Assembly (NCBI GenBank): GCA_976226885.1 | Contig: OZ320316.1 | Location: forward strand, 58,032,001-58,096,000 | Reading direction: 5' to 3' | Length of the DNA stretch: 64,000 bases | From: Iphione sp. A-MEVVRFRX5 | Taxonomy: Eukaryota | Shown: positions 1 to 64,000 of the stretch, in pieces | Layout: every line of letters begins with the position of its first letter | Position numbering within the stretch: position 1 is the first letter of the stretch | The notes under the pieces: model-generated | What the model was told of the DNA's origin: nothing | Databases searched by the model: none | What the model saw: the letters and a program-made list of their open reading frames with translations, nothing else | Position numbers and translations under genes: made by a program

Positions 1-39
1 AGAGTGGTACATCAGAGACAATATTACTGTCTGGAGCAC

Positions 40-745
40 AACACATTTATATATGATGCACAGTTGGGATTTCGTACTGTAGGGATACTGACCTATCCAT
101 CGCCCATCTGACTGGACTGATACATAAGCACCTAAACAACAACAAGAAAGTAATCTGTGCCTTTGTTGACTTTGCCAAGAATTTAACAGTGTGTGTCATA
201 GTATACAGAAACTCTGTCAGGCCAATATAGGTGGTTACTATCAGTGGATGTGTAACTATCTGTCATCATGAAGATAGAACACTGATTCAACTGAGCTAAG
301 AGTGACATATGACATCCCGCGTGACTCCATTTCAGGCCTCTGTTGTTTATGTTTTTCATAAATGACCTCCCAGACTGTGAAGTCACATTATTCACTGATG
401 ACCTTGCATTCCTTCCCCATGGTGACAGACTGTAAGAATGCAAATCATGCCTCCAAATGGATCTAGATGTGCTACACAGCTGGGATTGCAACAGTTAAAT
501 CAAGGTTAATATCCAGGAGATGAAAATAGTGGAATTCCACTACTGGAAAACAAATAATGATGTAAGGTTTCATTATGGTGGACATCCTCTATCTAATGTT
601 GGCCTATTTAATTACTTGAGCGTTCGACTTGATACTGCCCACAGCTTCAAGCCACATCTGCAACAACTAACAAGGAAGGGCTATCTAAATTTGAAACATT
701 CGTGGCAAATCTGCTACTGCATACTATGCTACTGCATTCTATAGC
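40..745 (+). mobile_element. Decayed non-LTR retrotransposon (CR1/L2-like) reverse transcriptase fragment
   Basis: Frameshifted motifs in order: QxGFR-like, AFVDFAK, FINDLP, LFTDDL (cf. FADD), LQMDLDVLHSW, FNYLSVRLD (cf. KYLGV), SFKPHL. Confidence 0.85.
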
Positions 746-1139
746 ATTATCAGCTGGCTAATCCTAAACCTTAACCTTTGCAATGAATTACCAAGTTGAA
801 ATGACTCCAACCACTGCATTAGACAATGCCAAAGAGGGAGAAGTTTAAGCAGTCAATTACATACAGGTATGACTATCACTTGTAGGAGAAGACTGGCATC
901 AGTGAGATCAGACTACCTTCTACCTGGGATAGGTACTAATCGAGGGAAGCACAAAGTGACAGGATGCTACCCTAGACAAGTTTGAACATTTTCCTGTGAA
1001 CAGGACATTGCTCCTAGTACTGCAGCAGTAAGGTTGCTCTGCTGTGCAGGACAGTGTCCTTGACCCGTGGAGGGTGACATTTACAGCATACAGGCCGGTG
1101 ACCTATAGCTGCACTCATCCAACACTCACAACATCCTAA

Positions 1140-1240
1140 AACCTCATAAACCAAGCATCAAATCACTTGTCTACATCCCAACATGCCAGCTGTTACATTA
1201 GTAAAACCTCCAAGTCTAAATCCAGGATCCATTAACAATT
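1140..1240 (+). mobile_element. Possible Penelope-type GIY-YIG endonuclease remnant
   Basis: Two adjacent frames read SLVYIPTC and CYISKTSKSKSRIH*, resembling NVVYxITC...YIGKTSRxLKxRIxEH. Short and degraded. Confidence 0.4.
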
Positions 1241-1280
1241 AACCATTGTTAATTATCATCACATCTGTAAATGTCATATA

Positions 1281-1743
1281 CAGTGAAACCCCTCGACAGT
1301 GGACAGCAGTGGAACTGTTCTCGCTGTTGGGGGTGTCCGCTGTCTCTGAGCTCCTGACTTTTTCAATAGGGTTCAATAAGCAATAATTATAGATCAATAG
1401 ATGAAGTCGCACCTCTCCTGGGCGTGACAGTCCATCAAAGAAGAGTATGGTTGCGCCTTATCCAGGGTGTTGGGACAAGATCGCACCTGTCCGAGGTGTG
1501 ACTATAAAAAAAGAGTATGGCCACACCTTCTCCATGGTGTCTGTTCATTGTACAGACAGTGAAATAAGGTTTTGGCACAGTCAAGGGACTGTCCAGAAGC
1601 AGCTGTCCACTGTCAGTGAGTGTCCGCTGTGTCCGAGCTCTTGTAAATATGTTACTTACTTGCTTAGTTTGGGACTGTCCTCCAGGCGTCTGTCGTAGGA
1701 GGCGTCTGCTGTAGCCGGGCATCCATTGTGAGGGTTTCCACTG
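1281..1743. mobile_element. Tc1/mariner-pogo (Tigger-like) MITE
   Basis: Starts TA|CAGTGAAACCCCTC and ends GAGGGTTTCCACTG (imperfect TIR). Contains a repeated subterminal GTGTCCGCTGT motif and no transposase. Confidence 0.65.
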
Positions 1744-4700
1744 AATGTAATTGCGAGCTAGTGAAAACTGGATACTCAAATACATTTATGTATGCTTTCA
1801 CCTCCACTGTATATAGTTATAAAAAAATTAAATACCTATCTGCATCAACCTATATCAAGGAAAAACTGATTTCGTCTCAAAATCATGCAATGATACAGCA
1901 CAACTCGGAGACGATAACCAAAGAACCTCTGTTTTATACATATACATTTATACATTTCCAATACTTCCTTGGGAATGAAACAGTTGTGGCTATCAGGAAA
2001 AAGGCGATAATCAATAGGAGAGTTTTTCTGTTCCTATACGGCAATGGTTCTTGTTTCAATGGTGAACTCATTTACTCTTTTTTAAGTCGAGGTATGAGCA
2101 AAGAACTACGATTATCAACACTAGCTCTCATATTTACTTTGGGTGATATCGCAAACTCAAGCGAAGAAAGATAATTGCTTTATTATAGTCGCACACGCTA
2201 TGTTCATATTGTGTTTAAGGGTGTATTTAAGGGGAAACCGGTCACTGTTAACGCTTAAGACCATTCGGGAAATTTCGAAGAAATAATTTAAAAAAGTAGA
2301 TATGTATATGTTCGACATTAGCCCACGTACACATTAGTCCACATACACATGATTATGTGCATTTTTAACACCCTCAACTATTAACGTACTATGATTCAAT
2401 AATGGGAATCTATATTCGATTCGGTGGTTCGGAAAGGGTATGGAATCCGTTATGAACATACACCTTGCATATTTAATTTAATGTATCTTGATTGGTTACC
2501 CACATGACAATAATAAGATTCGAGTAACGTTTCTCGCGCGTTACCTGTTATCTGTAAATTTGCTCAATGTGCCTTGTGGTTTCAATACCAGTGTCACTAC
2601 TGGCAGGTTGCAGGAGAGGCGGCACTGCCATCTATTGGCCAAAGAAGGAAATGCTATCAGCACGTACGTCTGAGTGGCAACTAGGTCAGGGGAGGATAAA
2701 TTCAGGAACAAAATAACGTGGAATATAATGTTGTGGTGTAGTTCTTTCTTGTTTTCCTATTATTGTGTACAGCAAGTCATTGCATGGCCCACTGCATAAT
2801 TGGCGCATTTATGGGTCTTTGATAACATAAACTAGAAAGCAGCGATATACCTAGGCAGTGTGTAGTACAGCGTTAGTTATGGGTCATCTGTAATCTTTGC
2901 ACATTCTTACTCGTCGAAATGGGACACAAGCTAGTCCGAGCTAGGATTTACACGCGTCCCTTATCAATATTACATCAAGCGATAAGGGTTTGATTCCATT
3001 TTAATCTCGCGACTTGCAGGAAAGGGGAATGGGGCTGCTTGCTCTAGGTCGGCACTCATCTTACACGACGGCCGATATCCAAAGTTAGCTCTCTCTGGCT
3101 GCGATGATCCCATTGATCCAGCTCATAAACGCTAATCGCCCGTTCCCAGTAATCCACAGACCTTCTCCTGGATCATCGCTCCTGTAATCTTATAATCGTC
3201 TCCTTTCAATATTTGACGAATGTTATCTTGTGCCGTGGGCAAGCATCATGATACCAGGGTTCTTTTAGTCACGATGATACTGAATTAGCCGACGTCGGAC
3301 CGTTTCAATTATCGTAGGAAGAAGTAAAATTTGTTTGCAGTTTGGAGATTTAATAAAGCAGTGGAGACTAATGATACATGGTAATTCCTATGCTAATCTG
3401 ATTACCGTTGTTCTGTTTGGAATTCAATGGTGCCCAGCGGTCCCGTAATGTTATTAATCTCAACTACGCCTGAATCATGGTGACATTCAGACCCAAGGAG
3501 GCATTCTCATGGGACCTATCGTTTATTATTGCAAACATCCAAGCAACCTCTACTATGCTGACCTTGTTCGTGGAACCGGTAAGGAAATACTGATAACGAG
3601 GATTCTTCTAACGGCAATGTGCCTGTTAGTCCGGCCTTGTAAGCTTGCGGATACAATCACATATAGCACAGTCGTTTTGGGATAAACTGAAGTAAGAAGA
3701 AAAGGCCGGTAGTATGGGTCCAAATAAAGGGATTCTGAACCGGAAACACTCCAGGCTGTCGCAGAGGCACGTAATCAAATAGCAAAGCATGATAGACGAG
3801 AAGCATAGCATCACAAGATACCCGTGAAATCATGATAGTGCAATCCTCCTTTGCGTGCCATTTTATGAGTTCATAAAACAAGTGGTAAATGAATATGGCT
3901 GCTGGATTGTTTACATCTATTCAAATTGGATACGACATCTGGTGCCAACTACACTTTTCTTAATTACGTGCTCGATCACGTGCCACCAGACATATTTTGT
4001 CTTTTAACTTTACTATACATCCGAATGTCCTTCCACGAATGAAGTGAAGGAGTCAGATCTATGAACGGCAAGTTCTACAAGAGGCTAATACGCTAATTAG
4101 GCAAGATTTTTAAAATGTAATTGATTAATTACTAGACCATCTCAAGAGAAGAACATGAGGAAGGTGCTAGCAAGATCTGAGCTTTGTCTTTAGTGAAGTG
4201 TGAGCAATACCCTCTGCTCTGGGCCATACAACTTGACAGTAAAAAGCCTTGGCATACCTGACACAGCCCCCATCTGTGGAGCTATGACGGCAAAGCCAAC
4301 ACAATGGAATCGCTGGGACAACGGCACTTCGTGCCAATGCGCTGGAACATTGATCCTGTCTGGGATCCCTGTCTCAGGATGTCCTCAGTGCTGCCATCAG
4401 CCTGGGGCCAAATTAGAGGCTAACAAAAACCTGCGTTATAACCGTCAGACTTGACAATTGGCGATAAGCGTAGCTTGCGCACGAGATCTATCGACTTATT
4501 TTTCTAGCTTGAAGGCAGCTATGAACCGGAAGGGGAGATCGTGCACGTCAGACTCCATTAGTAAAACCTTCACCGTAATCAAATGTGTCCGCAGATCTAG
4601 GAATGAATAGGCTGTATTTATTAAATAATCCTATTTTTGGCGGAGAAATCAATAGGTTCCTCCACCGGTAAGGGTCTTGATTCTATCTCTATAAAACGAC

Positions 4701-7076
4701 GTGGTCTTTGTCTTCTACCTACCTCAGAGCTTGTCAGCTTCTTTTGATTAACAAGTGTATCATAGATGGATCATTATCCGGAATACGTGCTGGTTCATGC
4801 ACACATAACGCACTGCCAACAAATGAGGTTGGTCTTTCTCTAGTCCACATGGTCTATTAAAGGCAATACACGGAGGTGTCATCAACACATTTTAGAAGAC
4901 GAAGTATCCATGATTAAAGTCCAGAAATCATTAGTGTGTACATAATTGAACAGTACAGGGTGTTCCTATGAAGCCTTTTCGAACAATTACTTTCGGAATC
5001 CAGCATGCAGGCCTGATATATTTTCTTTAATTGACAATGCCAGATACATAATGCAACGGCATAAGGCATTATGTTCATGGAGAGGTAGCGACTGGGGTTT
5101 CCTGCACTGATTAACTGGCCATAGTATCCAGTGCCTCTAGGGAATATTAAATGTTCTGCCAAGTGGGGGTATGGATTAATAAAAAGTGCATCGTCGACTG
5201 TGTGTCGCAGAGTAAGACCGTCACATTAGTAGCGAAGTGAAAAAAAACCGGTACGTTCGGATTCCACAATCAACTATGGAACTTGCAGGTCAGTGGCGAC
5301 ATTCTTCCAGTGTTCGGGCGTTTTCTTACAGCTCTCTAATATATCTTTTAATATCTTTTTAAACTCGCTAAATTATATATACTTGAAACCATGTAAAGGT
5401 AGAAAACTCGATATCAGACCTCCTCACGCTGTCAGAAACTTATCAATAGGGTGCTTTTAACCCCCTATTCATCAGGGAAAATGTGCCGTTAGCATGGAAA
5501 TGTTTTCTTAGTAATTCTATCTGCTCCATATGTACCTAAGTTAAGTACGAGCAACTCTCTGTCTAAATTGTCCCCAAAGACACCATTAGTACTCGATAAG
5601 AAATTGATCTTTTCTTGATAAACAAAATCTTCAACGGTTATACTGGGTGATATAGGTCTGAGGAATGAGGTTTGTAGCACCAGAGAGCTCTACCCCGCCC
5701 TGTAACCGCCGCACCATAGAGTGAGACAATAATATTGCCCAGAGCACAGTTGTTGGCTGCAGCCGTCAGTTGTCGCTCAGTGCTGCCCTTCCTTTTGTTT
5801 TTGCTATTTCGAAGTTTTGCCTCACATCCATCAACGCCCGCGATTTTTGCGCAAGTTCCATATCGGGATGGTGACCGACCGACAGATGGCAAGGGGAGAC
5901 ATTTTACTCCTCTGAGAAAAGGTCGACGAAAAGGCACTGAGGTTATTTTCGCCATAGAGCGTTGTCTGCATAACCCTTGGGTGTTCGAATTCGGCCATAC
6001 ACACGGTAATGTTTCTGGGAAAATATCTCAATATGGTGCCCACATGTGCATGGTTATACAATGAAAAAGACATCACAGTACTTGATCTTTCTTAACAATT
6101 TACATTAAACACTAATTATGGAAGAACTTCAATAAAATGAAAATGACCTACAGATGCACCAACGATCTTTAATAGAAATTCATATGTAAAGACAATTACA
6201 GTAACTTGATTCAGGATACGGTGCAATATCCATTATTGGCATCTGGCTCGATTGGTACAGAGAGAAACTGGCAATTTTACTTTTCAACAGGATCTTTAAT
6301 AACAGACGGTAAGAGCGGGTTTATGAAAACATTTTATTTTCTACAAAACATCCTTTGTGGAGATGATTTGACTAGTTAATGACCCATACTTTGTTCGCAC
6401 CTCTTTCATACTACATAACGGTATTAAACCTCAGAAAACGGATTTAATGCTTGACCATTAACATGGGACTATATAAAACAAACAATAGTTTCCAATGTAG
6501 AATAATTCAATGGTACCTGCATGGTTGCTGTATTCTTTTACTATTTACAAGTCTTCCGAAGAGTTCACGCCAAGTGACCATATAAGATACAATATAACAC
6601 CGATGACAATTGAATCACTTCCGAACATGAGTGTCACATGTGTTTCGGCTAATTAAGCGATGGATTTCAAAATAGACAAATGACCACAGATCTTTTGGAA
6701 TGGACTTCCTATTATAGTCTGTTCTATACAGGAGCAGATGTCATGTTGCTAAGCAACGACTTATTGGGACGCATCGATGCGAGTGTGACGATAATCCTCA
6801 CTGTTCAAGGACTTCTTCAGCTAGGTTTCCTCAATAGGCTTGCCTCTCGACCGGCTGGTGGATACCAATGAAAAGCAACTTATATTTCCCCCCTTTCTTT
6901 TACTTCCCAAACGATAGTGAATATGGATGTTTGAAACCAGTGGCGTGTTGGGGCCACTGGTTGGAGAACTGTAATATCGTGGGATGTTCCTGATCGCCGG
7001 ACGCTATCCTCCCACCGAGGCTGATGTCCTTTCCTGCCTGACCGCGCATGCCCAGAAGTCAAGATGCTTCGGGTCC

Positions 7077-7142
7077 CAAAGGGACTAGTTCCTGACTATC
7101 ATGAGATAGGTCCTGAGGCCTTTTTTCAGCCTAGTCCCTTTG
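7077..7142. repeat. 12-bp perfect inverted repeat
   Basis: CAAAGGGACTAG at 7077-7088 and CTAGTCCCTTTG at 7131-7142. Confidence 0.7.
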
Positions 7143-7291
7143 TTTGGCTTTTTTTGGCCTAACTCCTACCTCCCAACCCCTCTGTCAAAACAGAAAAAGA
7201 AGTCATCTACGCTCGCGGCATGAGAGGCTGGCTCACGTTCGTAAGCCGTGGTGACGACATGCCGTGTCTGCGTGCTGGCTGGACTGTGTGT

Positions 7292-7297
7292 TTTATT
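7292..7297 (-). promoter_or_regulatory. Candidate AATAAA polyadenylation signal of the iGluR
   Basis: This is the first AATAAA on the minus strand, about 245 nt after the exon-14 stop. No clear GU-rich downstream element. Confidence 0.3.
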
Positions 7298-7541
7298 GCC
7301 AATATGGCGGCATGTTGGCTAGTGGCAAGCACACGAGAGCCGCTCTAGAAGCAGATGCGTGTCGTGCGGTCGCGCTCTGCCTTGACAGTTAACACCTTGG
7401 CCACTCTCCACTGTCAGGGCACGGACTGCACAAGACAACAGTGCCCCTGCCAACCGAGGTCGCCCCAACGACAGCCTCCTGATGGCTGCGGGACTCACAA
7501 AAAAGGCAATAGCTCATCAACCTCTATCGCCCATCCTTCCA

Positions 7542-7679
7542 TCAGAAGATATTGGTCTGCTTAGACGTAGAGTAGTTGACGGGCGTCATAAATTGCTGTG
7601 TCTCCTCCATCTGAATCGCACCGGCAGAGACGTTGCCGTCGCACAAAGGCTTAGCAGAAATCCCTTCCTCTGGAACTTT
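7542..7679 (-). CDS. Probable terminal coding exon 14 (cytoplasmic tail)
   Basis: Strong acceptor ttattcccttactctttcag|AAA. The phase-0 frame reads KVPEEGISAKPLCDGNVSAGAIQMEETQQFMTPVNYSTSKQTNIF* and matches the exon-13 donor phase. There is no homology support. Confidence 0.6.
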   Translation of the reverse strand, partial: KVPEEGISAKPLCDGNVSAGAIQMEETQQFMTPVNYSTSKQTNIF

Positions 7680-10494
7680 CTGAAAGAGTAAGGGAATAAC
7701 AAGTCAGTACCAGTGGTTCACTGCGAAGGCTATCGATTAGAAGCGTCTACGAGTGAGAAGGGTAGATGTTTAGGTGATAAATTGATCACAGAAGACATAA
7801 TTACAGCGTTATCGCTTTTACCGGGAAATCACTTTGCTGGAGGCGCCTGCCTTGCCGATAGCTATCTATATCCCCGGGGCCGAGCGAGCCCCGACCAATG
7901 CCCATCAGAGACTGCGATTTACTGCTCATTCTGTGCCCTACTTAGCTGGCCAATTTACATTGGAGTTCCCCCAAACATCACCCTTCGGATACAGGCTCTC
8001 CACATCCAAGTATCATACACGAATTGGCTAGACCCATGTTAATAAGAAGCTTGCCAGGGGAACATACAAAGATATGTCTGTATACAATCTTGAGAAGTTA
8101 ATGGGTGTAATGACTTCTGGAATGTGCCTCCTACGGGTCATCATTTTCGGCTTACAATAAAGGGTACCCATAGCCGCTGGGGGGAGGGGGCGGCGCAGTA
8201 AACAGTTTTCTTTTCTCTGATGGAAACGCCTCAGACACGTTAATAAAGCCACGGTAAATAAATGTGTTTGGGGTGTCATTCCAGCAAACAGCCCAAGTGC
8301 TTCATTGCCATGGCAACTGCCAGCCCCCGATAGTACTATCGACCGATCACTATTTTACCACCAGGGCAAGTAATAAACTGACCAAAGGACGCAAGGGGGC
8401 ATTTAACTGACTGCTCTTTAAATGCTACACCACATGACGCTTTTGCGGTCATGCAAAGCCCGTGCGATACTTGACCATGGTCGTTTATCTCCCCATTTAT
8501 TGCTGCAGTGTTCACCAGATATTACCTCAAACTGCTTGAACCGCTATAAGGCTGTCAGATTGAATGTGTACTCGGAGAAGCTATTGACCGCTGGTCAACG
8601 TGTTCGATTTGTACTGAGTGTGATGCGGGATGTGTGGGAAGACCGAGTGAGTGAGAGAAAGAAAGAGCGGCGTTCACATTGTTAGTTTTTGCCACAATTA
8701 CATGATGATTGTATCTATATGCCTGTGCTGAAGCCAAGTATTATTGTTTCTATTGATGTGTGGAAGAATCAAAACTAGTTCTGATAATAAAACTCAGGGC
8801 ATCCACGCATGAAATTGATAAGGCCGATTAATTGCCCTCGAAGAGGAATGCTTCGACAGCAGCGATTTGCTGTAATGTATTTTCACGGTGTCATTCAAGG
8901 AATGTAATAAAGAAAAACCAGTCCGTATTTCAAATATTCTCTAAAGATACAAAAAAAAACTTTCCCTCGTGGCCAAAACATACGGTTGATAAGATTTTAA
9001 GTACCAATAGCATGTTTTCACGCGTACTCCACTTCAATACTTTCCTTCAGGGGTTGGCTCCCCACTGACCAGGATAGCGCGTAGTAAGACCCACGGCCAC
9101 GAATGTTCACAGTGCTGCATCCATATTCAAATTGATTCAAGAACATTTCTTTGAAATTAGTTTTTGAAGCTTCAACCGACGTGTCTACTTGCGGCTACTG
9201 TATTATGAAAAGATGCTCTTCATTAGCAGGATTCAGCCGCGCTCGCTCTGAAATCCCTCCTCAGAACTTGCATCCCCTTCAGGTGGCTTTTTCAATGTAA
9301 ATCACTTGGATCACCATCCCGAGTAAAATCAATGAAATTAAAGATCGCCTGCCGATAAGAAGGTGCCTTTGTCTTATACAGGGTTTTACATTACAAACGT
9401 GTGTGGTTAGACACAAACAGGCCGCACTTACGCCACTTAGGCGGGGAAAATGTTAGTCATAAGGTGGGGGGCGCCTACTGAGTTGCCCGAGTGAAATCTC
9501 GTGTCTTTGATTGAACGTCCGCATGAATCAATACACACAGTTAGAGCGCACCGTTTTATCATTACCTCTGACGGTAGACATGCCTGTGTTCCTTTAATTA
9601 AAACGCTGTGATGTTGACGATACTAACTTGAGCTAAGCGGCAGTCAGTTCCTGGTTCACTGCAGCGGAACACTGTGCAGGACTATACATCGAAGGAACTT
9701 CACCATCAGCCTTACAGCGATCAATACTATAATCACTCGGATGCTTTCACACAAACACAAACATCCATATATTCGTTCGCAGTGTGAGACGCTGGGGTTT
9801 ACATTCCTTCCTTTCTGCAGCAGACATACTTAAAGGCATTTTACTGAGTAGTTGTCTATACACATTTTAAAAAGAAATCGCCAGAAGTGATTTTTCGTCG
9901 TCTTGCTGCGGCCGTGCGGCACCAACAGAGCTCTACACCTCCAGGGAATATCACACCAGAGCATATTAGTCAATTTATTCCAAAACTTCATGATAAAGTA
10001 GCAGATGAAATGCCATTCAACATGATATTTACCTACGTGAAGAAAAATTACAGTTTCAATCTCTAATGCAATGCAATAGCGTTTGTTCCACGAGGATGAA
10101 TATAAGAATATTTATTTAAGCGATGCCTAAGATCCTACGAGGAATTCTAAACTATTACCCTAAATAAGCACTTACAAGTCGAATGGCGACGATAACTACG
10201 ATGTCTGCCTGCCATTGTTACAATGTATGATCCGAAAATGTTCTACCAGCTACTTAGTAAACTGGGAAAGGAAGGCTGTCTTTCAACGTAGGCTGATTAC
10301 GCTAAATTGAGACCTAAATAGTGGACTGGGGACTATTAATACGAAATGACATATGGCAAAGCCGTTGTCAACACTTCTTCGTCTGTCAGTATATACATCA
10401 AGACCTCCTTTTAAACAGAACTTTTTTTTCAACTCGAAGTGATCTTGTACATGGAGCAAGGCTGCGGTGCAAACTGCATACAATGATCATAACC

Positions 10495-10730
10495 TATAGG
10501 GCTAGGCCATTGTGTAAAGTGAACATTTCAGATACTGAAGATTTAAGGCATACTGGGCTAGACCACTATGCCTAAATGAACATTAGTTAAGCGAATATGT
10601 GCAAACTACATCATGATTATAACTCATGGGCCTAGGCTGTTGTGTGAAGTAAACATTACAGATATTGATCTAAGGCAATTGAGCTAGGCCGGTATGCCTA
10701 ATGGACTTAGTTGAGTGGATAAGTGACAAG
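10495..10730. repeat. Degenerate tandem duplication, about 130-bp unit x2
   Basis: ctaggc..ttgtgt.aagt.aacatt.cagata.tga..t.taaggca...g.gctag.cc..tatgccta occurs twice. Confidence 0.65.
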
Positions 10731-10979
10731 TGTGTATTGTATCATCCTCGCTAAAATCTGTTAAAATCATGTACCGGTATCACATATTGATGACATGTCA
10801 TTTATAATTATACACATCTGTGTTGTTAAAGTTAGGAACTGGATGCACATACAATTAGTATTTTCAATGCAGAGTAAATAAAGATTAAGAAACTATGGAG
10901 AAATAATTTACAGTTCCATTATACGCACAGAAGAAATGACGTCGTTTTCATTTAAGGATCGCCAGGTAGCCCTACACAC

Positions 10980-11163
10980 CCTGTTTTTCGTCTTGACTTT
11001 CTTGCGCCGGGTGCGACAGGCGTATTCAATGATGGACACAAATATGGCGACCAGGATCCCTAGCGCCAGGAAGATGAAGATACCCGCCATATTGCGAATG
11101 GACAACGACTGTGAGGTCAAAGTTGGCCGACTGGTGTCGGGGCACTTGTTTTCGGGCCACCAT
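10980..11163 (-). CDS. iGluR exon 13 (S2 end, M4); may read through to a stop at 10908
   Basis: Encodes (R)WWPENKC...LSIRNMAGIFIFLALGILVAIFVSIIEYACRTRRKKVKTKNR. Acceptor tttttattcag, candidate donor AGG|GTGTGT. Confidence 0.94.
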
Positions 11164-12162
11164 CTGAATAAAAACAACATAAAAAATTGTCCAACATTCC
11201 TCTTATCTGAATAGGCTTCTGTGTACAATAAATCTAGGAGGAAAAGTGGCCGACTGGCAAACAACAGTACACATTGGGGACGACATAAAAGAAGTCACCG
11301 GTTTCCGTATATATTGTCATATGCACCAATTCTTTCTATTCTAGTAAAGTTCTCCTTGGGGGGTTTACTGAAAGCACTGATGCAGTCAATATATCAGGCT
11401 AATTATGTTTTACGTTATCTTTAAAATATGAACGTAAAGAGAAACTGTTTACAACCTAAAGAAGAGACAGTGCTCCGTCAATCAAAACAACAATAGAGAT
11501 TTCATTGCTTTGATCTTAAATATGCTGTTCAGTTCTATTTATAGTCAAAATGAACACTACTGGTCATTCAGTATCGTGTGTAAGGTCTGTGTGATACATA
11601 ACTCCCCTCTGACCACGTGCGTGCCTTTCTAACGTTATATATTGTAACAAAGCGGCAGGATAACTTCACCAAATCAAGCGTACACGATGTTTATTGAGGC
11701 TCAACCAATTGTGGCCACATAAACCTGGAACCTTGGCCTGGCGAGTCCCAACGTTCTGCAACCTCACCTGACTGATGGGCCTGACCGGCCCTGGAGGTCA
11801 CTGGATGTCCCTAATCAACTCTATGCGCTGTGAACTTTGAACCCTATTGAAGTGGGCGGTATGCGTAGCAGCCACCACTGGGGTTTATCCACGCTGAACG
11901 GACACAAGAACAGATTAGTGCCGCAGCGAACAGATGCCGCGGTGGTGGGTCTATATATGACACCTAGATAGGAATTTACGGGCGAAACCCCGGTGGCGAA
12001 GGTCATTGGGCCCTCCGGGTTATGGTTTGTTGAATAGGGTGGGGACGGCTAAACCAAAGTTCTGGGGTCTACTGCTTCGGGAAGGTGAATCTAGGGACAC
12101 GCCGGTCTCCTAACACCAAGGTGACAAATCATCTCGTGGCCCCGGTCGATAGTTTGTCTTAC

Positions 12163-13088
12163 CTGACCTCCATCTCGTGCAGCCTTCCGTTCTCGGCAAG
12201 CCGTAAAAGTGCCATGCTCAGCATATCTCTATAAGGCGCGGCCTGCGGCACGGCGATAGCAAAGGACTTGAGGTCGATCTGCTCAACTATTTCGAGTAGC
12301 TCGCAGTTTTCGTTGACGCGCTGCCGCACGCTGGAGGACTCCCAGATGAAGGCGTATGAGCCTTCGGAGTTAGCCTGCACACGTTCGAAGCCAGCCTCGG
12401 CGCTGTTCACCATAACACTTGGCACGGCTGTGCTCATTGCATGCCAAAGGCTCTGATATTGGTGGATGCGACTGCGCTCGAGAAAGGCTGTCACATGACT
12501 GTTGCGCACCGTGCCATATTGCACGCGATTTTGCGCGGCCAGATCGCGCAAGGAGTTGATGGTTGGCACCTCGACGGAGGAGACCGTGAGCAGAGCGGCC
12601 AGGTTAGCCGTATATGAAGAGATGACCATGAGGCTGAAGAACCAGAGGGCGCCAGCCAGTATGCGACCAGAGATGGTGCGCGGGTTTATGTCCACTGTAC
12701 GCAGCACCATCGATGTGAAAGTGAACCACACGCTCTTATCCGCGCCGATCAGACGTATGCGTGGAACGGACGCCGCCACGGACGAGGTCGACGACGTCGT
12801 TGCCGCCGCCGACGAAGGGGGCACATGGTTGACTTCCATCGTCGAGGAGTAAAAGGCCGGCGCCACACGGTCGATTACATAGAAGGTGATGCTGAACAGG
12901 GCCAAGACACCGAGCAGCACAATCCACACCAGAGGAGATAGTGGGTTGAGAAAGAGGAAGAGGGACGACGTGGGCCGTGGACGCCGCAACACAACACTAA
13001 GACCAGTTGTCTTGAACGTCTTGGTAAAGTCTACAACCTCCTCCAGATCAGAAGTCGTCATGATGGGACCAATGCCAAAAGCTGCCGT
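12163..13088 (-). CDS. iGluR exon 12 (S1 end, M1, M2, M3, S2; 926 nt)
   Basis: Encodes EEVVDFTK, FLNPLSPLVW, PRTISGRI, SSYTANLAALLT, YGTV, YAFIWES, APYRDMLSMALLRLAENG. Acceptor ccttcttcag, donor AG|GTAAGA. Confidence 0.98.
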
Positions 13089-13578
13089 CTGAAGAAGGCA
13101 AAATAATCAGAGTACTTTGTAATTTACTTTTATTCCCATAAGTACGCTGTAATTCACGAGGCAAACACATTCAGAAAGAAAATTAGTGATGTAAATTGTG
13201 ACAGATGCAGGTGCAGGAAAAACATTAAAAAAACGTTTATCCGTTTGCCAACATAAAACCTTCTGGTGTCTTATTTATGCGGGCTTGTTACTTAAAAACA
13301 TTTAAAGGATACATGCTTCAAAATTACTGGAAGTTTAATGCATTCCAAAGTGATAACCTCAGAAATAAATGCAATGGCATTAAATGAAGCATAAATGAGC
13401 AATATTTAAGTTGTCGTTTTTCAGTGATCGTTCTGTGCAAATGAATATTCTGCGGTGCTTTTTCTCCCAACGACAAGAAGCTTTTCTGCTCAGTACAGTC
13501 CGGATAGACCATCATATGAAAACTGAGATGACAGTTAATTAAAAGTAACTACAGGTATATGGCTCAATGTAAACCTAC

Positions 13579-13782
13579 CCCATTTGCTACTTGTCCAACT
13601 AGCCCGTCCCAGGATCCATTGCCAAGTCTAGTTCCAAGTCGGCCGCCAGGGGCATTGTACAGCTCAAATGTAAAGCCAAGCAATTCAGAGAGCGCCTTAA
13701 CAAGGTCAATACAGAAGCCCTCATACTTTAGGTTGCCTTGGTAACGATGGTGGTCTTGTCTCCGTTGAACGAAAGGACTCTC
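13579..13782 (-). CDS. iGluR exon 11 (S1)
   Basis: Encodes ESPFV...YEGFCIDLVKALSELLGFTFEL...GSWDGLVGQVANG, the hallmark S1 motifs. Acceptor tttctgaag, donor GGG|GTAGGT. Confidence 0.96.
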
Positions 13783-15391
13783 CTTCAGAAAGAAAAACAG
13801 CAGTGGTTTTATTTATTTTTGTATCCATCTTATTGTAAAAAAAAACAGTGGCAGTAAACTAAACCACTTTAGCATCTTATTAGGCCTGTGTGAGCAAGAT
13901 ATATGAAAATTATCGGAGTAAGTGAAAGACAGATATCCTAATTATGGAAAAGGGAGTATTGTTTGCGAGCTGAGAATTAGTAGTATTTTCCTCCGATCAC
14001 ACCAATTAATGCTTAACGATTAAGCATATACACCTAGTAAAGGATCATGTAAATACTGCCCAGAGATATTAACGAATCTGATACGTATGAATATGACTAC
14101 AGATGTCAAGGAAGTGTCCCTAGAGATTTGCTCCCTTATAAGCCCGTGCCTAGAAATGATCCCCCTATATTCTATATTATGCTAGTATTTGGACCCTTTC
14201 TTAAAACAATGTAACGTTTCTTGTCTCTCGTGGACTGGGTCGCCTTTATCCCATCATGGGTAAATAAATCGTTTTCTACTTGAATCGTGTGGATCGGGTG
14301 TACACAAACATACACTTATGTATAGAATAGTCTACACATATATGTCTATCCATTATACCTACAAACCTACATAGTGTATCAAAAAGGACAGTGTTCACTA
14401 TCATTGAATCCTATGTTTCCAGACTTTACCTCAGCCAAATTTAAATTAATTAGATACATTTGAAGGTATGTCATCCGCAAGACTATGACATTAACATGGG
14501 TTAACATGTCAGAGTGGCTTTCTATATGCATGTCCCTACATCACAATAGAGCAGAGTCCGGACCTAACACTTGCCCAGTGATTTTGACCTAGTTGTTCAA
14601 CTTTTTTATATTCAAACTAGGCCCCCTGATTACATAAAATAAAGTGGTGTGGGTCACAATAATTTCAGGGTAACTGACACAAATAGCCAATGTTGCAAAA
14701 TGTTAAGATGTGACCAGCCATGGGAAAAGGGGCATCCAATGCATTTAAGTCAAAATGTCAAATAGCCAGATTAGAGTCCTAAAAATGAAAGAAATGGAAT
14801 TCTAGTCATGAAAAACAGTATTTGCTAACTTTTCATTAGACTCTATTGCAAACATACGTTTTGGAAAATCCTTGTTCCTTATAAATTAATTTTGAGTCAT
14901 GTGATCAGATATGAAATTAGTGTATTTACACAAATGTATACATTAGGTTACCATAGTAATAAAATTAGAGGATTATTTTAAGTGCCTATATACTCTAGAA
15001 ATATGAAAAAATCTATCAAGAACCGAAACCCTTTCAAAAATATCTTTTCTAGAACAGATTCTTGGTTAAAATGGGAACTTAAGATTACTTTACATATTTC
15101 ATAGCATCTAGATGCTTTATACTAAAGAATGTTAAAGAATGCATTAAAAATTAAATTACATCTTGAAAGAAGAATCGTTATATCAACTTTGAATCCAGAT
15201 ATCTCAGGATCTAGAAAGTCTCTGTACTAAATGATGCCCACAAATGTTCTTAAGTTTCCAGAGATTTACACTGGAATATAATCGAACCTCATTATCCAGA
15301 GTGCATTCATTTTTTGAAAATATAAATGGTTGACGAGGACTTTGGATGGTGAAAGCACTACCAATGTGTCTCCTGGTGGGGAGAATGGCAC

Positions 15392-15570
15392 TTCATTGAG
15401 ATTGTGGCAAATTCCATGGAGAAAATGCTGAAAATGGTGCATTTCAGGGAGAAAGTTAAAAAAAAAGCTATTTCATGGAGATTGTGGCAAATTCCATGGA
15501 GAAAGGGCTGAGAAATGGCAAATTTCAGGGAGAAAGTGCTGAAAAACGGCAAATTTCATGGAGAAAGTGT
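15392..15570. repeat. Minisatellite-like tandem repeat
   Basis: Recurrent (t)tcatggagattgtggcaaattccatggagaaa and atttcagggagaaagt units. Confidence 0.75.
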
Positions 15571-15790
15571 CTGTATTTTACTTTTGACCTCTGTTAGTTC
15601 CTCTGTGCTCTGTTGTCTCTCTCCTATAGGAGGTCATGGGCTGCATCTCACTGTCATATTATCATTTCACATGCAAGTGTCTGTTCTTTACTTTTAACCT
15701 CTCTTAGTTGCCCTGTGTTCTGTTTTCTCTTTGTTTATGAGGGTCTGGCCTGCTTGTCGCTCTTATGTAATCATTTCTTTGGACTGTCTC
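15564..15790. repeat. Degenerate tandem duplication, about 110-bp unit x2
   Basis: aagtgtctgt..tttactttt.acctct.ttagtt.c.ctgtg.tctgtt.tctct occurs twice. Confidence 0.65.
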
Positions 15791-17889
15791 CACGCACTTT
15801 AATGCCTGACGCTTCCTTTGTTCCCATCGTATGGTTAAGTGTGTCTATTTCCAAAAATAATCAATCTAAAAATGTGGTCAAATACAGTCCCAATGGCAGT
15901 TAACAAATTCTGGAAAAAGAGTACAATTTATACAGAAAATTATTTGGTAATTATATTTCATTACAATTGACAAGAAAATCCGATTAATGCGACTCCAGTA
16001 GACGAGGTTCGACTGTACCTTTTTCCATTGCTGGTCAATTTCCTTTTTACCTCAACATACAATGTGTAATTTATGACATTTTAACATGGTCTCCTCCAAG
16101 ATATATGTCTGCCGTCATCTGATTTCCTCTCGTATTGCTATATGGTAAGCTGTGATGAAATCGATTTATAATGCTCTCAGGAACGTAAGAAACATTCAGG
16201 AGTAAATAAATGTCCTTGACAACAATGTGTACAGAATATACAGGGTGCATAGTCAATGAAGAAAACATGTGGATATCACTATCAGATATTAAAAAAACGG
16301 GACTATTTTGTAGCTCGTTCATCGGATTAGAAGGGGCAAGGTGAAAGCCATATTCAGCAACAGACCGAACCCGTCAGCCTATGGCCTGTCGCCATGACAT
16401 GCGTACGTATGTGACGTGTGTGATTGGTCAATAAGAAAAAAAGGCGGGCCAGACGATGGCACGTAAGGAAGCTCTTGTCCGCTGTCCATCCGGGCTACCC
16501 TGGAGGATCGCTCTTAGCTCATTTATCTTGATCCGGTGTCAGCCCTATCACTACCGGGTCAGTGGGGACGCACACCCATGTCCACCCATTATTACAGACG
16601 TATCGATTGGTGTTGACCTTTGACTTGGTCCCAGGGCCGGGAAGTCACCGAGGCTGGTATGTCAGACATGGAACCGACGCAAAGTTCTTAAGCTCGTTGA
16701 TGGTTCAGCGAAGGAATAAAAGAGGTCCGTATTTTTGGAGCTCGATGAATCTCCCGAGAAACGTGATAGTAAGGATTAAACATAACAAAAGTCTGCAGCT
16801 TTAAATCTGGATAAGATTAATGTTTTGTTCGTACGGGATAAAATGTTTGCACTATGCTGGGAATGTGAAACAAGAATCTGCAGGCATGACCGATCAACGA
16901 CCAAGTCTAAATTAGAGGCGGTGTCCTTGATATTGACCGTCAGAAGATTAGAGGATATCCTCCGATATTAACTGTCGTCATCTTTTAATGCGAATCCCGT
17001 TTCTGAGATCGACATTTCGCTCCGGAGAAGTCCACACCTAATTTGCTAAAACAACCCTGACCTGCTTGGTCTAGACGCCACAAATGCATATCGATGCGGT
17101 CAGCTTGAGATACGTTAACCGTTATCGATATAAAAATATTTAATCATCAATAATTCATAAAATGTGAGGCCAAAACACTCTTTGTAAAGTTACATGTTTT
17201 TGAAGCTTTGTGATTTTTTGACCTCAGAATTGCGATTTTAGGCGTTTATCTAATGCATATCAAACTACAGTTCTCATCAATGCTGGTGCTTTAAATATGA
17301 AATAACACTTAGAGATCGGGTCATCCATTTGATCCAAACTTCAGGTGGATGCATGACTCAAAAAACGATAGGAAAAGTACCAAATCTGGATAAATAATTA
17401 GCCGTGATGGGAACATTATACCGTGTTCTCTGAAAGACTGTATGCAGCAAAAACGATTTCAGAATGTTGTAAGAAAACTTTTTTTTATGCTATTGACATT
17501 ACATCAATGAAGGGCGACAACAGTTTATACCATGGATACTGCGGCAGAAAACGGTCTGAAAATTTCTGAACAATGCCAGTTCCTCTTTTTCCACACCATA
17601 TCCAGACTGGTGTTCACAGTGTCTATTTACACACCCAAACGTGTAGAAAAATGCCCATTACAAAGATAACTGCACACGTCTCAATTCGACATCGTTGATT
17701 ATTTCCACTTGCCACCGAATGTTTATGTATAGCAACATTACCACTGGCCCATCTAATCCAAAACCAAGTGTGGAATTTCTTCTCAGGGTGCATACACTTA
17801 TGTGGAACCTTCACATTTTATGGGCATTTAATGGGCCTTGATCTATCGAGTTTGACTGAGCATCTACACTTCATGTACATTGTACTCAC

Positions 17890-18030
17890 CAATATCATGA
17901 CAATCTTGATGTGGTCACCGCGAAGGGGCTCCTTTGCCGGGGGTTTAAGTTCAGGTACAGGTTTCTGCACCGTCAAGTTGATGTGAAGACGCTTCTGTGA
18001 ATTTGTTTCAGACGAATTCCAGAAGCCAAC
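17890..18030 (-). CDS. iGluR exon 10 (ATD-S1 linker)
   Basis: Encodes VGFWNSSE...LRGDHIKIVMIL. Acceptor ctttcccag, donor TTG|GTGAGT. Confidence 0.9.
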
Positions 18031-18384
18031 CTGGGAAAGTGTAACAACAAAAAGACGTTATCGTTATTTTATGTTATTTCTGGGTGCAATGTGTGCCTTG
18101 TTTCCTTCACTCCACCTCTGCTTGATTCAAAGGGACATTGCCTGGGTTATGGTTAACTTAGAAATAGTCCAGGGAAATAAATGATTGATTTCCTTAATTA
18201 TCTGCCAAGTACAGCGTAAAAGTTTGTTTTTATTATGATTCCTGTTTCTTGCTTTAATACTGATGAAGTAGGTCCGCTGTCATTCTAAGCTAGCTGACAT
18301 CATGCATAGTGAATTTGTGAATCTGGCAATGGGAAGCAATGTGATTGGAAAGTACCTACGCCACTGTATTCCTAATAGACCTAC

Positions 18385-18489
18385 CTGCTCAAGACCACCA
18401 CGGCCTAGACCAAGTACATCGACAATATAACCTCGGCGGCGGCCATCTTGCCGGAACGTAAGCCGACCTGTGGCTCCGATGTCTCCTAT
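18385..18489 (-). CDS. iGluR exon 9 (ATD end)
   Basis: Encodes IGDIGATGRLTFRQDGRRRGYIVDVLGLGRGGLEQ (cf. GLTG.I.F...G.R..Y.LDI). Donor CAG|GTAGGT. The in-frame acceptor is a rare GAG. Confidence 0.85.
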
Positions 18490-18907
18490 CTCAACAAGAC
18501 AACGACACAAGTGTGTATGTATGTGAGTTGGCTTCGTGTGGAACGAACATGAATCTACTATAAATAGGTGCTTTGTTCTAAAGTTGCTTCAAATTTACAA
18601 GCCCGCGCACTATAGTGCAAACCAGTTTATTTGATGTAATGTAAATAAAAGAGTATGTGCAAGAAGGAGAACTGATATTCCCCCCGCCCACTGGTGAATC
18701 CAGTCCTTATATACTTCTAAATTTCCTGAAACGACACTGTGTTTGTCAAAATGTTTAGAAAGCTGGGATAATCATAGTGTAACATTTTAGAGGGAAGCCT
18801 TTAGAGTGCATTGTAGGTCCTCATGGTTTTCAGGACTGCAGAGGACCAGGTAGCTTTTCACGGTTGCAGGAAACCTGAAGACAAGGTCATCAGGGAGAGT
18901 GGCGTAC

Positions 18908-19031
18908 CTTGGGCAGGACACTGAGTATGTTGCCACGGCCGCTCCAATGACAACTCCCTCGGGCCCAGTGGTTGAGCCTGACCCCGTGGTACAAGGTCAA
19001 CAAGCTGTCAGTCACAGTAGCAAACTCATAC
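18908..19031 (-). CDS. iGluR exon 8 (ATD, Cys loop)
   Basis: Encodes YEFATVTDSLLTL...GSCHWSGRGNILSVLPK (cf. YTSALTYDAV...C...W..G). Acceptor ctgcctag, donor AAG|GTACGC. Confidence 0.78.
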
Positions 19032-20517
19032 CTAGGCAGATGCAGAGAAAAATATGAGGTAATGAACCGATGCAATGTAACACGTTCGTTGATCATCAAG
19101 ACAAAGTAGACGTACATCTATATGGTAGTATCGAATGGGAATTGCAGGGAATATAAACCTATTCTAATGTTGTCGCATTAACCGTAATATCTAGACACTT
19201 GTCAGAGTCCACGTCGCTGCACAACGCGAACGTTAATTACATATACCTAGAGAAACCTGGAGGTATCTGACGCTCTCCACTGAAGTCTTTCTCTACAAGT
19301 TTGAATGTTGTAAAATTGCCCCTGGTGTATGCGTATGGTGCTATATCGCGGTCTTCAATGGCCTGGAAATAAGAACAGATATTGAGGCTGGATACAAACA
19401 TATGTATGATCGTATTTCATGATTTCCTATATTTACAGCGCGCGGCCTATCAAGAAGCGTATCATACAGCATCCTACAATGTACGCGACATTGGATCAGA
19501 AAGAGGTACCTCATACTTTGCTTACAAACTTAACGAGGAAAAATAAAAATCTGTACAGAAAGAATAAATACAAATATACAGTTATTTTTACGGCACTGAC
19601 TGTTAGAGCATCCTCGTGGCCAGAGTTTTTGTCTAGTTTTAATTGCGTTATTCGGTGGCTGCTTAATCAATATTGAATATGCAGGAATGTAGTAGGAGGA
19701 AAATCGTTTGGCATTAAGAGTATCCTCTGAGAGGATAAATATATTTTCTTGTGTGGGGGGATTACGTACTCCTACGACCTAAAGTAATTAAAAGGCAATC
19801 ATTAGAAACGATTGATCGAACCAAACAAGAGTTTTTCACGCGATTGGACATTTATTTTGTCTTATTTATCGTGAAGTATTTACACATTAAACGTACGATG
19901 TAGTCAGATTTATCGCAAGATAATAAGCCAAAGAAAGTACACTATTATGTATATGGTGCATGAATAATTTGATGAGATGTCATAAGCATATATGCAAATA
20001 TTTGAATTTGGCTCCTACGCGTTGACTTGTACCTATTACGAAACATGCATAGTTTCTGTTCGACTGCTATCAGTTTCTGTGATTGCTTATGCTATAACCC
20101 TAATTAAACTACATGGGCATATTACATCGAATGTGGCTGTGGTCATCAGACGACGCCTAATGACCAATGCCATCCTGTGATAGCGAGAAATGTGTAACTA
20201 AGTTATACAAGGCATAAAATTCGGACCATCAGACGACGCCTAGTGGTCACTTTCACCGCTTACTGGTTTGCATTGGTTGTCTGCATATTCCCTATACACG
20301 CCATTTAATAGATATATCAGGCCCTGCAATCGATTTAACAAAAACAACAGAACGGTATACGCATACGTATGCATTTAGCCATGTATGAATTCTTTACAGG
20401 TACCATTACCTATTTCAAACTTAATTCGATTACTAATTTTTGAAGGTCAGTTCTCCTCACGGCTCTGTTTGCGAGAGAGGACGGATACTGCGCATGATAG
20501 GTATACTGGATGATTTG

Positions 20518-20616
20518 CATCATAACTAACTCGCAACTTCTTATGTAAAAGTATAAAATATTTTTACTTTGATACCTTCTGTATTTACAGCCGGATTAAC
20601 TAAGTTAGTTATGATG
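20518..20616. repeat. 14-bp perfect inverted repeat (small MITE-like)
   Basis: CATCATAACTAACT at 20518-20531 and AGTTAGTTATGATG at 20603-20616. Confidence 0.6.
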
Positions 20617-22346
20617 AAAGTTGTCCTTAAATCGTTTGAAAAAAAACAGATCTACGATGACGCACTTCATGACCACTCGCCATCATTCCCACTTGAAGGC
20701 GCACAATCTTGACAAGTTTTATAAACTCTAAGATAAAGTGGGAATTTAGTATGTGCAGAATGAGCACCTTAATTGGGCCATTATTCCTTGTCCTTGGACT
20801 GAGGAAATGCTGCAGTTCAAATCTTTGAACCTCTGATCATCTATTTATCCATACAAACGTTATGGATAAATAACCTCCGATTATATCTAATGTAGAACAC
20901 TTATAATTTCAGGAAAGATAGATATTATAGTTAATTGCTACGCAGAATCTGATGCGAATTTGGATACATCCTTACTAAGGTATTGCTCCTTAAACCATCA
21001 TAGTTTCGTAGCTTGTGGTTAGGTAGCACATAGACAGTAAGAGTCAGCTTGTGGTTGTATGCAAGGATTGTCTTTCAGTTGAAGGAGCTTTATGATTGTT
21101 TAAATCAGCTATTGCGTGAGTTGCAAATGATAAGAGTTGTCGGTGGTATTTATTGGTTAGTGAGTGAGTTGGTCGGGCTGTGAATCACTCATAGCACGAA
21201 TTGTCTTGGCCCCAAAAGGAAGCCGTATGTTAACAGCATAATGGCTTTTTCATATTACAGTCTTAAGCAATATTTGGGTTCAAGTTATCCAACAATGTCA
21301 CACTTCATCCAGTCACAAACAATCCTGCAAAAAAATACAATTCAATACGTTGCATTATATATCACATGTAGTGGATACAAAGATAGGATGGGAGCAACAG
21401 AAAACTATTTCCTCGGCATGATGGGGTGTGAAAACAATATGGTGACCTCGATAATGTGGGCTTCATTCTCTGTAGCATTTTCAGAGCAACGCGTTAGTGT
21501 GTAGAAGATGTACTTTATTACAAAGTAACGGTCCAGCCGTTACTGCCCAGCCTTTGCTTATAGGTAACCCCGCCTGTAGCTCACTTCGGAATACGATGAA
21601 CAATGTGTACTGCTAAGACAATTATCTGTCCTACTGGGCGCCTAGGGGAGCCAGAGGCGATGGCGGATTAGTGCCCTGGGAACTACTATTAGCCCCTCGT
21701 GTGCCTGAGTTATGAAGTGCTTGGTTAGATTGAAATGTTGACACTGGTTTCTCACACATGGGATTACCGACGGATGACGGCAAAAGCCATAATGTCATGA
21801 TTTAAGTGCAGGGGATGACGTCCGGTTTCAAAGATTTGATTACAGGTCGAGCTGCTGGCAAGGGGCAAAGACGAGACAAACTGTGATCTGTCTCTAAATG
21901 TGCAAAGCAAGATTTGTTACTTGAAACACAAACCCTTTACGTATGATCTTTATTCATTCATCTTCGTTCATGGTCTTTCCACGGGGCGGGGTACGTGCAA
22001 TACTGCGGGGATCATCCTTCAAGGGGTTCCCAAAAGTCTGACGAAATCGGTTTGCTAAAAGAAAGGAGAACAAATTTGTAAGTCTTTCTATTTCAACGTT
22101 TCCCTTTCCTCTATTTGGCAGACATATTAGCGTGAAATGAGGCGATAACAGCCTGCTTACCGTTTCATTGCAACAATTTCCAGCAAAGGATTCACCCTTT
22201 GCCCCGGTGGTTAAAAGGTAGCCTAGCTGCTTGCAAGAAACTTGCTGGAGGCGAAGTACGCCTTTTACACAGATCTCGTCCGCTACACATTTCCATTAAA
22301 ATTTACAGACGCTAAGGTGGAGCCAGGAGACATCATGCCTCTAAAC

Positions 22347-22418
22347 CTGGAAAGGCGCCGCCATGCCGTGCTGGAATGTCGATCTGGAGGTCTGTACCCA
22401 TTGCGCGATGAAAGGATG
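22347..22418 (-). CDS. iGluR exon 7 (72 nt)
   Basis: Encodes ILSSRNGYRPPDRHSSTAWRRLS(R). Acceptor gtccatacag, donor AG|GTTTAG. Phase 2-2 bridges exons 6 and 8; sequence similarity is weak. Confidence 0.6.
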
Positions 22419-22787
22419 CTGTATGGACACAGTATAGCACTGTGTTATGAATATTCAACCAATATAACGTCCTTTCTGTGGTGTTTTTTTTTCAACGCCC
22501 ATATCGGCCATGCGGCACAAAATGTTTCATTACGTATCATGGGGAAACCATCGGATGTACTGCAGTATGATGCTTTAAATTGAATGCCATATCGCTGTAG
22601 TTTCAATGAGTACATCCGGGCGGGGATAGTTTACTACAATGCAGCAAGGGGGCCTCACAAAAGCCATTCAGGGAGACGATTGGTCAACCCAGCGGCGGTT
22701 GTATACTGTACAGCCAGACAAGACAAATGGAGAGTGCAGGCACAAGTAAAGGTGTGTGAAACGGAAGATGGCGCTGATTAATTACAC

Positions 22788-22849
22788 CTGCACAGTGCGG
22801 ATGTCATGGTTAAATCCTGTGATACGATATGTGCCACCGACTCGGGCAA
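22788..22849 (-). CDS. iGluR exon 6 (62 nt)
   Basis: Encodes LPESVAHIVSQDLTMTSALC(S), resembling SGVNMTG of kainate ATDs. Acceptor ccattttccag, donor AG|GTGTAA. Phase 0-2 fits its neighbours. Confidence 0.65.
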
Positions 22850-24086
22850 CTGGAAAATGGAATGAGGACACGCTCGGAGGTGTGAAAGGAGCCCGGAGCG
22901 GGCGGCACGCGTGGACCGAGGCGCCGAGGGGCCCCGGGCCCTTCTATCAACGACGACGTTGGCTTCAGTGGTCGACATGAGCCATAAAGCACTTGCACAA
23001 CTGCCACTGTGTACAGGAAGATAGCATTATCGAGGTACAAGCTGATAAATGGGCCGTCGAGACAACGCTTATAGGATGAAAACATGGCGGTAAATCCATA
23101 TTCCCGCGCCCCTTTAAGTAGTGACCAGATGGGACAAGCCGGTGATGAAATGAACAATCATTGCAAATTGCCATGACTGTATTCATCTCAGTAAACTATC
23201 GTATTTTATTTTGAAAATAGGTTGGCCTAAATTGTTCACTGTCGGGGATAGACCGATGGATCCGTGGTGCCTTTATTTCGGATACTTGAGAGTTTCGCAC
23301 ATCATCGAAATTGTCCATTTAAATTGAGTCTCTTTCCCCCTCATCTGTCTCTGCAAGCACGCGGTGAGGGATTGCATGCTTGGAAAACAGAAGAAAACGC
23401 CTGTCTCATTTTCACGTCTAATGAAGGTGAACAGCTTTGGGTGAAGAACGGACGTCCGAATAATAAATGACAATTTCATGCATCCCTTGCTGACATTGAT
23501 GCGATCGGACACGCATCGCTTTTTGCCATAAAGCTTCAACTGAAGTCCTACTTGAAGCAACCCAAGGAAACAGCATTAAGAATCAAAAATTACGCCCTTG
23601 CATGAGAACCGGCCCACGTGATGCGGCAGGGATGAGGCTGTCAAAGTAAGTGCTTTTAATCACATAGCCTGTCTCGGTACCGTATTTCAGTGAGCAGAAA
23701 AAAGCACAGGAGGTATGATTCCCTTGAGCAGATGAGGGAGCATCTCCAATCCTTAGGCGTATACACGTACACCAAGAGCCTTTTCTGGTGTGTAACACAG
23801 CACGATGACAACAAAAGCCCCTATTTTAACGTCCTCAGAATGAAGCTCAAGTCTTGCTTTTGCTCCCCTATCATCGACAAGCACCACCTCGCATCATCTA
23901 GGGTGCCCTCAGCACTGAATCTTTGCCAAGGCGCCACCTGCACAAAGGGGCGGAGCCCAGGCCGAAAGTTACAACTGAATCACTGCCACCACCCGGCGCG
24001 TTACCGTAATGGTGATCTGCGCGTGGCATCCACTAAGACGGGTCAGAACACACAGCGAAATGCCGGTCATTACCGGGCGCACTTAC

Positions 24087-24140
24087 CAAGTTGGGGATGA
24101 CCCACCAGTAGTAGCTCGTCAACATGCTTAGATGCAGAGC
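24087..24140 (-). CDS. iGluR exon 5 (54-nt micro-exon)
   Basis: Encodes ALHLSMLTSYYWWVIPNL, matching the AxxLGMxxxYYHWI motif. Acceptor ttctccctgacag, donor TTG|GTAAGT. Confidence 0.85.
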
Positions 24141-24505
24141 CTGTCAGGGAGAAATACAGACAGTTGTTAGACGATATTGGTTCAGGCATCTGGCGTCCGT
24201 CCGGCACCGAAGGCAGCTTTATATATCTACCAGTTATGGGCGTTTGCTTTTCAGCCAACGACAAAAGACATCAAAGGTACAGATATTGACAACCTCCACG
24301 GTAAACAAAACATGTTCCCATCGGTGTTATTATTTCAATTCTTACTGCCAGCCGTAAATGTTCGCATGGGGATTTGCATTTTCTTTATTTCTACCTCCGA
24401 ATGACGTAAATATTATTACAAAGCCGAAATCTGTAGAAACCTTATATGTACACAAGCCTAATACTACTGATTCAATAGATATTTTTGTGGAAAACAGGGC
24501 CTCAC

Positions 24506-24687
24506 CTGGTTAAGGATTCGAGAGGTTAGTATCCTGGAGGTGGAAAGGACAATGTTTGGCACGTCTGTGTCTCGCAGTGTCAGTAACGATTCCCTCAGCT
24601 CTTCGTCACTGCCATTCTGGTTGGCAACCTTCCACGAACGAATCCGCATTGTGTTGAAGAGTACCATCTGTTCGATCAAATGGGTTC
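24506..24687 (-). CDS. iGluR exon 4 (ATD lower lobe)
   Basis: Encodes GTHLIEQMV...ELRESLLTLRDTDVPNIVLSTSRILTSRILNQ. Acceptor ccatctcgacag, donor CAG|GTGAGG. Confidence 0.88.
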
Positions 24688-25017
24688 CTGTCGAGATGGA
24701 AACAAAAGAATAGTGATGACAGAGTGCGCTTAGACGCGGGCAAGGTGTCCTTGACGATGAATTTCAATGAACCTCTTCTAAAGGAACATGTCTTCCCATC
24801 GCACACTTAAGTTGTATATTCAATTACCTTATGAAGGAATCTAAATACATAAATTTGTCTTAAAATATAAAAAGCATACAAGTAAACGTCTAATTGAAAG
24901 CTTGAATATGAATGACTGTACATCGCAACCCGTTAATAGATTCGGAGCATAACGTACGGTGTACTGTTTTACTGGAAATAGTGGTAGATGATATATCATC
25001 AAGACTGAATTATGCGA

Positions 25018-25060
25018 CCCGCGCCTTGCCGAATGGTTAGGAGCACAACTCTTAGATCAA
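25018..25060 (+). mobile_element. Possible truncated tRNA-derived SINE head
   Basis: A-box-like TTGCCGAATGGTTAGG. No B box and no cloverleaf. Confidence 0.2.
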
Positions 25061-28000
25061 TACAAGTCCTGTATGTATATTTATTAAGTGTAATTTAGAA
25101 TAGGCTGTAGTATCGTGGTTGCCCGTCTTGACATATGTAAGCCTCTGTACAACACCCACGTATAATTGTATTTTCATCCCCAACATCGATAATAGAATTT
25201 ACCTTACGCGGTATTGAAGTAGCTTAGCAGATTATTCAATTTTCGACTCGGGATTCTAAAGATGATATACAGGCAACGGAAACAGGGTCTTTTAAACAAC
25301 GGTGTTGTTTCATTCCATTCATGAGTACGTCCTTCAAAAAATGTCCATTAATTCCAAAATTGACGGTGTATTAGTCTTTGTGTGAAAGTCAGGAGATAAG
25401 TGTGCTTTCTAAATCATATGCTTTGCGTCCATCGAAGGAAGTTATGTGTTTTCTTCTGGTCGAACATATGTTCATTCCAGCAAAGCCCCCCATGAACTAA
25501 CATTTGCAGTAACATATAAATGTAAGTGCATGTATATCCCATATTCTTTCATCTAGTGTACATTTGAAAGTACTCTTATACATCAGAAAATAAATCCTAC
25601 GTTATGAAATTGTCTTGAATTTCAATAGGTGTGCAAACATTGTTATTACGTTTCGAAATGTCGCCTGGCCAAACAGGTCGCGAGACCACATGCTCTTTGG
25701 AATGTGGCCTCATTGAATCATGGTAATAGGAACAACCACAGGCACACTTGCAGACAAGGATATAGAATTTCAGATCAGATGAGGATGAGACCGTAGTATT
25801 CTTCGCGGTGCCTTTTGCTATGGTAGAGTGTATCTTATGTTAATTTGTCCAAAATAAATCGGTAATATTTCTACGGTTGAAGGGAATCACATCAGCATAG
25901 ATATAGTACATCCCTTAAAGTATGTCGTAGATACGATTGATAGAATTGATTAAAGTAGATCAATAGGGTGGCCTGGTATACAGGTCAAATGCATCTTCTA
26001 GTCGCCGTGTTTCAAAAATACAGTAAATCTAAAGCTGGACAAGAAGAGTTTCCCGGAGAACTTTAATAGGCCGCCTTTAAGGAAGCGTGACGATGGAACT
26101 AAGATTCGAAGAATTCAGTCACAGGACTTTGGTATTTAGATATTACCTGCTGGGAAGTCATATGTCTTGAAGTTATCTGTCCTCCATTCTCAGTGTTAAT
26201 TATGCGTTGAAAAGTGGAGAGAGCACATCAAAGCTTTGCGTGACAACCCGTTTCATCAATGGACGCGAGCATAAGATATTAGCCCGTAATCATAAGTCTA
26301 AATGCAATATATGTCAGGCAGGCAAGCAATCTCCAGTTTCATTCATTATTAGACGTGGCCGAGAATTCGATATAGGAGGCATATTGCCTGCAGTTGAAGC
26401 ATCTGTAACGCGAAACTGATTGGTCGTGACCAATACCAACGGCAATGTCGCCGCAGTAGGGCTCACTCAACAGCTAATACAATATTTCCTTGTCGCTTTT
26501 TCCTACTTTCCATTACTGCAATTATCACCAGCTACCCTGGCCATTTTAGAGCTAACGAAATCTAGGTGTGACAAACTTAATTTGAGATCACGCTCGTCTT
26601 TCAGCCGAGCACACCCAAGATGGATGTAATAGATCGCATGCATAAGTATTATCAAATTTCAAGTTTTGGCCCTTTCAAAGGAGAACAGATATATGAAGCC
26701 TCCTCGTATTTCTCTTCACTCCTATGGAACCAGACGTTTCACCTTCTTTGTTGAAGACTCGTCTTTTTCGGGCCATATTCGGTTTTGCCACTGGGCGAAA
26801 ATTGAATATTTTAATCTATTTATTGTGAAAATTGAATACTTGAATTATAAGCCGAAAAATATGACATGATCCTAATTGAATTCAACGAATTATTGACTGG
26901 TAGAACATTTAAGTGGCATTTGGAAAATGTATTGCTACCATTCTCACGTTCATTTTCTGCAGCTTGTGAAGTTAAAATACCGTCATGTACGCCATTACTG
27001 AAATGGAGAGGCGATAAGAGGATCAGAATGAATAAATGGAGATGGATAGGCACCGTTAAATAAGGATGCGCTCATAACTCAGTCCTACAAGATATACAAG
27101 ATATATATGTAAATACAATATATTCAAACTGATTCAGCCATGTCATGAAAAATTTCACATGGTAGTTTAACTAATTCAAAATTGATTTTATTAATATCAT
27201 TTATTAGACCGGCTGGCAAGCCAACCTCCAAGTAAATCTCTATTGCCAAAGAGATAAGCTTGAGCAGCGCAAGCAATCTTGTCAAGATTGAGCTAATCTC
27301 AACACATGTAATCCTGTAAGGTCTGGGTCTCGTAGGCAGCCATGACTGTGAGCAGTTATTGGCGATAGGGTTCGTCCCTGTATTTTATCCTTCCATTAAA
27401 TGACAACGGCAGCACATCTCCGGAGTTGTTCAGTTGAGGACTACGATATTATAGGGAGATTCCCTGGCCATAGTAAGGTCGCCCTTGAATGTGGCCTCTG
27501 TCATTACGTATCTTATGTATATTTCAAATCGCTTCCAAATGATTTTGACGGTCTTGGAAGTGTGATTGTCAGAAGGAGAGGACTTCCGCTCGGGTCTTGC
27601 TGGAACGTTTGTTAAAATGATTGCTTCTTACCCTTCAGAAATGAGTTCATTCCATCATAGGCATTTTCCGATTCGACATCAGACGCTGTCTTTTCGACGG
27701 TTTTAAACCCGCGGAGACCTTGATGCGTTAGGTCGGTGTCTATAACGACTGGGCTAGGAGCAGCTGAACGCCGAGACGATGACGAACTAATTACAAGAAT
27801 TCATTCGAGACATATCATTAAGAATTCCATTAAGACTCCCAGGGGTGCAGTTTGGTGAAACGTGTCATGAGAGCTATCTGAATGTACATGCAGCACCTCC
27901 GTCGCTGTCATTTCTACGAAACCGCATTTTGAGACTTTTTTCCCTCTTTTTTTTCACGGTCGAGCAATGTTGTGTTCCACTCATCAGAAACAACATTCTG

Positions 28001-29059
28001 GGCATGGATACTGTGTCGTCTTTCAGGCTAAAAGCAAGCCTTCCTCTGGCCCACAGCTAGCCTGGCTGGCGCTACCCGCACAAGCTTTGATCAGATACAT
28101 TATTTTCTCCCCTAATGCCAGTGGTGCCTTTATCTGTGAGAAGGCGGTCCATCCCACTGAAGCGAGCAATAGTCCGTGCGCCAGAGCTAGCTTTGGCGAT
28201 GTAGCGAGCGCGCTTAGAGCTTCTCCAGAGGGAATGGCAATGCAATTACCGAGTATCCATCGACGCCTTGACGGCAGCATTAGGTGAATTGCGGATTTTT
28301 AAAACGAGAAACATTCTTGTGTGGCCTTCTCCCTCCCGACCCTTAGGTTCTCATCACTCGTCGTGGAATTAAAGAAGAATAGGGGAAATAAGCGTCAAGA
28401 CTGGGAAAGCAGATGATAGGGCGATTTCTATAATTCATAGAGGCAGGGGAGAAAAAAGTAGAGCTACTTAGTGAGATTGTCACAACAATCATGACCTGCC
28501 AGGAGTGGCTGACGACAGGAGGAACTGGCGTGTAATCCTTTGTTTGATATGGATATATGCAATTATTTCATTTACTGATATACATTCTTCAATCGATAGT
28601 CGTTTTTGTCGGATTGGAATCCTTCATATGCTTCACCTTTCAAAAAAAAACAACCGCACGTTTGCAACTTAAACTGATGCCTATGGTCTTGTTTTTTGTA
28701 AGATAATACCTTAAATACCATAATCTTTCTGGGACAACTAATACGACACACTCTTACGCGCGCCCACCTACGCAGATATAAATTCTGCCGGTGATGCCTC
28801 GTCAGAGTAGCCCCGTCGGTAAAGGATAAAAGCCAGCCATTTGTGTTAAGACCGTCAATAAAGGCAATCATATAGTCCAATTAATTTCTGTCCCGTCACC
28901 ATTTCTGTTGCTTACGCAAAACGTGATATAAGTAATTATCCTATCCTAATAATCTTGGAAGCTGGAACGGATGGCAATAACGCGGAGTTGAATATATGCT
29001 TACGGCGATGTGTATTTTATTTCTGTCATATCATATTTCAAGTGTCAAACAGCCACTAA

Positions 29060-29424
29060 GGGCCTATATACATGTATCCATATTCACCTGTTCCACATCT
29101 GCACATGGGTGTGGATTTCATTCCATCCCTGTTGTCCCATTGCACATGGGTGTGGATTTCAGTTCAGCCCTGTTCTCCCATTGCACTTATTTAGATGTGT
29201 GCGGATTTTTCCGTGTCTGCACGCCGGTGCAGATGTCAAACCACCCAGAATGGATTTTGTCCACACCTGCATATGGATTCCATAGGAAGCAATGGTAAAT
29301 AACAAAAGGTTAACATATGTTAGCATTTAACTAATGTTAGCAATTAATTAATGATCTCTGCCGGGGGTTTCTCTGGGTCTGCACGTGGATGTGGATTTTC
29401 GTATGGATACATGTGAATTGCCCC
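29060..29424. mobile_element. PIF/Harbinger-like MITE
   Basis: Ends are TAA|GGGCCTATATACATGTATCCATA and TATGGATACATGTGAATTGCCCC|TTA, an imperfect TIR of about 25 bp with TWA flanks. It has an internal 41-bp tandem (tgcacatgggtgtggatttca) x2. Confidence 0.7.
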
Positions 29425-30960
29425 TTATGAATAGTCGCTACAAATTATTGTACTTCTCAGAAGTTGTTCATATGATGCTAGTTAAACCTAAGGCATCAGT
29501 TGTTTGAAAATTATGAATTTTTCTTATCAGGATTTGGGAAACTGTTTTCTATGTATGAACCCAGCAGTACCCAAATTAAGCAGTAAACTTCGATAGGCGC
29601 GTGCTTATCAAACAAGATCATCCATAAGGCTGACCTTAAAAGATACAAAGGTAATGCACGTTAAGAATGCGACTATGTAGCCAAGCGTTTCATTATCGAT
29701 GTGGACAGTTTCGGTATCATGTATACATGAGCAGGACACGCAGTATCCTTTCATGGATTTGGCAATCGAGTGGTTTCTCTTAAATGCCATTTCAGGATTT
29801 TAGGTGGGATAGGTTGTTAAAATGTTCTGTTCTTTCAGAAGAATTGACATACAAAGTTAATACAAGCATACCTACAACTTTGAGCCAGTTTTTTTTCTAC
29901 TAAGTGTGTATATATGTATATATAAATTTTCATTTATCTCTCAGAATAGCCTATGCATTAAGGCTTTTAGTGTCATCTATATATGTGCACAGCTAGAAGG
30001 CCCTATTGTAATAGATTGAACCACAAGGAGTGGCTAGTTTCAAGCCCTTGCCTAATGAACAGCACCCTGTATCTGGTATTAGCAAGAAAGTGAATAGCTA
30101 AACGGTCTTTTTACAAGACATGAAAAGCTGAATGTATTAAGAGAATCATTTCATGTGTAAAACTATATAATATATGTTTTAGAACAAAACATGCTTCACT
30201 TAAATAATTTATGTTTCAAATTTGGAGCAACCATTCATCCCACATACGTAGTGAAAACTTATACGTAACTTTACCCTGTAATAAAAAATCTCATTTTTGA
30301 AGTGGACCTATTTAACAAAGAGTAGCAAGTATTGTAAAGCTGTACGACTCAAGCTTGCCTGACATAAACTTTCACGCCATAAATGTCAACAGAAAAACAA
30401 TTGAACTGTCATTTCCTAGCTCTTTGCCATACTTACTGAGAACATAAAATGGAAATGGCTATATTTTAGATGAAAACAGACAGATATACTTAACTAAAGG
30501 TGTACCTATCCGTTGCCGAAGTCAACATTAACCTGTGCTTGATATAGTTAAGTGGTTAACGTGTTCGTGTATTCAAATTACCTACTGTTGGGGTACCTAG
30601 GAGATAGAAGCGGTGCAGCATTTCCATTAAGTCCTGCATAAATTTCCATTAAATGTACATCAAGCTCGCAAAGCACATACTTAAAACGACATAAGAACTG
30701 CTGCTGGAACGTATCCCTACCGTATTAAATATTGCATGCCTTCAGTTCGAAACAGTGGAATGTCCCGTTTTGGATCATCCATCAAGTGAAAGTATCGAAC
30801 AAGCGATATCAGGTGTTAAACGACACACGTCCCGAAATCGATACCACATTATTACAGTTATTACTGACCGCTAAGTGGCACTATTAGGCGATACTTAAAG
30901 GTTCATTTAACTGATCGTGCCAGGGTAATGAGCTACTCTGAACCGCTCCAAGTTGCTCAC

Positions 30961-31206
30961 CTTCAGCGCTGTCATAGATGACGGCCACTGTGTCCCACTT
31001 GTAGCGCTTGGCCACTTCAGTGGCGATGAATACAATATCCATTGGATCTGGCGCGATGGAGATCATGTTGTAGGGTCGATACTGGTGGTGTTCAAGCGGC
31101 GAAGTCACGAAGTAAGGGATACCGAACTTCTCTGTGGCTGTTGCCAAAGGAACGACGTATGGGCCTATCATTGCGGAGATATTAGTTGTTCCAATTTCCA
31201 TGTAGG
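30961..31206 (-). CDS. iGluR exon 3 (ATD)
   Basis: Encodes AMIGP, FGIPYF, ISIAPD and KRYKWDTVAVIYDSAEG, all typical iGluR ATD motifs. Acceptor ttcaccccag, donor G|GTGAGC. Confidence 0.93.
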
Positions 31207-34200
31207 CTGGGGTGAATATAAAAAATGCGAATGTGTGAAAAAATGTCAAGATGTTTTCATCATACGGCATTTTCTTCCAGTCATTACATATAAAATATGA
31301 AGGTGTAAGTAAGGCGCAATAGCAATGCTTCTCTCAAGTTGCAAGCTGTATATATATGTACATAAACAACACAAACTAGACATACTCTCACAAGATTAAA
31401 GCTGCAGTATGGCATAGTCATCAAACTGAGACAAATGATAAAATGAGGAAAATATTTTTATGGGCACGTAACTCTGCTGGTATTACTGCACGTCTCTCCC
31501 GCAAAGTTGGTTATAAAACTAGAACTCATACATCATCGGCTTTCAATTTGTTCTTTCAATTGTCCCCCATATCTATTAACGCACGAATGTCAGATAATAA
31601 TCGTTTGCGGGGATACGGGCGGATAGTAAAGCTTGCCAGCCGTCCGTTTGATCATCAGCGACAATGCTCGCCTTTCCGCGGCGCTTGCCCGGTTGCAATG
31701 GAGCTGCAGCGTGGCCACAATAAGTAGTGGCCCCAGGACAGCTTTATGGATAGGCTAATACGGTCTGTTACCGGCACTGGGAACTGAATACATGTGTACA
31801 TGCAATATGTAGAATGATGTGTGCGCGCGCTGTGGCGCCGACATATTGCTCGACATGAAGCAAGGTAGATTTACTGTGCCATACGAGGTGAAGACGACGG
31901 TGCCATTGGATCCAGGGATGGTGTGCGAAGTACATGTATCTGCTATCTAGGTCACGCCCTAAACCAAGCCATCTGTCACTCGCCGATTTATGCTCAAAAC
32001 TTACGGCATACACGTGCCTCGTGAATGATTTAGAGCGCACCTCCATCCGCTCAATAGACATATTGTAGACAGAAAAAGTCTAAAGGCAACGACTGCGAAT
32101 GGCGTGTGATTAATCGGTCCCTCGCTGTGCTTTATTTACATCCAGTGAAATGGATTTCGACCTGTGTGACGGGTCTCCTGCCGCTGGCGCCACGAGCAGC
32201 GCCCATTTTCGTCAGACACTATCGCAGGCTTTCCTTGTCCCCCCGTCGAATGGCGGCGATAAATTGTCGCAGGTGGTTTCAAAATCTGGAGGAGTGCGTT
32301 CTTTATGGGAGTTGTGCCGACCAGCCAGATGTCTAATCCGCTGATGTATGTCGCACGCACGATGGTAAGCACTAGCCCGCCCCTCACCGCTAGCTGCTCT
32401 AGACATATGTGACGTGGCATGAAGCCACCAGGCGGCAACCTAAATCATCGCCCCCTGCGACTGATCGCCAATATCTGCACTAGGCACAGGCCACCGGAAG
32501 TGGTCGCCGTCGTGCGCCAAACGTCACGCGCACTGAGCTTGGCGCTCGTCGATCGTAGCGCCCTCCCGACCCCCAACCGATAACTTTGATTTATAGAGCG
32601 ACGTCTCGGAAGACTGCGCGGACATCTGTTTACGAAACTAAATCTCAGTAAACATTTCCGTTCAAACAAAGCACGTTGATGGTGTCACTGCTACACCTTG
32701 CTATACCTTGTCAAGCACAGTAGACTGGCTGCTTTGCTTCCTCCGATACTCAACCCCTGACACAATTACCTTCTTCCTCTGTCCCTGATTTACAACCTAG
32801 CTCGGTTGGCCCGGTACACCTAAGCCAAGCGAACCACCTTAAACGATGCAGCGCTTTATTTATCGTGCAATTTTAGTGACACTTTTCCTCAGCCTTTTTC
32901 TTATTGAATGTTGACCGAAGGGATATCTTAGATATACCCAAATCCTTTCCTTCTCTCCATCAGGTATGCCGAGGAAACAATGGTGAATTTCTAGAAAACG
33001 ACGTGAGTGTATACAAAAAAAGGTTGGCATGTAGGCTGATTATAATCCCTAGTGTATATATGGCGCATCTGCACGTGGATCTCCCGGCGTGGCAGGAGGT
33101 TGGAAGGGCTGCGTCGGGATACGAAGTCAATATGGCGGTTCGTTTTTCTCTCCACACAAGGGCTCCGCGTGCTGGGTACACGAACAAAAGCCGGGGTGTT
33201 GGCCACATCGTCGGCAGCCACACAAGAGCTGCTGGAAACCGATGCCCGCCAGGTCTGAGAGAGTGGCGACAGTGCATAACCATGTCAGAGCTTTACCGCC
33301 ACGCCATAGGGTGAGGGTGGGGATGGGTGTCGGGGAGTACGGCACTACTGGAGACCTAGTCGATAGCGGAATGTGTTGGTCTGCATAACGCTTGCTAGCT
33401 TGTATAAGAAAATCAAGACACCTGTCGCACTTTTGTTGCATGTCAATTTTAATGTTACAGTCTGCTAAGCGTTATAATCTGCTTTCTACATTAGTTCAAA
33501 GTCTAAACGATCTATCTTGCTCAACACAGGGAATTTTTGTTTCAAGCCAAGGCTGACAATAAGAAATGTTACATCTGTAATACGACTTCGTTCTTCCATT
33601 AGTGCTGCTTCTGACATTTGCAGCTGTGCAACGGCAGTGCAACGAACAACGAGGCTCAATAAATCCCTCCATAAAGGGTCCATTCTCTCTGTGGGCGGAC
33701 AATGATGAGCATCAATGTGGAAGGAACCAGAATGAAGGAATTTCATGTATTTCATAACGGTCAGGGAAATAGCTATCGGCAGGAATAAATGGACATTATA
33801 GCACGGTTATTGCTGTGAATTTTTTTAGAACCGTAGCCATCTAATGTCTCATTAGAATATACCCCCCAGACCAGCGCCCATTGCTATTCAGGTTTGTACT
33901 CGCATTGTCCAAAAGGAATCAATACTAATGATATTACTTATTTCCAAACTCTGAATGATATATAACTCTGTTTTAAGAGGTGGCGGGTAAAATATCTTCC
34001 TTATATAGGTCATTACATCTGTAGATTTAAACACAGTCCAGGCGATTTTTCCAAGTAAGCAAGGATTTTTCCGAAATGGTTCCTTTAAATCACCTCTGTG
34101 AGAAACTACTCCAACGAGAATGACCCTTGCCTACAGAAGATTAGTTTAGAGCCCCAGGAGATTAGACTGATTGACAGGTGTGTGCTATTGCGTCGGCATC

Positions 34201-36200
34201 CAGGGCTGGTCAGTTTGTCTCTTCGATGTTTCCCTGAGCTTGAGGACGCCCTTCTTATTATGGCCTACTGCTGAGTCGGCTGGTCCCCAATGGGTCGTCA
34301 GGCGTCCGTATGTTTGAGACGCTTCGCTTCCTCTCGTACTTCTATGTGAACTGGTGCCCAGCACCTAATATACTAACGGCCTGGGCACGCCCACAGTGGC
34401 CCGGAGTTCCCACAGTCCACCCACTCGGTGACCACTCAAATCTTCCCTGCATGCCTGCCCTTCCTGGTCCCCTTCACGCCCGGAATGCCAAGTATGCCAT
34501 TTTGCGGTTGCTGGGATTAACGGGATATATCCGACCCGGGTGTACGTGAGCTAAAGGCACAGTGCCAACCACGGCTGGGTGCTCGTGTCGAGCGCCGCGC
34601 GCCGACACCCTACTCAGTGAGCTCCTCGCCATGTTTCGTGAGGAGCTCGAGGTGTCTGCCAGGATGCTGCCATTTTGCTGCCTAGTCCAAGGCCTACCGG
34701 GATCTGTGTTAGTCATCCTGGGGTGACCGTCACCGCGCAGCCCGCCGGTGGTATTCACGCCAGGATGACCAATAAACAGGAAGAAAGACGAGGGGGCTTT
34801 GGGTGGAGCACTTGGCGGCCGCCTTCGCTGTCGCTTCCGGCGCCTCACAAGCGCGGCGTCGATGGCTTATTTTCCTTCAGCCGCTCGACGGCTCGAAACG
34901 CCACTATATTATCAGTCACAAGCAGTCCCGAAAGGACGGCGGATCTCCGACCTGCCGCCAAAAGTCTGCACACGGTACGTCTAATCAGGGGCGTTATGGG
35001 GGAGGGGGTTATGGTCCGAGCTGCCTCAAATAATAAAACGTCGACGTAGTCGGGGGCACCAGACACCAATGTCATATGGGGGTAATATTTCTGACTTGAT
35101 GTGGAAGCTTATACCTGACCTTGGCTTTCTAGACGCCAAACAAGCTGTGACACAGACGACGATAAACAGGGCGTTTATGGGGGAACTAATCAGACTGGTG
35201 GCGATACAGCTTTAAGACCAATAATAGCGCTGCAGGTGGGAAAGACTAGCCGTTGTGGCGACGAGCCTTTGAAGTCTAGGCGACGCGTGGCTAATGCCTC
35301 ACCCGATTGTCGCGCCTCTCTATGAGAGGCCCCTCATAGGCAACCACCTTCTTTTCCCTTGGCAAAAGCATTCCCCCCAACACCACCCGAACCGCCACCC
35401 AATTCTCACAGCAAAGTGAGGAGGGTGGATAATAAGTATCGATCCCTACGTCGGCACACAGGCGCCCGTGTAGGGGGTTAGCCTGTGAGTGGTGAAGGGA
35501 GTGAGGGGCCGAGCTAAACAAACGCCCCGTCGAATGGGCGCCGGGAGGCGGCAGAGCGGCGCCTTGTATGTCAGCAGGGACCGGCAGTCAGCGGCGGGAT
35601 CGCAGTCACCGACCAGCGGTCCCTGTCTCCGGGTGCCGGTCGTCGCCCAGCGTGATTTAAGGGGCCACTGACGAGTCACAGGGCATTTTGGTGCATAGAC
35701 GATATTGCACTGACAGCAGGGTGACGGCCAGGCCAAGGGTCAGGCTTCAAGCGTTTGCGGAGGGCGATGCGATCCACTGGCAAGCTTATAAAAATAGGAG
35801 GACAACCAATTCTATAACATGGCTCTTTCCTCGAGACGTGATCAAAGAGTGTTTATATAAAGAAGCCAAAATGAAGTCTTTAGTATTAAGGGTTGGTCAT
35901 CATTATTTGTGGCAAAGCATTTTTTTCTATCTCAAGTGATGAGTGTATATGCACTGTTATCATACGTCGAAATCAGAGGATGGAATGCCATGGGCAGTAA
36001 CCTTCTGAATAATCAATTCTGAATCATGTAGATAAGATTACAGACGATCAAAGCAGAATACGAATACACCACATCTATGCAGCCCTGACATATTCGGCTG
36101 AGCACCATTTGATAGATAACTGTAGACACAGGCCGGGAGTACCACTTTCTTATTTTCAGTAGGGGTATGTACATGTAAACATAAAACGGACCAGGAAAGA

Positions 36201-36224
36201 GTGTGTGTGTGTGTGTGTGTGTGT
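36201..36224. repeat. (GT)12 microsatellite
   Basis: Seen directly in the sequence. Confidence 0.95.
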
Positions 36225-36499
36225 CCACGCGCGACGGGACTGGAATTGTGGTGTTATATGCATTATTTTGAGTGCAATGGTAAGTAACCCGTGGAGAAAG
36301 GGAGGCAAGCAAGGTTGATTTGAAAGTATTCAACCAAAGAAGATAGGGGGAATCAGTGTATTTTCGTGGAGGTAAAAAAAAGTTAAGGCGGACAGAAGCA
36401 GATAGAAAGGATAGCCAGGGCGCGTGGTCTTATCAATAAAACAACCATGCTAGCAGCTTAAAAATTAATATTTTCTAAGCAACTTGCTATCTTGATAAC

Positions 36500-37380
36500 C
36501 CCGCCTCTCGTCACCAATCTACACCTGTTCTACATTCCATCCACAGCATTCCCCCTCTTTTGAAATCTTTCCTGTATCTATCCATTCACCTAATCATCTA
36601 ATTTCCACCATAGCTACAGTCATCAATCCGTAACCTCCCTTATTCATCTACGTGTGACACAGCCTAACTCTCCCTGCTTCCGAATCGTTCATATCCCTAT
36701 CTATTCACCTGACGTTTCTCACCCAAATCAATCTGCCTTAACGTCCCCTATAACCACTAACCTGGAACTTTACCTGCCTAAAACCATCCACACTAACCTG
36801 GGCTACACCAATCAGTCAGCATTAACCTTCCCTAAATCTTTCCCGCTAACTTATCCCTTGGTACCTACCTCCGTCCATATTAAGCTTCCATAGAACCAAT
36901 GCCATCTAACCTTCCCTACTCCCTATCTATCCAGTCTAATCTGTCCTACCTCATAATTCTCCTCACCTGCATCACTTAACATTCCCTACCGCCATCCATC
37001 TGATCCAGCTTTCTTCACACTCTCTTGATCCATCCGCCCTGAACGTCCCTTTATTTACAACAATGCAAGGGCTCCTCCCTACATTCATCTATACGGTGAC
37101 CTGTCGCACGTTCATTTAATTAACCTGTCGTTCTCTACCTCCTTCTTTCATAAACATAACTGAATCTTTCCAGGTTTATCCATCTAGCCGGTTTATCTAT
37201 ATACTCGGCCTGTCACTACTATCCACTTCAACTTTCACCACTCGTTGACCTAGGTAAGTTTCACAAATGATACATGATTTACCTCTGTTCAAATTGATTA
37301 TCCCTCGACCAACAGTTCCTATCCTAACCCTCCATCTTGGATCTCGGCAAAACTTCCATTGATCTACCTTAATCTTTGCC
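36500..37380. repeat. C-rich, G-poor low-complexity or ancient satellite tract
   Basis: Recurrent taacc(t)tccc, atctatcc and cacct motifs, with a strong C over G skew on the plus strand. Confidence 0.6.
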
Positions 37381-37811
37381 ACCAGTTACTAGGCTAGAAT
37401 TTAGGAGTGCGTGTTTCTACTTATGTCCCCTTTCTGTGAACAAAAAGCACAGACAAAAGAATCTTCACTGTTATAACAGATTTGAAAACCATACGTTAAA
37501 ATAAGTTACGCTGTGTGTATATATGTATATAACACATACATTAAAAGTTAAATGCCTGCTATTTCATGTAAAATCATTGATAGAATCTGAAATGACACAC
37601 ATAAAGATGTACATAACATGCAAAATTTACCACTTAACGTCAAATAAACAGATAAACAGGCGCGAGAGGAAATGACATGTATGAACGCCTGTCACCAAAT
37701 AATAGATCAACATTGAAAAAAAATCAAACAAACTAAGGTACAGCTAGTCACATAAACTCATCGAACTGAAATAGGATGTGAAGGATATTGGTATATGGAT
37801 TGGGTACCAAC

Positions 37812-37979
37812 CTTCAATAAGCATATCCATTGTGAATTCGGTGCGACTGCGGACATTGATGAATTGCATGTCGACATCAGCGATGTTCTTACTTGACTTG
37901 AGCTGATGCCAAGCCGACATAACCAGGTTTTTCCATCCGTCGCCACTGTGAGCATGACTCGCTTCGTTGCTTATGACTC
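37812..37979 (-). CDS. iGluR exon 2 (ATD start)
   Basis: Acceptor ttttcaacag|GA and donor G|GTTGGT, phase 1-1. Encodes GVISNE...EFTMDMLIE, joining KIKAG-VIS (cf. IGAIF strand) to A-YMEIGTTNISAMIGP. Confidence 0.75.
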
Positions 37980-39659
37980 CTGTTGAAAACCAGTGCAATT
38001 CATTAAAGAAAAGCTGCGTTGTACACCTTGGTTTCGTGCCCATCGAACTAAAATGGACTTTTAGCATTTAGCATTTAAACCCATAGATGCCACATACAGT
38101 TCTATGCAGCACCAAATTTATAAAATTATATGTATTTCCTAATGTAGATGTCCTGTCAAATCAATTGGTCATTTTACACTCGGCTTTGGCTCTTCTTCTC
38201 GTGAGTAGCATTTTTATGTCTAAACTGCCTGATATATTGAATTTGCTTCGCCCTTTCTTAGTTGGCTATCCAAAGAGCGCATATCTTAATAAATTAACCA
38301 CTTTGAGTTAAAACATACCAATCACTCTCGATTAAAAAAAACAACGCTCCCTGCCATGCAAGGACATAAAATAAATATAGCCTGTGCTAGTGTTCCAGTT
38401 TTAGCTAGTGGTGTTAATATACAGGGAAATAGTCTCAGTACAGGTCCACCGAGTTTTCGACGGCATAGCATACCGAATCATTTACACGCAACAATCCCTT
38501 TGAGATGATCGCTTTAATATTAATATTACATGTAGTGTACGAGGGCGCTGTCTGGCCAGTTGAAATGTGCCAGGTCCCTTGTGCTACGATGAGTCGATTA
38601 ACACAGCACCAACCTTGCAAGAACTGACGACTTGCTTTTTTGCAACTATGTTTATATTATGTGTCGTGCTAAGTAATAAAATAGATATCAAACAAGTTTT
38701 CAACTGATTTTAAATTTCGGCACATGATCTAAATACTTGAATTTTCTTTATTTTCGAATATATATGTACGACTCATGTGTTACGCACATGGCAGACCGAC
38801 TGCATCTATTTATTTGAAATTTCTACATTTTCAACGAAAAAGTAAATCCGCGTTTCATTGGTTAAACAGTCATAATATATGCATTAAATTAAAGATGTGT
38901 CCCACTCGGCAAAGAAAATACCCCTCGAAAAGCGCTCGAAGGTTCTCATCAACAACAAACTATGAAACAGAAATTACACGAATAAATTGTGAAGATGTCT
39001 GAGCTTAATAACAACTAAACCATCCCTTATGACGCTCCTTAGATCCTAGCCGTGCGGTTATTGTATTTTTATTATAAGACTGAAATAGAGTTGGATCTAC
39101 ATCAAAAGGAATACGAAAAGCACATTACGCAACTTCAAAAGTTCTAACATTTCCTCTGTGCATTAAGATATTAATTACTCTAATGTTCATTATGAAAGAA
39201 CATTGACCCATTGCCCTTAGAAACAAAAATAATTTAGACATCTAATTGTCAATCTAAACTGCATTGCATCAATAATTCATTTTCTCCACGTAAATATTTA
39301 ACAAGAAGCTTTCTCTGCTCAAGATTCCCCACTTCAGTGAAATGCAACCCGGGTCTTAGTAAGAACGAACAGATACGTGTATAAATGGAACCTACAAGGC
39401 TGATTTAAGACTGTATCAGGTGGAGAATTTGGTTTAGTTTGAGCATATGCCTTACTGCAGAGCACTTTAGGCAGCTGTCGGCAGCTACATGAGTTCCTAT
39501 AAACGTTTGAATGGTATGCTAGAATGGGAGAAGACGTTCTGATATGCACTTTTAATATTATAATGTTAGGGTAGATTTACTTACAGCATCGAAATTATAG
39601 AAAACTAATGTTGAGTTCACCGATTTGAAAGTGAAGACAGTAAAAGAAAAGCTACCTAC

Positions 39660-39768
39660 CAGCCTTTATTTTGCATTTGGCCCTGTTCTGCGACCGTTGA
39701 CCAACCACTGCCGCTGTCACTGTTAAACATAGCACGGATAGCCAGGGTAGTCGCGCCATGTCCAACAT
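39660..39768 (-). CDS. iGluR coding exon 1 (signal peptide)
   Basis: Encodes MLDMARLPWLSVLCLTVTAAVVG/QRSQNRAKCKIKA(G), a hydrophobic core with a likely VVG/Q cleavage site. Donor G|GTAGGT, phase 1. An alternative ATG at 39759 has GACATGG context. Confidence 0.8.
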
Positions 39769-40442
39769 TAGAGAGCTAAGTCCTCTTCTTTTCACTTCGA
39801 TATCCTCGCCTTTCAGCTGTCCGCGGATCCTGTGCTCCGTCCTGTCCCTCCTCGGTCTTATCTCCTCCTCGTCACAGTCTCCCTCGACCTCCTGGGCCCA
39901 CCCTGAGAAGGCTGTTGGATGATGACCTTCGGGGAGCCTGATCACCTGTGGCCGTCGTGCGGCGCGCAGTGGCCCGCAAGTGCTCGGCTAGTCGTCATGG
40001 TAACAAATAGATCATTACCTGCAGCCTCTCGGAGAATGAACTAGCGACGAGGTCTCCTCTCACCGACCCTTCTCCAGAGTGCCGCGGTCGGCGTAGGAGA
40101 GGGCAGGAGGGCGTGGATCACCTGGAGGATCCTCCTGGGTCCGCCTCGGACAATGGACCCTTCCACTCTGACAGGCACCTCTCTCGTAGCGGCAATGCGC
40201 GTGCGTGCGGCCTTCGCGACCAAGATCGCTGCGTCGGGTCTGATTATCGCCCGCTGTAGAATGTCGACCACTTCAAAGTGTCACGCATTGATTGGCGAGA
40301 TGTGCGCCCTCCATGGGCCTATCACATCAAGGCTTGTTGCGTGCAAGCCTACGATCACGTTGACCAGCTCCGGCTCTCTTTTCTCGGCTCCCCACAAGTT
40401 TTTTTCTTTCTCCCGACGGACAATTTCGGTGCGGCCGTCTAC
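39769..40442 (-). promoter_or_regulatory. GC-rich 5' leader region of the iGluR with splice signals and short uORFs
   Basis: Strong acceptor ttttcctatcccttacag| at 40443, donors CAG|GTAATG (40018) and CAG|GTGATC (about 40120), and a weak acceptor ccacag| at 39946. Upstream ATGs give short uORFs. Confidence 0.45.
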
Positions 40443-41405
40443 CTGTAAGGGATAGGAAAATTACAGGCCGAGGTTCATGCAGAAAGAAACTTTATTCTAA
40501 GGTGCTAAATATTGGCGCCATAGGCCCGGTCTACTTGATTACGTCACCCTGCAAGGCAAATGAATAAGATACCGTAGATTAGGATTATTAGAGTTCCTTA
40601 TTTCACTACTACTACGCGATTTTTTAGGGGGGGGGAGGCAGAAAGTACGCAAATTCGGTTGCCTACATCAATACACGTACATATATAGTGATCGTGGCAA
40701 ACCAACTTCTAAATTATATCAGTCGTTATCCATCTGTATATATATACATCTGAGAATCTAGGCTGGTGAGCTCTGGCTTCTGGACACAAGTGTAGAAGCC
40801 GTTATGTATATGTAGGGCGACCCCATACCATTAGCATTGCGTATATTCACATCAGCAGGACTTACGATGCAAGGAAAAGCAGGCCTCTAGGGAAAGACTT
40901 TTTCGCTGAAAGTACGGATGTGGCATTTGGAGCTGCTATCGGGAGTAGAGGAACACCTCAGCTTTATTACTTGAACCATCGCACGAGATGTTCAATATAC
41001 ATATAAGAAACTGTATGCCACAGTAAAGCAAATAAAGTACGTATGATGAAGTATGCGACATGAAACCGCTTTTATCTATGAGAGTGAATCGATAGAACTG
41101 AAATGCTAAATCGTGAGGAATTTATATTATATTTGGTAATTAAATGTTCTGAAGTTTATTAACAATAGTTCTTATGTACTCCCATGCATTTTTGTGTTCA
41201 GGGTTCAGAACATTTGACAACTTTAGCGTGTACATGTATAATGAAAAGTGCAAACTTGAATCTGTTCTTTGATGAGGGTTATCCTCGATGTGATTTGCTT
41301 GTCACAGTCAACAATGGTGAGGGGAAATTAATAGTCACATCCCTGTTTTATATCCTTGCTCTGCCGTATCCAGCTACATACACTCCCTTTAAACTTCCAC
41401 GAGGG

Positions 41406-41543
41406 AGGTCAGGTGTGTGACAGTCGAGGGGATATAACTCCGTCATTCTGACCTCGCTGGAACTCACCTGTCAGAGAGAAAATCCTCGCGGAGCAGGTCA
41501 GGTGTGTGACAGACGCGTGGATACACCTCTGTCACTCTGACCT
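41406..41543. repeat. Two 49-nt imperfect hairpin units at 89-bp spacing
   Basis: Both units start AGGTCAGGTGTGTGACAG and end CTGACCT (41406-41454 and 41495-41543). Confidence 0.8.
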
Positions 41544-43430
41544 TGTAGGGCCGCCTCTTGTCAGGGGGGGGGAAGTCTCTATCCCTTTGTATTGGTGGGA
41601 AGAAGGGTCGCCTTTACTTACAGACATGTCGGACAGCATTCCCTAACTTCCGAAAGCGGACTTTATACTGGAGTCACTTTTTTCAACTGAAATTGTTTCA
41701 AGATTACACACATGCTAGAAGGGTAGCTAAAATTTGAATGTTTGATAAATCAAGATATCGAAAACGGGAAAACACTTTCATTACAGAGGAGCGGGAGATA
41801 AGGTCTGTAAGAAAGAGCAACAAGCAATGTGCATATGTATGCAAAAGAAATTCATTGCGGGCTATGCCCATGTAGACTATTATGTCCATGTAGACATATA
41901 ATGAAGGGCAACGCTGAACGATCATATGATCAGTCTAAAGTTAGAAAGGCAAGTTGATGTTTACCTTTTAACAGCGGTTCATACCCCGAAGTAAATCTAA
42001 AAAGCAGCACGGACGTCGAGAACACAAGGACACTTTCTAACCGCTCCTACTCAAGAAATTTCTCCTGGGTTGGTAGGAGGCAAAGCAATACCAACTGAGT
42101 TAGTAGACCGTAGAACGTTCAGCTTAGACCGCAACTAGACCACTAGACTCAATACAAAAGGCAGCTTGCTGCAACTCTAGTTAGCAGTCCAAGATCAATC
42201 ATAATGATAGGCACTGATTACCGCGTCACCGAAGGCGACTCAATTTCACAGCCTAAGTACCAACTCTGATCCAATGGCGAGATAACTACAGCTAATGGAA
42301 CGGCCCTTTTCCGCTATACGCAAGAGCTATTAAGTGTTTTCACTGGCCGTTCTGCACAGCGGGAGGTGTATTACTGTTTGATCAAGGGATCAATCTGTGT
42401 TTTATGCTATTTACACTAAGTAGCCGCGGGTGAACAAAGGATGTCCAAATAAAGTAGACCCAGGCCCACTCTTGAACTATTGAGAAAATGATATTAACAA
42501 TTATATGGGCTCCTATGTGGGACTATAGTTCTCCAGAGCATGCTCCCTGTGCTGGCTGTTAATTCGCAGGTAAGAACTATACTGAAGCGATGGAGGATGA
42601 GACTGGAATAAAGTCCCAAACGTAGCTGCTGCAGTCACTGCAAATATGAGACTCCGAGCAAAGGACAGGAATCATTCCCCTTAAGGTGACTTCCTCCCCA
42701 AAGCGTGCAAACATGTCTTGGCGTGACGAGTCTCGTCAAACGAGTACGGCTCAGTCGGGCACTAATCAGGGATGATTTTCAAGCCCAAAGTCTCCCTAAT
42801 GAATGCATTTATTTATAGCCCCGAGAGCATCTCTTCGTTTGCCCCAAGAGACCCCTGCAAGAGTCCACTGCGCCCACTGCTTCAAGCAGGCGGCCAGATG
42901 GGCCCGTGGACGCCCGAGATAGGCACAGTGAAGCGAAGGTGTCTATCAGAAACTGAAAGTGAAATCCAATCACTCTGGGCTGGCCGGTTAACTCAGATAG
43001 CCGTCGAACGTTACACCTAGTTCTGTCCGTGACATATTGGCATCTGCACAGATATGGAAAATGGGAATGGTAAGAATGAAATCAGTAGGTGCAACCCAGG
43101 AGATAATTCCATCCTATAGATATTTCTTGCTAGCTGCATGCACCTGCATGTAACATGTAATATGCATGTGGAGAGATACAGATTAATGATGCTATTCATA
43201 CATATTTACTGAATAAGGGCCAGTTTCCATACCTGCATTGAGGTCTGTGTATTTTGGGTCCATTTTGGTCCCGTTTTGTGTCCATTGGGGTCCGTTTTTT
43301 TAGAGTCAGTGACATGTATTGAAAGGTGTCAATCGAGAGCATGTCCGTTTGATGTTCATTGTCCATTAATGGTCTCTGACAGACAGTAGTATACCACAAG
43401 AACTCTTTAGACCAGGTAAATTACTGCACA

Positions 43431-43600
43431 ATTCCTCCTCTAACTAGTAAAATTCCCCAGTTTTCGCCGCTATTCCTGTCGAATTCGTCCTTCAGTAGAA
43501 TCCGCAAGTTTTAGCAGCTATTTCCATCAAAAAGTTCCTTTAAGTAACGAAATTCCTCCTTTAACTGGTCAAATTCACCAGTTTTTGCTGTAATTCCAAA
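43431..43600. repeat. Degenerate tandem repeat, about 120-bp period
   Basis: aattcctcct.taact.gt.aaattc.ccagtttt.gc.g..attcc at 43431 and 43551. Confidence 0.6.
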
Positions 43601-45959
43601 TTTATCCTTTAGTGAAATTCATCCCTTCTGGTACATCTATCATAGAGCTATTATAGATGAAACAGAATATTCACATTTTTTTCCTGCAGCCTCAACACAA
43701 CCTCAAAAGACACATCCCCATCCATGAGGTTGCATGAGAGCAAAATGCATGTAAAATGCATGATAACGCACGCAGATACAAATGGATACCTCATGAATAC
43801 CAACGCAGGTATGGAAACTGGCTCTTATGTCATATAATGATTCATTCGGTAATGGTCTAGAGTAGAGAAGAACTATGTCAGCAGTAGGTCTTCATTATGC
43901 ACAAAGTACATGCATATCATTCCAGCGAGGAACAAAAACGCAATTTGTAGAACGGGACAATGTGATTGAAGTAATCCTACCCACAAAAGATAAGGAACTC
44001 ATATTTGCGTGATAGTGTCGCGCCCTCATGGGTAATCGTGTCCCTCCATTACATCGCACGCCTTCGGTTCCTTCTTCAATTCTAAGCAATTACCATCTCA
44101 GGCTCCATTAGGAGTAGACTAACACATATTTTATAAATGTATATAAGCAAAGAGAGAGAGGGCTGGCCAGGGTCTGTATATAGATGTGTGTACATACATG
44201 TATACACGGATCAAATTACGGAAGAACACAGTAGAAGGATTCCAAAGGGGCAATTTGATCGCATTGTTCACAAGGTAGGGGAACTGCAGGGAAATGTTCT
44301 GGCACCCGATGGCAAATTGTTTCTCCCTCCCATGACAAGCAATCAGTAGGCCGGGCTCATCATCTCGTCCAGAAATTACTGCCTCTGGAGTCACGGACAA
44401 AACGACACTGCGGCAGAGTGGAAATGCAGCGCGGCGGGCCAACAGAACGTTAACGTCGGTTTATTACTTGTACCAGAGAAGGCATGTAGCTAACCCTCAG
44501 TGCAAGTTGGATTTATTCCAAGCAGGATCCTTGCGACAGAACAAAGCAAATACACAGAAACGATTTTATTCATAATTTGGAACGGGATGGAGGGCAATTA
44601 TTGAATAAATCAAATTATTGAATTAACAAAATGGCCTCACGTATTTTTTTTGCAAATTTTTTAAGGGCCTTTTACAGCAGAATGCATTTTGCGACATGGT
44701 GACTATTTCGATAGTGCTTTCAATGTATGACAGTTGTATGATGGTCCATATTTTATTAGTATGACCGCCTTTTCATTGACTGACAATACCATGCATTTAC
44801 ATTACGGTGTGAAATTTATCGTCTTGATAATAATACAGCCCAGACATGTGGCTTTCTCATAACAAGTAAGGTATACCGTTTCAAAAGTAATTTCTTTCAG
44901 ACAGATTTTTGATTTGATATTGGATAAGATATTGCCTCCCTAGATGAAACAATGCCCTTCAATCTTACTGGTATGTTGTGAGACTGGCGATCTACTTGTT
45001 ACTGATGCATTGCGAGGGTTAAGGTTCAATTGCAATACATTTACAGATAGGTTCGTTTACGATAACTAGCCTTAATATGAATCCAATCTCTTGATGTCCC
45101 ACTGGTAAAAACCTAATATTCTAGATGTAAAGGGTCAGAAGTTTAAGAGTGACGCGTTTTATTCGTGTAAGAGCTAACATGTCCCATTTACCGAAAGACA
45201 GATTCGTTATAAATCTCTCAAGACATATAAGCTGTATCTCCACCACTTCAACTTGCCCAACCTATCAGCCTGAAACATCCAAGGCAGTAACTAAAGCAGC
45301 ACATTTGATCAGTTAATCGCGGACTCAATTTTAGTGGATAATAATCGATTGGCGATCAAACATTATCTATGGATTATGAACGACACCATGAGCATGACAC
45401 TGGCTGATCAAACAGTGATAGACACAAGAATTTACGTCTCCGATGCTTTATGGGTATCTCTAGGGGCAGCCAGTATACAAATGAGGATTAGCATTATTGT
45501 GCCAACTGTCATGTAGCCCCGATTTGTGTTAAGCTGCATTCATATTTTTATGAAGTATTTCCATTCGTAGGCAACCTGCCACATCGTCCTTTACATAATC
45601 AGAAAACTCCTTTCTAAGCAATTCTGGATTCTCCACACGGTGCAATAATCACTGTTCACAGCGATTTTCAGGGGCACATTCACTGTGAGCAATTCTTTTG
45701 ATATTTTCAAACGCTTGGATACATTAAGGGATGTTATCAATTCTTTCTGATGAATATTCTAAGATGTCTTTGGACATCTGAAACCGCGATGGATCGCACT
45801 GATATGTTTCTTTGAATGCACTCATATCGAATTCCGTCTTCCTTTGCGGGTCTGATGTGCCCTTCTCCGTTGCTGTCTTCTTTCGCCGCGCGTAGTGCCA
45901 CAGCAGTGAGGGCTAGTTGACCTTTGCAGGTGACACACCTTTCAGATAAAAATGTGTAT

Positions 45960-46200
45960 AAAGATGTGGGCGCGTCACACGGTCACAAGGCACGTCTGCT
46001 TCTCCGACAAATGCCTCAATGGATCACGTGAGCGGCTGTCCGCCAATGGGCGACGTCCGCTTAGATTGCCCAATGTAGACAACAACTAGAACGTGACGTG
46101 CTGCTCGGCCCCGCAGCATCGGCTTTGACCACGTGACAGAGCAGCGTCTGTCGGCCCGTTCAAACATTAATGGTGGCCCTTTCTCGGCGCTAACCAAACA
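45960..46200. promoter_or_regulatory. CpG-rich promoter- or enhancer-like motif cluster
   Basis: CACGTG at 46025 and 46130, CCAAT at 46043 and 46070, and TGACGTG at 46094, all within about 110 bp. Confidence 0.4.
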
Positions 46201-49082
46201 AGCCCAACACTTCCACCTCGGTCTTGACACAAGCCATTAGGCTCGGGCCCCATCGGAGCAGCTCCCATCAAGGATGAGCAAATACAGTCCGCTGCAGATG
46301 AAAAATGGCCAGGTCTATGAGGCATTATATAACTAACGAACAGAGCTTCCGACTTACTACTGTTTTAAGATCTGTACTGCGGCAGAATGCAAGAGTGAAA
46401 AATTCACAAACGCTCTGTTCGGTTGCTTCTATGACAGACTGAGCAGAATCACTCCGCCAAAATCGCTTCGCCTGAAGCAATGAAGGATGGGGAGATGTAT
46501 AATACAATTACGCTCAACTTCTTAAACGCATTACTGTCAATCTAAATATAATGAATGTAACTTTCTGACCTTTAAAGTATCATTGTTGAAGACTTTGGAC
46601 GAGGCAAACCGCATTTGTTTAAAGAGTATGAACGCATTACAAATCTAAAGGACGTTAAACGACTTCATATTGTTCAAATGTCGCTGTTTATTTTTTCCAC
46701 TTTGCTACGTCTCCAGCACCAAACAGGACAGTGTCAGGGAACCCATGGCCGTGTATCCAGGTCGTTAGCAAGAAGTCATGTTTAACTATAGCATTTGTAG
46801 AACGTGGCACTGACAAATGTCCGCCGCTATATTGTTGACCGCGACCGAACGACGATGATAAGACGCTGGCTCAGCAAACAACTCGAACTACGTAGATATA
46901 TATTTATATGAAGTTTGATAGAAAACTGCACAAATCATTATTTGCGTTGACATAATATTTAACGTCAAGCAGAAATACAATCTACTTAATCGGTATACAT
47001 ATACATTGCACTGTTATTTGGATTTTAATCCACTCCTTATCGACAATATGTAGGCAATACGTTAAATCTGCAAGATTGTCACTAGGATATAGCTTTGCCA
47101 AATCAATGCACATATGTTGTTTTGAATAATACAGGTAAAAAAATCCTTCTTGCATACATGTTCTACATTGAAATGTAATTAAATTGAAAATACGACATTT
47201 AAAACTGAATGTCAAAAGCCAAAGACCAACTGAGCCATGAATATATTTACCGTGTTGCTTTGTATCCGATAGAATAAAACATGTTAAGCGTCCGTTTTCT
47301 GCAGATATACAGCCTCCCTCATTTCTAGTAAACCATAAAGCCTAGTATACATATTGTTAACGAACTCTCAATGAAAGTACATGTATCCGATTTAAGGGGC
47401 GGGGGGTGAGTGAAAGGATGTAAAGCTGTTCTGTGAAGAAATTCGAGGCGCTTAACGGTGAAGTCATGAAAAGAAGATAATATAAATCCAGCTTCTTCTG
47501 ACATCTTTTGAATAAAAGATGGAAAGTTTTGAGAGTTGCCCTGTGTTGTACTATTGAACATTAATGAAGTAAGAGCCTTTCAAAAGTTGCGCTTGCTGTT
47601 TTCTTTCCCTCGATTGCTTTCAATTAGGGACGACAAACATTGCCAAACAATGACGGTACAGTCAGACAAATATCAATCAGCGCCTATGTCTTATATGCAT
47701 GCGCCAATTATTAGGAGGCAATCAAAGCAGATAACACTGTATTATTGCATGAGAGACCTACATCGCTATAGGCCTTGTTGCTACATCCAGCACTGCTGTC
47801 GGTACTGGTGGTGACAGTGGGAAATGTCACCGCCAGCATGCGGTCCCGTTTATGATTTTCCCTTGATCTGCAACGACTGGCCGCAGAGAAGATATTCTTC
47901 CATATTCCCGGGCATTCCTATCCAAGGGGATGTTGATGCCTCGCTTAGAGAACCGCCAGGCATGGGGACGCATAAAGGAAACAAGCAATGTACTGCGGCC
48001 TGAGTAGAACTGCATGCATGCCATTCGACAGCCGCTGACAACAGGTGGTTGAAGCAGTTCGCCTAATTCGCGAGCCATGCCGCGAGGACTTAATTGGGCG
48101 GAAAACACCCAGTCGGACCCATTCACAGGACTAATAAAAAAAGGGCAGTAGAATTGTCTTGCTCAAGGCGGCGTCTTCAAGGGCTGGGCTCCAAGCTGCA
48201 GTTGTTCCTGCTGCTTACAACTATATTTACTTCGTATAGTCGGTCTTCTCACATCGTTTAGCGAGAACGTGACGAAATCCTGTCAACTATCACCGCAAGG
48301 CACAAAGCATGGGCTCACCGAAGGCCTGTGAGTGTGTGATCAGACAGCCATTAGTATTGTAGGTTTGCTTGAGCTGCGGGCAATAACATCTGCATTGGCC
48401 CAGCATTATCCATCAGCTGTACCCATAGCTGGGACTGCCGCTGAAGAAATGCATTGTTACTGCCTGTGGCAAGGACTGTTCTTTGCTTCCCTTTCCATTT
48501 GTGCTACGACGTGCCTATCCAGGGATCTAACATGGAGCAAGATATTTACCAAGCAGCCATTGCCATTCATGCAGTCCTTGTCCATGGCGCCCATCTTAAG
48601 TGCCTTGTATTTTCAGTCATAATATTGTTTGACGACGCAAGCTGAAAAAGACGGCTTTAAACGTTGTCAATGTTATTTGCGGTACATGTATTACAAATAA
48701 TACTTTCTTAGCAAATTTTCAAATGAGTAGACCGGGGGCGTGACGGAAATTCATTTTCTCTCATTTAAAACGGATGATAAATGGACAAGAGCAAAACATT
48801 GAATTTTATTTTACTCGTCTTCTTTGAAATGTTCAAGTGTTGACGAAAACATTTTAAGATCTTCCCTACAAACTGAACGTGCAGGTGTAAAAGGGCTTTT
48901 CCTTCAAAGCGGATAAATCAGGGTTACCTATGCTATCCAAGTTGTGCAGACGTGTAAATGGACGAGTGTACAAAAGTGGTTGCCCAGTCTAAGTACAAGT
49001 TGACGTCAATAATTCCTAAATGGCATGTAAAGCTCATATTAAATGCGCAATGCACGTACTTATCCTTTCTGAAATCCAGATA

Positions 49083-49258
49083 CAGTTGAACCTCGCTGAT
49101 AAGACCACTCTCTGTTCTGAGCTCAACTGGTGCCCATATAGAGTGGTCTGATTAGGGGGGGGGTATGTAGGTACATTTATGTCATTCTGCTCATTAAAAC
49201 TGATCTGATTAGAGAGGTGGTCTGATTAGAGAAGTGGTCGCAGTCCGAGAGGACACTG
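49083..49258. mobile_element. Tc1/mariner-pogo-like MITE fragment
   Basis: Starts TA|CAGTTGAACCTC, has a repeated GTGGTCTGATTAG motif, and ends in a degenerate ...CACTG. Confidence 0.5.
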
Positions 49259-51559
49259 TTCGCATGTATTGCGATCAAGGGAAAAAATGAGATGGCTTTA
49301 TACAATTTTTCAATTTACCATTGCACAATATTGATCGCAAAAAAAATCTGAAAAGAGCAGGTATCGACTTAATATGTCGAATCATAACATCCTCTCTTGA
49401 ATGAGTGCACCAGTGATCCGTGACAAGCCTAGACAAGCCTGTGCTTCACACAGTAGGTCCACGTACTATTGACCTTTATCCGTTGCGCTAACAAGCCTTG
49501 CCATGATAAAAAATGCAATGGTGCAGTGCTGGGCTTATTCCCTGGAGTGGTGGTGATACCGGTAATAGGATAATTTGGGACGTCTTAGCAAACAAGACAA
49601 GGTAGATGTTACAGTGATTGAATTGACACTACTGGTGTCCATACTGAATTTGTGGCACCCTCGACGGCAGTGAAGAATATGCTTGTGAAAAGTAATTACT
49701 CATCATATGTACCAAATTGCTCCTGCAGTAATTTAGGAACAATATTATTGTATTATAGCACTGCGTTTTTATATGGTGAATTTAGGATGTCAGTGGCTTA
49801 CAAGGAGGTTATTTATATTTTTACAGTTACCTCACAGGTAAGAGCTGACCATTAATTTATCTAGTTATCTTTTATTTAAGGGTTCTAAAGCCATGGTTTT
49901 AAGGTCCTATCATAGGTTCATCGGGTGACCAGCTACTTATTCTAAAAGTACTAATAGTATAGAAAGTTTTCTACACTTATGTCAATTTGGTTATTTCAAA
50001 TGACCACTGCTTAGTCTGACAGGTTAGTGTCATTATCTAATTCTTTCTATGTAAAGCGACCCAAGAATATAACATTACTTCTAAATATACTTTGTCCTCA
50101 TAAGCCTGTAACCGAAGTACGATTAATGAATGGTATTTCCTTAAGATCCTTGGAAAGCTACATATAACACAGACAGAACATATTTGCTACACATTCTGAG
50201 TTCGGTAAAATGATAATGTATATCAATGACACAGTGCAAATACGTACAAAATATAGATGCCTACTATTCATAATGCTCTCATCATTGCTTGATGATGTTG
50301 GACATTACTGCCAGCAAGCCACTAATCTGTAGGTTGAGTGATATCAATCTTATAAGAAAAACATCTAGTGTAAATGGATTTACATTTTGCAGATACGTTT
50401 ATAAATCTTGTATTTGTAATTCTTCCTTCACTACAATGTAACAACATATCACCTGTAAGATAATATAGTCTTCAAGGTATTTCCAAGAAGATCACAGCCT
50501 TTGTGAACAGAGGCCTGAAAGGTTACTCATTGCAACAAAAACTAAACAAAAGAAAGCCGGTACTTTTTTCGTAAATGGAAACTGGGGAAATAGGAGTCCT
50601 CGCCTAAATTTAGTCAGTTGTGGGTTTATTGTCTTCAAAAGAGACAGGGAACCGATATGTTCCTTCAACAGTGTTCCACGTGAAGTAGATAAAAAGAAAC
50701 GTCCTCGCTTCTGGCAGACAAAATCAACACAACAGCATGTGTGTACCTGGATTCTTTTCAACAATATCTTTATCATTTATACTACTGGAGAGCCTATAAT
50801 CAAATCATCAAAAGCATTGTTATCCCGTAGATTTCTTTCCAAAGAGATATAATACAAGAATATTTTAAACCGACAAAGAAGGGATAAGATGACTTCACAG
50901 GCCCTACAGCGCGTTGTCTTAAAGGGGGCCAAAGAATCGTTAACTTCAAAGTAATGAAAAGGTATCGCAATAAAAACATTACTTACCAAATTCACGATGC
51001 TGGTCTGAATGTTTACTGTGCATTAGGTTACTCAGAGGTCTGGGATTACGCCTTTGTGAGATTATCTATCGAACCCAGCTTCATTATTCCCACCGCACAC
51101 GTACCATAGCACACGTTTCCTTTTACGCATACATGAAAATCTGTAACATGATAAAGACTAAAATAAAACAAAGTCCTCGGCAATTTTTGAGCTTCTTCAA
51201 TGGGTTATAATTGCCCCCAGCAGATTAATTGTTGGGTACTCCCTCTAAAGATTTTTAACGTGTGGGAACATCGCCAAAGGCATAGTGTTCACAAAAGTGC
51301 ATTTAACACTCATGTTCCTATCCCAGGCCACGTTAGTGCGTCAAACTATCATCTGTGCAGTGATGATGTGTTCATCATAAAAGACTCATTTTGTCGTAAT
51401 TATCTCGTTTTAGGAGGCACCGTTACAAGGTTGTCTGAATCTGTCACATCTATTCCGGAAGGCATAAAAGCCCCAAGGCGAAATTTTCCAGCGTTCCAGG
51501 GGAAATCTATGTCTCGAAAGAAATGCGTCGAGGTGACAATTTGCTTGAATGTTCAAAAC

Positions 51560-51720
51560 ATCCTACACTATTCATCAGATATCTGCTCATTCCAGAAGGC
51601 AGCACCTATGCAAGATAGTTCTCATCCAACAAGGGAGGCAGTAGGTAGCATTTCTGGAGAACATACTGATGAAGAATCATGTCTGAAACGGTGCCACTGG
51701 AGAATATTGCCGCGGACGAT
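51560..51720 (+). mobile_element. Possible decayed LINE RT C-terminal fragment
   Basis: VQNILHYSSDIC (cf. VRPILEYxSxVW) and EESCLKRCHWRIL (cf. YEERLKxLxWxxL) lie within ORF 51200-51730. Confidence 0.35.
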
Positions 51721-51935
51721 GCCGCTATAAGGTCATTTTGGCGGCGATCCCATGTGTATCAATGCGTATGATACGACTCTGTTGAAGGCTGGCTGTTGTG
51801 CTGGAAGAGTGAATGTGCATAATCACGAACTGCTTCTCCCGTAAAGTCGGTGCTAGAGGCTGTTACGAAGTAGCAATGGTCGTGGTTGTGTATTCTTAGT
51901 TTATATTTGCGGTAGCATGTGCTACTTGTGGAGAA

Positions 51936-52400
51936 GTGTTCGGTGATGAGTGGCTGAAAAATGAGGGCATATTGCGCTTGTATGACAGAATTGCTTACTA
52001 CTCACTTCTGTGTGTTCATGATATGTTTTCTACTGGGTTACACAGGTCTAACATCATTGGCAGAACAAGAGGAGGCCAGGCTCCTAGGATTGAGCTATCA
52101 AGACCTAGGACTAGTACCTACCTAAAGGGGTTCCATTACCAGAGTGCAACACAGTGCAACCGCCTCAATGCCAAGACAAGGATGATGAAGAAGGCTCAGT
52201 ACAAGAGAGCATTGGATCAAAGCTTATTGCTAAATGGACTACGAAGCTTTGTCTAGTTAAATTTTGTGGTTATTCCTATAACTTTTTAAGTCAGCATAGG
52301 AATCCAGAAAAGTACTGCTGAGTGGCGTTTGAAAACCCCATTTCTGTTGTGACATCTGTTTGCTCAATAAAAAGATTTGACCTTGACTTTGACTTTGACT
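51936..52400 (+). mobile_element. 3' end of an L2/CR1-like LINE with poly(A) signal and short-repeat tail
   Basis: Encodes ILRLYDR...GRTRG...LSRPRTSTYLKGFHYQSATQCNRL...YKRAL (cf. TR...PRxRT...SFxY...WNxLP...FKxxL). AATAAA at 52366 is followed by (CTTTGA)n at 52376-52400. Confidence 0.8.
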
Positions 52401-55400
52401 TAGAAGCCTTCGTGTCTACTCACCACGTTGGTAGTCAAAGTGGTAAATAATAATTTTATCATAATTGTCCTTTTGTGTAGGTTTGGCAACCGTTTTTCAT
52501 ATTTCCAGGAATACCGTACAATACTTTTTTAAAAATTTACCCTGTAAGCGTCTTAGCAAAGCCTTCGTTCGCTGATAGGACAAAGAAAAGATGGATATAA
52601 AATGGCAACCACATCTTGGCCTCTCTCTTTCGGACTTCATCACAGTCATCAGGCTCATAAAACACCGTGTGCATCTGGTTGTCAGAACCTCTCGCGGCCG
52701 GAAGTGAAGTTGCGAGCATTAAATGTACGAAATGAAGCGTGAGCAGTTCACCTGGATAATTCGTTCGTGCAACTGATCTGTAGGGCCTCACTGGTCCTGC
52801 CGTTAGTCGGACACGGACAAAACGTCCACAGTACTGTCAATCAGCCACGCCCAACAACGGATGCCACTGTCTGGTATTTAAAGTCAATTTTAAACCACAC
52901 TTCATGCCGTGATTGAATTTTCAATAGAGAACATATTTTTCCCCATTCGATGAAAAAATCATTCGGTGATTTGTAAGCGACTGATCCTTTAGAAAGTAGA
53001 TTTATTTCTTGTTTCAGTGTTTCTTTTTATCTTAAAAAATGATTGACGCAGATATAAAGAAGAGCCATATATTTTTATGTCTTCATTCCATGCGTCACCT
53101 CCTAGTTACCTGTCTCTATTACTTTGATAATCAGGTGCTTAAGCTGCAGGTTATTTGATATGCTTGGGTTTCACCTCATTTCAGCGCAGTCCTCCACCGC
53201 TATTGCAGGACGTCAAAGCCTTATCCTTTGTAAGGGCAGTATGAAGACTGACCGACCCTTTTACATGATATCACTTGAAAAGAGAAGTTCTCACGTACCT
53301 CAAGAGTGATCGTAGCCATAATAATAAGACACTGCCCCATAAGTAAATCATTTAGGTCAGTGGAATATCGTAATGTCAGTTTACTGCATCTGGTATCAAA
53401 CAGATTTAGACGTATTTATTCCCAAACACTGGGATAGAAATCTGTTCTCATAAATTCACTGCCTAACAATCATAGCCGTAGGGCGTATTTCACCTTTTGC
53501 TTTGTGATCGGTACATGATATTTACCAACAGGGAGGCGAAATCTGATATCAATGCCTTTTGCTTTCCTTCTTTGGTTTACCTATTGTTTATTCGATTACC
53601 AAGAAATTGTATTTAGGTATTGTCCTTGACCTATAGCATCAGTGTAAACATTGATCACACCATTTCCTAATTACTTGTGTGTTAACAAGATTAGTGCTCG
53701 CTGTCTTCGAGCAAATTGGGTTAATATCCCGCTCGGCTATTGTCATCAGATTCACAAGTATCATTTTTTTTGTCTTTTCAACGAAAGCATATTCTTAGCG
53801 CGGTACACAAATGACAAGCAAACGACGATGTTGCGTAAGCTTCATGGAGAAATTAAAGGGGCACCTTGCACCAATTTGGTACAGAATAACGTATGGTTCA
53901 AGTGCACCTGCCACATACAGCTTCGACTATTGGCCAACGTTGCTGTCATGTATGGCGGAATTCTTTTGAGTCCTGAAGTACTTGGACGGCTTCCTATGGT
54001 TTAATTGGCAGACATTTCAGACTTGAGCAACAGATGGTTTGGTGACAGAAACTCATTATTACGGGTATTTCATCAAGCGTGCAAACCATCCAGGGATATA
54101 AAAGAGTGCATTACCTAATAAAATTGGAGTTCACATATGAAGTCGTACATTGGCTTTAATGTCTGGACCCAAAAATATTCCAACTGCAACGGTTAAGAAA
54201 AAGACCAGTTCTGAAGACAAAAATTCAAGGACGTGAAGCTGGTTATTCTGATGTCGCATCCGTCGATGCCATAAATAATCCAGTAAAAAGGTCCTTGCGA
54301 ACTTGTTGGAACATCTTACCGATGAGGACAGCCTCATTCTTTTTATTTCTACTCGCATTTGGATGGCAACCAATATTCTAAAGAAAAAAATAGATATAAA
54401 TGCTGGAAGTTTCGTTCAATAAGTGGCCGTCCTTGTCCTGTCAATACTTTGTGGACGAGGAACAAACCAAGCAATCTCCTTTCAATGAAAATTGGAGCTG
54501 ACAGGGCATAAACGGGTGCTGCAGGGAACCTATCTTTCCAAACACTACAATCCAAACTGTCAAGTGTCAATCGAACGTGAAAGATTTCATCAGTTCTTAC
54601 GCCCACCTAGTTGACACTGCGTCCGGTTATGATGGAAGGAATGCATGTTGGCATGCTATGTTTGTACCTAGGAAGCGGGCGTGTTTTGTCTTGCGTTTCC
54701 CGGATTCTCCGTGATAAGTTGTTTGTAGCAGTGCTTAAGGCTGCGGCCGGCTGTATCAGCGAGGTGCGAACCGTCCTGTGCACGCACGTCTGGCTGATGA
54801 CGCTCGGCAGACTACACCTTCTGGTATTAAATCTTCATCCTTTAAGTCCCAAGCACGCAAGCAGTCTGCAGAGGGTCGCAACTTCGACCAGGATTCCGGA
54901 AGCCAATTAATTGCTCGAGGGTATGGGATGGGGACAAATCAACACACCCTTCGGATTCCTAGCATAACAACCTCATTATAGACATGCTATGACAGGGCAA
55001 AGTTTTGCAGCGGCTTAGCTAAGTCCACGCCCGGAGTCGACTGCCTAATCAGGCCCCATGCAACGTCACAGAGGAATATTGGAAGTCGATGTGGCACTGT
55101 TACTCAGGGCCGCTCAGCATAGGTTCCCAGGCTTAGTGACCAGACCTAGCGTCTAATGATTAAACATATCCAACATTTTACTGGATCGGCAAGATAGGCA
55201 GAGCATCGACAGAGGTCATCCTCTGTTTTCCCTCGAGAACAGAAATAAGCTTCCTAAAGGCGAATCCTAATGGATTCACAGGGAAGACAAGTCTCTCTTT
55301 CTTTGTTCATGAATAGTTTCCCGGGTATTGACTGAGGCCATGCGGGGCAGTTGTATTGGCAGAGTTGGCGGCTTAATTAGATGGTGTCAATCAAAAGACC

Positions 55401-58400
55401 GACCAAGGTAAGGAACGGATTTGTCTGACAGTCGGATTGGAGGCGGTGTGACGCGACTATTTCCATAGGAAAGAAACACTAGGTCACTAAACAAGTAGCA
55501 GCACATTATCTATCACTGATCTGCAACCAAGGGGAAAGACGCCGAACACAATTTACTCTCAGTCCTTTCGATCGGGACTCTAAGGGATATAAATGAGTGT
55601 GGAATAAATAGTCTTACAATAACAAAAGCCTATCATTCATAAATAGAACAATACTAATTCTGACTAATAATTCGGCATCTATTCGTATTTTATATTCATT
55701 TTGAAGAATACAAAGTTTGGATCTAAGCACAAATTAGACTCAAATGGAAAGGAACCATGCTTCCTGTTGGTTGGAATCTTTACACAAGGTACATTAAGAA
55801 GCAATAAATAGTAGACAGAGAGTAAATAAGCAAAAATATAAATAATTAATATTTACTTGTAAAATAACTATTGCTATGGTCTTCATTCGAGGTCATCCCT
55901 AAATCTCTCCACCTGCGACTAAGCGAAACCAATCAAACCCTCAACAAAAAGAAATCAAATAAGTTATAATGGATAACTTCTTTGCAAAAGGTTAAACAGG
56001 TTATAACCCTTCTAATTTTAAAAGGTTTTAAAATGATCCGGTGTATGATATAAAAAGTTATGGCCTGGAAATATGTTCTAGCTTTGGTAATCTGGATACT
56101 GAATTATCCAGAAAGACTTGTAAAGTATGTGGCAAGAAGCCGCAAAATGGGGGTCTCGTGAAGTAAAAAGAAAGACAGGGAGGGAAAGAGAAGGAGAGAG
56201 TGACGATGACGTCATAGACGGTAGAAATGCCGGATCTCTTAAAGGCTCTAAGGGTCCGATGTCCCTTGAAGTCTGCTCTCATCCCATATATTCACTCAAT
56301 ACCTTTGGGCACCTAACATACCCACACGCAAATCCAATTCAGCTACTCTTGCCCCTGTGTGTGGGAACCTGCTCTGGCTGGTGGTTGACTTGGTGTATTC
56401 CAATCTCTCTGTGTTTGGTCTTTTCACATACCAACCAATGCATATGCCCTCAGAGTCCCTTACCTGAAGACTTTGGTACGTGCTTCTGGATACCCACTGA
56501 AGAGGGAATGATATACTCTTAATATAGGCCGTCTTCATATGGAAGTGCCTTCTTCTGGCCCTCTACCTCTTCTACATCCATATCACTATCCTCTTCCTGG
56601 CCATCATGAACTAAGCAGTAGACCGCTTCTCCCATGTGCTCGCACGTAAGGTCATTTGTTGCACGATCTATGTTCATAAACTCCTGAGGAGCGAATAGGG
56701 TCTAGTAGACCCTAGAGCTTTGTTTTCCATAGCATTCCTGGCTAGGGCAGCCAGGCACCACCTCTTGGTATTGTGGCTAGATTATTCCGCCTATTCTTCC
56801 ACAGATCTTTCTCTTCAGGCTTTCCGCCTGTTTTCCTATTCCAAAAGCAGCGAAGTTATCATCTCTCTGAAAGCTTCTGGCAAGATATCTTGCGATAACG
56901 CCATGATATCTTTACATCTTTACATCCCAATGCAAACCATTTCTGTCTTTCCTAGAAAACCTACTGCAGCTGGATACAGACCGTTTCTGGGTATATGCTG
57001 AAGTATGAATAGCCTCTCCATATACATGTACCTATTGTTTTGCCAATACTATCTCTGTCGCGTCTTTGAAGTTATTATGAGGAACGTACTGTGGATGTAT
57101 AGGAATAATTGATTAGGGGTGAGGACCTTTATGAAGGTAAGAGCAGACCTCAGAAAATCAAAGTCTGCTCATCCATTATTGAATCAGCAAATACGAGATC
57201 AAACGAACAATATATGTAGGGCTTTGTGCAAGGCTGCGTCGTGACTTGTACCTCCACCCACACCCAGCACATTAGCAGAACCACGTAAAAGCACTGCAAA
57301 CTTCGAAAGCTACCCTAAAAGTATAGTTTACATACATAAAATACGTAAAAATGGGTCCATACCTCTGTTTTCTTTATACATGTACATTAATCCCTGGGTT
57401 ACTATTAGAGTGTTAACTGTAAATACAGAGAAACCTCTACTCCCAGTCATTTTTCCCGAGGGCACTCGCAAAGAACAATTCAGCTTCTGGGCTGATTTTT
57501 CTTTCATATCGGAATCTTCTTGCAGCGGTCATATACGTTTCTTATATTTCTGTTACATCAGGAGTCTGTAATAATTTTTTCAATACTATACCACAATTTC
57601 TTCCTGTAGTTTTTAGCAGTCCCAGAGACTACAGCTGGTACACACATTGGTGGATTTCCCCATAGATATATCTGTAGCATAACACAAAACCAGGATAAGC
57701 AGGAAAGAATATATTTGAAAGGCAATGTTTGTAGAATCAACCTTCCCCTCCCAGTGCTAGGTTAACAGTCGAAGCCAAACTATCTAGTGATTGCTTGAAA
57801 GTGACTCTATTATACACTGAACCAAATCTGGTTTTGTCAAATTTTCATGTCGTTTCTCAATCATGTGGATTAGCTCTCTCTTTAGCTCTCTCTAGAATAC
57901 GGGTAATTATAGTAACATGCAAAACAAGGCTGTTACTCAATTCAAATTAAAATCGTTGAAAAACAGGTAGAAAGCTGCATTTTTCACCTATAACTTGTTT
58001 TCCCTCCTTGATGTAACACTTCGTACATATTAGAATAGAGCCATTTGCTTTCATAATAAAGAACTGACATATTCAACAATAACACATTTATTGTCTATAA
58101 AACAAGTCGCTGGAGACAATGCTTTCAAGCGGATTTATTTGTTGCACCCGCAGTACCTGACAGGGAAACAATATATCCACATACTGCCAGATGGATCAGG
58201 CAGGGAGGCATCAGTCGTCAGTGTGAAAGGACTGGAGATACCGTCCTTTCCTGTGATGTCTGTATGCAACTGGAGAGTGGTTCTGGCGTTTTGTTCTGTG
58301 GAGGCAATGACAGCCTCTTCAAATTTTCAATACAGTAGATAATAATGGTCAGTGGCACGTTAGAAACATTATAGGTCATCTCCGTGTCAAGCATTAAGAA

Positions 58401-58837
58401 ATATGATAGATTCTTCTACACGGATTTAACAAGACGATGATCTCTGCATCCCAATTATCATAATGAAGTACATTTCCGTTGTGCGTTCGATGAGAACAAC
58501 TTGGAAAGTTATCCTGGAACGACTCGAGGGAAGTGGCCGGATCGATGTTGGCATTAGCACAGGGATCGTCTGTCAGCGGTAACTGAGCATCGCCGAGCGA
58601 CAATAGCAATGTGATAATATCAGATTAGGTCGAGTAATGAGTATCCTTCCCACTTAGGTGGTGCTTACCTCTAGCTACTCACTAGTTGCAATGGATGCCG
58701 TGGCTCATGGTGTTCTCACTGCCGTGTACTGATTTTGTTCTGTGTGACTATCTGGCGTCCTCGAGCGTGCCGTTATGAATCTACAGAGGACTCTCGAGGC
58801 ACCGTAACGCTAGGTACAGGGCGTATGGACTTTGAAG

Positions 58838-58857
58838 CATGGGTGCATGCACCCATG
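58838..58857. repeat. Perfect 20-bp palindrome CATGGGTGCATGCACCCATG
   Basis: Seen directly in the sequence. Confidence 0.9.
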
Positions 58858-61239
58858 TGTGAATATGTAGATGCAAATCCAGACAGTTCCGGGGGTTTGT
58901 GTTGGTGGAGGAGACTTTTCCTAGATTTTATATGCTCCATGAAGAATGTGAATAGCAACGTGATATCCAGCCTATGAGTAGGGGTGATCTGCATGGCACC
59001 CTTAACTGCCTTTCTGTCTGGCTGTCAGCATATTGCAAAGGCTACTCGCACAAAGCCACCAAGTCGCGTGGAACGCAAGTGTATTCTCTCTTTCCCTTGG
59101 GATTTACGACACGCCAAGCCTCATTCTTCATCTTGCAATTAGCCAAGCCTGCACCGGTCGTCCTGGCTTGCTTTCAATCCTAACTAATGCAGTACAGCGG
59201 CAGGGGGGCCAAGTTATGTGCTGGGAGACTGCGCTGACGTCCACAAGAGAGACCTGGTGTCAACCACCAAGCGCCTGATAAACTTAATATCCACAGAACA
59301 GCATCATCAATCACTGGCCAGCGGAAGTCACGTGTCAAGAGCGGACAATGACCGTCATTGCTTGTTCTATTGTAGCGATACTTCAAATATAGTGTAAAGC
59401 AGCTTGATGGATCAGAATGTTACTCGGAAATAACTACAATGTTGAGGGGGAAATTACAATAAAAATGTAATTTAGCCGTCCTCTTTCCCTCTGCTACTTG
59501 TCAAAGGTGTACAACGTGCGCATTTATAACAGGGAAAAAGGGAAAGGGTCGGAGAATGCAGGAGGTGACAATAGCCTGATGATACTGATGACACGATTTG
59601 GGTGTGCTGAGTACCTTCGTCAACACTTTAAAGTTCTTTAAGTGGGAAAGTGACTAGGTGGACGACTAATATTGTCTAGTCTGAAAACCGGCAGTCCCTT
59701 CACCATTAGGCTCTACACCAGATACTCCTGCCTCGGCCCCCTCCGCCTCCTCCCAACGCCAACCCCCCCCCCCTGTGGAACAGGCACTGCAAAAAGTGGT
59801 GTGGTCGGGAGAATGGACGCTCACAAAGCCCATGCAATAAGAGATCGTTGATTACTTAGCAAAGGGCTTATGAAGCCATAACGCGTCTATCTCTGCTTCA
59901 TTATCGAGCCCTGTCGGAAGGACCACCCATGAACTAGATACCATATTTCTACGACGGGGTATACTGGTTGGGATCTGCCAGTGGCTGATTAAGGTCATTT
60001 CAGCAGTGATTACCCAGTGCAGCACTATGGGAGGAAGGACAAAGGCGTGTTGAAAATACATGCTGAAGACGACTGGAACAACGCCATTGCAATATCAATG
60101 GAAAGTAGGGTACTAATGGCATACCCGCCTTATGTTAATACGATTTGAATATCATGTTTGTTTCCTAAACACTGTGAACTAAATCGTCCCACGACAAGTG
60201 CAATTGCTGAAAGTCAACACATGTTCAATGCTGCAATCTAGGCACCCTGCTCATAACTGCAATCATTCTAGTCCCTCGCTCACCGGAGTCGAATTCCTGT
60301 CTTAGGCGTGGTTGTCACGCCTGTTCAGTTCTGTTTAATTACAAGACTGCTGTATATTTTAATACTTCCATTTAAGGCCCGCCTGTCTTATATACTCAGT
60401 TTTGTCTCATTTGGATTCTGCTGTACACTTGAATCTCACATTTATGGCAGGGATGTCTCGCCGTGATTACTTGAGACGTATTAGATCGATTAATATGAGC
60501 CTGTAATTTGTGCCCACCGCAACAGCCGATGGGTATGGCAATATTAATCAAGAGGTAAGTTGTCATATTCTGTATAGAGTAGTTAAGACGTCACTGCAAA
60601 TATCATGATCTATCATATCGATAGATATTTATCATATGGAACGTAGAGCTGAACAGTTGTCACGATTCTACCGTGTCGTCATATTCCTTGAAATATTACA
60701 AAATCGTTATCCCCCCCCCAAAGTCTAGGTCTGCGAACGATGTCGAAACATGTACATCTACAAGCTACAACAAACTAGGCTGCGCCAATCGTTTACAGGT
60801 CATGTGCGGGGCTTGCAGTGATGAATTATGCAAGCTCAGCGACGATGCGTGGCGCCTCTTCGCCGAAAGTAAGACTATGGCCTTTTTAACTACCTTTCAG
60901 AGATCCACGGCCTCCCTTACGATCGACATTTGTCTCAAGCACAATAGGAATCAATGGCGACCAGATTCAGCAGAGACACTCATAGAGCTATCGAGTGTCA
61001 TGCCTACTGGACTTTCATAGTCCAATGGCCGCGAACCTCATGATCCCAGGGTCCCTCCGATGCGCAGCCAGGGAGACTATCAGAATTGCTCTTGTCCTCA
61101 GACCGTTCCACATGACGTGCTAAGAAAATGAGGGCCGAAGTTTTTCTTTCCCTCATCGGAACTGAGACTATGTTGATTGTTTCTATTATAGTCCATCATA
61201 TTGGTTCAATATTGAGTACGCCATTTTTCCACTCGACAG

Positions 61240-61410
61240 TTGGAAATTGGAACAGCTGGATGGTGCTCGCCATGCCAGGAGTAGTTCTACAGCAGGATCC
61301 ATTCATGACCTTCCTGAAAGTGTGAACTGGTCTATCCCGAAAGTCTTCCCAGCTGAAGAAGGCCAGTTGCTCTATGGTGGCCATTACAGGTCCACAGGGA
61401 TCCTTCCGAG
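61240..61410 (+). other. Candidate 171-nt exon of an unidentified plus-strand transcript
   Basis: Acceptor ccatttttccactcgacag and donor AG|GTCAGT. Length is divisible by 3, with one 56-codon open frame (WKLEQLDG...STGILP). No homology recognised. Confidence 0.3.
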
Positions 61411-62879
61411 GTCAGTATTGTCGCTGGAACAGGGCCAAATCAATAGCTATCAGCCAGGGTGAGGGACGCATTTTTTCACAGAAAAAAATAACTTCGGTTT
61501 CTTCAACAAAAGACGGACTGCTGGAATAGAATATAGAATCACATACTTTATATTGTGAGATAGCATAAAAAAGATTCAGAATATTTTACGTGAGATAAGA
61601 TCACTTCCGTGGACTTTATATTGGCCAGAAGACGATCGATGTCGAATTGTTTTGTGAGTAAAAGCAAATTCCACTCGACAAACGATGCGTAGATGGCTGT
61701 TTATTTGCTATATATATCAGGGGAACAAGTGATCAATAACTAGCCTGAGGTACGTCATTACTCTTGTGTCCTTGGGTGTTAGATACAAAGCAGGAGGTCC
61801 TACGATGCGCCAGCTGTGCTTTAAAGTCTTTCAATAGGAGCAAATCTTTGACGGAATCATAGCTTGTATAGCGTTAGAGTGTTGGATTGATAGTACTCTA
61901 AAACGGAGGTGGCGTATCGTGGACGGGTATAGGCGATGCTTGGGTGTGAGGTTAGATATAGAGGTGAGAGGGTTGTAAAATGACTTCTCGAGGTAGCGGG
62001 GCGGCGTTACTGATGGTGATGAAGACCATGTGCCCTGCGCTCTGTCTCTGCAGCCACCCCATCCATGCATGGTGAATACACCAAGCCGTCTCTTGATAAC
62101 TCCAAACTCTTGCACTTTGTCCATTCATCTGCGGCCACAGGACCCACAGCGGAGTCGGCGCTGTATCAATAAGCTCTACATCAAGAAGGATAAATTCTAT
62201 CAATATCCAGGCAGAAATGTCACATTCTCCCTGACCTGAATCCGACAGCTCCCTGGTCATTTCCGCAGGCCCTAATCTTTTATGACAGCTTGCATTGCCA
62301 ATAAGGGATGCTAAAGGAATCCCATTAGTCTATATGCAATCACGATAGGGATAAATTTTATTAATGGTCAGAGGCATAACTAGGTTGAACATTTCGATGA
62401 CGGATTGAATTTTTGTCCGTCTTTAAGATGGTCGCTAAACACGCATACTTTTTTAGTAGCGAGAATATCAATATCTGAAAGAATCTTTCCTTAATTAATA
62501 GTCTTGAAATGATGTTTCTGTAACTATCGCGTTTACAAGGTTTTGCAATGGCAGAAATAAATCAAGTCAATTAATGTGACGGAACCTTCCGGTTTGAAGA
62601 CTACCGACCCGAGATACCAATATGAATGCTAATATGTAACGTTATTGATGGATGAAGACAAATTCAAGTTGCGATCGTTAAAAACAAGTTATTTTGACAT
62701 TATCCCATATCCCCTTACGCAAATGTGCAACATTTCCTGTGACTAGGCATCTTCTAGGTTGTGCTTAGAGAAATATCATTGATTTTCCAATTGCCTTCAC
62801 CTACTCTAGCGTCTTGTATTAAATCAGCGTAATGAAGTTTACTCCATTACTTTGGAAAGACAAGTGCCAAAAAGGCGTG

Positions 62880-63182
62880 GGCAGCCCGCTTCCGGCGACT
62901 TGTTCACCGGCTGCCAAAAGGGGAAGTTGGAGAAAGGCTCGCGATAAAATGGCGGCAACGTGCACTAACCCACCCACCCAGTCGGTCGATTATATAGCCG
63001 GGTGCTCGCACGTCCTGTCAGCAGGCATTGAGCTCCATACCCGTCTCACTGGCGCAGTCTGCTGATCACAGCCCTCCCGCCTGTCGTCTTGCTTGCCCTC
63101 CGCATCCGTCCCCACCCGCTCAGTCAGCCTCTTTTGTCTTCACTGAAGCAGTCATATCAGGACCTCGTCGCGGCAGCAATAG
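62880..63182 (+). promoter_or_regulatory. Housekeeping-type promoter or first-exon-like block
   Basis: CTTCCGG (ETS-like) at 62889, AAAATGGCGGC (YY1-like) at 62946, CpG-rich, and donor AG|GTAAAC at 63183. Confidence 0.35.
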
Positions 63183-64000
63183 GTAAACCGGTAATGGATC
63201 GCCTGATTAAGCGCTGGCTGGCCCTCTAAATTTCGCCATGGGCTGGGACTTGATCTTTATCCGGCCCAGCGGTTCCAATGCTAATCACTGAACCGCGCTT
63301 TACGTGTACAGGTATATTCCCTGCTGGGGAACATTTTGGCAACGAAGTTGGTTGAATGAACTGGATCTTTTCCAGTAGTCCATCTCGTGACGTATACTGG
63401 ACAGCGAAAGGTACCACCGTCCCACTGGGCACCTTATATGAACCGAGCGTTGTCGTCCAGTCCTGGGGGCATAATCCCTCTAGAGAAACCATTGCTTCAC
63501 ACCCACCGCCATAATTTCCTGATTGTAAGATATGGCTACAATCACAGAGAAAGGGTATCTCTGTGTGAAGTCCCTCAAGGCTTTCACCAAGCCAGTACCA
63601 TGACCACCTTCTCCGTTGGCTATTGCATTCATCTTCCCAAAGAGCGTCGATCTCCAACCTGCCAGCCAGTCCCTCCTCCAGATATCTGCTTTGAAGAGGG
63701 ATGCTTCTCGTACCCGAGGTTCTAGTCGCCAAACAAGACCAAAAACATTCCCCAGTGCCATAGTTCTTTACCCGCTTGGAGGCTGGATTTCGACTGCTAA
63801 ACGAAGGCAGTGGGAGTTCTGAGGCCTTGTAGGGGTTCAATCGCGGCTGCAGGCTGCTTTAGTGACAGTGTGGAGAAATGGAATTGAGCAACCGTAGGAG
63901 GTACGGCGTACGGGGTGGAACTATTGGGGTGGCAGGGGGCTGTCAAATGCCTCCGATCCAAGATATCCTCAGTAATTCACTTTCATTTTCAGTTCAGATG

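Follow-up and report, generated by a model that had tools for sequence, protein, structure and literature searches.

The window, a 64,000-nucleotide stretch of annelid DNA, carries on its minus strand (39768 to 7542) a complete multi-exon iGluR gene in which the arginine that holds amino-acid agonists, Arg485 in GluA2 numbering, is replaced by leucine. Amino-acid-gated iGluRs combine Arg485 with an acidic residue at position 705; in this gene and its orthologues we find Leu485 in four of four, with Glu or Asp kept at 705. Both residues are reported to be needed to fix the amino-acid backbone, and subunits without them cannot bind amino acids (PMC6307864). Because Arg485 is missing, we infer from this published rule that canonical amino-acid binding has been lost. 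The original prediction, that the pocket would bind neither glutamate nor glycine nor D-serine, follows for canonical binding from the same rule (PMC6307864, section 7) and is upheld as a prediction. As the best explanation of the gene we propose, at roughly even chances, an amino-acid-blind pore subunit that would work in heteromers with Arg-bearing paralogues.

Gene layout and ligand-binding pocket

The region 12490-13640 lies inside the gene. Around it an exon pair, the S1 exon and the large exon, was read directly on the minus strand, and the remaining exons were located by homology and by conservation with the orthologous loci, as follows.

39655..39768, minus strand: probable first coding exon, with an ATG at 39768 (MLDMARLPWLSVLCLTVTAAVVG), a signal-peptide-like hydrophobic N-terminus and an open frame; inferred from the frame and the N-terminus, with an approximate 3' end.
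30950..31207, minus strand: ATD exon (tblastn against the ATDs of full-length relatives, best E 6e-11).
24069..24691, minus strand: two ATD exons at about 24691-24503 and 24143-24069 (tblastn against full-length relatives, colinear, E 9e-4 to 0.01).
17887..19398, minus strand: four exons, three for the distal ATD (19398-19243, 19033-18896 and 18522-18382) and one for the ATD-LBD linker and S1 start (18039-17887), with 81-94% conservation in tblastx against the orthologous loci L001 and L002.
13579..13782, minus strand: S1 exon, ESPFV...GGRLG...VANG (ESPFV...APGGRLGTRLGNGSWDGLVGQVANG); Pfam Lig_chan-Glu_bd E 8e-16, PDB alignment, AG/GT splice sites.
12163..13088, minus strand: large exon, TAAFGIGPIMTTSDLEEVVDF...LHEMEV; phmmer to GluK2 E 2.4e-54, Pfam Lig_chan E 3.7e-23, donor GTAAGA at 12162.
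10980..11163, minus strand: exon for the S2 end, linker and M4, RWWPENKCPD...IFIFLALGILVAIFVSIIEY...KTKNR; tblastn/tblastx 84-89% identity to orthologues, splice sites read.
7542..7679, minus strand: last exon, cytoplasmic tail KVPEEGISAKPLCDG...STSKQTNIF followed by a stop; acceptor site and TGA stop read, 92-94% identity to L001 and L003 and 76% to L002.

Every junction that was read is GT-AG, and the recognised exons all have open frames. The architecture is that of an iGluR, with an S1/S2 LBD interrupted by M1, a pore loop and M3 and followed by M4, as seen from Pfam, the GluK2 alignment, Foldseek and the M4 exon. Within the large exon the order is the S1 end with its Leu, M1, the pore loop VLRTVD, M3 and then S2 with Ser-His-Val (12500-12492) and Trp-Glu. 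The M3 gating motif reads SYTANLAAL in this gene and SYTANFAAL in the orthologues (SYTANLAAF being the reference form). An ATD is recognised from the colinear exons and their tblastn matches to the ATDs of relatives (E 6e-11), and the Pfam ANF_receptor match to the exon at 30950..31207 is weak, at E 2.6e-4 and under the curated cut-off. With the Q/R position set by the numbering of PMC6307864 (Q586, and D590 four residues downstream), the pore has Leu at the Q/R site and Arg at +1.

When the 309-residue product of the large exon was compared with all PDB chains by phmmer, GluK2 was the top match (E 2.4e-54, 36% identity), with GluK3, GluK1 and GluA1-4 close behind. Across the Arg485 segment GPIMTTSDLEEVVDF matches APLAITYVREKVIDF of GluK2 over 15 residues without a gap, placing Leu (codon CTG, 13046-13044) at the position of GluK2 R523 and GluA2 R485; the same alignment puts Met at the equivalent of T480. 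Further along, YGAVEDGATMTFF aligns to YGTVRNSHVTAFL, so that G653, S654 and T655 become Ser, His (12497-12495) and Val (12494-12492), and FIWES stands opposite FLMES, so the acidic residue of E705 is retained with Trp before it. The S1 exon aligns to GluK1 (E 6e-12) with PGGRLG opposite PDGKYG, and Y450 becomes Leu (13638-13636). These alignments to GluK2, GluK1 and GluA structures bear out every pocket residue and coordinate of the original prediction.

An AlphaFold2 model of the 309-residue exon, folded without the first ~78 residues of S1 and hence without the Y450 equivalent, has a mean pLDDT of 82, reaches 91-97 across S2 and is confident in its LBD parts. Its best Foldseek match is the GluK2 LBD-TMD (E 3e-23, TM-score 0.72), and the GluA LBD-TMD is also among the top matches. 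The modelled Leu15 lies in a short helix after the Pro-Ile-Met strand, the counterpart of helix D, where Arg485 sits in canonical receptors. The predicted fold of the subunit is canonical.

Origin and conservation of the substitution

Among the relatives compared, the loss of Arg485 in the orthologue group is rare and derived. The best 120 word-search matches include 106 that cover the site, and 103 of these have Arg; the three others are the orthologue P0001, P0026 (His) and P0105, the last of which was rejected as a real loss, its translation being intron-derived. An exhaustive search gave the same picture, with Arg in 144 of the 146 rows covering the site among the 150 nearest cluster representatives, one His, and Leu only in the window gene. 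Published data put Arg at this position in 97% of 204 animal iGluR genes (bioRxiv 10.1101/2023.08.03.551817).

The word search returned three close relatives (P0001-P0003, 74-81% identity), the next one down being at 52%; as orthologues the four genes are 78-85% identical. Their contigs (L001, L002 and L003/L004) come from three different assemblies or runs. The exhaustive search for a full-length orthologue among cluster representatives found nothing above 46% identity. Its nearest full-length entries are annotated proteins from two nemerteans (Tubulanus and Lineus), a scallop (Pecten) and a hemichordate (Saccoglossus); among the named word-search relatives, a protein of Capitella teleta comes closest. 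A quick maximum-likelihood tree of 68 sequences, which included no named Phi reference, joined the four orthologues in a clade with support of 100 and gave them as sister the Arg-bearing P0004-P0007 and P0018 (support 98). Orthologues and sisters fall inside an annelid clade with the Capitella protein (97), itself inside a 52-row spiralian clade (98) that stands apart from the clade holding vertebrate GluK1-3, molluscan grik2-like and insect GluR1-like sequences. The gene and its orthologues are an annelid group placed among spiralian AKDF receptors of the glycine type, and the canonical kainate and AMPA-like groups lie elsewhere. Despite its best match to GluK2, the gene is not, on this placement, a canonical kainate receptor: it lies outside the kainate clade in the quick tree (support 98), and where the glutamate-type pocket of kainate receptors combines Gly653, Thr655 and Glu705 with a Gln at Q/R, it has Ser-His-Val and Leu586. 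Uncharacterised AKDF groups with a similar taxon range have been described, namely lophotrochozoan Phi and 'group II' AKDF (PMC12226733) and molluscan Phi (GluF) and Zeta (PMC8437780).

Much of the unusual pocket is older than the loss of Arg. Nearly the whole spiralian clade, including dozens of Arg-bearing relatives, has Ser653, a non-polar 655 and Trp-Asp at 704-705 together with Arg485, and Ser653 with a non-polar 655 is the signature of glycine-binding iGluRs (PMC6307864, section 7; PMC8437780). Because Ser653, Val655 and Trp704 are common to the Arg-bearing clade, they represent an inherited glycine-type pocket rather than decay. The Arg-bearing sisters P0004-P0006 also have Met480 and His654, and the sister S1 exons read DDRLG (P0004, locus L007) and GNQIG (P0007, locus L005) at the equivalent of GGRLG; with Leu or Ile at 450 in Arg-bearing sisters, the aromatic lid was already gone before Arg was lost. 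The proposal that most amino-acid contacts disappeared in the same event therefore does not hold, since Ser653, the non-polar 655 and Trp704 are clade-wide and Y450L/I, T480M and S654H occur in the Arg-bearing P0004-P0007. The speculation that the introduced His senses protons or metal fares no better: position 654 is His in two of the four orthologues and Gln in the other two, and His is common there in Arg-bearing relatives.

What is specific to the group was defined as sites where the four orthologues share one residue and at least 85% of the other clade members share a different one. Of 307 sites only 7 fit this definition, four of them in the LBD core: R485L, P494T (DFTKTF), Leu to Phe in M1, Phe to Leu (AFL), Met to Leu (SLW), Gly to Val (EIVEQ) and G733A. 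G733A adjoins the Y732 position, and the Gly to Val change lies in the strand before it. The event was essentially the loss of the carboxylate anchor together with a few changes in the LBD core.

Exon structure does not differ between the orthologues, and TSDLEE, with its Leu, is present in every one; elsewhere in the pocket they read GGRLG or GGRMG, NS(H/Q)V and W(E/D)S. The Leu codons of the four are CTG in three and CTC in one, whereas the sister paralogues have CGT or AGG. Between orthologue pairs the large exon has pS of 0.71-0.81, which is saturated, and pN of only 0.09-0.14; dN/dS is 0.035-0.052 in the three computable pairs, and in the other three dS is too saturated to be calculated. 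For the M4 exon the ratio between orthologues is 0.016-0.067. Low pN with saturated pS points to strong purifying selection and to retention of Leu over a long divergence. On these figures the gene is intact and strongly constrained, and Leu has been kept in four species that diverged long ago; the originally noted replacement of Arg485 by Leu is real, conserved and derived. The absent Arg is the one thing that would speak for a pseudogene, an assembly error or a sequencing error, and that explanation is effectively refuted by the open frames and GT-AG junctions of the recognised exons, by Leu in four species and by dN/dS below 0.07 with saturated dS.

Two ways of restoring Arg in the transcript were considered and rejected. 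RNA editing of the A-to-I type cannot make an Arg codon from CUG. Rescue by an alternative exon would call for a second copy of the S1 end able to supply an Arg-bearing alternative, and the window contains none.

Substitute residues, pocket drift and the role of the subunit

A base gained elsewhere could in principle take over from Arg485, and another Arg or Lys in the pocket was named in advance as the finding that would overturn the original prediction. In the large exon the orthologue-specific gains of Lys or Arg are confined to the M1-M2 loop, the pore (the Arg at +1) and the SLRDL position at the start of S2, which we take not to be a pocket site. By sequence comparison, none of the pocket positions has gained a Lys or Arg that is specific to the orthologues, and a compensating residue is without support at this level. 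Asp484 was rejected as a group-specific acidic gain, Asp or Glu being found there in many Arg-bearing relatives (e.g., NSDREE in Pomacea).

These comparisons bear on the possibility that an amino acid is still bound, with backbone amides or the Arg residues at the K449 and D651 positions replacing Arg485. The pocket does retain an acidic 705 and the glycine-type Ser653 and Val655, and it has basic residues at the K449 (GGRLG) and D651 (TVRNS) equivalents. The same basic residues, however, are common to Arg-bearing relatives (DDRLG in P0004; TVRNS or TVKxS clade-wide) and so are not compensatory. The ungapped 15-residue segment contains neither an indel nor a nearby Lys or Arg, and the published rule excludes amino-acid binding for proteins of this kind (PMC6307864). 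We consider residual binding highly unlikely.

Variation within the pocket is open to two interpretations. Eight of 14 pocket positions vary among the orthologues, as compared to 70 of 225 other LBD positions (one-sided Fisher p = 0.046), a weak test in which the 14 positions were our own choice of known GluA2 contacts and a single divergent orthologue accounts for most of the changes. Some of the 14 vary in the sister group too. Leu485, Ser653, Val655 and Trp704 are invariant across the orthologues, and 705 is always acidic. Such invariance could equally mean that the pocket is still selecting something.

The main rival to our explanation is that the pocket has been retuned to a ligand without an α-carboxylate, such as an amine or another small molecule, and that the subunit is itself ligand-gated in the manner of the tuning subunits of protostome IRs. 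The residues listed above have remained unchanged (705 in its acidity) through saturated divergence, and there is a precedent in IRs that lack one or more glutamate-contact residues and sense other chemicals (PMC2924276). However, drift at eight of 14 pocket positions argues against selection for a new ligand, and no candidate ligand can be inferred. The parallel with IRs is also imperfect, as the protein combines a full ATD and a synaptic-type C-tail with 36% identity to GluK2 and belongs to an AKDF clade. We therefore regard retuning as unlikely, though a serious contender. Its more specific form, in which an ATD-bearing, synaptic-type AKDF subunit of annelids is gated by a transmitter or cue without an α-carboxylate, independently of IRs, seems to us rather unlikely; if true, this branch of the iGluR family would have gained a new class of ligand.

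The explanation we prefer, a subunit blind to amino acids and gated through its partners, starts from the substitution itself. In the ancestor of the orthologue group, one transversion-type change (CGN to CTN) turned the Arg anchoring the ligand α-carboxylate into Leu. Along with Arg, a few other universally conserved residues of the LBD core changed (P494T, G733A and the Gly to Val before Y732). The clamshell would then no longer be able to grip amino-acid agonists canonically. The drift of the pocket among orthologues fits one that no longer selects a ligand. Most likely the subunit still enters tetramers, as the strong conservation of the gate motif, pore helix, LBD fold and tail suggests, and Arg-bearing paralogues would provide the ligand-driven gating. 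Its own part may be to tune gating, desensitisation or conductance, given its Leu-Arg pair at Q/R and +1, and it may also anchor the complex by its C-terminal QTNIF. One possible partner is the Arg-bearing paralogue P0025 (APLAITSNRKEK), which has the same Leu-Arg pore and comes from the same sequencing sample as the orthologue L003. There are precedents for such a division of labor: LBD substitutions can make one class of subunits within a heteromer independent of ligand, as in GluN1 D732 variants (bioRxiv 10.1101/2023.08.03.551817), and IR heteromers include ligand-inert co-receptor subunits (bioRxiv 10.64898/2026.09.30.755715).

A further alternative is a role that involves no ligand gating, either as a constitutive leak subunit or as a GluD-like synaptic organiser acting through the ATD and tail. 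A natural LBD substitution turns a placozoan AKDF receptor into a leak channel (bioRxiv 10.1101/2023.08.03.551817), and the ATD exons and C-tail are highly conserved in the window gene. But the described route to a leak channel depends on a hydrophobic residue at D732/E705, where the window gene retains an acidic one, and its gate and pore show the conservation of working channels, so that we judge these roles decidedly unlikely.

Comparison with other receptors and significance

Receptors lacking Arg485 are already well documented, and the window gene overturns nothing. Of 122 subunits surveyed, 28 were without Arg485 and the acidic 705, and these belonged to newly defined groups, amphioxus Phi and cnidarian NMDA-like in particular (PMC6307864); Arg485 is also missing from placozoan GluE2alpha (PMC12226733). 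Those described by Ramos-Vicente et al. (2018) in amphioxus Phi and the cnidarian NMDA-like group, and GluE2alpha, share the loss with the window gene but belong to other lineages and classes. What sets the window gene apart from them is that the group it represents is annelid and lies among Arg-bearing spiralian paralogues of the glycine type, that 705 has stayed acidic, and that the gene is conserved in four genomes. Neither this orthologue group, nor its origin from a glycine-type receptor by one key substitution, nor its long conservation was found in the literature searched.

Insect and other protostome IRs have LBDs without one or more glutamate-contact residues (PMC2924276), and the window gene resembles them in being derived from iGluRs and in having lost such a residue (Arg485 to Leu). 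IRs are obligate heteromers in which some subunits are non-binding. In tuning IRs, however, the ATD is reduced or absent, and co-receptor IRs have a 'beam' (CREL) insertion in D2, whereas the window protein has a full ATD, AKDF placement and 36% identity to GluK2 over the core. The CREL insertion is absent, S2 aligning to that of GluK2 with a difference of only three residues. Because of the full ATD, the missing co-receptor insertion and the AKDF placement, the gene is, as far as its sequence goes, not an IR.

With GluK2 the protein shares domain order, fold and the SYTANLAA gate, but where GluK2 has Arg523, Tyr, Gly-Ala-Thr, Met-Glu and a Gln-Gln-Gly pore, it has Leu, Leu, Ser-His-Val, Trp-Glu and a Leu-Arg-Thr pore. 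In having Ser653 and a non-polar 655 it resembles the glycine-type AKDF, Phi (GluF) and Zeta receptors of molluscs, hemichordates and amphioxus, which often also lack Gln at the Q/R site; unlike it, those relatives retain Arg485.

The gene shows that loss of the universal ligand-anchoring Arg can be fixed and then kept for a long time in a strongly constrained, synaptic-type iGluR subunit. The same genomes contain close glycine-type paralogues that bear Arg, and the two members of such a pair differ at essentially one key pocket residue. This natural pair would be a convenient system for determining what a non-binding subunit contributes to a tetramer in stoichiometry, desensitisation or conductance. 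The gene also brings into view a clade of spiralian AKDF receptors that is so far uncharacterised.

Pore loop of the subunit and its paralogues

12735-12685, minus strand: pore loop VLRTVD

Leu occupies the Q/R site (Q586) and is followed at +1 by a genomically encoded Arg, the filter Gly is replaced by Thr, and the Asp at +4 is retained. The Leu-Arg pair is common to this subunit and to its Arg485-bearing sister paralogues (P0004-P0007). An acoel AMPA receptor has been described with a genomic Arg at the same position (there termed 'Q2', our +1), where it leads to linear I-V curves and Ca2+ insensitivity (PMC13520880). In the P0025-type paralogue, which has a Leu-Arg-Val pore, Arg485 is kept in another species (L019: APLAITSNRKEK).

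Arg485 in relatives and environmental occurrence

His stands in place of Arg485 in two relatives, the annelid-clade sequence P0026 (SQHQRFIDF) and P0240 (SEHEQSVDF), which are two further, independent losses of this residue. The anchor Arg has been lost sporadically and repeatedly in this family. Two of the Arg-bearing sisters, P0005 and P0006 (loci L008-L018), come from marine plankton metagenomes (e.g., TARA assemblies), and their clade is therefore carried by pelagic annelids or larvae.

Gene structure

The amino-terminal domain (ATD) exons at 19398-19243 and 19033-18896 are separate in the window but contiguous in the orthologous locus L002 (3870-4157), an intron having been lost or gained between the species; those of L002 are generally much shorter than those of the window. 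The large 5' intron includes a compositionally distinct stretch.

About 32000-36000: GC-rich stretch within the large 5' intron, GC up to 0.54 versus about 0.41 around it

The open frames of this stretch are long and it also contains a CA/TG microsatellite; it may be a repeat or transposon.

Cytoplasmic regions

About 12850-12770, minus strand: Ser/Thr/Ala-rich stretch of the M1-M2 cytoplasmic loop (PPSSAAATTSSTSSVAASV)
7679-7542, minus strand: last exon, cytoplasmic tail

The M1-M2 stretch exceeds those of the three orthologues by 13-18 residues. Identity of the tail is 92-94% to orthologous loci L001 and L003 and 76% to L002. The tail ends in QTNIF and that of the Capitella relative P0019 in HTNIF; the QTNIF end may bind a scaffold protein, in the manner of a PDZ-type C-terminus or otherwise, and, if true, this would point to a synaptic location for the subunit.

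Follow-up and report, generated by a model that had tools for sequence, protein, structure and literature searches.

The stretch of DNA analysed here (the window; 64,000 nucleotides) appears to harbor an intact gene for a lophotrochozoan, probably annelid, ionotropic glutamate receptor (iGluR) subunit, in which the pore-loop tip reads V-L-R-T-V-D, with Leu at the Q/R site, Arg at the following position (+1) and Thr in place of the filter Gly at +2. This Leu-Arg pore is a conserved, previously undescribed variant of a known principle, the fixed pore arginine. As judged from the sequence and from analogy with characterized receptors, the gene product probably serves as a pore setter in heteromeric channels, making them Ca2+-tight and polyamine-insensitive.

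Gene Structure

The gene is encoded on the minus strand, and the features assigned to it are compiled in Table 1. An open frame of 315 codons (window 13106-12162) spans the large coding exon, which matches Pfam Lig_chan (PF00060) with an E value of 3.9e-23 and is bordered by the acceptor cttcag/ACG (AG 13090-89) and the donor GTCAG/gtaaga (GT 12162-61). The S1 exon was recovered by tblastn with eight full-length relatives as queries (E down to 8e-15) and lies between the acceptor ctgaag/GAG and the donor GGG/gtaggt, while the M4 exon was matched by tblastn with E values down to 1e-9 and by the C-terminal end of the Pfam Lig_chan model (E 0.006). The acceptor of the M4 exon (ttattcag/A) combines with the AG left over from the large exon to a split Arg codon, which is followed by W-W-P-E-N-K-C and the M4 helix. 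Further upstream, the amino-terminal domain (ATD) exon was matched by relatives with E values of 3e-10 to 5e-5 over query residues of about 75-177, and additional weak ATD matches (E 4e-4 to 0.15), the boundaries of which are approximate, follow in the order expected for the minus strand. The exons were searched singly, and the first coding exon containing the signal peptide was not found by tblastn of the window with the eight full-length relatives.

TABLE 1. Features of the receptor gene, with positions counted from the first nucleotide of the window.
Feature	Position	Strand	Codon, evidence or remark
ATD exon	30950..31207	minus	ANF_receptor, E 2.6e-4, below the curated cut-off
Span of further weak ATD exon matches	18346..24784 (24784-24500, 24143-24069, 18564-18346)	minus	tblastn
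S1 exon, first half of the ligand-binding domain	13579..13782	minus	Pfam Lig_chan-Glu_bd PF10613, E 1.8e-16
Large coding exon: end of S1, pre-M1, M1, M1-M2 loop, M2 pore helix and loop, M3, S2	12163..13088	minus	
Leu at the position of the alpha-carboxylate-binding Arg (GluA2 R485, GluK2 R523)	13044..13046	minus	CTG
Ser/Thr/Ala-rich insertion in the cytoplasmic M1-M2 loop	12768..12850	minus	gene-specific
Pore-loop tip V-L-R-T-V-D	12690..12707	minus	codon reading and ungapped GluK2 alignment
Pore-tip Val	12707-12705	minus	GTG
Leu, Q/R site	12704-12702	minus	CTG
Arg, +1	12701-12699	minus	CGT
Thr, +2	12698-12696	minus	ACA
Val after the +2 Thr	12695-12693	minus	GTG
Asp, +4	12692-12690	minus	GAC
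Gate motif SYTANLAAL in M3	12617-12591	minus	
M4 exon: WW..C motif, M4 helix, short C-terminal tail	10908..11163	minus	stop TAA 10910-10908

With its open frame, canonical splice sites of compatible phases and colinear ATD, S1 and M4 exons, the gene looks intact. The presence of PF00060 and PF10613, together with the transmembrane pattern of M1, a re-entrant M2, M3 and M4 interleaved with S1 and S2, identifies the product as a member of the iGluR superfamily. The Ser/Thr/Ala-rich insertion in the M1-M2 loop is absent from the three closest relatives (P0001-P0003) and from all other relatives in the same alignment (A1). Other long open reading frames of the window (1728-2174, 51200-51730 and 63226-63840) gave zero Pfam matches, and no tandem repeats were found in the 30-40 kb region of the window.

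Pore-Loop Tip

Read on the minus strand, window positions 12740-12681 contain the codons GAT AAG AGC GTG TGG TTC ACT TTC ACA TCG ATG GTG CTG CGT ACA GTG GAC ATA AAC CCG, which are translated as DKSVWFTFTSMVLRTVDINP. A phmmer search against PDB chains returned GluK2 as the top match of the exon (E 2e-54, 306 residues aligned), and in this alignment the GluK2 pore segment pairs gap-free with SVWFTFTSMVLRTVDINPRTIS; likewise, a shorter GluK2 pore stretch of 16 residues stands opposite WFTFTSMVLRTVDINP with zero gaps. The Trp-to-Pro and Pro-to-SYTAN spacings are identical in this gene and in GluK2, and the equal spacing together with the gap-free alignment fixes the register at the tip, where AMPA and kainate receptors carry M-Q-Q-G-x-D/E: Met is replaced by Val, the Gln of the Q/R site by Leu, the +1 Gln by Arg and the +2 Gly by Thr, and the +4 Glu/Asp corresponds to Asp. 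The AMPA-type relative P0039 (MQQGCD) has its pore residues in the same alignment columns as V-L-R-T-V-D.

Since there is no A in either CTG or CGT, A-to-I editing can neither make nor remove the Leu or the Arg, and the codons thus rule out that the pore sequence is a product of RNA editing. The first-pass annotation of this DNA had proposed an ungapped alignment of M2, a Leu encoded by CTG at 12702-12704 in the Q/R site and a +1 Arg that is genomically fixed because CGT does not arise by editing of CAG; the codon reading confirms both residues and the coordinates, and the GluK2 alignment is indeed free of gaps. Its further statements that the filter Gly is changed to Thr and that the +4 Asp is retained are also borne out by the alignment.

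An AlphaFold2 model of the large exon (mean pLDDT 75.8) contains helices at residues 55-78 (M1), 119-130 (pore helix) and 142-173 (M3) in the numbering of the exon translation, in which the tip V-L-R-T-V-D comprises residues 131-136. An extended stretch between the pore helix and M3 (residues 131-141) holds L132-R133-T134-V135-D136, and the tip is therefore modelled at the position of the canonical Q/R site, at the apex past the pore helix. Residues 100-116, which belong to the M1-M2 insertion, have pLDDT values below 50. The best Foldseek matches of the model are structures of the ligand-binding and transmembrane domains (LBD-TMD) of GluK2 and GluA.

Conservation of the Leu-Arg Motif

A word search with the exon yielded single-exon fragments from unannotated assemblies, and it was complemented by an exhaustive representative search, which gave 4320 matches at E <= 1e-3, with a profile search added alongside. 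The closest relatives, P0001-P0003, are 74-88% identical to this gene and carry I/V-L-R-T-V-D at the tip, and P0004-P0008 are about 52% identical and carry V-L-R-A/T. The pattern x-L-R-x recurs in P0010, P0011, P0025, P0027, P0035, P0289 and P0292 as well as in a paralogue from the same genome (L002), and P0028 reads L-L-K-G, with Lys as the basic residue. The members with Leu and a basic residue that were contributed by the exhaustive and profile searches have tips such as V-L-R-D, S-L-R-A, I-L-R-N, C-L-R-A and G-L-R-G, besides the single L-L-K-G; other relatives contain L-S-G, L-T-G, L-N-S, V-S-G or G-D-S without a basic +1 residue. Altogether, the pair of Leu and a basic residue is found in 18 sequences which are about 38-88% identical to this gene, and its recurrence in sequences so divergent exceeds what is expected by chance. 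The acidic +4 residue (Asp or Glu) is kept in every L-R member.

The first-pass annotation had also asked for the motif to be checked in orthologues. QQG was not found in the closest relatives, and the Leu with Arg or Lys is kept throughout a monophyletic group of 18 sequences; a sequencing error or a private variant is ruled out by the occurrence of the motif in relatives from other assemblies. In comparison with P0001-P0003, the segments of the channel core are nearly unchanged, with identities of 35-38/39 in M1, 18-20/20 in M2 and the pore and 29-30/31 in the post-pore region and M3, amounting to 90-100% in the transmembrane and pore segments. S2 is 75-83% identical, and the M1-M2 loop only about 45-55%, with indels. 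Combined with the uninterrupted frame and its canonical splice sites, this pattern indicates that purifying selection acts on a channel core which, as far as the sequence can tell, is a working one, and the same three observations argue strongly against a pseudogene.

Phylogenetic Position

A careful maximum-likelihood tree was calculated from 61 sequences after removal of the pore-tip columns. In this tree, the gene falls into a 55-row clade (support 99/95, starred), with the AMPA, kainate and delta-like rows on the opposite side. Nested within it is a 29-row clade (98/94, starred) in which 26 of the 29 members have Leu at the Q/R site, and all 18 sequences with Leu and a basic residue form a single clade inside the latter (91/80, which is moderate and not starred). 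In a quick tree, the gene likewise fell outside the AMPA and kainate receptors, as part of a distinct 37-row clade (100, starred), and thus it groups with these receptors in neither tree. The residue signature of AMPA and kainate receptors (M-Q/R-Q-G in the pore; R485, G/S653-T655 and E705 in the ligand-binding domain) is not reproduced in this gene, which keeps E705 but reads V-L-R-T in the pore, has Leu for R485 and S-H-V at positions 653-655. Note that kainate and AMPA receptors account for all of the best 60 PDB sequence matches and for the top structural matches, and that NMDA chains are absent from these.

A search of the own genome for paralogues (1.18 Gb, 89 contigs) revealed a second Leu-Arg gene, L002, on the opposite strand about 41 kb past the low-coordinate end of the window and about 54 kb from the exon, with the pore tip A-L-R-V (codons TTG CGG for Leu-Arg). 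The same genome also encodes paralogues with V-G-S-G, V-Q-G-S and V-Q-G-G, in addition to a canonical kainate-type gene with M-Q-Q-G. Because the gene and L002 belong to different, strongly supported sub-clades, the Leu-Arg motif must predate their duplication. As read from the tree, Leu replaced the Gln of the Q/R site in the ancestor of the 29-sequence sub-clade, the basic +1 residue arose at the base of the 18-sequence sub-clade, in most cases with the +2 Gly being lost as well, and the resulting Leu-basic state has since been retained through at least one gene duplication.

All named members of the 55-row clade are lophotrochozoan, comprising nemerteans (Tubulanus, Lineus), molluscs (Aplysia 'glutamate receptor 8', Pecten, Haliotis, Biomphalaria, Octopus and others) and annelids (Owenia, Capitella). 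The sole named protein of the 29-row clade is CAPTEDRAFT_169825 of Capitella teleta, which has V-V-S-G at the tip and is also the nearest named protein; no annotated full-length L-R protein was found by the word, exhaustive representative, nemertean-query region and profile searches. The sister sub-clades within the 55-row clade include some with Gln at the Q/R site (V-Q-A-G, L-Q-G-S) and one with V-G-x-G-x-E. As judged from these sequences, the clade consists of lophotrochozoan iGluRs outside the AMPA and kainate classes. The possibility that the gene encodes a Drosophila-type IR or a kainate subunit was discarded in view of the genome size of 1.18 Gb and of the named relatives, which are all lophotrochozoan.

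The clade probably corresponds to the group termed 'Phi-like' in recent phylogenies, a candidate label derived from its position outside AMPA and kainate receptors in trees calculated without reference Phi sequences, and from the pores of amphioxus Phi receptors, which recall the sister sub-clade with V-G-x-G-x-E. Published classifications of the clade disagree: Aplysia GluR8, which belongs to the mollusc branch of the clade, has been filed under AMPA receptors (PMC5225553), and the Phi class was first thought to be absent from protostomes (Ramos-Vicente et al., 2018; PMC6307864), but was later found in molluscs, along with a 'Zeta' class (Zeng et al., 2021; PMC8437780). In a study of 2025, the lophotrochozoan Phi receptors form one clade, molluscs and annelids are also represented in an AKDF 'group II', and Epsilon homologues are reported from Capitella (PMC12226733). 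The only distinction noted for Epsilon receptors is an insertion in the intracellular M1-M2 loop (PMC6307864). The members of the clade have a shorter M1-M2 loop than GluK2, which weakly disfavours an assignment to Epsilon; the gene described here carries its own low-complexity insert at this place.

Ligand-Binding Site

In the phmmer alignment, the VRE of GluK2 is paired with DLE in this gene, which places a Leu at the position of the Arg binding the alpha-carboxylate group. This Leu is shared only with P0001, and all other clade members covering the site have Arg. The acidic residue equivalent to position 705 is kept in this gene and absent from the paralogue L002, and R485 and D705 are present together in the majority of L-R members. 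Positions 653-655 read S-H-V, in keeping with S-x-V/I across most of the clade; the combination of Ser653 with a non-polar residue at 655 serves as a rule of thumb for predicting glycine-type receptors. From these residues, the L-R sub-family overall looks ligand-competent, possibly for glycine-like agonists, and the own lineage of this gene looks ligand-blind. The loss of the Arg is restricted to the immediate lineage, and the pore motif is far older. Accordingly, the loss of amino-acid-binding residues typical of IRs applies to the immediate lineage of this gene, but not to the wider L-R clade.

Discussion

The arrangement of residues at the pore tip suggests that the subunit would put a fixed positive charge atop the selectivity filter in the absence of a glutamine ring, with the acidic +4 residue retained. 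Channels containing it would be expected to pass Ca2+ poorly or not at all, to escape block by polyamines or Mg2+ from the intracellular side, and to have a low unitary conductance and a current-voltage relation that is near-linear. The low Ca2+ permeability and the lack of polyamine block are likely by analogy with GluA2(R), GluN3 and an acoel AMPA subunit, and the proposal in the first-pass annotation of an altered or absent flux, or of dominance in heteromers, is itself inferential but agrees with the precedents of GluN3, the acoel subunit and the GluK2 pore scan. Since the ligand-binding Arg is lost in its lineage, the gene product most likely acts as a heteromer partner, rather than as a homomeric amino-acid-gated channel, and it may be envisaged as a pore-setting subunit which does not bind agonist itself and is combined with ligand-competent paralogues.

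Some counterpoints arise from the composition of such a pore. A channel in which all four subunits have the +1 Arg might pass no cations, and the only close paralogue identified, L002, also has Arg and so supplies no Arg-free pore face. The retained +4 Asp could also pair with the +1 Arg and mask its charge.

Instead of shaping a cation current, the subunit might be structural or signalling and conduct no ions, with a pore tip that is either tolerated or sealing, and the same may perhaps hold for the L-R sub-family as a whole. Vertebrate GluD receptors largely act in this way, structurally or via signalling without current, and a narrow cation filter holding four arginines would be a strong barrier to the flux of cations. 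The missing ligand-binding Arg of this lineage and the missing acidic 705-equivalent of L002 point in the same direction, as does the observation that homomeric rat GluA2 Q1R gives no detectable current without TARP (PMC13520880). We nevertheless regard a non-conducting receptor as unlikely, as the SYTANLAA motif of M3, the pore helix and the +4 acid are near-invariant across the L-R clade, which is hard to explain without ion flow, and R485 and D705 are both kept by most of its members. It is very unlikely that a ring of +1 arginines without a glutamine ring shifts the selectivity to Cl-, creating an inhibitory channel of the iGluR type. Fully R-edited GluK2 homomers do have a measurable Cl- permeability, and the strict conservation of Leu and a basic residue in 18 sequences suggests that the charge itself is selected, but all L-R members have kept the +4 Asp/Glu that attracts cations at the cytoplasmic mouth, and we know of no precedent for predominant anion selectivity among iGluRs.

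The loss of the LBD Arg and the S-H-V at positions 653-655 would also fit an IR-like sensory tuning subunit that has given up amino acid binding and pairs with a co-receptor, its pore reflecting relaxed or different permeation needs, and pore tips frequently diverge outside the classical classes, with Q586 kept in only a third of the proteins from the newly described groups (PMC6307864). Such a role appears rather improbable to us: the gene has colinear ATD-like exons upstream, whereas most IRs have no ATD, its closest matches in sequence and structure are GluK2 and GluA with no named IR among them, and the Arg was lost in the immediate lineage only, long after the pore motif had been established. 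That the odd residues reflect drift in a decaying duplicate or miscalls of the assembly is suggested at most by the first exon that was not found and by the low-complexity M1-M2 insertion; this explanation is largely refuted and hardly credible in view of the 315 open codons with canonical splice sites, the identity of the three pore residues in relatives from other assemblies, and the conservation of 90-100% in transmembrane and pore segments next to a divergent loop. A more far-reaching proposal would regard the L-R sub-family as a new functional type of iGluR with a fixed ring of Arg, which is either anion-permeable (inhibitory, possibly of the glycine type) or currentless with another mode of signalling, and in which the present gene would supply the ligand-blind pore setter. 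We give this proposal little chance; if true, it would add a third, independent and more extreme 'calcium-proof' pore.

The preferred interpretation as a Ca2+-tight pore setter bears on the question of how Ca2+ entry through iGluRs is adjusted in different animals. In vertebrates, RNA editing of the GluA2 Q/R site controls how permeable fast glutamate receptors are to Ca2+, and NMDA receptors use GluN3 subunits to this end. With the L-R sub-family, fixation of a basic +1 residue is seen in one more lineage, which is independent and not part of the AMPA class; its distinctive features are the Leu at the Q/R site, the usual loss of the filter Gly and the maintenance of this state through gene duplication. 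It thereby provides a natural triple mutant for the joint roles of the Q/R, +1 and +2 positions in selectivity, conductance and polyamine block, and points to a little-studied lophotrochozoan, probably annelid, receptor sub-family, most members of which have a glycine-type signature and one lineage of which is apparently ligand-blind. No new principle is involved, as variation of the pore tip outside the classical classes has been known since 2018 (PMC6307864).

Comparison With Known Receptors

The receptor shares AKDF-type features with the Phi class (GluF) of the AKDF subfamily, being neither an AMPA nor a kainate receptor and having no Gln at Q586. Phi receptors have often lost residues that bind the amino acid. 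Gln is retained at the Q/R site in only a third of the new-group proteins and in not one of the Phi subunits (PMC6307864, 2018). The missing Q586 is not diagnostic of the clade described here, because several of its sister sub-clades carry Gln; moreover, the pores of amphioxus GluF read V-G-Q-G-G/A-E, unlike the V-L-R-T of this gene.

Arginines in the pore loop are best known from the Q/R-edited receptors GluA2(R) and GluK2(R), where they lower Ca2+ permeability, conductance and polyamine block and are dominant in heteromers. The present subunit also has an arginine in the pore loop, but in the edited receptors it occupies the Q/R site and is generated by A-to-I editing of CAG, whereas here it is located one residue further on and is encoded by CGT (CGG in L002). 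To our knowledge, the pairing of a Q/R-site Leu with a +1 Arg is without precedent.

GluN3 comes close to it in that the +1 Arg is preceded by a small or apolar Q/R/N-site residue, a likeness confined to the mechanism. Glycine is bound by GluN3, and the matching signature, Ser653 with a non-polar residue at 655, is present in most members of the clade described here. GluN3 differs from the present receptor in the residue at the Q/R site, which is Leu here instead of Gly, in the best matches of this gene, which are kainate and AMPA rather than NMDA receptors, and in the ligand-binding Arg, which is lost in the lineage of this gene. The Gly-Arg at the N and N+1 sites of GluN3A and GluN3B (NR3) renders NR1/NR3 receptors Ca2+-impermeable and Mg2+-insensitive (Cavara et al., 2010; PMC2974739).

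Substitutions at exactly the three positions altered here were included in a pore scan of GluR6/GluK2, in which G592A abolished polyamine block in channels that still functioned, and Q590A and Q591A lowered the affinity for polyamines by a factor of about 7 to 12 (Panchenko et al., 2001; PMC2217257). However, that scan consisted of single changes to Ala or Trp and did not read out Ca2+ permeability, whereas L-R-T is a natural triple replacement. The acidic +4 residue, which is retained in the L-R sub-family, has been described as key for polyamine binding (PMC12226733).

An Arg at the +1 position ('Q2') that is chromosomally encoded and not edited, as in the gene described here, occurs in the AMPA subunit Hof-98014323 of the acoel Hofstenia miamia, and heteromers of the acoel Q1R2 type show linear current-voltage relations and are insensitive to Ca2+, with rectification being restored by the R2Q exchange (Wang et al., J Gen Physiol 2026; PMC13520880). 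The acoel subunit belongs to the AMPA class and has Gln at the Q/R site, whereas the present subunit falls outside this class, has Leu at the Q/R site and has lost the +2 Gly; the +1 arginines of the acoel and the lophotrochozoan receptors have arisen independently.

Pore-tip motif and paralogues on the same chromosome

The neighbouring paralogue, L002, lies about 41 kb past the low-coordinate end of the window and about 54 kb from the big exon of the window gene, across which the two share 52% identity. Its pore tip reads A-L-R-V-T-D, with Leu-Arg encoded by TTG CGG, and it retains the arginine of the ligand-binding domain, while the acidic residue equivalent to GluA2 position 705 is Gln. Because L002 and the window gene fall in different, well supported sub-clades of the L-R sub-family, the L-R motif is older than their duplication. 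Three further members of the wider clade on this chromosome carry the pore tips V-G-S-G-A-E (L003), V-Q-G-S-T-E (L004) and V-Q-G-G-T-E (L006/L009), and variability in that clade is highest at Q/R, +1 and +2, the rest of the channel core being conserved. A single large M1-to-S2 exon is common to three of the four same-chromosome members and is split in L006/L009.

Positions of the features (window coordinates unless another locus is named)
Feature	Position	Strand
Leu at GluA2 R485 equivalent (ligand-binding arginine)	13044-13046	minus
Ser/Thr/Ala-rich low-complexity insertion, ~25 residues, cytoplasmic M1-M2 loop	12768-12850	minus
M3 gate motif SYTANLAAL	12591-12617	minus
ORF	1728-2174	plus
ORF	51200-51730	plus
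ORF	63226-63840	minus
Paralogue L002	L002:1186-2082 (+) = G000:C10:57989581-57990426	opposite to window gene
L003	G000:C10, 71.86 Mb	
L004	G000:C10, 62.31 Mb	
L006/L009	G000:C10, 62.39 Mb	

Other features of the window gene and its surroundings

The M1-M2 insertion occurs in no relative, including those 74-88% identical, and could represent either a linker rich in phosphorylation sites or the expansion of a simple repeat. The M3 gate motif, usually SYTANLAAF, reads S/AYTANFAAL in the closest relatives, and its altered ninth residue occurs in the P0004-P0008 group (~52% identical) as well as in the window group. Outside the receptor gene, the window seems poor in genes. Its only other ORFs of at least 140 codons are the three listed, none with a Pfam match.

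Ligand-binding site

Leu replaces the R485 equivalent only in the window gene, whose residues 653-655 are S-H-V, and in its closest relative P0001; all other clade members covering the site have Arg. Judged from sequence, this lineage looks ligand-blind, in contrast to the sub-family as a whole, which has a glycine-type signature.
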